A stretch of 38,931 bases of DNA from Basidiobolus meristosporus CBS 931.73 (Eukaryota; Fungi; Basidiobolomycota): positions 1 to 38,931 of the forward strand of contig MCFE01000758.1 of assembly GCA_002104905.1 (NCBI GenBank), in the 5' to 3' direction. Positions within the stretch are counted from its first letter, which is position 1. Every line of letters begins with the position of its first letter. Below, one piece after another: positions 1 through 38,931 of this stretch. The notes under the pieces were generated by a model. It worked only from the letters and a program-made list of their open reading frames with translations. It ran no database searches and was not told the DNA's origin. Position numbers and translations under genes: made by a program.

Positions 1-214
1 AGGTATATATCCTGCTTTTTATGCCAGAAGTAAGCACCTGATATTAGAGACATCCCATATGGGGAGCTATGGAGGATGACTTAGTTAACTAAGCTTACAT
101 CCCTACTGATGATACAAGTGCAAACATATTTACCAAGTCATTAGCTAGAGACAAAGTCAAATGTCTTATACCACAATTAGGACAAGTCAACATGAGTATT
201 TAGTTGAGCAGGAG

Positions 215-579
215 TGTTGTGAGTATTGTATTTACATCTAAATGGTCACCTAACTTGGCTGCTTGGATCACTAACCTACCAATCTCCAAGAATCCTGACC
301 AAATTCCTTGATGGGACCCACTGATAATATATATTCACCAAAACATCAGGTACTCAAAACATGAAATTTTGTTAAACAGTCCAAAACAGCCCCAAACTCT
401 CCACACATGCTTTTGGGACCTTCCTAGATATTTCCTATGTATTTTCTTGCCTTGTATTTTCTTGCCAAGACCATGTAAAGGTATAAATATTATCTTACAT
501 TCAAAAGTTCTTTAAATGAAGACAACATAATCTACTTGTTCTCCTAATTTCTTCCAGTATTTCCAAAACTCTTACAACA
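215..579 (+). repeat. Copia LTR (365 bp)
   Basis: Starts TGTTGT immediately after the PPT and ends ACAACA (terminal inverted repeat). Internal motifs such as CAGCCCCAAA and CACATG...GGGACCTT are shared with the other copies. Confidence 0.85.
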
Positions 580-788
580 GTAATTACAAAGCTTACAAGA
601 ATTAAGTAGATGGACAAGAGATACTTTCTCACTTGAAAAGCTACAGAAGTTAGCCTAGTAAGCTCAGCTTACAATCCTACTTGTGAAATGATTGCAGATA
701 TAGTCATAACACCATTTGCCTGATACAGATTTGAATATTATAGACCACAAATAGGTCAAGTTCATATGGATACTTAGTTGAGCAGGAG

Positions 789-1112
789 TGTGATAAGCAC
801 TTTGATTATATCAAGCTACTCTGTTGTCTTGGTCACTTATGTCATACATTGATTGGATCCCCTGCTGAAATTTACACGGAGCATTTTACTAGAATGCTAG
901 GTGGCCAGGACATGAGAGATCTCAAAGTTGTCCAAAGGCCCTAAACCTTGTACACATGTTCTTGGGACCTTCTTAAGCATATCCCACATTTTTGTCTTGC
1001 CAAGACCATGTAAATGTATAAGTACCACTTTCACATTCAACAAATCACAAGGTGAAAACCCCACAGTCAACTTGTCCTCCCAATCACCACCAATATCTCC
1101 GAAACTCTCACC
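789..1112 (+). repeat. Copia LTR, 3' end degraded
   Basis: Follows a second AGTTGAGCAGGAG and is colinear with LTR 215-579 up to AAACTCT at about 1108. The canonical ACAACA end is missing. ORFs 897..1232 and 928..1266 are readings through it. Confidence 0.75.
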
Positions 1113-1538
1113 GCGGTTGAGGCTTAAGATGAACTCCAGGCTTATGATACAGTTGGAAATACTCCCCCGACGTGAGACCAAGAAGTGGGCGAATCCGTTC
1201 AAGAGTAATGGGAAAGCCCGGATGCTTGGCACTCATTATGGTGGGTGGAAGTGGGCACTGAAATAGAAGATTGAGCAAAAAACCTGGTTGGCACGTTCGA
1301 ATTGGCCTGTCTGACTGGTATGAGACCAATTGGTGACCATGCTTTCGAACCACAACTGCGGATCTGGAAGACAGGTGCAGCGTCAGTATCGATGCCATCA
1401 ACACGGCTTTGGAATTCTTAGCCAACAACCCAATCCACATGATGAAGTTGATCTGTCCACCAGTGGAGGTGGAAAAGGGAGCTGGCCGGTGGAAACGTGG
1501 CTAAGATTAGGGATTTTATTGGAGGAAGAGGGGGGGGA

Positions 1539-4500
1539 TCAAGGCACATCCAATTCCGGGAAGAGATAATGGTCCAAGTAACCGTAGAAATCACTGGACT
1601 TCGACTGAGTGGAGGGTCGAGAGATTCCCGCCGGGTCCCGTTGTCCTTGGGCGATCCGCTCCCAGTCCAGCCACCGGTGCATCGGGACCGAGGTGTGATC
1701 GAATTCCCCTTCTTTATGACTATGATCTAGACCGGTCTCCGATTCCCCCTCCACCAGTCTGGTCTGGCCCCAGGTGAAGTCGTCGAAGTGCCAATAGGCG
1801 TAGGTGGGCAGGACCAGGTTCCAGATGGGTAGGGTGAGCAGGTAGACGATCATGTACCACAGGTAGACGAACCTCCGGGTGGTGGAGAGGATCAGGAGGG
1901 CGGGCAAACCAAGGACCAAACTGAGCAACACAAGGGGGATGACGGGGACCGATTTCCCCAGGAAAGAGATCCCAAGCAGGTAGAGGGTGAAGAGGATGGC
2001 CGCGGGTAGGACCACAGTCCCGAGCAGCTCCATGAACACGAAGAACTGCATGGAGAAGCAGAAGATCCCGCACAGATCCCGGACCAACACCAATTCCAGC
2101 ATGTTGTGCACGGTGGAGTTGATCCAGCGTCGTCGCTGGGAGAGGAGCACCGCGAAGGTGTCCGGTACCACCGTCTTGCAGATCGCCTGGGGGACGAAGA
2201 GCAGCTTTCGTTTGGGGAAGGTTTTGAGAAGCAGGGTGGTGAGGTACCGGTCCTCCCCGAGCAGCAGGAGGTTCTTCTTGTGGAGGGTGTCGACGATGTT
2301 CTCCGAGTAGTGCTCGATCACATCCGGATTGGCCAGGATAGGCACCCAGTAGTCGTTCGGCCCCTTGCGCGTCTTGATACGGTACATGGAAAAGCATCCG
2401 GGGAGGCAGGTGACCCCGCCGAAGACGGACTCGAAGGACTTGGACAGGTGGTGCGATATATGGTACTCGAAGACTGTTGGAAGGGGGGAGGTCAGTGTCC
2501 ATTCGATCGGATCCATGAAGGAGAAACTTACCTTGCATCATAGTGACCCAGCTATCGTTCTTGTTGGCGATCTTGGTCTCGCCGCAGCAGCCCATCACCA
2601 GGTCCTCCCGGGCCATGCACGCAGCCATGTGAGTGAGGGAATCTTTATGGACCTTCGTGTCGGCGTCCACCTTTGGAATAAGCGAGGTTAGTGGATTGCC
2701 AGCTAGGACCGCGAGAGCAGGGCACTCACCATCATCAATAGCTCGTAACGATCGGGGCTGACCCCGGATACCTTCCACATCATGTTGAACAACTCGAACT
2801 CGAAGGGGCTCATACGCTCGTCGAACATCACCTTCTGAAAGAAACTCATCAGCATGATCTGGCTGTCCCGCTTCCCACGATTCCCCGGCTTACTACTGCC
2901 CACCTCCTCCGGGGCGCCACACTTGACGATCACGATCATGGGGACCTTGGAGATCCCCGCCGACGCTGACTGTTCGTATTGATAATGACCAGCGTAGATT
3001 TTGGCCGTGTTGTGTCGCTTACGACCGTCGGCAATGGCTACGTAGGCGTACGGCTGGACCTGTGAGAAGGGGACGATCTCGTCCCCAAGCATGGAAAGAC
3101 AAATGTCGGGGGTCGACATCTCGTTACCGGCCCCGGTGATCTGGCCGTCCGCGATGACCAGGATCAACTTGTGGGAGATCGGGTAGTGAGTGGTGGCCAA
3201 CGACTCCAACGTCGTGCGCAGCCCCTCTTTACCTTCGGAATAGCAGGTGACCAACAGGATGCAATGAAGCGGGTCGAAATTCACCAGAGGGTATTCCGGC
3301 TCTTCGGGGGGTACGCGTGGGGAGATCGGTAGGCACGGGGAGGAAAACACCGGGTAGGTGGTGGTTCCCACTGGATAGGGCTCGGCCCGGAGGCTGAGAA
3401 GACGGGATTCATGGCTTTCCCTTATGCTCTGAAGCTTCCCAGGCTCAAGGCCATCGCCTGGTAGGTGGCGGGTGATATGCTTTTCGTAATGCCCATGCTT
3501 CCTGCGAAGCTTTCCTTGCTTGCGGAGCCTTCTACCTGGCTCGGCCCCAGGGAGCGGTACCGTATACCTGGACACGCGCGGCATGCTTCCAAAGAAGGAT
3601 TTCTTTCCATCTGCCTCCGCTCTACGACTACAAAGGGGGTCAATGAATGGGCCACTCAACGCAGGCAATCCTCCCTGGCCATACCTTACATGGATGTCGT
3701 TGGTATCCGCCCAGATCTCCAGCTCCCTCTCCCGTCTCCTCCGTTGCTCGAAGCTCTCGTTGGCCACGGCACCCATTCTCCAGCTGACCACCCAGCCGAA
3801 ATAGACGGCCAGAAGAAACCGGATCACCACGAGGGCCACAATGGCCAGCAGGCTCAGGACGAGAAAGATGTTGGCGAGGATGCAGCCGATGGTCTGCGAG
3901 TCCACCACCCCCACCTTGATGGTGTCCACCAGACACCTGGCCAGTCGAGGGTTCCGGTTCAGGAAGAAGGTGATGTCTTTCCCTCCCATCTGCGGATTGG
4001 TCGAGATCAGCTCCAGCATGTCCGGGGGAAGAATGAAGTCCAATGGAGAGATCCAACGAAGCCGATCAAGGTCAAGTACGTTACTGTGCCACAAAAGAAT
4101 CTGTCCATGAGTACAGGCAGCAATACAGGTGAATAGAAGAACAGGTGTGAATCCTCTTTAATATGAAACACATACCCGTCGTACACGACCAGACTGGAGT
4201 TGGTCATCTGGATGTCTGACCAATAGTAGAACACCTCGCCGATGAGGATCTGGCTCAGGCAGTTGATCAGGTAGGGCGTGGCCGTGTGGCATCCTCTTCC
4301 GCTGGGATTGGCCGTGGGATTGACAATGATCGTGCCATTAAAGGCGTTATTTTCGATGGGTATACAAGGAAACATGGAATTGATGGGAGAAGGAGACGGC
4401 GACGGCGACATGAAAAATGAGGATCTGGGTTGGATTACCTCTCGACAGCTACTGTAGTCCTGCTGGAACAGAAAGGACAGGTCTTTACCGTTTAACGAGT

Positions 4501-5345
4501 CGCCGCCTCCGAACGAGCGGGCGGCTGCTGCCGAGCCCTCCGGGAAGGTGGGATGCTGGAATCCATGCAGATTGTATACTTTCCCATGGATGATCACTCG
4601 GGATCCACCTACCTCGGAGACGTGGTATTGAACCGGAGGGAATCCGCAGATTACCTCGTTGAACCCAAACGTGAGAAACGCCACACTGAGAATAATCAAG
4701 GCAATGATGATGCACAGAGTCACCTTCTCTCGCCAAGCCTGCTGCACGTCCGGGCTTTTCATGCCTGCAGGAGGATGGGTGAGCAGTAAGTGTGAGTACT
4801 CGGATGATGATGCTGATGCTGATGCCAATCTTACCTGATCTCCGTAGACAGCACCCCAATATGCAGCAGGTCATGGTCCTGGAGCAACACACCCACGGCT
4901 TGGGTAGCTTTTTTCTCCAGGAGGGGATTTTGTCGGTGGGCAAGGGATACTCCCGCCGGATCGAATCCGCCCTTCCCAGGATGCTTACGCCACGTCTTGG
5001 TCTTTGTGTAGGGCTGGTCGAGTCAGAGGAAGCATCCTGCTGATCCAGCGACCTGGCAATGGAAAACGTATGAAATTGCCGGTGGCTCTTGTCGATCTTT
5101 TCTCGTTCATGCCGCACGAAGGAGGTTCGTCGACCACTACGGGCTGGCTTGTGCGGGCCGTAAATAATGGAGAGGCGTTGGTGGGACGATCCCTCATTAT
5201 GGCGAGCGTTGGCCTGGGCGGGTGTGGTTTGGCTGCTCCGGCTGGCTGACTCTTGCTTGTCTGTACCTTGCGAAGGTCGGTCTGAGGTGGATTTGGGTTT
5301 GGATGGGGAAAGGATACTCACGTCAGGAGGGACTTCTTTGATCAT
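1539..5345 (-). CDS. CHS3: Chitin synthase, class IV (Chs3-like), copy A, about 1175 aa, 5 exons
   Basis: Exons 5345-4835, 4764-4176, 4083-2730, 2670-2532, 2473-1539 join in frame (3528 nt) with GT..AG introns. Motifs [43 protein letters not shown] and QRRRW are intact; AATAAA lies about 20 nt after the stop. The start codon is uncertain (an upstream exon is possible). Confidence 0.93.
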
Positions 5346-6201
5346 ATTTTTGAAGGGGTGACTGTCACTTTCTTCGAGGGTTCGGATAGCCACCTAGGTG
5401 CTATGGGTACGATCGGGCGACCAGCGACAAATAAATTAGACGACGTTCAAAGGGGATTGGCTGGGATCACTTGCGAAGTGACATTCAAAGGGAAAAGAAG
5501 GTGGTTGGAAACGAAGCAGAGAATTCGCAAGGAGATAAAGAGAGATGCTCTTCTGGCAATCGATGTCGCAGGTAAAAGTATCAAACCCGTGGCTCCTCGG
5601 GCATTTCTTCTGCACCCTCTAACAAACCTTATCGATCCATGCATCAAGTCGGTGATTGTGACTGCCACAACGCAACATGATCAGTGCGAAATAACAATCC
5701 TGTTTCATGGCCATCTACCCCATTCGGAGAGATTGGCAGGGACTTCGATGCTTAATATTTACAATGGTTGTAGGACCGTCAGGGGTAACCACATACCAAT
5801 GTGGTGGTATGCGGTAATGAGACAGTCGGGTTTCTGATAGAAACATTACTCTAAAACACGTTCGGCGCCTTCAAGAAGTAGGTTCTTCGGAGAAGGTAAT
5901 TTGACATTGTGTTTATAGAAAACTCAAAGAATTCATGTGATGCCACGCTAACTTAAGTAGGGATTCGAGGGAGGGGCGATGGTTATGGGAAGGCGTCGAT
6001 AATTCTGAATCAGTTACAAATTTTGATCCCCATGCATCACGAGGGCCCAGCCAATCAGACAGGGCTCCCCCTCTTTCCAGAGAGCTGAGGATGAGCGCAT
6101 TAACCCATGATTTGATCAACCACGTCAATGCCAGGCTTGATGCAACAGCCATAATACGCTAATACGTCCATTAGTTCTTCGATAACTCTTCAACCTAAAT
6201 C

Positions 6202-7421
6202 ATGTGGCTCTCACGTTCTAATCTGTGGATAGCAGCGGTATGCGGTTTAGGTCTCCTCACTATGACCTCGGTACAAGCGGAGGAGGCCCCCGAATGCACC
6301 TACTACGATCCTGACACGAAGAACTTCTACGATCTGCGTCCTTTGATTAGGGAATCAGGGTAAGCCCTTGGTTTCGAGGGACCAAACGTTAGTACTTCCC
6401 AGGAGCACTCCCTCATGATGACCGCCCGTTTGCTTCTTTGATAGGGAGGATTGGACCATGAAACCCAGGTCCGGCGGCGAGGCCAAGCTGAACGTTTGTC
6501 ACGAAATCCTGGACTCCAAGACCGGCTTGAAATTTCCCCAAGGGGTTGGCTCCTTCTACAGAGCAGACGTAAAGGGTTATTCCATTGGGTAATGCCCGCT
6601 CTACTGCGCCATATCCCTCCACCCAAAACTATACCTTGACTAACCACCAGCTCCCTCTCCACCCTCCACACTATAGAAAGGCAAACACCAAACCCTTCGT
6701 CAAAGGTAAATAGTGGTATGTCCTTCCTCCGACTCAGTCCTAACCGTGCTTTAGAACAAAACCTGATGCTCAAGTACGTTGACGGAGACGAATGTCCAGG
6801 CAGTCAAAAGACCCGCACCTCCATGATTTTCTTCGAGTGCGACAACTCCGTGAAGGGCCAGGTTGATCCTCTGGACCGATTGGGCGTGCACTTGAACAGT
6901 AACTGACCTTCATTTTTGTCGACACTAGGGCGAACCCGAATTCCTTGCCGAACACGATAACTGCGTGTACATGTTCCGGTGGAAAACCCCCGCGGCCTGC
7001 CCGGTGGTCCAACAAAGCGGCAAAAAGCTGGGCGGTGGGGCGATCTTTGCCATCATGTAAGTTGAGTAGGAGACGCGCCTCCTTCACGCAGCACTAACCC
7101 CTCCTACGTGTGTAGTATGTCTGTGTTGGCCGGAGTCTACTTGATCGGAGGAATCATCTACAAGAGAGTTGTCCTGGGACAGCGTGGACTTAACCAACTG
7201 CCAAACGCCGAATACTGGAGAGCCATTGGAAACTTCGTGAAGGTGAGCGGGCACTGGCACCATGCAGCGAGGGGCCTATTTTCTAATCTTATTTCTGGCT
7301 CTAGAACCTCTTCCGCATGGCCTTCCCTTCATGCTGCGGCAACCGCTCACGTCAATACAACTATGGCCATCTGAACACCGATGAGGAAAATGTGTTTATT
7401 GACGAGGATGACGAAGAATAG
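6202..7421 (+). CDS. Mannose-6-phosphate receptor homology (MRH) type I membrane protein, Mrl1/ATG27/CD-MPR-like, 269 aa, 7 exons
   Basis: Exons 6202-6359, 6445-6588, 6677-6705, 6755-6861, 6929-7056, 7116-7242, 7305-7421 join in frame (810 nt). Features: signal peptide, YDLRPL, LKYVDGDECP, RTSMIFFEC, CVYMFRWKTPAAC, a TM helix, GLNQLPNAEYW, acidic tail. Confidence 0.88.
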
Positions 7422-7554
7422 ATGTTGTCCAGTCGATGAAAAATCCCATTTTACAAATAAATGCTTACATCAGTGAAACATTCACCATCGAGCGACGAGA
7501 TAGCGACGAGGTAGACATTAGGATAGAGTGCGTATTAGAGGATAGGGGGTCTGT

Positions 7555-9902
7555 TTAGAATGCAAAGTCAGTACGGAACGCGTTCATGTCCCTGCGGTCA
7601 CAGGCGGCAATCAGATCCGGTCGCTCGATCCAGTCCATCGCCATCCGCAGAGTATCCCAGATATTGTCAGACATCATCGAGTTGATCGTCGAGCCGTCAC
7701 CGCTCTGAAGCGCCAATGCCTGGAGAAGATGCTCCGCAGCCTCCTTATGCTGGCCCAGATTGATGCAGCTCACGGCAAGGTTGTATCTGGCCCGGATGTA
7801 GTTGGGGTTGATTTCCAGGGCGTGGAAGTAGGCATCGATCGCCTTGGACGGGTCATGGGAATTGGCCAGGGTGGCACCCAACTTGTTCCACAGTAGATAG
7901 TCTTCAGGCTTGTACGCGAGCGCAGTCTGGAAGCAATCCACCGCCTTCTCGTATTCCTCGGCAATGTTCAGCAGAACCCCTAGACCGACCTGGACATCAG
8001 GGTCGAACTCCTGCTCAGCATTGGCCCGGACCGCTTCCAGATACATCTCCATCACTGCTGCCTGTCTGTCGTATTGTGAGCTACTACTGGGGTGGCATAG
8101 ATTTGAATACCTGTCATGGTTACGAATCCACGATTCCAGAGCATCGTACGCGTACGACTTGTACCCTTCGTTGGTGTACGAGACAGATAGTCCCATCCAA
8201 GCGTCCAGGATCTTGGGGTCGATGTCGATGGCGCGCTTTAGACTGGCTATCGCCATACCGTCCTGCTCGTTCTCTTGCTGTTTTGTCCCTAGAAGATACC
8301 ACGATTGGCCGTCCTGTGGATCAAGCTGAACTTTGGCTTCCAATACGAGGATAGCATTGTTGAGGTCGCTGTTGAGGTCGATGTTCGCATCCAGCAGGCT
8401 AGGATTCTCAAGGTAGGGATTGTTGGCAGTAAACCGGTATTCCCCGTCAAGAGAGCTGGCTGTGTCTTTGGCTGTGTTCCATTGCTCCTCCATTGCCTCC
8501 CACTCGGAATCCTGGGGCGCAGTTCCCAAGTGGTTTTTGTATTCTTCCGACCAGCTCTCCAGTTGGTCGGCATTTCTAAACGCTTCCTCCATTTCACCAA
8601 ACTCTTGATCCTGAACCTCATCCCAATCGGCCTGTGTGCGTTCGAATTCTTTAGTCCAGTCTTGCTTGGGCAACGGTTGGGAGAACGTTGCGTTTGACGA
8701 CTCTCCGAACTCCTCGGCCCAGCTTCGCTCTAGCTTGGCTGCTTCGCCAATGGACATCCCTGCGTCCGATTGTCTGTTCAAGTAGCTGTCTATCCGGTCT
8801 TCAAACTCCGTGGCCCACGTGCTTCCGCCCTCGGCAGGTACCTTCTGCTCGACAATCTTGTTTCCTTCCACAGTTGCTTCCTGATCACGCAGCTTCCGCA
8901 TCAGGCCCAAGAATGTTGAATTCTGAAACTTGGGATTGGACGCATCGATCGATTCCAACAGGGCGCCTGCAGTTTTGGCCAATGCCTCTTTCGGATCGGA
9001 GATATTCTCTTCTTCTTGGAACTCCTTTGCCCAAGATTCTTGATCCATGAATTCGCTCTCCCAAGCGGCCTCTATAAAACACCAATGGAGTTAGAAAGGT
9101 GCTACGTTTCCAGTAAGCATCCATCCTCTCACCCTGCTTCGCAGTCTCATATGCTTTGTCAAACTCCTGGGTGTCGTGGGGTAAACTGGGGCCTTCATAC
9201 TTTTCGAACTCACTCTCCCAATGATGCTGGTCAGCTACGTATTATCATGAGCGCATGTTAATGAGTTTCTTCAGGAATCGTGCATGTAGAGCCAAACTAC
9301 CTAAAGGCGCTGCATGTTGAAAAGCCTCCTCAAACTCTTTGAAGTCGTGGAAATTTGGCCCTTGTGCTTCAACACCTTTGCCGTGTCTCATGAAGTCGTT
9401 TGCCCAGTCTGAGTTGACTTGTGGCGGTGGTTGCATGTGTATATTATCTAATTCCCGGTTTAAGCCTGTGAAATTGAAGGTCTCCATGGGTTGACCACCC
9501 TCTTGCAGAAACTCCTCAGTAAACTGAAGGCCAAGGTGTTTGGTTATTATTGTAGGCTATCAAGAACAGATCTGGCCAACTCAACTTACATTATGTTCCA
9601 TGGAGTTTGAGACGTTCGGTCGGTTGAATGCCTAAAACGAAAAACAAGAAAGTTAGCCCCTGGGATCAAGCGAGTGTACAGGGATCAACGCTACCTTACG
9701 GCCAGAGGTTTCCCCGTACCCTGCCTCAAATCTATCCTAAGACAAAGGACCAGTGAGTTACGGAGATCTTGTGCATAGCAGTCTACCTGGAGCTTACTTG
9801 TTGCAACGAACGATCTTGACCGAAATTTTTCATCAGGCTAGACAAACCATTTCCTCCGGAGCAATCAGCTCCAGAGTCCACTAAGTTTTGAAACGCCGAC
9901 AT
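7555..9902 (-). CDS. PEX5: Peroxisomal PTS1 receptor, about 676 aa, 6 exons
   Basis: Exons 9902-9798, 9736-9695, 9631-9590, 9523-9301, 9234-9133, 9071-7555 join in frame (2031 nt). N-terminal conserved Cys (GADCSGGN..QDRSLQQ), eight WxxxF/Y motifs, C-terminal TPRs (LWNKLGATLAN, YIRARYNLAVSCINLG). Confidence 0.96.
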
Positions 9903-10134
9903 GCCTTTGTTCGCCTAACTATTGGTATTACTAATGAAAGAGTGGACTGTGTCCAAGAGTGAAGCTTAAGTGTGTTTGCTGAGTGGCGCACTATTCCCAG
10001 GAATATTTAACCAAATGCGGGGGGAAGCCGAGAGAAAGCCGAAATTTATCCATTTGTACTTGACGTATAGTATGTTTATTATAGGGAGCACAACGATGTT
10101 TCAGTTTATCTAATATTGGCACGTGAATTGAAGG

Positions 10135-12808
10135 TCATGAGCGGTGAGGTGATTCAACCAGTGAAGCGGAACTGACCAGAGAATGGGCAGATATGCTCTT
10201 CAACAGGGCGCTTAGATCAGTTCTAGATCCTTTGGACCTTTTAACGGTAGAATAAGAGCCAGTGAAGATTTCCGAGGAGTCGCTATCGTCTTCGCACAAC
10301 GAGCTGCCGGAAGTCACCTTCAAAGCGTCTTTGAACTGCTCCACCTGAGGCGAGATCCTGCCTACGGGCTTCGATTCGAAGGTTCTGATGATAGGCGCAG
10401 CGAGCCTTGGTTGCTTTATCTTCGACACAAATTTGTTCTTGGGAGGCTCTGAGTGGATGAACTCCAGCAGTGCCGGCTCGTAGACCACATCCAAACGTTC
10501 ATTGAGGTCAGGGAACAGTTGTTTCAGCTGGCTTTCATGCTTCAGAATCTCTCGGATCTGCTCTGGGGATGCAAATTGCTTTGTTGGCCAGGCCTGTGGA
10601 GAGGCCACTCCCTCAAACCATAATCCTTCGGCTTTTCTGGCCTGGATCAAGTTCGAGGAATAATCCGACAATCCTCCAATGCATAGGAGGTCTCCCGCGT
10701 AAAGCAAATAGTCCAACAGAATTTGATCCATAATCCCTGGCTCAGCCGAGCTTTGGTGGATGTGGAACCATATGGGCAAAGCTCGGATGAGCTCGTCGCC
10801 CGCTTCTCGGTCAAGCAGCTTCTTGAAGACCAGAAGGATGTTGGTACAGTCCGCGCTAGTAATATGTTCTCTTGCGCCGTAGTCTATTAGCTTTTGGTGT
10901 AAATTAAGCCTAAATCGCAGATTCAGTGCTTTGTCAGCTATCACGGTCGACCCACTACGTGAATGTTTATGACTAGTGGCGTGCAGGTTGGGCGACAATG
11001 AGTTGATTAGAAAGTGGGTATATTCGCTTCGCACTACGAAGCTGTCGTTGGAAAGGAAAGGCAGAGTGGGAGTGAGGATGGGGAAAGGCACCTCGTTCCT
11101 TGATTTCCCCTCAGTTTGAACCAGATTGTTCATGCAACGGAGTAACTCGAGTTCGAAGGGAGGCATTGGCGAGGGTGTGCTGCTCTCGTTCGGCTGTAGC
11201 TTGTTGACTAGAAATGCTAGGATATCGTTGATCTGCTCAGTGTAGTACAAGTGAGTCCCCAGCCCAGCTGTTTAAAAGTCCGGTTAGTTGATGCGCCTGG
11301 CAAGGATTTGTATTGAGAAAATTACTTATTGCTGAGAGCAAACCACTCTTGAGTTCGGCCTCCAATGCCGAGGGTTGTTCGGTCGGATTGTTGTGATACG
11401 TTGCTCGCAAACAGCCTACGAAGCAATTCAGGTATTCGAGGACGGAGATACCGATGCTGGGGATGGGGGAGTTCAAACACGACTCGAGAACCTTCACCAG
11501 CGCAACATTCTTACAGGTGGCTTTGTCTGTTTGGCATTCATTCAGTAGCCTCAACACCTCGTTCACTATGATGTGACGATAGGACGTCTATTTGAAATCA
11601 AGAGAATTTAGCTATCTCGGGCTCGGCTCGGCTATGTGAGCGACAGAAATTACCGCTACCAAGGGCATCATAAAAGAGACCAAGCTGATGGGCAATTGTG
11701 TCGTTTCGTACTGGTGATATTTCTCTATGTAGCTTCACGTGACAGCTTAGCAAGTCTGCCGCAAAGTGCGATTGACAAAACCTTTACCTAAACACCGAAT
11801 CTACCACCAGAAATAGGTTCAACGGCGCACTGCACTCCAACAGTTGCTGCAGGCATTTCAATGCAATAAAGTTGACTTGGTCTTCGTTGGTGCCTTTCTC
11901 CGACGAATCGCTCAGTGATTTCCGTGCGTCCACCGCGTCCAACCTTGCCAACATCAATTAACAACAACGCCCCGAGTAAGCGAACTGCTCGGTACCAACC
12001 TATCTTTTGGAACGTCGAGTTGAGTGACGTTGTTCAATATTCCGTAGACCAATTTGGTGTAATATGCTTTGGAGTGAGTTGTTTTCATAAGTGGCGAAAC
12101 CAAAATGGAATAGATTCCGTATAAGCCTAATAATCTACGTTTGCAGCTCGATTAGCTGGAAGTGTGACGAGAAAAATCCACCCATAATTAGCGGTACCTT
12201 TGCCCCAAGGTGTTTTCAGAGTCGCAACAAGCCAGTTCGGAAAATCGAGTTACTAGGCAATCTATGCTAACGGTCAAGGTCTCATCGACGCCGATTGTTG
12301 CAGCGTCAAAATGAAGGCAGAAATTGTGAAACTAAAGGATAATATGGGATTCGTTAAGTAGCTGTAGACGTGGGAGAGTTCCGGTACAAGCATTACCATA
12401 TTTCCCGCTTGCCAGGCGGCGTCGTTCAATTGCGCTATGCACTTTTCTGTAACTCTAACAGCACTTTTGGCAAACAGGTTGAGGTCTTTTTCGCAGCTCT
12501 CAACCAATTGCTGGAAAATCTTTAGAGCAACGACAACACCACTGTTTTCGACACTTTGGTTAGGAAAGGGAATCTGAGGAAGAGTCAATTTTGCTGGTCA
12601 CTAGAACTTACTCCCAATTTTTCTTGGCCAGATCCTTCAGTAAGCATTTCTCTAAGTACGCGGACACTTTAAGAAGTTTCACTGGCCTTGAGGAAGCGTA
12701 GTAGGACAAGTAAGCAAGCTCGCTCTGTCTGGGACCTTTCTCCACTCCAGTCGGATAGCAGTTGTTTACTAGTCTAACATGGTTTTTGCTTGGAATACAA
12801 GAACACAT
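10135..12808 (-). CDS. EFR3: Plasma-membrane PI4-kinase scaffold EFR3, multi-exon
   Basis: N-terminus HVRLVNNCYP..SELAYLSYYASSRPVKLLKV..YLEK, then DLNLFA, FHNFC..D..VD and GLGTHLYYTEQIND match the EFR3 family. Short GT-AG introns separate the pieces; the central exon borders are not all resolved. Confidence 0.9.
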
Positions 12809-13461
12809 TTCAAAAGGCTATATACCTCCAAGCAAGGGAAGGTCGACACTAAAGGCCACTTCGGAAAGAAATGGACTATATAGCAAGAATCCAGCCCGAG
12901 AGTAATTAGCCAACTTCGGTACACAGGAATAATTCGACCAGTTATTGCGTAGAATTCCGAAATAGATTAGAGCAAATTTTGTAGGCAGGGAATTAATTGT
13001 TTTGCTATTTTAAAGGACATAAATACGCTCATTTGTCAACGACGAAAATGGAACCTGCGATAGAATTGGCAGAACCACTACATTGATACCATTTATACCG
13101 GCAGATCCTGGATAGGAAAACTGGGCATTGTGATCTCACTTGGGTGCAAACTCGTCCAAATCAATTGTCTATGCGGTTAGCAGTCAGTATTGATGACAGC
13201 CAACCCAGACAAATATGGCCATCTCCTTGTTGCTACGACAACGCGCTATTCTGATCCATGAAAGTAACGGGTGATTCGGTCCGAAACAGATTGGATTAAC
13301 ATGGACTGCTACTCCGGACTCCGACTAGTTAATCACGTTGGTGTAGATTGGTAGATTGGTGCAAAGTACAGGTCTCAACATGATGAATTCTCCGTGCCAA
13401 AGTAAACTCTTGCCAAGCACACTTTTCCTTCCAAAATCATAGCCAATAGACGCAAGAGAAC

Positions 13462-13469
13462 TATATAAA
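13462..13469 (+). promoter_or_regulatory. TATA box of the monooxygenase pseudogene
   Basis: TATATAAA about 60 nt upstream of the ATG at 13529, followed by a pyrimidine-rich leader. Confidence 0.5.
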
Positions 13470-13528
13470 GGACTACAATTAGAGTGCGTCTTCGTTCTCT
13501 CCTTCGCCACTACCACAAAATCAATTGA

Positions 13529-14213
13529 ATGTCTGTTCCAAGCATTGCCTTGTCTTGCAAATTCATGGAATCCCCTCGACTATCTTCGGTATGTCCAGCA
13601 AGCCTATATTCTCGGTGCCAGCAATTTTTGTTTATCCATTTGCTAACACTGCCTCTCCCACACAGAGCTCGACACGTCTGTCCGTAGCCGTGAACAAGAA
13701 GTGAAGCCCAGAAATATCGCAATGTGGATAAGAACGGTGTCGTTCACCTCCACGTCAAGTCTGGTTAGTTCCCAGTGACCAACGCCATCTCCAAGCCGGA
13801 GCAAGGCCGAAGATATTTATTGGAAAAGCACTATGCTGTTTGGGATGATCTGTCACTGTGGCGATATTATATATCCTCGCCCAAATTATGCACTGCCCGT
13901 CCCACACGTCTGCAAGAGTAAAGCTGGCTTGACCTTGATTGGCGATGCCGCCCATCTCATGTCTCCAATTGCTGGTGCTGGTGTCAATATGGTCTTGTGG
14001 GATGGAAAAGAGCTCGCCTTGACCATTGCCAATGCTACCAAATCAAGTAAACCTCTAGCGGCCGCTATTACGGATTATGAGAAAAAGATGTATGGTATGA
14101 CGTGCCCCGCGGTTGCATTGAGTGCTTCCAAACTTAGTCTGATCTCTTCGGCGGCCTCAGTGTCTGAGATCGTTGAGGTGATGGCTCGAGCAAAGAGCAA
14201 AGTCCGCTCGTGA
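13529..14213 (+). pseudogene. Group A flavin-dependent monooxygenase (TetX-like) pseudogene with large internal deletions
   Basis: Colinear fragments in shifting frames: MSVPSIA / VLQIHGIPSTIFE (intron) LDTSVRSREQ / EAQKYRNVDKNGVVHL / YPRPNYALP..GLTLIGDAAHLMSPIAGAGVNM..D..EL. The GxGxxG motif and most of the middle domain are absent. Confidence 0.8.
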
Positions 14214-15369
14214 ATGACACTCTTGGCCTCGCTTTAGCACCTTATAAATACCAATATGAGGGGAGTTGGCAACGCTGTCTCGATGGTCAAGCTGAATTTC
14301 TGAATCTTTGTGGAAGGTCATTTTATCGTGATGCCTTTTTATTGGCAGTGGAAAGAATCGTTGTGAGCAAGCTACTGTTTCATAGATATGCCTAATCATA
14401 TGTAAACTCTTCCCGACAAGATTGACTACAATATACAAGAGCGATGAAGAAACAACGGGCCACATCAGTAAGATTACTATGGCATCGCTTGCGAGTGGCT
14501 CAAATTGATATTCTATCTAATGGCTGAGTTTTCCATGATGTTATTGTTGCGTTCAGAGCACTAAAACTAATGCTCAAACCTACAAAAGCCATGGTACCAT
14601 ATAAGAAGTGTGAAATTATGGGTAGAAAGGTGGCTAAATGGTCGAGGTTGGAGTTCTAAGGTTCCATGTACTGGAGTTGCTCTGTCATCAATCCTCTATG
14701 CCGTAAGCATTTTAGGCCTTGGATACATAGAATTTTACTGCTCTCGGATCCGGGCAAGGCAGTCATATAAATTTAGAACATTGAATGCGGAGTGACAGGG
14801 GTTGCAAATTCGAATACGCTCATCCGAAATTCACAGGCTAGAAGACTCTGCCTTGTTCTCCCTCAGTAACAACATTGGTTACACTTGCCTTTGGTGAGAG
14901 CCGATTTTCCTATCCACTCATGTCGTAGCCGAAAAAGCCGTAATGGCACCGATGGTAGGATTCTCCGGCACGTTCTCTCGTAGCGGGTACCTTGGCTCGA
15001 GAACATTATTCACCCCCCAGTCCTAAGGTCAAGACTAGTACGAAGACTTGGGCTTGTAATCCACGCTCATACACACTTCTGTGAACGTGACACCAGACCC
15101 ATTGTCCCTCCATTACCCAACTCAACCCACATAATTACACTAGACCCCACACTAAAAGTCAAGTAGTCCTTCTCGAAGAAGAGGAGCAAATTAAATCCCT
15201 GGGTAACAATCAATCCCGAGATCGGATATTCGGCACTTTAGATGTCATAAGGCCGGTACGGTGATGTCAGTTTGGTTGGTGACTAGTCATGCCATGATAT
15301 CATATGTTCATTTAGGAATAGGCGGACTTTTGTTTGAAAAATAGAGAAGCCGCTCACTTCGACGTTAAC

Positions 15370-16139
15370 ATGCTAACACGTACCTTCTATTTCATACTAT
15401 TCCTGGTGTTTTTGGGATCCTATGGATTGACCATTAATTCCCTCTTTTCCACTAGCTGGATTCACTTCATGCAGCCTGCAAACACCCCTCCTGGCCCCAG
15501 GCCTTCTCCATTTCCTGGCCGCACCTCAGTCTACTATGGTCTGTTTCACCAGTGCACCATTGGCGGGCGGTGTAATTCGTTTCCTAACAGCACCAATGGT
15601 GACTGCCAAGAGCCGGGCTTTTGTATTCTGTGGAATCTGGCCAGAATTGCCATGATCTTGGCTGCAGTCATAGGTTCCTATCTTGTGATACATCTCCTCG
15701 GTCTGGTATTCGGAAGCTCTGAGAAGCGTCAACGAGGCTGGAAAATCGTGGTGTTCGTATTGTTTGTCATAGGTAAGCTAGTTTATGTCGCTTTGTTTTC
15801 GTAGTCAAGATACTAAGTGGGAAACCTCTAGCACTCTTTCAAATCCTAGGGATGGCGATCATAGCGCACCTCTTCTCCACCTCCACACTGTTCTATGTTG
15901 GAACGAACTATGGTAGTTGTTTTGTGCTTAATATTATCAGCTGGATCGTCGAAGTGTTTTCAGCAGGGTTTCTCTTTGTATATTCCTGGAAGCACAGTGG
16001 TGTTGCCCAATACGAGCCCATCCCCGAAAATCCAGCAGACGAGCATGCTCCACCGGCCGTCGAACACACCTACACAAACCCACCAGCAGCCGTGCATTCC
16101 GAGGCGTCGGAACGAAGCCTGCAAGAGGAAACTAATTGA
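15370..16139 (+). CDS. Four-TM claudin/SUR7/PalI-superfamily membrane protein, 236 aa, 2 exons
   Basis: Exons 15370-15772 and 15832-16139 join in frame (711 nt). Four hydrophobic segments; first loop carries W..YGLF..C....C, resembling the claudin W-GLW-C-C signature. Confidence 0.72.
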
Positions 16140-16561
16140 AGTTTGACACTTGTTTAATTATTTGCATGACGAGCATTTCTCAATAAATTGAATCTTCAAT
16201 CCAAACTGTGAACAATGTGACTTGTTTCATCACCACCGATCCAGCGACAAACCAATCAACGCCAGGATTGCTGAAGTAATTCTATCATTAAATGATGATG
16301 GCGGCTAGATTCAGGTTTGCTGAACGAACCAACCAGGAAGTCTTGTAACAAACGAATTTAGGCGGATATAGGCGCATTCAATGACTGCTTTGAAATGCAT
16401 GGAATCGATTTGAGATTCACTGGCAAAACGTGACCGCCAACTAGAGATATTTTCTCACCTAATGCTTCTTTCTATTCAACCCACACTCCGCCTCTGACCT
16501 CCACAGCTTTGCACATATTTCCAAGCGTACATAGTGTTTTGTCTTTGTTATTGCTGCCCCA

Positions 16562-17648
16562 ATGTTCCTTCAAACGGACGCCAAGTTTTACTTTCCGAAG
16601 GCTGTGACTACAGTTGAAGGCGACACACTGAACGTTGAAGAGCTCGCTGCAAAGTACAATTTAATATTGTTAACACTAAAGGTATCTCTCTGCTTTCAAC
16701 CTTCAAGGAAGTTCGTCAGACCAACCACTGAATTCTCGTAGGCACCAGGGTGTCCAATATGCCCCCATTTGTTAATGCTTTTGAACTTCCTCGGCTTAAG
16801 CTTGACAAGCCCTGGCGGGGCTTTAGAAGATCCTTTTGAGCACACCACTCTGCAGGTATCCAAAGAAGATTTGGAGGTATCGTAACCATTTTTCTCAAGC
16901 TCATATTTCAACTGGCAGCTAACCTAACCCTTCTTAGTTCAATCGCATTCTGCTACGCACCGACAGCTATTTCCTAGTCCTATGCCCTGGGGAGGTTTCA
17001 CAGCTTGTGGAACTACGGGAGGCCACGAACTTCGGCGAACACTCCTTTATCGTAGATACTGAACTTTCTCTGTCGCGCAGCATTGGTCTATGCATGACGA
17101 TGACTCATATCTGGCCATCAATACTCCACATACAGCCATACACTCTAAAAATCTCACCCATCAAATTTGGCAGAGAGCCAGGGTTTTATGGACACCATTC
17201 TTTAATGTCATTCTTGAGCGCGACCAGATTTGAGGTCGAGGTTCGGTCACTGCGTACCATCTATCGTGCGGATAGAGTGATGGATAACTTGAAGGAGCTT
17301 ATCGAAAGAACACCGGTGTTTGTCACCAAATCCTTCATCTTGCCTATCGAAATATTGGATCGGACGCTTCAGTACTTGGATTTCGCCACTTTGCAAAATA
17401 TCATGAACGTTTCGAGGCAGTGGCACATGCTTGGCTTGCGCACGTTGAAGAATCAGCTTCGGAGCTCCATTGAGGCGCTCAAAGAGCTGCTGCCCAAGCT
17501 TGACAATGGGGAGATTGCAATGCTAATCCACAATGACCATTGGAAATGCTACTACAGACCGCCCGTGCCGGTCAGCATGCTCAATCAGAGACTATCCAAG
17601 TTAATCATAGGAATCTCCAATGCGCAAACCGCATCCAGCTCAACATGA
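16562..17648 (+). CDS. Thioredoxin-fold redoxin (AhpC/TSA-like, CPIC motif) fused to a C-terminal F-box, 321 aa, 3 exons
   Basis: Exons 16562-16681, 16742-16876, 16938-17648 join in frame (966 nt) via two 60-61 bp GT-AG introns. LILLTLKAPGCPICPHLL spans intron 1; F-box-like LPIEILDRTLQYLDFATLQNIMNVSRQW lies near the C-terminus. Confidence 0.72.
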
Positions 17649-17941
17649 ATGGAAACGGACACCACTAGCCATATATGTATAAAATCACTATATAATTAAC
17701 GATAACCACCCAGCCACCATGTACTCGTTGGTAGCGTATGTGCGGTGAATGTAAACACTTTGCTGACAGCAGTTTATAAATAATCGGAAATTTATGTAAG
17801 ATTGGCATCTGCCGCCCTCATCTTCAATTGGTCCATTTTACTACACCCATCTAACCCAAAAACATCGTGATCCTCGAACCAGCCAATGTTTCGACTATCA
17901 AGAACCATGAAACACTGAAACATGGCTCTGCTGCAAAGCAA

Positions 17942-20900
17942 TTACCGGGGTTTCAAAGGCTTATAGAGCATACTCCCACTGCTCTCACTCCCCTCTTCAC
18001 TAGGCGAGTGGCTTTGTGAGGCAGACAGGTTGAGGGAGGACAAGTGAGCAAGCTGGCTGGGAGTCTGGTAGCCGATTCTCTCTAGAGATTCGGAAGGGAT
18101 GAGCCCGCTATTTGAGGACCAGTTGCTCAAGGCCTTCTGGGTCTTTCTGCGCTTTTGCTTCTCGAAATCCGACCATTTCTTCATGACAATCTTTGCGGCG
18201 TCGAACTCCCCGTCCGCATCCCCATGACTCTCTTGTTTGCCGGTGCCGGCAACCTTTCTGGTCTGTCCCCAGCTGAAATCATCGAAATGCCAGAAGGAGT
18301 ACACCGGTAACACGAAATTCCATATAAACAAGGCCAATAGGTAGATCAGCATCCAGCCAACATACACCAGTTTTCTAGTGGTCATCAGGATCAACACCGC
18401 CGGAAGCCCTAGGATGATCGCAAGCAGGATCAGGGGGATAATCGGGACTGGGGTGGTGATGAACGAGATCACCACCAGATAGATCGTGAAGCAAATGGCA
18501 GCGGGTAGCACAACGGTCCCAACCAGCTCCATAAACACCACGAACTGCATTGAGAAGCAGAATGTACCACACAGATCACGAATAAGCACCAACTCCAGCA
18601 GGTTGTGCACCGTGGAATTGATCCAGCGTCGTCGCTGCGACAAGAGCACTCTGAACGACTCTGGCACCACTGTTTTGCACACAGCCTGTGGTACGAAAAT
18701 CATCTTGCGCTTAGGGAAGGTGCGCAGCATCATAGTGCTGAGGAAGCGATCCTCGCCCAGAAGGAGAAGGTTCTTCTTGTGCAGAGTGTCGACCACGTTT
18801 TCGGAGTAGTGATCGATGATGTCGGGGCTGGCCAGCACGGGGACCCAAAAGTCATTCGAGCCTTTGGGCGCCTTGATCCGATACATACAGAAGCATCCCG
18901 GCAGGCAGGTCACCCCTCCGAATATGGACTCGAAGGCCTTGTTTAGATGGTGGGAGATGTAGTACTCGAACACCTGGATCATGGTCACCCAGCTGTTGCG
19001 TTTGTTGGCGATCTTCGTCTCCCCACAAAGACCCATGATCTGGGGATCGCGCACCATACAGGACACCATACGGGTGACCGAATCTGGATAAACTTTGGTG
19101 TCCGCGTCCACCATGAGCACGATCTCGAAATGATCTGGACTAATGCCGGTGACGCTCCAAATCGCATTGAACAATTCGTACTCCATCTCGGTCATGCGGT
19201 CATCAAACATGACATGCTGCAGGAAGGACATCAGGATGATCTGGCTGTCTCGCTTGCCTCGGTTTCCGGGCTTGGGGCCGTCCGCTTCCTCAGGAGTGCC
19301 GCACTTGGCGATCACGATCATGGGGACCTTGGTCTGCTTCTCCATCGGCACGGTGGACTCGTCGAATCGGTAGTACCCAGCGTATACCTTGGCCATGTTG
19401 TGTCTCTTGGCGCCGTCGGCGATGGCTATGTATGAATAGGGCTGGACGTGCTCGGGGGAGATGACAAAATCCTTCATCATCGAGACACAGATGTCTGGGG
19501 TGGAAAGTTGGTTTCCGGCCCCCACAATCAGACCGTCAGCGATCACCAGGATCATCTTGTGTGAGACTGGGTAGTCGGTCAAGGCCAGCGAATCTAGCGT
19601 GGTCCGTATGCCCAGCTCGTCCTCGGAGTACGCGGTCACCAGCATGATGGTGTAGGCAAGGGGGAAATTGAACGGTTGGAAGGCGGCGGGCGGTGCCGTT
19701 GGCGGCACATGGATGTTTCCGAGTATGGTGGACGATCCGGTCGAGTTGCGTCTCGAGGTACTCCCGGGCGTGGCCAATGAGCTGACCGAGTCGCTCCCCC
19801 AGCCCCTGTTTTTGGCCCTCATCTCATGTGAGAGGTTGTTGTAAGACCGCTTCGTAGAAAAATCATGCTGTGGCGTGGAGAATCGACTGGTGCTCGGTAA
19901 CAGGAGATTGCTGGATTTGGCCGGGCTGTTTCCGTTTCGGACGTAAGAAGGAATGGCGACGTTGCTCGGACTCTCGCTCCATTTCTCGATGGCCTCGATA
20001 CGCTTCCGTCGCTCTTCGTAGGTCTCCTGACGAAAGCTGCCCAGCCGCCAGCTCAGCACCCAGCCGAAGAATACCGCGAGGAAGAATTTGCTCAGAACCA
20101 CACCGAGAATTACGATCAACGATATATAGAGGATGATGTTTGATATGATGCATCCCATCGACGTAGTGTCCAGTGAGCCCACTTTCAGAATGCCCACCGC
20201 GCAGTCGGCCTCATCTCGATGATAGTTGGCCAGCATAAAGGTCACGTCTGTTCCACGATATGGCGAGTTCTGCGACCCAAGCTGTTCGTAGATCGGTGGC
20301 TTTTGGTAGGCTGTCCTCAGTGAGTTCAGCAGATTCATGTCCAGGACATTGCTTCGTAGAGGTTCAGTTAGATCTCGACCGTTCTCAAATGATACACGTC
20401 ACTACAATTACCCGTTGTAGACCACAAGGTTCCGGTCCTTCCTCTGGATATCCTTCCATTCATAGTAAACGTCGCCCAGCAGCGGTAGACCCCGCAATGG
20501 GTTCGTGTTCAAACCCAGATGGCATCCAACACCGGCGGCATTTTCCGTCGGGTCTGGATAGTGGGTGCTGTTGCGTACGACGCAAGGAAAGAACGTCGCG
20601 GGGACGGCCCCGTTGCTCCCTCCCCACATCCTGTTACACCCCTTGTTCGTGCTCTGGAATAAAAAAGAGATGTCCATCGAACCAGCTATGGCTGTGATGT
20701 CCCCGCCTTGAGGGATCAGGCTATTGGTGGAATGGGAGTAACCGGCAATTTGATACGCTCTTCCATGGACCACAGTATAGTCCGAGCCTATTGTCCCTTG
20801 CCGGACTCTTGGGGCAACCCTCCATCCACACAACACCTGTTGTAATCCAAAGGTAAGAAATCCGACGACCAGACACAGGAAGAAGATGATTGTGCAAAGA

Positions 20901-21907
20901 GCCATCTTCTCCCGCCACGCCTGCCTTTTTTCTGGGGTCTTCATACCTAAATGAGGCTTCGGTTAGGAAATGGCTCGTAAACCCGAGACGCCATTGCTCG
21001 ATAATTACCGCAGCATGAAAGGATGGGGCTCGGCGCGTAGAACGTGATCACCCTGGAGAACACTATCCAACAGCTGGGGCATCGCTTCTTTGCGGTCGGT
21101 TGAGGCGGCTTGTTTGGTTTGTTCTCTCGTGTCTCGGTGCCAGCACGGTTGATTATATTCTCCCGCGCACCCCGGGCGTAGCTTCTGGCCTTGGCTGCTT
21201 CCGTATTTTGATTCAGGTAGCGCCTTTCCGGCCGACGCTCTGGACGAACCAAAGATCTCTTCCGACGTGGTGGTTCGGAACGTCCGCGTGCCTCCACATT
21301 TCTATGATGATCGGACCTGCTGCGAGAGGGGGAGCGAGGATAGGAGTCCGTGGATTCATTGGCCTGTGGGTAGATCTCGTCCGTGGCTATTCGCGCGGAT
21401 TTGGACGAGAAGTTTTAGCTTTGTGCCCAATTTGGACATCATGTACTAATTAAGAGGAGAACTCACCACGATGATTTGATAACCGCTGTAATTCCACTCT
21501 ATCAGTCACATTGGCGGTGAAACGGGGTGGTCTACTGGTGTTACGAAATGCATGGGGGTTGATTGGTCGGTTGCTGTATGCGCTGTGGGAGCGGGGATGT
21601 TCAGTTGGGACTACGGAGCGCCTGTGGGTAGCGGGTGAATCTGGGCAACAACATATGCGAATGAGCCATTTCTGTCGCACCTTCAGAAAAACATTCAATC
21701 AATACCTTGCTTGCTTAGCGCGTCTTGTATGTAGCTAGAGTGGAATTTGGGAGCTGCATCAAAGCCTTGCTCCGTGTAAATATCGTTCGAAGCAGGGAGG
21801 TTGGCACTGTGGTGCTCGGGCTCTGGAGAAGAAGGGGTTGTGTGATTTTGTGAGTGAATCCGCCCAGAAGTTGTCTTGTCCGAGTCGCTCTTCCTGGCAA
21901 TAGGCAT
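17942..21907 (-). CDS. CHS3: Chitin synthase, class IV (Chs3-like), copy B, 1232 aa, 5 exons
   Basis: Exons 21907-21706, 21640-21467, 21386-21009, 20946-20412, 20351-17942 join in frame (3699 nt). [26 protein letters not shown] and QRRRW are intact. Confidence 0.95.
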
Positions 21908-22898
21908 GGATAGACTTGCAGTGGTTGTGGGGTGGGAGGATAGAGAGGAACTTGGAGCTAATGCAGGTAGCTGAGAGGTTTGCTAACAAAAATGGTGGTT
22001 ACTGTGCGTAAAGTCCAATGCACGAGAAGGGAAAATCTAGTTAATAAAGCGAAGCGATCAAGCTGGTGGGTGTCGGTTGACTTAAAAGTACATAAATCAC
22101 GAGGGATATCAAAGCCACAAAGTCTTGTAATCAAAGGGAAATGGGACGAAATTCGAGCTCACTGAGCGAGGGCCGAGGTAAAGATCTTTTAATGTCAGGT
22201 AGCTCCATTGGATGGGGCATGTCATTACGTGGGGAACACCATGATTGCATTGATATCCCAGTTCCCAGGCACGTACAAATAGAAAGCAGCACAGAGGTAG
22301 GGGGGAATAGTTTTGAAATCTTGTTTAGAAGAAGCCAAGTATCACAACCTCGAGTGATTATCTTGACCGCATTTGCCTAGAGAGTAGTCAGGAATCCTCG
22401 TCCCACCACAGGTGCAGCACGAACTGGGGACTTCCTTAACCGAATGAAACACATGTCCATCACAGCTACAGCATTTATCCAAGCCTGTGTAATGTTGCGA
22501 GATGAAAAATCATTTTTTAATCATGTCCATTTTGGTAGGCGGTTTACTCCTTTCCACGTATTTAACTAAGTTAGTTAAAAGGCCACCACAGATTGGTTAA
22601 AAGCCGAATGTTTGATAAGCAAACTTTAACTCTTGCCAAATCAGTCTGATCTTGATAGAACCCTCTATTAGGCAGCAGAAGCAATATATATGAATTGGGC
22701 ACCGTTGATACTTGGTAATATGGTCATTATTAGCGAAAGCGTAACCCAACCCCAACCTGGTGACAAGACACGTCCTCGTGTGAATCAGGAACAGATTAAG
22801 GTTGAAGGTGTGAAGGAATGGGGTAGAGCACGTTGAACGTCCGTTCTTGCGAACACTCAATTGTAGGCCTCCCCCTTGGTCAGTTATAGGCTTTCTCC

Positions 22899-23006
22899 CT
22901 CGATCCCTCGATCAATTACGGGCAAGTTTCTCGATCACATCTCAGCAGAAAACAAGCGGAATCAGCAAATCGAGCATATTTGCTCGATCAAATCTGAGCA
23001 GAAAAC
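22899..23006. promoter_or_regulatory. Cluster of CTCGATC motifs with a 24-bp direct repeat and a short palindrome in the CHS-B / C2H2 divergent intergenic region
   Basis: CTCGATC at 22899, 22907, 22930 and 22983. Direct repeat 22930-22953 / 22983-23006 with 2 mismatches. ATCGAGCA-TATT-TGCTCGAT at 22969-22988. Function is inferred only. Confidence 0.45.
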
Positions 23007-23486
23007 GCGAAGAGATTTGGGTCGGCATCGCTGATTAACCAAAACTGGGAGGCATATTTTAGCCGTCCCATGAGTCTCTGGCATTCAAACTCAGAAGGGG
23101 CCTAGAAGAAATCCATTGTACAACTTGATCAGCGCCGCGAATCATATTGCATTCGCCCTACACCGAAATCGTGGCTTAAATCGGAGCGATTGGCCGTCGT
23201 TGGTTGGTTATTGTTTGCCAACATCAATCTGGCAAGTGGCTCACCGGCTCGATATGGTCATAGTCGTCTGGAGAAGGTATTCGAGGCAGCATTGTGAAAC
23301 TAGTCGAGGCTACGAATGCACGCTCAACTTGGCAGGTCCGTTTGCCTGTTCCATCAACTAGTCTCACTGTTTGCTTTTCAACAACGTTTACCCGTCTTTG
23401 CCAACCTAGAATAAGTTCTGCGTGACTTTCCATTGGCTCCGACTGGGCTTTAACTATTTAAAGTCGGGGGATGAACGGTTGGGCCA

Positions 23487-24521
23487 ATGGCAGCCAACTC
23501 AGCAACATATAAATCCACCGACTTGGGCCATTATCTATTGTATCAAATGCTTCAAATGAATAGTTCTCATCTTGACAAAATACCCCACAATCCCGGGTCC
23601 CGTTTAAGCTCCTTCCCCTCGAATGACATGTGTTTTACTTCGGCGGATAGCGGTCTGCTGGGCGTTAATTTCTCCATCTCCTCCCAATCCCAAAGCCCCG
23701 AACTCTACCTAAACAACCACAACAACAACAACAACCTACAGCAATCGTTCTCGAGTGACGAGGACCTTAGTCCCATCACACCTGGCTTCATGCCGTCGGG
23801 CTCCTATCAGAGCAGCAGTGACGGCCTGATGCAGAAATCGATGGAGAGACTTTCGGATGTAAATCCATTGGCCGCCACGACAATGACCTTCACCTACACC
23901 AAGCAAATGTACATGAACCCGCAAAGCCGGCCGCCACTCCAATTTTACCCTCAAGTTCAGCCTCAAACATACCCGCTCCCCACGCCGCCCCCCGAGAAGA
24001 GCCTGATGTTGAACCGCGGCAACGAGGGCTGCATCTCGTGGAACAGCCAGGAGGTTGCCAAGCCAGGGTACGCATGCCCCAATCCTCCTCCCATGAACGC
24101 GACCAACGAATTCTTCTACTCCCTTCAGAGCCCAGTAAATAAGTCATTCCCCATAGAAGCACAGCCGTTCAACGTTGGCTACGCCGGTGATCGTTCCAAC
24201 GGGTCGAAGGCCTCCAACGGGCTGCTCTACCCATGCATCTATCCGAACTGCCAAAAGTTCTTCACCTCTCTGAGCAACCTCCGTTTACATAGCCGCATCC
24301 ATTCCGCCGACCGCCCATTCAAGTGCAACATCTGCTCCAAGTTTTTCCTTCGCAACCATGACCTTCGCCGACACGAGAAGATCCACCTTGGATTGAAGCC
24401 GTATCCCTGTTCCAGATGCGGCCGCTGCTTCGGCCGCTCCGATGCCATGAAGAGGCACATGCTGATGAAGCGGTGTGCGGAGTCGAGCCCTCGAGTGAAA
24501 TCGGAAGATACCAAAGAGTGA
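23487..24521 (+). CDS. C2H2 zinc-finger transcription factor, 344 aa
   Basis: Single ORF with a low-complexity Q/N/S/P N-terminus (AAC poly-Asn run) and three C-terminal fingers: CIYPNC..HSRIH, CNIC..RNHDLRRHEKIH, and CSRC..RSDAMKRHMLMKRC (C2HC-type). Confidence 0.9.
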   Translation: MAANSATYKSTDLGHYLLYQMLQMNSSHLDKIPHNPGSRLSSFPSNDMCFTSADSGLLGVNFSISSQSQSPELYLNNHNNNNNLQQSFSSDEDLSPITPGFMPSGSYQSSSDGLMQKSMERLSDVNPLAATTMTFTYTKQMYMNPQSRPPLQFYPQVQPQTYPLPTPPPEKSLMLNRGNEGCISWNSQEVAKPGYACPNPPPMNATNEFFYSLQSPVNKSFPIEAQPFNVGYAGDRSNGSKASNGLLYPCIYPNCQKFFTSLSNLRLHSRIHSADRPFKCNICSKFFLRNHDLRRHEKIHLGLKPYPCSRCGRCFGRSDAMKRHMLMKRCAESSPRVKSEDTKE

Positions 24522-25249
24522 ACGCCCACTCACAATTCATTGTGCATTCTGTAAATATAGTTCATGCTTTTGCCCATAAATTTCCTGTGAAATAATTCGC
24601 TTTGATCGGCTTCCCTGGTTGCTTTTGCCTCAATAAAAGCCCTCATTTTGTACACTGCTACTCTGGTCGGGTTCGCCCATCAATATCGATCTGTTTTGTC
24701 CATCCATGCCGCGATTCCCTAAATTATGAATGAGTCGATCGAGGCGCTGGATCATGGGATCTTACATACATCATGTGGCGTTTCTGACGAATGGGTCGAT
24801 GAGAAGCTGGGTTTGGAGCTAATGGTTGTGGTCCATTCACGCCTATCATATCGAGCAAGTCCAAAGGTGATTTGGTCTGGGATGCTCGGAAATTAATCAG
24901 ATCTTTCATTTGCGACAATGATTACCAATGTTGTTGATTAATGCAAGCACCATAACCTCGATCACAACCTCATCTAAAATGAATGTGATATTCTCAATTA
25001 TCAACAGTGGAAATTTCTCAGTATATACAGCATATAGTACTGTAAGAGTTCTGATGATATTGGAAGTGATTGGGATTTATGTGGTTTTCGCTCAATCCAT
25101 TATTGAGTGTAAAATGGTATTTATACTTTCAGATGATCTTGGAGGAATAAGCACACGGAGTATATTCAAGGAGGTCCCTAGAAAACATACTGAAAGCTTT
25201 GGGGGCCTTTGAGCAACTTGGAATATTTACCATGATATCTGGTATCCAG

Positions 25250-25581
25250 TGTTGTAAAAATTTGCAATTCCACCTAGATATTCACCTAACTTAGTCAATG
25301 AGATCATTACCTACAAATCTTGGAGAATATTGACCAAATTCTTTGTTGGGATTTACTTAGAATATTTACCCAGAAAATGAAAATTTGTTAAGTTGTCCAA
25401 ACAGCCCCAAAGTTTACACACATGTTCTTGGGACCTTCCTACACATATTCAATGGGCTTATTTTGCCACAACTATGTCAAAGTATAAATGTTACTTTTTC
25501 ATTCAGTAAATCATTAGGTGATAACCACATGATATACTTGTTCTCCCAGGCACTTCCAATATCTCTAAGACTCTTACAACA
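25250..25581 (+). repeat. Solo Copia LTR with perfect 5-bp target-site duplication TCCAG
   Basis: TGTTGT...ACAACA, flanked by TCCAG at 25245-25249 and 25582-25586; inserted inside an older opposite-strand LTR. Confidence 0.9.
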
Positions 25582-26574
25582 TCCAGAAAATAAAGATCCT
25601 CACAATAAATTCCTACCAAGATTTTAGGCAGGAGATACTAGGACCCATCTAATTTAAGTGCCAAAGCTGATGGAATAAATACGAGTAATTACAAGATTTT
25701 AATATACAGTAAGCTCTGGTATATTTGTTTTTCCAAATCTATTAAGTGCTTTTAAGTCCTTGACTGTGCAACTTTCTAGTGAAACCTGCTGTAAAAATTT
25801 GTAACTCCACTTAGATATTCACCTGACTTAGTCACTTATATCATTACCTGCTAATCTTAGAGAATACTCACCAAAGTCCTTGTTGGGATTTACTTGAAAT
25901 ATTTTCACCAAAACATTGGATGCCCAGAACATGAAAACTTGATAAGCTGTCCAAGCGGCTCCAAACTTTGCACACATGTTCTGGGTGCTGTAAGAGTCAT
26001 GGAGATACTGGAACTGACTGGGAGTACTAGTGGATTGTGTGGTTTCACTTAATGATTTATTGATTGTAAGTGTAGTATTTGTATTTTACATAGTCTTGGC
26101 ATATAAAGCATGTAAAATAGGTTTACAAAGGTCCAAGAACATGTGTGCAAATCTTGGGCTTGTTTGGACAACTTTCACAATTTTCATTTTCTGGGTACCT
26201 GAAATTTTGGTGAAAATATTTCAAGTAAATCCTGACAAGGAATTTGATCAGTAATTCTCTAGGATTTGTGTGTAATGATCTAAGTGCTTAAGCTAGGTGA
26301 GTACCTAGGTGGGAATACAAAAGCTATTGCAATGTGTTGCATGATGAGAATTCAAGATTTTCACACAAATGATCTCAGATGTTGACAAAATCTGATCTCC
26401 AGTCCACCAATAGTCAGGATTGAATTGGAGTTAAACAATGAAGCTTTTTCTACTCCAGGGGATTCTGCAACTACACTTTGGCCTGAATCAGTGCCCAGGA
26501 ATATCTCAATTGTAACAGAGGCTGTAATAGTCCTCAGACAAAGCTTTGGAGATCTCTAATGACTGAGTAGCATC

Positions 26575-26923
26575 TGTTGTAAGAGTTTTGGAGATATTGG
26601 AAGTGATTTGGAGAACAAGTAGATTGTGTGGTTTTCACTTTATGATTTATTGAATGTAAAAGTAGTATTTATACTTTTACATGGTCTTGGCATAATAAAC
26701 ACATAGAATAGGTTAAGGAGGGTCCCAAGAACATGTGTGCAAGGTTTGGGGCTGTTTGGACAACTTTGAGAATTTTCATGTTTGGGGTACCTGGTATTTT
26801 GGTGAAAATATTCTAAGTAAATCCCAACAAGGAATTTGGTCAGTATTCTCTAGGATTTGAAGATAATGATCTAAGTGACCAAGTTAGGTGAACATTTAGG
26901 TGGAATTCCAAATTTCTACAACA
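26575..26923 (-). repeat. Solo Copia LTR with near-perfect TSD GCATC/GCATT
   Basis: TGTTGT...ACAACA in reverse orientation; flanks 26570-26574 GCATC and 26924-26928 GCATT. Confidence 0.85.
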
Positions 26924-28690
26924 GCATTAGTCTCAGTAGAAGATCAAACCTGGGATTTAGTCTAATACCTATCAACCAAAAGTTCCTTGGATACAGATGG
27001 GTCTTCATGACAAGATACAAGACTGATGATACATTTGAGAGATACAAAGCAAGATTGTGGCAAAGGGTACTCACAAATAACAGGACCTGATTGTACTGAG
27101 ACCTATGTACTGGTAGCCATGTCTGATTCCATCAAACCAATATTGGCTATTGTAGCCAAATATAAGTACTTTACTCATCAATGGGATGTAAGAACTGCAT
27201 TTGGAATGGAGAACTTGATGAATATGTATACATGAGTCAGCCTGATGGGTCAGTTAACCAAGATCACCTCCATATGGTCTGCAAATTTAAGAAATCCCCA
27301 CATGGTCTGAAGCAATGACCAAGAGCCTGTCATTGCAAGATAGCTTCTTATTTGGGATCTCTGAGTTTTCAAAGAGGTACTGCTGACTATAGTATCTACT
27401 ATAAGCCAGATAGAGGAAGTTCAGTTTTATTAACACTATAAGTGGATGATCTCATTGTAGCCACCAATAACTAAGAAATATTGAAAGAGACTAAATCATA
27501 TTGTAATTATTAAGTTGTCACCTAAATATTCATGCTAACTTAGTCACATAGATCTTACTATTTGATTAGCATTCTGTCCTGACCAAATTTCTTGTTGGGA
27601 TTTACTTAGAATATCTTTACCAAATTATCAGGTACCCATTATGATCTTTCTCAAAGTTGTCCAAAAGCCCCCAAACTTTGCACATATATTCTCAAGACCA
27701 TTCTTAACAGACATGGCACATTTGTTTGCTCTACTTAATCAAAAGTATAAATACCATACTTTTGATCAATAAATCTACAAGTGAATAAAATGTGAACAGC
27801 TAGTACTCCATATCACTTCCAATCTAGGAGAGTGCATCTACTACTTAGGGATTAAGTTGTCAATAGACAGAGGTCCTCAGACTCTCACCCAATGCTAATC
27901 CAGGTACACTCAAGATATACTAAGGACATACCAAATGGAAGACTGTAAACAGGTGGCTACACTAATAAAGACTAACCTTAGCTTGGTCAAAACTTAGCCA
28001 AATCCAGATAGCATAGTGTCATCTGAAAGCCTGGAGTTCCCTTACCAATCTATGGTTGTCAGTCCAATATATCATGCTTACAACACATGCAGGTATCTCA
28101 TATTCAGTGAGAGTTGCCAGCCAGCATAATCAGAACTATGAATCTGATCATATTGCTGCAGTTAAGCAGATTTTAGATACCAAAAAGGAGCTGATGATGT
28201 CTGCTTAAGGTACACATGTAAGGATGCAGAACCAAATCTTGTGGGATACTCTGATGCTGATTGGGGATGAAATTAAGAAGACAAAAGTTCCACATCAGGA
28301 TACACCTTTCTTTACTGTAAAGGAGCAATTTCATGGAATCCAAAAAAGCAATCAACTGTAGCACACTCCACCATAGAGACATAGTATATGGCAGCCTGTG
28401 AAGCTACAAAAGAGTAATGTGGCCAAGAAAGCTTTTTAAAGAATCAGGCTTAGGTAAAAAAAGCCTGTTACTTTATTTCAAGATAATCAAGGATATATTT
28501 AATTAGGTGGCAAATAGATATTAGGCATAATTGCATATGTGAAGCAGTAAATAATAGCTTAATTAACTTGGCTTACTTTCCTAAAGGTGAGATGATTGCA
28601 GACATATTTACCAAACCATTAGCTGAAGACAAATTTGAATATCAGAGTATAAGCAAGATAAGTTGATATAAGTATTTAGTTGGGCAGAAG
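26924..28690 (+). pseudogene. Decayed Copia reverse transcriptase-RNase H, interrupted by an LTR at about 27499-27825
   Basis: RWVF..RYK.D...ERYKARL.AKGYSQ, WDVRTAF, degenerate (Y)VDDLI, GYSDADW, SWNPKKQSTVAHST and ADIFTKPL, with many stops and frameshifts; ends in PPT AGTTGGGCAGAAG before the 3' LTR 28691-29034. Confidence 0.9.
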
Positions 28691-29034
28691 TGCTGTAGAA
28701 GTTCTTGATCCCACCTGAATATTAGCCTAACTTAGCAGCTTAGATCACCTCCTGCAGATCTTAGAAAATACTAATCCAATTCCTTGTTGGGATGTGCTTA
28801 GAATTTTTCACCAAAACATCAGGCATTCAGAGCATGAGAGTTTCATAAGTTGTTCAAGCTGCCCCAAGCTATGCATACATACTCTTGGGGCCTTCCTATA
28901 CATATTCTATGTGCTTATAATGCCATGGCCTTGTAAAGCTATAAATTCCACCATTACATTCAATAAATCATTTAGTGAGCCCACATAATCTTGTTCTCCC
29001 ACTGACTTACAGTATCTCCAAGACTCTTACAGCA

Positions 29035-29990
29035 TAAGCAAGCAATTCAACTGCTCAAGAGCTTTTGCCTGGTCAAAAGTAACACAAAACTGAATTTATC
29101 TGAATTAGATTTAAATGGACCTATGCATATCTATTCCTTGGTAGAAACTTGTACCAAGGAGTGAGTAGTCTTTTGATACACTAGTCTGTGCCTAATCATA
29201 CACCAGGTCATGCACTCAGCCAATGGTGCAATCTCACATATAGTGTTCACTCCAGCAGATAGAATCTTGTTTTTATACTGCTACCCTTAATATATGCAAA
29301 GGGAATAAAAGTATGATCTACTCCTAGTAATGGTATCAATGCTAGTGTGCCACAGCAGACAACATGAAAAGCACAATGTTTATAAACAGAGTCAACATGG
29401 CCTATAATTTGCTTGATACTCTCATTCAAATACTTCTGAGTTGCAAATTTACATCTATTAATTTATGTATGCTTAGCCATTGAATATCAGCTTACAGACT
29501 TTATTATTTTCAGCTTGATACTAGCCAGCATTCACTTGAGCATCATTCAAAAAATATCAAGTGCCACAAACATCCAAAGCCTCAGGATTGTTCAAAAGCC
29601 CTCATACTTTGAGTGATATTCTGTGAGCCTTCCTGAGCATGTTCCATTGGCTGTAAGCGTTCAGATATCTTATCTAATAGATCTTTTCATGAAAATCAAA
29701 TAGTCTACCAGCTGTTGTGACTGCTTCAAGCATTTGATTGTAGTTGAAAATTACATAACAAAGTGCTAATGAACACAATAAAATAGCATCTCTTTGATGT
29801 TGTCCATGATGATTATCATTGGTTCAGTCATTCAGAATTTCCATTAACAGGAAAGTGGGAGCAAATCCGTGATCATGCAGCTCAATAGTTTAGAGCAATT
29901 TTAGATATTACAAAAACAGAATAGCTAGTGCGTTATTTGGGCACATTTGGCAGAAGTCAAGGCTTTCACAAACCGCTGAGTTAGCTCATA
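29035..29990. other. AT-rich, CpG-poor degenerate repeat-like sequence of unassigned family
   Basis: Composition resembles the adjacent TE nest; no diagnostic motif I can support. Confidence 0.3.
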
Positions 29991-30614
29991 GCAAAATTCT
30001 ATGCTACAGCTAAAATGTATGGAACAAACTATGAAGGTATAGGAAGATTACTAAACTAGTAGGTTTGCGCTTTAAGAATTGGACAATTGGGGGGAGGGCG
30101 ACATCGTAAGGTAGTCACCAAAGCGTTGATGTGACAGCAGCTTGACTTATATAGATAGCTTACTGTTGAGATAAAATCCTCCATCTCCGCCCAACCTGAG
30201 AGCCCCGAGCTCAATGTTGTCAACAGCAATAGTGCCTGAGTAATCTCACGCCCCTTCATATGATCAGATCTCTATCACTGCAACCGTGCCAGCATAAAGC
30301 AGAAATACATGGCTAGGATTTTGGATGTAGACGCATAAGCCACTACATTTAACTACTATGCATGAACCCAAACCATCAAAAGTTCTTTACCTTGCTAGGC
30401 AGCGATTATTTATATTCAGGTGCAGCACATACTCCGAGTGTTCCTTCACAACTATGCCCTTCGCCTTCTGCACTTCCTTGTTCAAGATGCTGATGCCTTA
30501 AGAAACACCAAACCATGCGCGGAATTGAGTGAAATCCAAAGATATCAAAGAATAAGCACTTCTCCATCTATAGACTCTTTTATCTCAGTAGAAGCACTCA
30601 TTATGTACACTGAT

Positions 30615-31665
30615 GGTGAGCCATCACATCAAAGTTACATCGAGCAGCTCATTGAAGCTTTACAACCAATAATCCAACGGTATCTGCATGTTAATCGTCC
30701 TTGTACCATATCGGGAAATGGGGATCATCGCATTTGATTTCCTGCACATGCTTCAACTTGACTGCATTTCTAGTCATTCATCACTAATGTAATGGAGTTT
30801 ATTCTTTGAACTGGCTAAAGAGAGGCCATCATGCTATGTATTGAAACTTCCCTTGACAATGAGAGGCATCTGTTTCGTTATGCTGGAGAAGGAAAGTCCG
30901 TAATCTCACCGCAGAGAACATACCATTTAGCTGTGGAGGGCTGATTGAGAGGCTGACAAAATAAAGGAGACTCCTTCGCATCCAAGTAAAGCTTGGGTAG
31001 CAAGGTAGATACCCCATTGTCTACTGTGGATACTCTTCTCCAGAAAGCAAAGGATCTCGGTGTGAATGTGGTAGGCGCAAGCTTCCACGTAGGCCACATA
31101 TGCTTCGACTCAACCTCCTACGAGAGAGCGGAAGTTCTTTGATATTGGCAAGACATACGGGTATCAATTCAAACTGCTGGATATCGGAGGTGGCTTTCCT
31201 GGCGATTTGAAATACGATGGGAGCTTTGTTTACATGGCGGATACAATCAGAATCTGCCTGAAAAAGCTCTTTCCAAGCAATATCCAATTTATTGCGGAGC
31301 CAGATTTCTGGCCGCTACGGTATATGTGCTCGCTACAAATGTTATTGGACGACGTATGAATGTTCCAGAAAGTTTTGAATCCAGCGTCAAATGGATGTAT
31401 GACTGCTTCAGTATGATCACTTCCGGTTCGATCGTTGTAAGACCAAAGATCTTAAGCCACAATAGAAAGTTCTACTATGCACACGACAGAGAGCCCAACG
31501 ATCAACACCACGAAAAACCTCGTTACCAGTATCCTGTGATACTTTAGGCTACTTATTCAGTGATATTCTTTTGGCCGGGTTGCAAGTAGACGACTGGCTA
31601 GTATCTGACAGTATGGGCGCCTACACCACAGAAACATCAACCAAAAGCCGAGATCTTGTATATTC
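30615..31665 (+). pseudogene. Decayed tandem duplicate of the ODC-like gene together with its upstream region
   Basis: Colinear with 32345-33965. The TATA/ATG region and about 300 bp of coding sequence are deleted, with further small deletions and frameshifts. LSTVDTLLQKAKDLGVNVVG and LLDIGGGFPGDLKYDGSF remain readable. Confidence 0.9.
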
Positions 31666-32717
31666 ATGAGATTGCTAATGTCAGTTTATACACACGTTCT
31701 TCAAGTATGAGCCATCCAAGTGCTATTGGCCTGATTTAGACCATGGGTTGGTTACCAAGGGGTTGCTACCGCCATGTTTCCAACAGTAGAAGCTATAGCA
31801 AATCCACCTTGAGGTTAGTCAAAAAAACTGGAGCATGCTGAGAGTGATCGCTCCAATGTTTCCCTCACAACAGTGACCTTTGCTGACACGAAAAGAAGGA
31901 TTTTTCTTGATCAAGAGGTGACCGCTGCTCGGGTCGTTCGCCGCCGTGAAGAGGCACCAGAAGATACACGGAATCAGGTGAAATCGGAAGAGATCGAAAA
32001 ATGAACACCCACTTCCAATTCGGAGTACATTCTGTAAGGACAACTCATACTTTTAGAATAATTTGCCATGATTGGCTTCCATAGCTGATTATATTTCAAT
32101 GAACGCAATCATTCTGCACACAGCTACACTTCTGTAGTCACGAATCTTGCCGCTTAGTTGAGGTGGTAGATACACCATGGTTGATGAGGTTCAGAGTTAA
32201 CGATTGTGGGCCGAAATTGCATTGGGTAGGAAAAAGTCGTGTTCAGCCTTTGAAACTTTACAACCAAAGCCACACAAAATCCAGAGGCTCCGTGTTCATT
32301 GTCTTTTACTAAATCGGGAAATCTTGAACATCAGAGTAAACGGTGGTGAGCCATCAAATCAAAGTTACATTGAGCAGCTAGTTGAAACTTTACAACCAAT
32401 AATCCAACGGTATCTGCATGTTAATCGTCCTTGTACCATATCGGGAAATGGGGATCATCGCATTTGATTTCCTGCACATGCTTCAACTTGACTGCATTTC
32501 TAGTCATTCGTCACTAATGTGGTGGAGTCTTTACTTGGAATCACCTAAAGAAAGGTCATCACATCATGTATTGAAGCTTCCCTTAGCAATGAAACACCTT
32601 GGTTTCTTTCTGCAGGAGGGAAGCGCTGCATTTCACGAATCTCGATCGAGCAATGCCGTGAATAACTCAGTCATCTACAGGGAGAGAGCATATCATTGTG
32701 TAAGTGCGTTATTGCAA

Positions 32718-32725
32718 TATATAAA
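32718..32725 (+). promoter_or_regulatory. TATA box of the ODC-like gene
   Basis: TATATAAA about 30 nt upstream of ATG 32756, which has an A-rich context (ACAACATGG). Confidence 0.55.
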
Positions 32726-32755
32726 GCCCTCGGTGTAGAGCACTCTTTACACAAC

Positions 32756-33988
32756 ATGGAGGCTCTCAAGATAAGATCAAGCTCGATAAGTGATGCTCTC
32801 AGAGATGAGCTGGAGGCAAGGACTCAGCTTAACAACGACGACCCGTTCATTATCGCCGATGTGGGAGAGGTGATCGAGAGGTTGACAGAATGGAGGAAGC
32901 GTCTTCCGATGGTTCAGCCCTTCTACTCGCTGAAATGCAACTCAGACCCAGAGATAGTTAAGATTCTGTGCAAAGAGGGAATTGGCTTTGATTGCGCGAG
33001 TAAGGGAGAGATTCAATGTGTTCTTAACCATGGGGTCTCCCCATCCAGGATCATCTTTGCAAACGTAGTAAAGGCCACTACTCACTTGCAGTTTGCCAAG
33101 AAGCAGAAGGTTGCCTTGATGACCTTCGACAACCTTGCGGAACTTCACAAAATCAGCCGCTATTACTCAGATGCGGAAGTGGTCATCCGTATTCTGATTG
33201 AAGGGACCAGATCCAAGTACAGCTTGGGTGGCAAGGCAGGTGCCCCGTTGTCTACTGTGGATACTCTTCTCCAGAAAGCAAAGGATCTCGGTGTGAATGT
33301 GGTAGGCGTAAGCTTCCACGTAGGCTGTATGTGCTTCGATCCCGTCTCCTACGAAAGAGCGTTGATGCAGGCCCGGGAGGTCTTTGATATTGGCAAGACA
33401 TACGGGTACCAATTCAAACTGTTGGATATCGGAGGTGGCTTTCCTGGCGATTTGAAATACGATGGGAGCTTTGCTGACATGGCGGATACAATCAGAATCT
33501 GCCTGAAAAAGCTCTTTCCAAGCAATATCCGAGTTATTGCGGAGCCAGGTAGGTATCTGGTCGCTTCAGCATATGTGCTCGCAACAAGTGTTATAGGACG
33601 GCGTATGAATGCCCCGGAAAGTGTGAGATCCAGCGTCAAATGGATGTATTATCTCAATGAAGGGTTGTACGGCTGCTTCAGTATGATCACTTCCGGCTCG
33701 ATTGTTGTAAGACCAAAGATCTTAAGCCACAATAGAAAATTCTACTACACACGCGACAGCGAGCTCAATGATCAGCTCCAGCACGAACCACGCTTTACCA
33801 GTATCCTATGGGGCCCCACTTGTGATACAGCTGACTGCTTGTTCAATAACATTCTTTTGCCCGAGCTGCAAGTAGACGACTGGATAGTATTTGACAGTAT
33901 GGGTGCCTACACCACAGGGACATCAACCGAATTCAATGGGTTCCCGAAAACCGAAATCCTATATATCAATTCTTCAGCGGATTGCTAG
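32756..33988 (+). CDS. Ornithine-decarboxylase-family (fold III PLP) decarboxylase, intronless, 410 aa, divergent substrate site; orthology to SPE1 not established
   Basis: PFYSLKCN (PLP Lys), GFDCAS, MTFDN, GVSFHVG, LLDIGGGFPG, AEPGRY, WGPTCD and MGAYT..EFNGF. The first ATG is at 32756; the track start at 32696 is a non-ATG extension. Confidence 0.92.
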   Translation: MEALKIRSSSISDALRDELEARTQLNNDDPFIIADVGEVIERLTEWRKRLPMVQPFYSLKCNSDPEIVKILCKEGIGFDCASKGEIQCVLNHGVSPSRIIFANVVKATTHLQFAKKQKVALMTFDNLAELHKISRYYSDAEVVIRILIEGTRSKYSLGGKAGAPLSTVDTLLQKAKDLGVNVVGVSFHVGCMCFDPVSYERALMQAREVFDIGKTYGYQFKLLDIGGGFPGDLKYDGSFADMADTIRICLKKLFPSNIRVIAEPGRYLVASAYVLATSVIGRRMNAPESVRSSVKWMYYLNEGLYGCFSMITSGSIVVRPKILSHNRKFYYTRDSELNDQLQHEPRFTSILWGPTCDTADCLFNNILLPELQVDDWIVFDSMGAYTTGTSTEFNGFPKTEILYINSSADC

Positions 33989-34478
33989 CCAAGGTACAAA
34001 CCGTTCTTTTTCAGAGTTAAGTAAATATATACTAAATCAACTTTGGTTTAGTCAACGCTACCGCAGATAGTGGGTACCAAGGAGTTAATATTGGAGTTAT
34101 TCAGGCATATGTCTCACGAAGCCTCTTAGGGAAATAAAGCCATCAACGTACTGTTTTTAACATATCAATTCAGTCTAGAGTTTGTCCTTACACAGGCCAC
34201 GAAGTTGCATCTTATTCATACGGAACCATCGATATAGCCTCAGCTTCCTTGAGAATTAACCATAGCAATGGTATACCTAAGGCTTCTATGGCTATAAATT
34301 AGGCTATGGCAATAGATGAATTAGTATTAGCATGAAGTATCACTGTAATTCACCATAAGCAGGTACATCCAGTGTGGGATAAGTATAAGTATTATTCACT
34401 ATCATTATTTACAAACAGACCTAGTGGAAGTGGTTTCTGGCATAATTAGTATATTTTCCAATAGCTATAAGCATTCCA

Positions 34479-34504
34479 TAGGGTTTGCCTAACCCTAACC
34501 CTAA
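34479..34504. repeat. Interstitial telomere-like (CCCTAA)n with a small hairpin
   Basis: TAGGGTT-TGCCT-AACCCTA followed by ACCCTAA, i.e. CCTAACCCTAACCCTAA at 34488-34504. Confidence 0.7.
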
Positions 34505-34823
34505 GTCAGAGACATCCCCTGTTTCATTTTTGATGCTCCATGCCTCAGAGCTAATTGCCACATTCATTTCTAATCAGCAACCAAGTAGGTACATTAAGTC
34601 TTCTGAAAAAATCTTAAACAGCCATTAAGCTAAGCAAGGTAAAAACAGAGCCAAATGAGCATGTTTGGATATGATGCAAAAAGTGATTTGTTGGCCACAT
34701 TAGGAAAGGAGGAGTGCCTACAGCTATATGATACTATTGGATAGCCAAGATGCCGGTACCATATGCTACATGTATATTAAAGCTGTAAAACTGCTCTCAG
34801 TAAGGGCATAGAAAGCATGTTTA

Positions 34824-36291
34824 TTGTGCATCATCACTTAAAACTTAGCCTGTTTTACTCTGTTAGAAAATCTAGTACCCTAACCCTAACTGATTTTTCC
34901 CAACCCAAACATAACTAATCCCAGTTATGGTTTATTTTATCACTTCTCAGAATCCATTTTTAGTTGTCACACCTGATCAATTTTCATGTAGTCATTACTG
35001 TCATGATAACATGACATCCCTGGTCTCCAATTATCTAGCCAAATCAAGTCAGTGAAGAAATCCCAGTTCCTTCTAGAAAGTTTTACTGCATTCTAGCAAC
35101 TTCTTGAAAGCCCCAAGTTAACATTACACAATGAAACATTCTATGGAAGCTTCCCATTGGAATTTATGTAGTCCCATACTATATATGGTATTACATGTCA
35201 CATGACCTGATCACATGATCAGCTGACCCATGACATATCCCCATGTGATATTCTAGTTTGTTCTTTAGTATATTTCTATCTTGGCACACTTCCTGTGCCT
35301 CACCCTAGAACCCCATCAGTATTAGCCAATATCTCTTGGCATCCATATTGCCAAAAAGTATATATAGTCCTATTCCCCCTTATGTATTCCTCAGTCTGAT
35401 AAACACAGGTCTAGAATAAACAGCCTTGCCTTGTTGATCCGCAACCAAGTCCTTTCCTGGTCCTGCCTTGCCTAGCCCTACTCTCCTGCCTTGTGTCTAT
35501 TCAAAACAGTTTTATCAGTCTGCTCCTGGCTTACCTGTGGATCTCTGCCTTCTACCCAAAGCTCTTAAGAAGAACTTGCAAAGGAATACCTACCGTAGTA
35601 TCACCCTGAATCTTTCCCTAGTCTTGTCCTCTAAAGGCAAAGATACTTTATCTTTGTAAGATTATTGGCCAAAGCTGGATTAACTTTATTACCCTGCTGG
35701 TGTAGTTTACAGTTGTTACAGTATTGGAAGCTTTAGTATAATACTCTATCAATGGATGTTAAAGCCAGTGCCTTCTGAAGTGATGCTAGCTTATTCAGTT
35801 GGCAACATTGACCAAGCCAGAACTGCTGCCAACAAGATCAAGAACTTGAAGCAAGGAAACAGACCTGCATCTGTGTATGCTTCTGAATTCCAGCTACTAA
35901 CCAGTGATTAGAGCCTTTGGGCTGATGCTGCCCTAATTAGTCAATTTCAAGATGGGCTCAATCATGAAGTCAGTGACCAACTTCTCACTCTCCCTGACCC
36001 TACCTCTTTTGGTGAAGCTATTCATCAAGCAATCCAATGTGACAATTGTATTTTCCAGAAGAAACAGAAATTCCAACATACATATCAGCCAACCTCCTTC
36101 CCAGTAGTCTTAGGTTAGGGGTGTTGTGCATCAACATTTAAAACTTTGCCAATTTTACTCCGTTTGAAAATCTAGTACCCTAACTGATTTTCCCTAACCC
36201 AAACATAACAAATCCCAGTTACAGTTTATTTTATCCCACCTCAGAATCTATTTTTAGCTATCACACCTGATCTATTTTCAAATGGTCATTA
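34824..36291 (+). repeat. Dispersed direct repeat of about 170 bp containing CCCTAA units (copies 34824-34997 and 36124-36291)
   Basis: Copies align at an offset of about 1300 (TTGTGCATCA..GAAAATCTAGTACCCTAAC..CCCAAACATAAC..CACACCTGATC..GTCATTA). Copy 1 has one more CCCTAA unit; TTAGGTTAGGGG precedes copy 2. Confidence 0.8.
35801..36075 (+). pseudogene. Ty3/Gypsy gag (Retrotrans_gag-like) relic
   Basis: GNIDQARTAANKIKNLKQGNRPASVYASEFQLLTSD*SLWADAALISQFQDGLNHEV..AIQCD, with an in-frame TAG at 35909. Probable LTR-like sequence lies upstream (about 35170-35720; borders unresolved). Confidence 0.75.
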
Positions 36292-36858
36292 CGTTATCAA
36301 CCTATCTGCCAAGCCTTCCCAGGTGATTAGTCATCTGAGATCTATCCAACCACTGTGCAGTTGCCAAGACATCAGTTGATTGATGATGTAATTTTCATTT
36401 ATCTTATGCACCTATGAACACCCAAATTGATTTCAATCAATCCAGTCCCTTGGCGCTGACTAATTCAACTTGATCAGAAAAGTATAAATAAAGTTTACTG
36501 AACCTTTTGGTTTAGTGTGTATCTCAACAAAATTAAGATTCTGTCTCAGCAAAAATAAGAATCCAACAATTCCGTTCTAGTTTCTATCCAAGCCTAGTAT
36601 ATCTAGCACTCCAAAGAACACCAAGCCTAGCCTGCCTAGCAAACAAATATCATTGCCTTTATAGCCAACCCAGCTATTTCCAAGACCAATATTAGATCAG
36701 AATCTTTCTGCCAATATTTCCGCCACTCTCTGACAATTCTAAGATTCTGCACTTAATTGTCCCTTTGGTTCAGTTAAACCATTCAAGAGTTTTATTACAC
36801 TTTCTCTTGGATACAACATTTTTTTCGTTGAATTCCATTACATTCAGCCGACTAGAAG

Positions 36859-38931
36859 ATGTCCTCAGCAGCAAGCAATCCAAACCTTTCCATGTTGGAA
36901 GAAGCCAGAAGAAATCAGGAAGAACTTACTGAACAGCTTGAAAACATCATGCTTGAAAGAAATACCATGATGATTGAGCACTCAAAGCTTGCCAAAACAA
37001 GATCTGATAATCACCGTAGAGATGAACTCCTTGAAGTTATATCCGGTTACCAAGATGAAATCGGAATAATTAAGGAAGCACTGGAGAATATTGCCATAGT
37101 AATTGACAGCATTGAAAATCCGCCAAACCTTGCTCTGCATCAGCCACCAAGAAGTCATGCCTTTGAGTCCTCCAGATCTACATCTCCTTCTAGACCTGCC
37201 CCGGTGGTTGTCCCAAGATCCTTGCCTGTTTATGCTGAAGGCACCAATGCCATCAAGAATCCAACTGAGTTTCTTTACAAGTTTAGTCACGTCTTAGCTG
37301 CACACCAGCTAGACCCTGACACCAACTGGGCTAGACTTCTGCCTCTCTGTCTCACAATGCAAGATGCTGACTGGGTTGAAGTGAACATTCCTTCCAATAG
37401 TACGTGGAAAATTGCCCAAAACCTCTTTTGCAGCCATTTTGAAGATCCTCTCAAGAAAGCACATCTGAACTGCGACTTATGGAAAACTAAAATGCAAAAA
37501 GGTGAATCTGTGCAACACTTCTGTGATAGATTCCAAAGACAAATGAGATTAGCTGGAGTTAGTGATGATAATCCATCGCTTACTGCTCATTTTCTTTCAA
37601 ACTTTTCACACCAGCTACAGAGCAATATTGCTATTGTCAAAGCATGCAACCCTGCAGGTACCTATGACCAGATCTCAGAGATATGTACACTGGCAATCAC
37701 CTTGACTGCAGCTGTTAGCCAGACTTCAGGCAGCTCAACCCAATATCCCACAACAGCCGGAAAAGAGACCAGTCATGTGACCAAGAAGCAGTCAACCGCT
37801 ACTAAGCACTGTGAGCTTCATGGAAAATGCTATCATTCTACCAGTGAATGCAAAGGCATCACCAAGCAGTCAAACAAGTCAGGAAACACCGCAGAAAAGC
37901 AGCAAAACACCAAAACTGATAATCCATATGCTGATGACAAGTGCTTTAAATGTGGAAATAGGGGACATAGATCACCTGCCTGTCCTGAGAAGAACTCCGC
38001 ACCATCAGCCAAAATTACCCAGATCCTTGATGATCATTCAGCCAATGATACAATGGGGTATGAAGAAGCATATGAAGAACTTACAGTTCAAGATTATCAC
38101 AACCTCTTTGAGTTTCCGGCTAAAATTGCAACTGTCCAAGAAAAGAAGCAACCAATCACACAGCTCAAAGCCATAGAAGTGCCACTCACCCTCAATGGCC
38201 AATCATACATAGCACTACTGGATACTGGATCATCCAACTCTATTGTATCACCCAATGTAGTCAGAGAACTCAATTTGGAGATAGAAAAACGACCAGGAAA
38301 AATCATTCTTGCAGCTAAGGATCTCTCAGCCCCAAGAATTGGCATTACCAACCCAATCAACATACATTGTGGCTCAGTAACCATCATCCATCAGATGGAA
38401 GTGATTGACATACCAGATGGACCTCAGGTAGTCATTGGTCTGGACACCTTCACCAAACTTGGCTTTCACATAGGCGGACTACCGGTTTCCTATCCAGGTA
38501 TCACTAAATCTCAGCCGCTCATAACGGATCAAATCCCAGAGATTATCTCATCCCAACCGGAAGAAGAAGAGTTAACCCCAACTTTTCAAGAATATTCTCA
38601 ATCAGTCAAATTAGATATTCAGCCGGCCATAGAGAGAAATCAGGCCATTCCAAGGAACAGCTTCTGCACCATCCCAGAGTCCATTGTTACACTAGAGACC
38701 CCACCTGGTGAGTCAACATGGAGGAGGCAATACCCAATTCCGCATTCATGTCAACACTTAGTTGATGAGATAGTCCAAAAATGGGCTGACAATGGGATTA
38801 TCACTCAAGCCCCTGTCAACACAACATTCAACAGCCCTTTGACGCTTGCACCAAAGAAAGGTGCTGATGGAAATCTAACCCTGAAGAGACCCTGTTTGGA
38901 CCCCAGACCTCTGAACAAGCTTCTCCAAGAT
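36859..38931 (+). mobile_element. Ty3/Gypsy retrotransposon gag-pol, open ORF of 691 codons running off the window
   Basis: No stop from ATG 36859 to the window end (absent from the ORF track because it lacks a stop). Gag with CELHGKCYHSTSEC and zinc knuckle CFKCGNRGHRSPAC, protease LLDTGS, RT start RQYPIP..NSPLTLAPKK..CLDPRPLNK. Confidence 0.93.

Follow-up and report, generated by a model that had tools for sequence, protein, structure and literature searches.

A three-exon gene of Basidiobolus meristosporus CBS 931.73 is predicted to encode a protein in which a thioredoxin-fold domain with a CxxC motif precedes an F-box, and the same architecture was found in a family of early-diverging fungi. 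Positions given below refer to the window, i.e., the whole stretch of 38,931 nucleotides of contig MCFE01000758.1 that was analyzed. The whole is best explained by a redoxin-F-box protein that would act as a component of an SCF ubiquitin ligase with redox-linked ubiquitylation, a reading to which we assign a probability of roughly 0.6.

Gene structure and coding constraint

The gene model consisted of the following exons and introns, with a product of ~321 aa:

16562..16681, + strand: exon 1, 40 codons, comprising the start codon, the N-terminal beta-hairpin, and the first core strand (LILLTLK) of the redoxin domain
16682..16741, + strand: intron 1, 60 nt, GTATCT...GTAG
16742..16876, + strand: exon 2, 45 codons, comprising the active-site loop and helix, and a fungal-specific insert with GL...DPF
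16877..16937, + strand: intron 2, 61 nt, GTATCG...TTAG, with CTAAC branch-point-like motifs inside
16938..17648, + strand: exon 3, 236 codons and the stop codon, comprising the second half of the redoxin domain, the linker helix, the F-box, and the C-terminal tail

Exon 3 was translated in a single uninterrupted frame, in which the F-box follows the second half of the redoxin fold; thus, the fusion is independent of splicing. Without splicing of intron 1, the frame of exon 1 runs into a stop codon at 16739-16741. The mechanical list of open reading frames contained 17007-17648 alone. A preliminary description of this DNA had stated that the list held exon 3 only, which was right in that exons 1 and 2 were missing, although exon 3 itself was listed in part. 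Every peptide string quoted in that description was recovered in the translations where it had been placed.

Searches with the window's own product were run exon by exon, and whole-protein work was carried out with database relatives. A word-index search with exon 3 matched the window's own open reading frame and one orthologue, the Basidiobolus ranarum protein P0002 (K7432_017363), which is partial (237 aa) and 85% identical over the part in common with exon 3. A Myc bHLH-like similarity of exon 3 was weak (E = 0.085) and was dismissed as chance. No second copy was found inside the window by tblastn with P0002 (next match, E = 0.89). The neighbours in the window were ordinary fungal genes, including two chitin synthases, a TPR protein, a C2H2 zinc-finger protein, and an ODC-like decarboxylase, and no link between them and the redoxin-F-box gene was evident.

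The NCBI annotation of the P0002 locus has three exons, as in the window gene, and the contig carrying it (L001) was aligned to the window for exon and intron comparison. Exons 1, 2, and 3 were 80, 69, and 75% identical at the nucleotide level, respectively, with zero gaps, and 130 of the 182 exon mismatches (71%) fell at codon position 3. The corresponding identities for introns 1 and 2 were 48 and 52%; intron 1 was longer in B. ranarum by 23 nt, which is not a multiple of three, and intron 2 showed 6 gap columns and a net length difference of 6 nt. In the DNA 5' of the gene, identity dropped to 40%. Summed over all exons, pN was 0.093 and pS was 0.80 (saturated), which indicates that all three exons are under purifying selection as coding sequence. 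A family profile HMM built without P0002 was matched by exon 1 at positions 8-41 (E = 7e-6), by exon 2 at positions 43-83 (E = 1.4e-7), and by exon 3 at positions 86-321 (E = 6e-57; all E-values at Z = 1e6), so that the exons tile the family profile end to end and in colinear order. The two canonical introns of 60-61 nt proposed earlier are thus in agreement with the B. ranarum annotation, the exon and intron identities, the pN/pS values, and the HMM tiling. Overall, these sequence comparisons indicate that the gene model and architecture are almost certainly as described, i.e., an intact, selectively constrained three-exon gene.

The N-terminal domain and its active site

For the N-terminal domain, direct sequence searches with the window exons and with P0002 yielded no Pfam match, even at E ≤10, and no match in NCBIfam or among PDB sequences; the fold therefore had to come from structure prediction. 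Two proteins were modelled, namely the orthologue P0002 (85% identity in the shared region) and a homologue from Calcarisporiella, P0005 (330 aa; 33-37% identical). In the ESM Atlas, the nearest structures to the P0002 model were AhpC-TSA/Redoxin clusters (TM 0.74), and sequence features of P0002 also pointed to the AhpC-TSA/Redoxin families (0.95). The AlphaFold2 model of P0002, computed with the family alignment as input, had a mean pLDDT of 90.6 and a pTM of 0.83. Searched against the PDB with Foldseek, it retrieved peroxiredoxins together with M. tuberculosis DsbE and DsbF at a probability of 1.00, the latter two taking ranks 2 and 5. Structural alignment of the same model with VIA-align gave a Z of 15.4 and an rmsd of 2.5 Å over 145 residues for BcpB, followed by AhpE (Z ~15), PrxQ (Z ~14), and ResA (Z 13.4).

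At the family level, one fusion member (P0004) scored 26.9 bits against Redoxin (cut-off, 26.6), 5 of the 30 fusion members matched AhpC-TSA at E ≤0.01, and short standalone relatives linked by phmmer (165-200 aa) clearly passed the gathering scores of both AhpC-TSA and Redoxin. Because the N-terminal exons of the window have no direct Pfam match, their AhpC-TSA/Redoxin assignment rests on fold and transitive homology. AhpC-TSA and Redoxin, which the preliminary description had named, matched none of the window exons. The peroxiredoxin-like thioredoxin fold on which that description hinged was recovered in the orthologue, whose N-terminus modelled as such (pLDDT 90.6, Z 15.4 to BcpB). As modelled, the N-terminal domain is a peroxiredoxin/TlpA-type thioredoxin fold with peroxiredoxin-type additions.

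The two elements of the predicted active site and the subfamily signature motif were located in the window:

16751..16762, + strand: CPIC (CxxC), at the N-terminus of the first long helix; it precedes helix 47-59 in the P0002 model
17112..17117, + strand: W-P of IWPSILHI, the candidate cis-proline; it precedes core strand 146-150 in the P0002 model
17169..17192, + strand: GREPGFYG, the subfamily signature G-R-x-x-G-x-Y-G, from the alignment

Most aligned members of the fungal family carried the motif (W)CP[VIA]CP, with the first Cys as the most conserved one (at least 90%), and the Pro of W-P was also conserved in at least 90% across the family. The G, R, and Y of GRxxGxYG were invariant or nearly so in the fungal family, and G-R was found in the bacterial standalone relatives as well. 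When ten bacterial relatives were aligned with fungal members, both Cys, the Pro of the candidate cis-Pro site, PG, and GR were invariant. The second Cys was missing in P0007 (CPIG) and P0025 (CKLS), which both keep the first; a dithiol/disulfide switch thus cannot be family-wide, and such one-Cys members would fit a chemistry centred on a nucleophilic Cys. A third Cys (LCPG) was common in fungal members, being replaced in approximately one-third of them, and corresponded to Ser in the bacterial relatives.

In the peroxiredoxin signature PxxxT/SxxC...R, Pro is located at -7 and Thr or Ser at -3, and the Arg is catalytic. In the window, the sequence is L-T-L-K-A-P-G-C, which places Ala at -3 (a variable position in the family) and Leu at -7, and W-P fills the loop before the strand where the peroxiredoxin Arg is expected. 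Judged against this motif, membership in the peroxiredoxins was rejected, the active-site signature (Thr and Arg) being absent. The BCP/PrxQ and AhpE peroxiredoxins were the best overall fold matches (Z 14-15.4, rmsd ~2.5 Å, ~145 residues), but the catalytic Thr and Arg are theirs, whereas the fungal domain has CxxC and a candidate cis-Pro. The TlpA/ResA/CcmG(DsbE) oxidoreductases resemble it in the peroxiredoxin-like thioredoxin fold, the N-terminal hairpin, the (W)CxxC at the helix start, and the candidate cis-Pro loop, and WCPxC is the motif of CcmG/DsbE-type enzymes. The TlpA/ResA/CcmG(DsbE) enzymes are extracytoplasmic bacterial proteins, either membrane-anchored or secreted, whereas the Basidiobolus protein has no N-terminal hydrophobic leader in the alignment, and it differs further in its fungal-specific insert of ~28 aa and its fused F-box. 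From the model and the motifs together, the N-terminal domain is predicted to combine the scaffold of a peroxiredoxin with an active site of the thioredoxin/TlpA type. The CxxC is reasonably likely to be redox-active.

The closest standalone relatives of the N-terminal domain were bacterial CxxC redoxins from MAGs of Opitutales, Gemmatimonadota, Fibrobacterota, Latescibacterota, Marinimicrobia, and others. They were 29-33% identical to the P0002 N-terminal domain and had TLKxxWCPVC, (S/C)PG, PF(I/V)xD, the cis-Pro, and GR....YG in common with the fungal domain. Unlike the fungal proteins, they are 165-200 aa in length and have an N-terminal leader, with neither the F-box nor the fungal insert; the leader amounts to 25-45 extra, largely hydrophobic residues, whereas in fungal members 5-15 residues precede the first strand. 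No NCBIfam model reached its cut-off on these bacterial proteins. Their contigs were found by a profile search of genome contigs with a 5-sequence alignment; a 15-sequence alignment was too diverse, and a single bacterial protein gave no match in the genome-contig search. Gene context on three contigs (L002, L003, and L006) was not conserved and offered no functional hint, the neighbours being a cation efflux protein, an FG-GAP protein, a sulfatase, a molybdopterin hydroxylase, and an ABC ATPase, which are unrelated to each other.

The F-box and the fungal family

The part of exon 3 that follows the redoxin domain comprised three features:

17193..17309 (approximate), + strand: long linker helix from the redoxin domain to the F-box, transferred by alignment from the models
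17340..17435, + strand: F-box, LPIEILDRTLQYLDFATLQNIMNVSRQWHMLG; PF00646
17436..17645, + strand: C-terminal tail, ~70 aa, which aligns with the family

Residues 135-164 of window exon 3 passed the Pfam gathering score of PF00646 (23.4 bits; cut-off, 20.5), and PF12937 scored slightly below its cut-off on the same exon (22.6 and 24.3 bits, respectively). The F-box segment carries the usual pattern LPxEIL...L...W. In the family, 22 of 30 members matched F-box-like (best E, 6.8e-12) and 17 of 30 matched F-box. Searched against PDB sequences, the family profile matched the F-boxes of Fbw7 and Skp2 (E = 1.6e-5 to 4e-5) and, weakly, that of FBXL5 (6vcd); all matches were to F-boxes, and none covered the N-terminal domain.

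The full-length model of P0005 (pLDDT 90, pTM 0.86), which is 33% identical to the window exon-3 product, was laid out as a thioredoxin fold (1-160), a helix (164-206), and F-box helices (218-263). At the F-box position, the individual helices were 218-227, 230-237, and 241-263, and block-mean pLDDT was ~92-96 past residue 220. The linker helix corresponded to 171-209 in the P0002 model and 164-206 in the P0005 model, and window exon 3 aligned through all exon-3-equivalent parts of P0005. The tail continues the third F-box helix and then contains an LP motif, a variable or disordered stretch, W..RP, and a conserved terminal helix; in the P0005 model, it comprised helices 241-263 and 308-329 and a disordered stretch at 277-291. 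No Pfam family matched the tail. The F-box had been placed near the C-terminus in the preliminary description, and this was supported by the PF00646 score, although ~70 residues still follow it. The F-box probably binds Skp1.

An exhaustive phmmer search among representative sequences, with residues 1-175 of P0002 as the query, yielded 84 proteins, ~30 of which are 300-450 aa in length with an N-terminal redoxin domain. A word-index search with the family alignment had returned 5 proteins, and the family came out in the exhaustive representative search. Aligned long members shared the order of redoxin domain, GRxPGxYG, long helix with a conserved R and E, LPxELL...SRxW, and C-terminal helix. 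The redoxin-F-box architecture was present in ~30 clusters, which represent four fungal phyla and at least 26 named species. Chytridiomycota contributed Spizellomyces, Powellomyces, Gaertneriomyces, Geranomyces, Rhizophlyctis, Borealophlyctis, Synchytrium, and Polychytrium; Blastocladiomycota contributed Sorochytrium; and Entomophthoromycotina contributed Basidiobolus, with two paralogues, and Neoconidiobolus. Among Mucoromycota, members were found in Choanephora, Pilobolus, Spinellus (P0025), Benjaminiella, Halteromyces, Gongronella, Zychaea, Apophysomyces, Umbelopsis, Jimgerdemannia, Calcarisporiella, Funneliformis, Diversispora, and Paraglomus. The family thus spans Mucorales, Endogonales, and Glomeromycotina besides chytrids, Blastocladiomycota, and Entomophthoromycotina. 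All members are labelled in databases as hypothetical, uncharacterized, or ‘F-box domain-containing protein’.

The named matches included no Dikarya. Dikarya are heavily sequenced, and their absence from the named matches is suggestive, though not proof, of a true absence from this group. In a quick maximum-likelihood tree of the N-terminal domain, 25 fungal rows fell on one side of a branch with an SH-aLRT of 100. Within this fungal group, Spizellomycetales and Mucorales each clustered, and the two Basidiobolus copies were joined more weakly (SH-aLRT 85); the tree roughly tracked taxonomy. The architecture is therefore not unique to Basidiobolus, and the comparison across fungi suggested in the preliminary description revealed a conserved family, apparently an old one of early-diverging fungi that stems from one fusion and was inherited vertically.

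Possible roles of a redoxin-F-box protein

The defining property of an F-box protein is what it contributes to the SCF ligase. Skp2, Fbw7, and beta-TrCP are comparable to the Basidiobolus protein in F-box profile matches and in the three helices predicted at the expected place (P0005 model), but their LRR or WD40 domains are C-terminal to the F-box, whereas here ~70 residues follow and the large domain is N-terminal. A functional domain N-terminal to the F-box is also known from KDM2A/B and Dia2, similar to FBXL5. FBXL5 senses iron/O2 through a hemerythrin-like domain at its N-terminus and also carries an oxygen-responsive [2Fe2S] cluster (PMC12022348). It is comparable to the family in that a small-molecule/redox-responsive domain N-terminal to the F-box couples chemical state to SCF activity (PMC12022348). 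It differs in its hemerythrin fold, its di-iron/Fe-S chemistry, and its C-terminal substrate-binding LRRs, which the redoxin-F-box family does not have; no hemerythrin or LRR Pfam match was observed in the window exons or the family members scanned. The likeness to FBXL5 is limited to logic, namely a sensor domain before the F-box. With this precedent, the ‘reversed domain order’ emphasized earlier is not novel in itself: the redoxin domain does precede the F-box, but the hemerythrin-like domain of FBXL5 is also N-terminal, and the order is thus not unusual. Against this known logic, the novelty lies in the type of domain and in the thiol chemistry that it suggests. In our full-text literature search, papers that mention an F-box together with a thioredoxin-like, redoxin, or peroxiredoxin-like domain were unrelated co-mentions, and none described a fusion of the two. 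The view that the architecture is uncharacterised holds to that extent, although the proteins were already present in public databases under hypothetical or F-box labels.

The product is a predicted cytosolic or nuclear protein consisting of the redoxin domain, a helix of ~40 residues, a canonical F-box, and a short helical tail. The F-box would dock it on Skp1 and hence on Cul1-Rbx1. As the only sizeable module besides the F-box, the redoxin domain would serve for client binding or sensing. Its nucleophilic first Cys may engage oxidised thiols (disulfides and sulfenic acids) of target proteins, or, alternatively, binding or stability may be controlled by the dithiol/disulfide state of the domain itself; in both cases, ubiquitylation would be tied to the redox state of thiols. 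That a redox-gated SCF receptor is the actual role can be proposed tentatively, at somewhat less than even odds, with FBXL5 as a partial precedent.

Other readings place less weight on substrate selection. The F-box might only place an active thiol-disulfide reductase on Skp1, within the SCF or a non-SCF Skp1 complex, where it would keep ligase components or clients reduced. The catalytic-looking CxxC and cis-Pro, which are also kept in the bacterial standalone enzymes, would suit such a role, as would the lack of an evident separate substrate-binding domain (by Pfam and in the P0005 model) and the fact that some F-box proteins work in non-SCF complexes; the observations fit this role and the receptor model alike. 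The conserved C-terminal tail and the fungal-specific insert, however, suggest further protein contacts, and we regard this role as unlikely. It is more doubtful still that the thioredoxin fold is a redox-inert binding platform whose CxxC and LCPG Cys are structural or bind a metal or cluster, nearer to the Fe-S-dependent FBXL5-IRP2 contact than to thiol exchange. Thioredoxin folds are often reused as binding modules, and the third Cys is common in fungal members and Ser in bacterial ones, but that Cys is replaced in approximately one-third of the fungal members, and the CxxC and cis-Pro are invariant in enzyme-looking bacterial relatives.

The structural matches to the peroxiredoxins BcpB, AhpE, and PrxQ (Z 14-15) might point to a true peroxiredoxin-type H2O2 sensor, in which a peroxidatic first Cys relays oxidation, as in Orp1-Yap1 or Tpx1-Pap1, and is linked to the ligase; with no Thr/Ser at -3, no Pro at -7, and W-P at the Arg site relative to the peroxiredoxin motif, this is very improbable. 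That the gene is an annotation artefact, with unrelated pieces joined by prediction, or a decaying pseudogene is barely conceivable. Such a view could draw on the short length of the N-terminal exons, which ORF calling did not pick up, but the frame is intact (pN of 0.09 versus pS of 0.80) and the family profile is tiled by the exons. The exon shared by the redoxin half and the F-box, together with the architecture conserved in ~30 clusters, led us to reject an artefact or chimera.

Within the preferred reading of an SCF component with redox-linked ubiquitylation, a more specific mechanism can be formulated, although we consider it improbable as a whole. In a covalent-capture SCF receptor, the first Cys would attack client disulfides or sulfenic acids, and the resulting mixed disulfide would hold the client for ubiquitylation, with the second Cys as a release timer. 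One-Cys paralogues, such as B. ranarum K7432_000667 (P0007; CPIG) and the Spinellus protein (CKLS), would then be constitutive trappers, and the system would be an ancestral fungal one that was lost in Dikarya. If this were true, the ligase would read protein thiol oxidation directly.

A domain that looks like a thiol-disulfide oxidoreductase has not been described in an F-box receptor role in the literature searched. If the CxxC selects or senses clients, the protein would provide a direct, enzyme-like link from protein thiol oxidation to ubiquitylation, different from KEAP1-type cysteine sensors and from the metal-based sensor of FBXL5. Mucor and Spizellomyces are candidate genetically workable early-diverging fungi, and the family is present in Spizellomyces and in Mucorales other than Mucor. 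Since it is conserved from chytrids to Mucorales and Glomeromycotina, with no Dikarya among the named matches, the family also marks an area of ubiquitin and redox biology that is out of reach of the yeast and Aspergillus models.

Gene models of the fungal relatives

Matches obtained with phmmer to the N-terminal domain of the Basidiobolus ranarum orthologue (K7432_017363) include two sets of database relatives of the redoxin-F-box protein with partial public gene models, P0028, P0037, P0047, P0062 and P0083, and P0029 and P0068. Several family gene models start at the equivalent of exon 3, such that their own residues 1-90 correspond to residues ~85-175 of the orthologue, and others stop at orthologue residue 85. 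Judging from these alignments, the short 5' exons of the family seem to be often missed in public annotation. Family members may also share an ancient intron position at the junction of exons 2 and 3. The gene model of P0003 from Funneliformis geosporum (CAI2181716.1) is without the first half of the F-box and has no LPxEL motif; the remainder can be aligned, and the gap is probably an exon overlooked by annotation.

B. ranarum carries two redoxin-F-box copies, the orthologue and a paralogue (K7432_000667). In the family alignment, the active site of the latter reads CPIG, the second cysteine being substituted.

Neighbouring genes in the window

Chitin synthase genes of the Chitin_synth_2 type occur twice in the 39-kb window, and one of them (17945-20338 with 20411-20944, -) is the direct 3' neighbour of the redoxin-F-box gene, in convergent orientation. 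The neighbouring genes are as follows.

2706-4094 (-): chitin synthase gene, Chitin_synth_2 type with a CHS4-like domain
7558-9048 (-): TPR-repeat protein gene
17945-20338 with 20411-20944 (-): chitin synthase gene, Chitin_synth_2 type with a CHS4-like domain
23487-24518 (+): C2H2 zinc-finger protein gene
32696-33985 (+): ornithine/DAP/arginine decarboxylase-like gene

Bacterial standalone relatives and the fungal-specific insert

The standalone redoxins encoded at the bacterial MAG loci L002-L017 form a distinct subfamily, characterised by the motifs TLKATWCPVCQxQL, VLSPGP and W.Q.GR....GD, together with a cysteine near the C-terminus. None of the NCBIfam models matched these bacterial relatives at its cut-off. 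At L002, the longest mechanical ORF across the match comprises 263 aa, with the redoxin domain at residues 124-245; this length may be due merely to a start codon lying upstream.

Alignment with the fungal members showed that the bacterial relatives lack an insert located past the active-site helix in exon 2.

16790-16876 (+): insert of ~28 aa with conserved GL...DPF (residues ~60-88 of the B. ranarum orthologue)

In the AF2 model of the orthologue, which was built with the family alignment, this fungal-specific insert is predicted to form a beta-hairpin, and it might serve as a contact for a client or for the tail.
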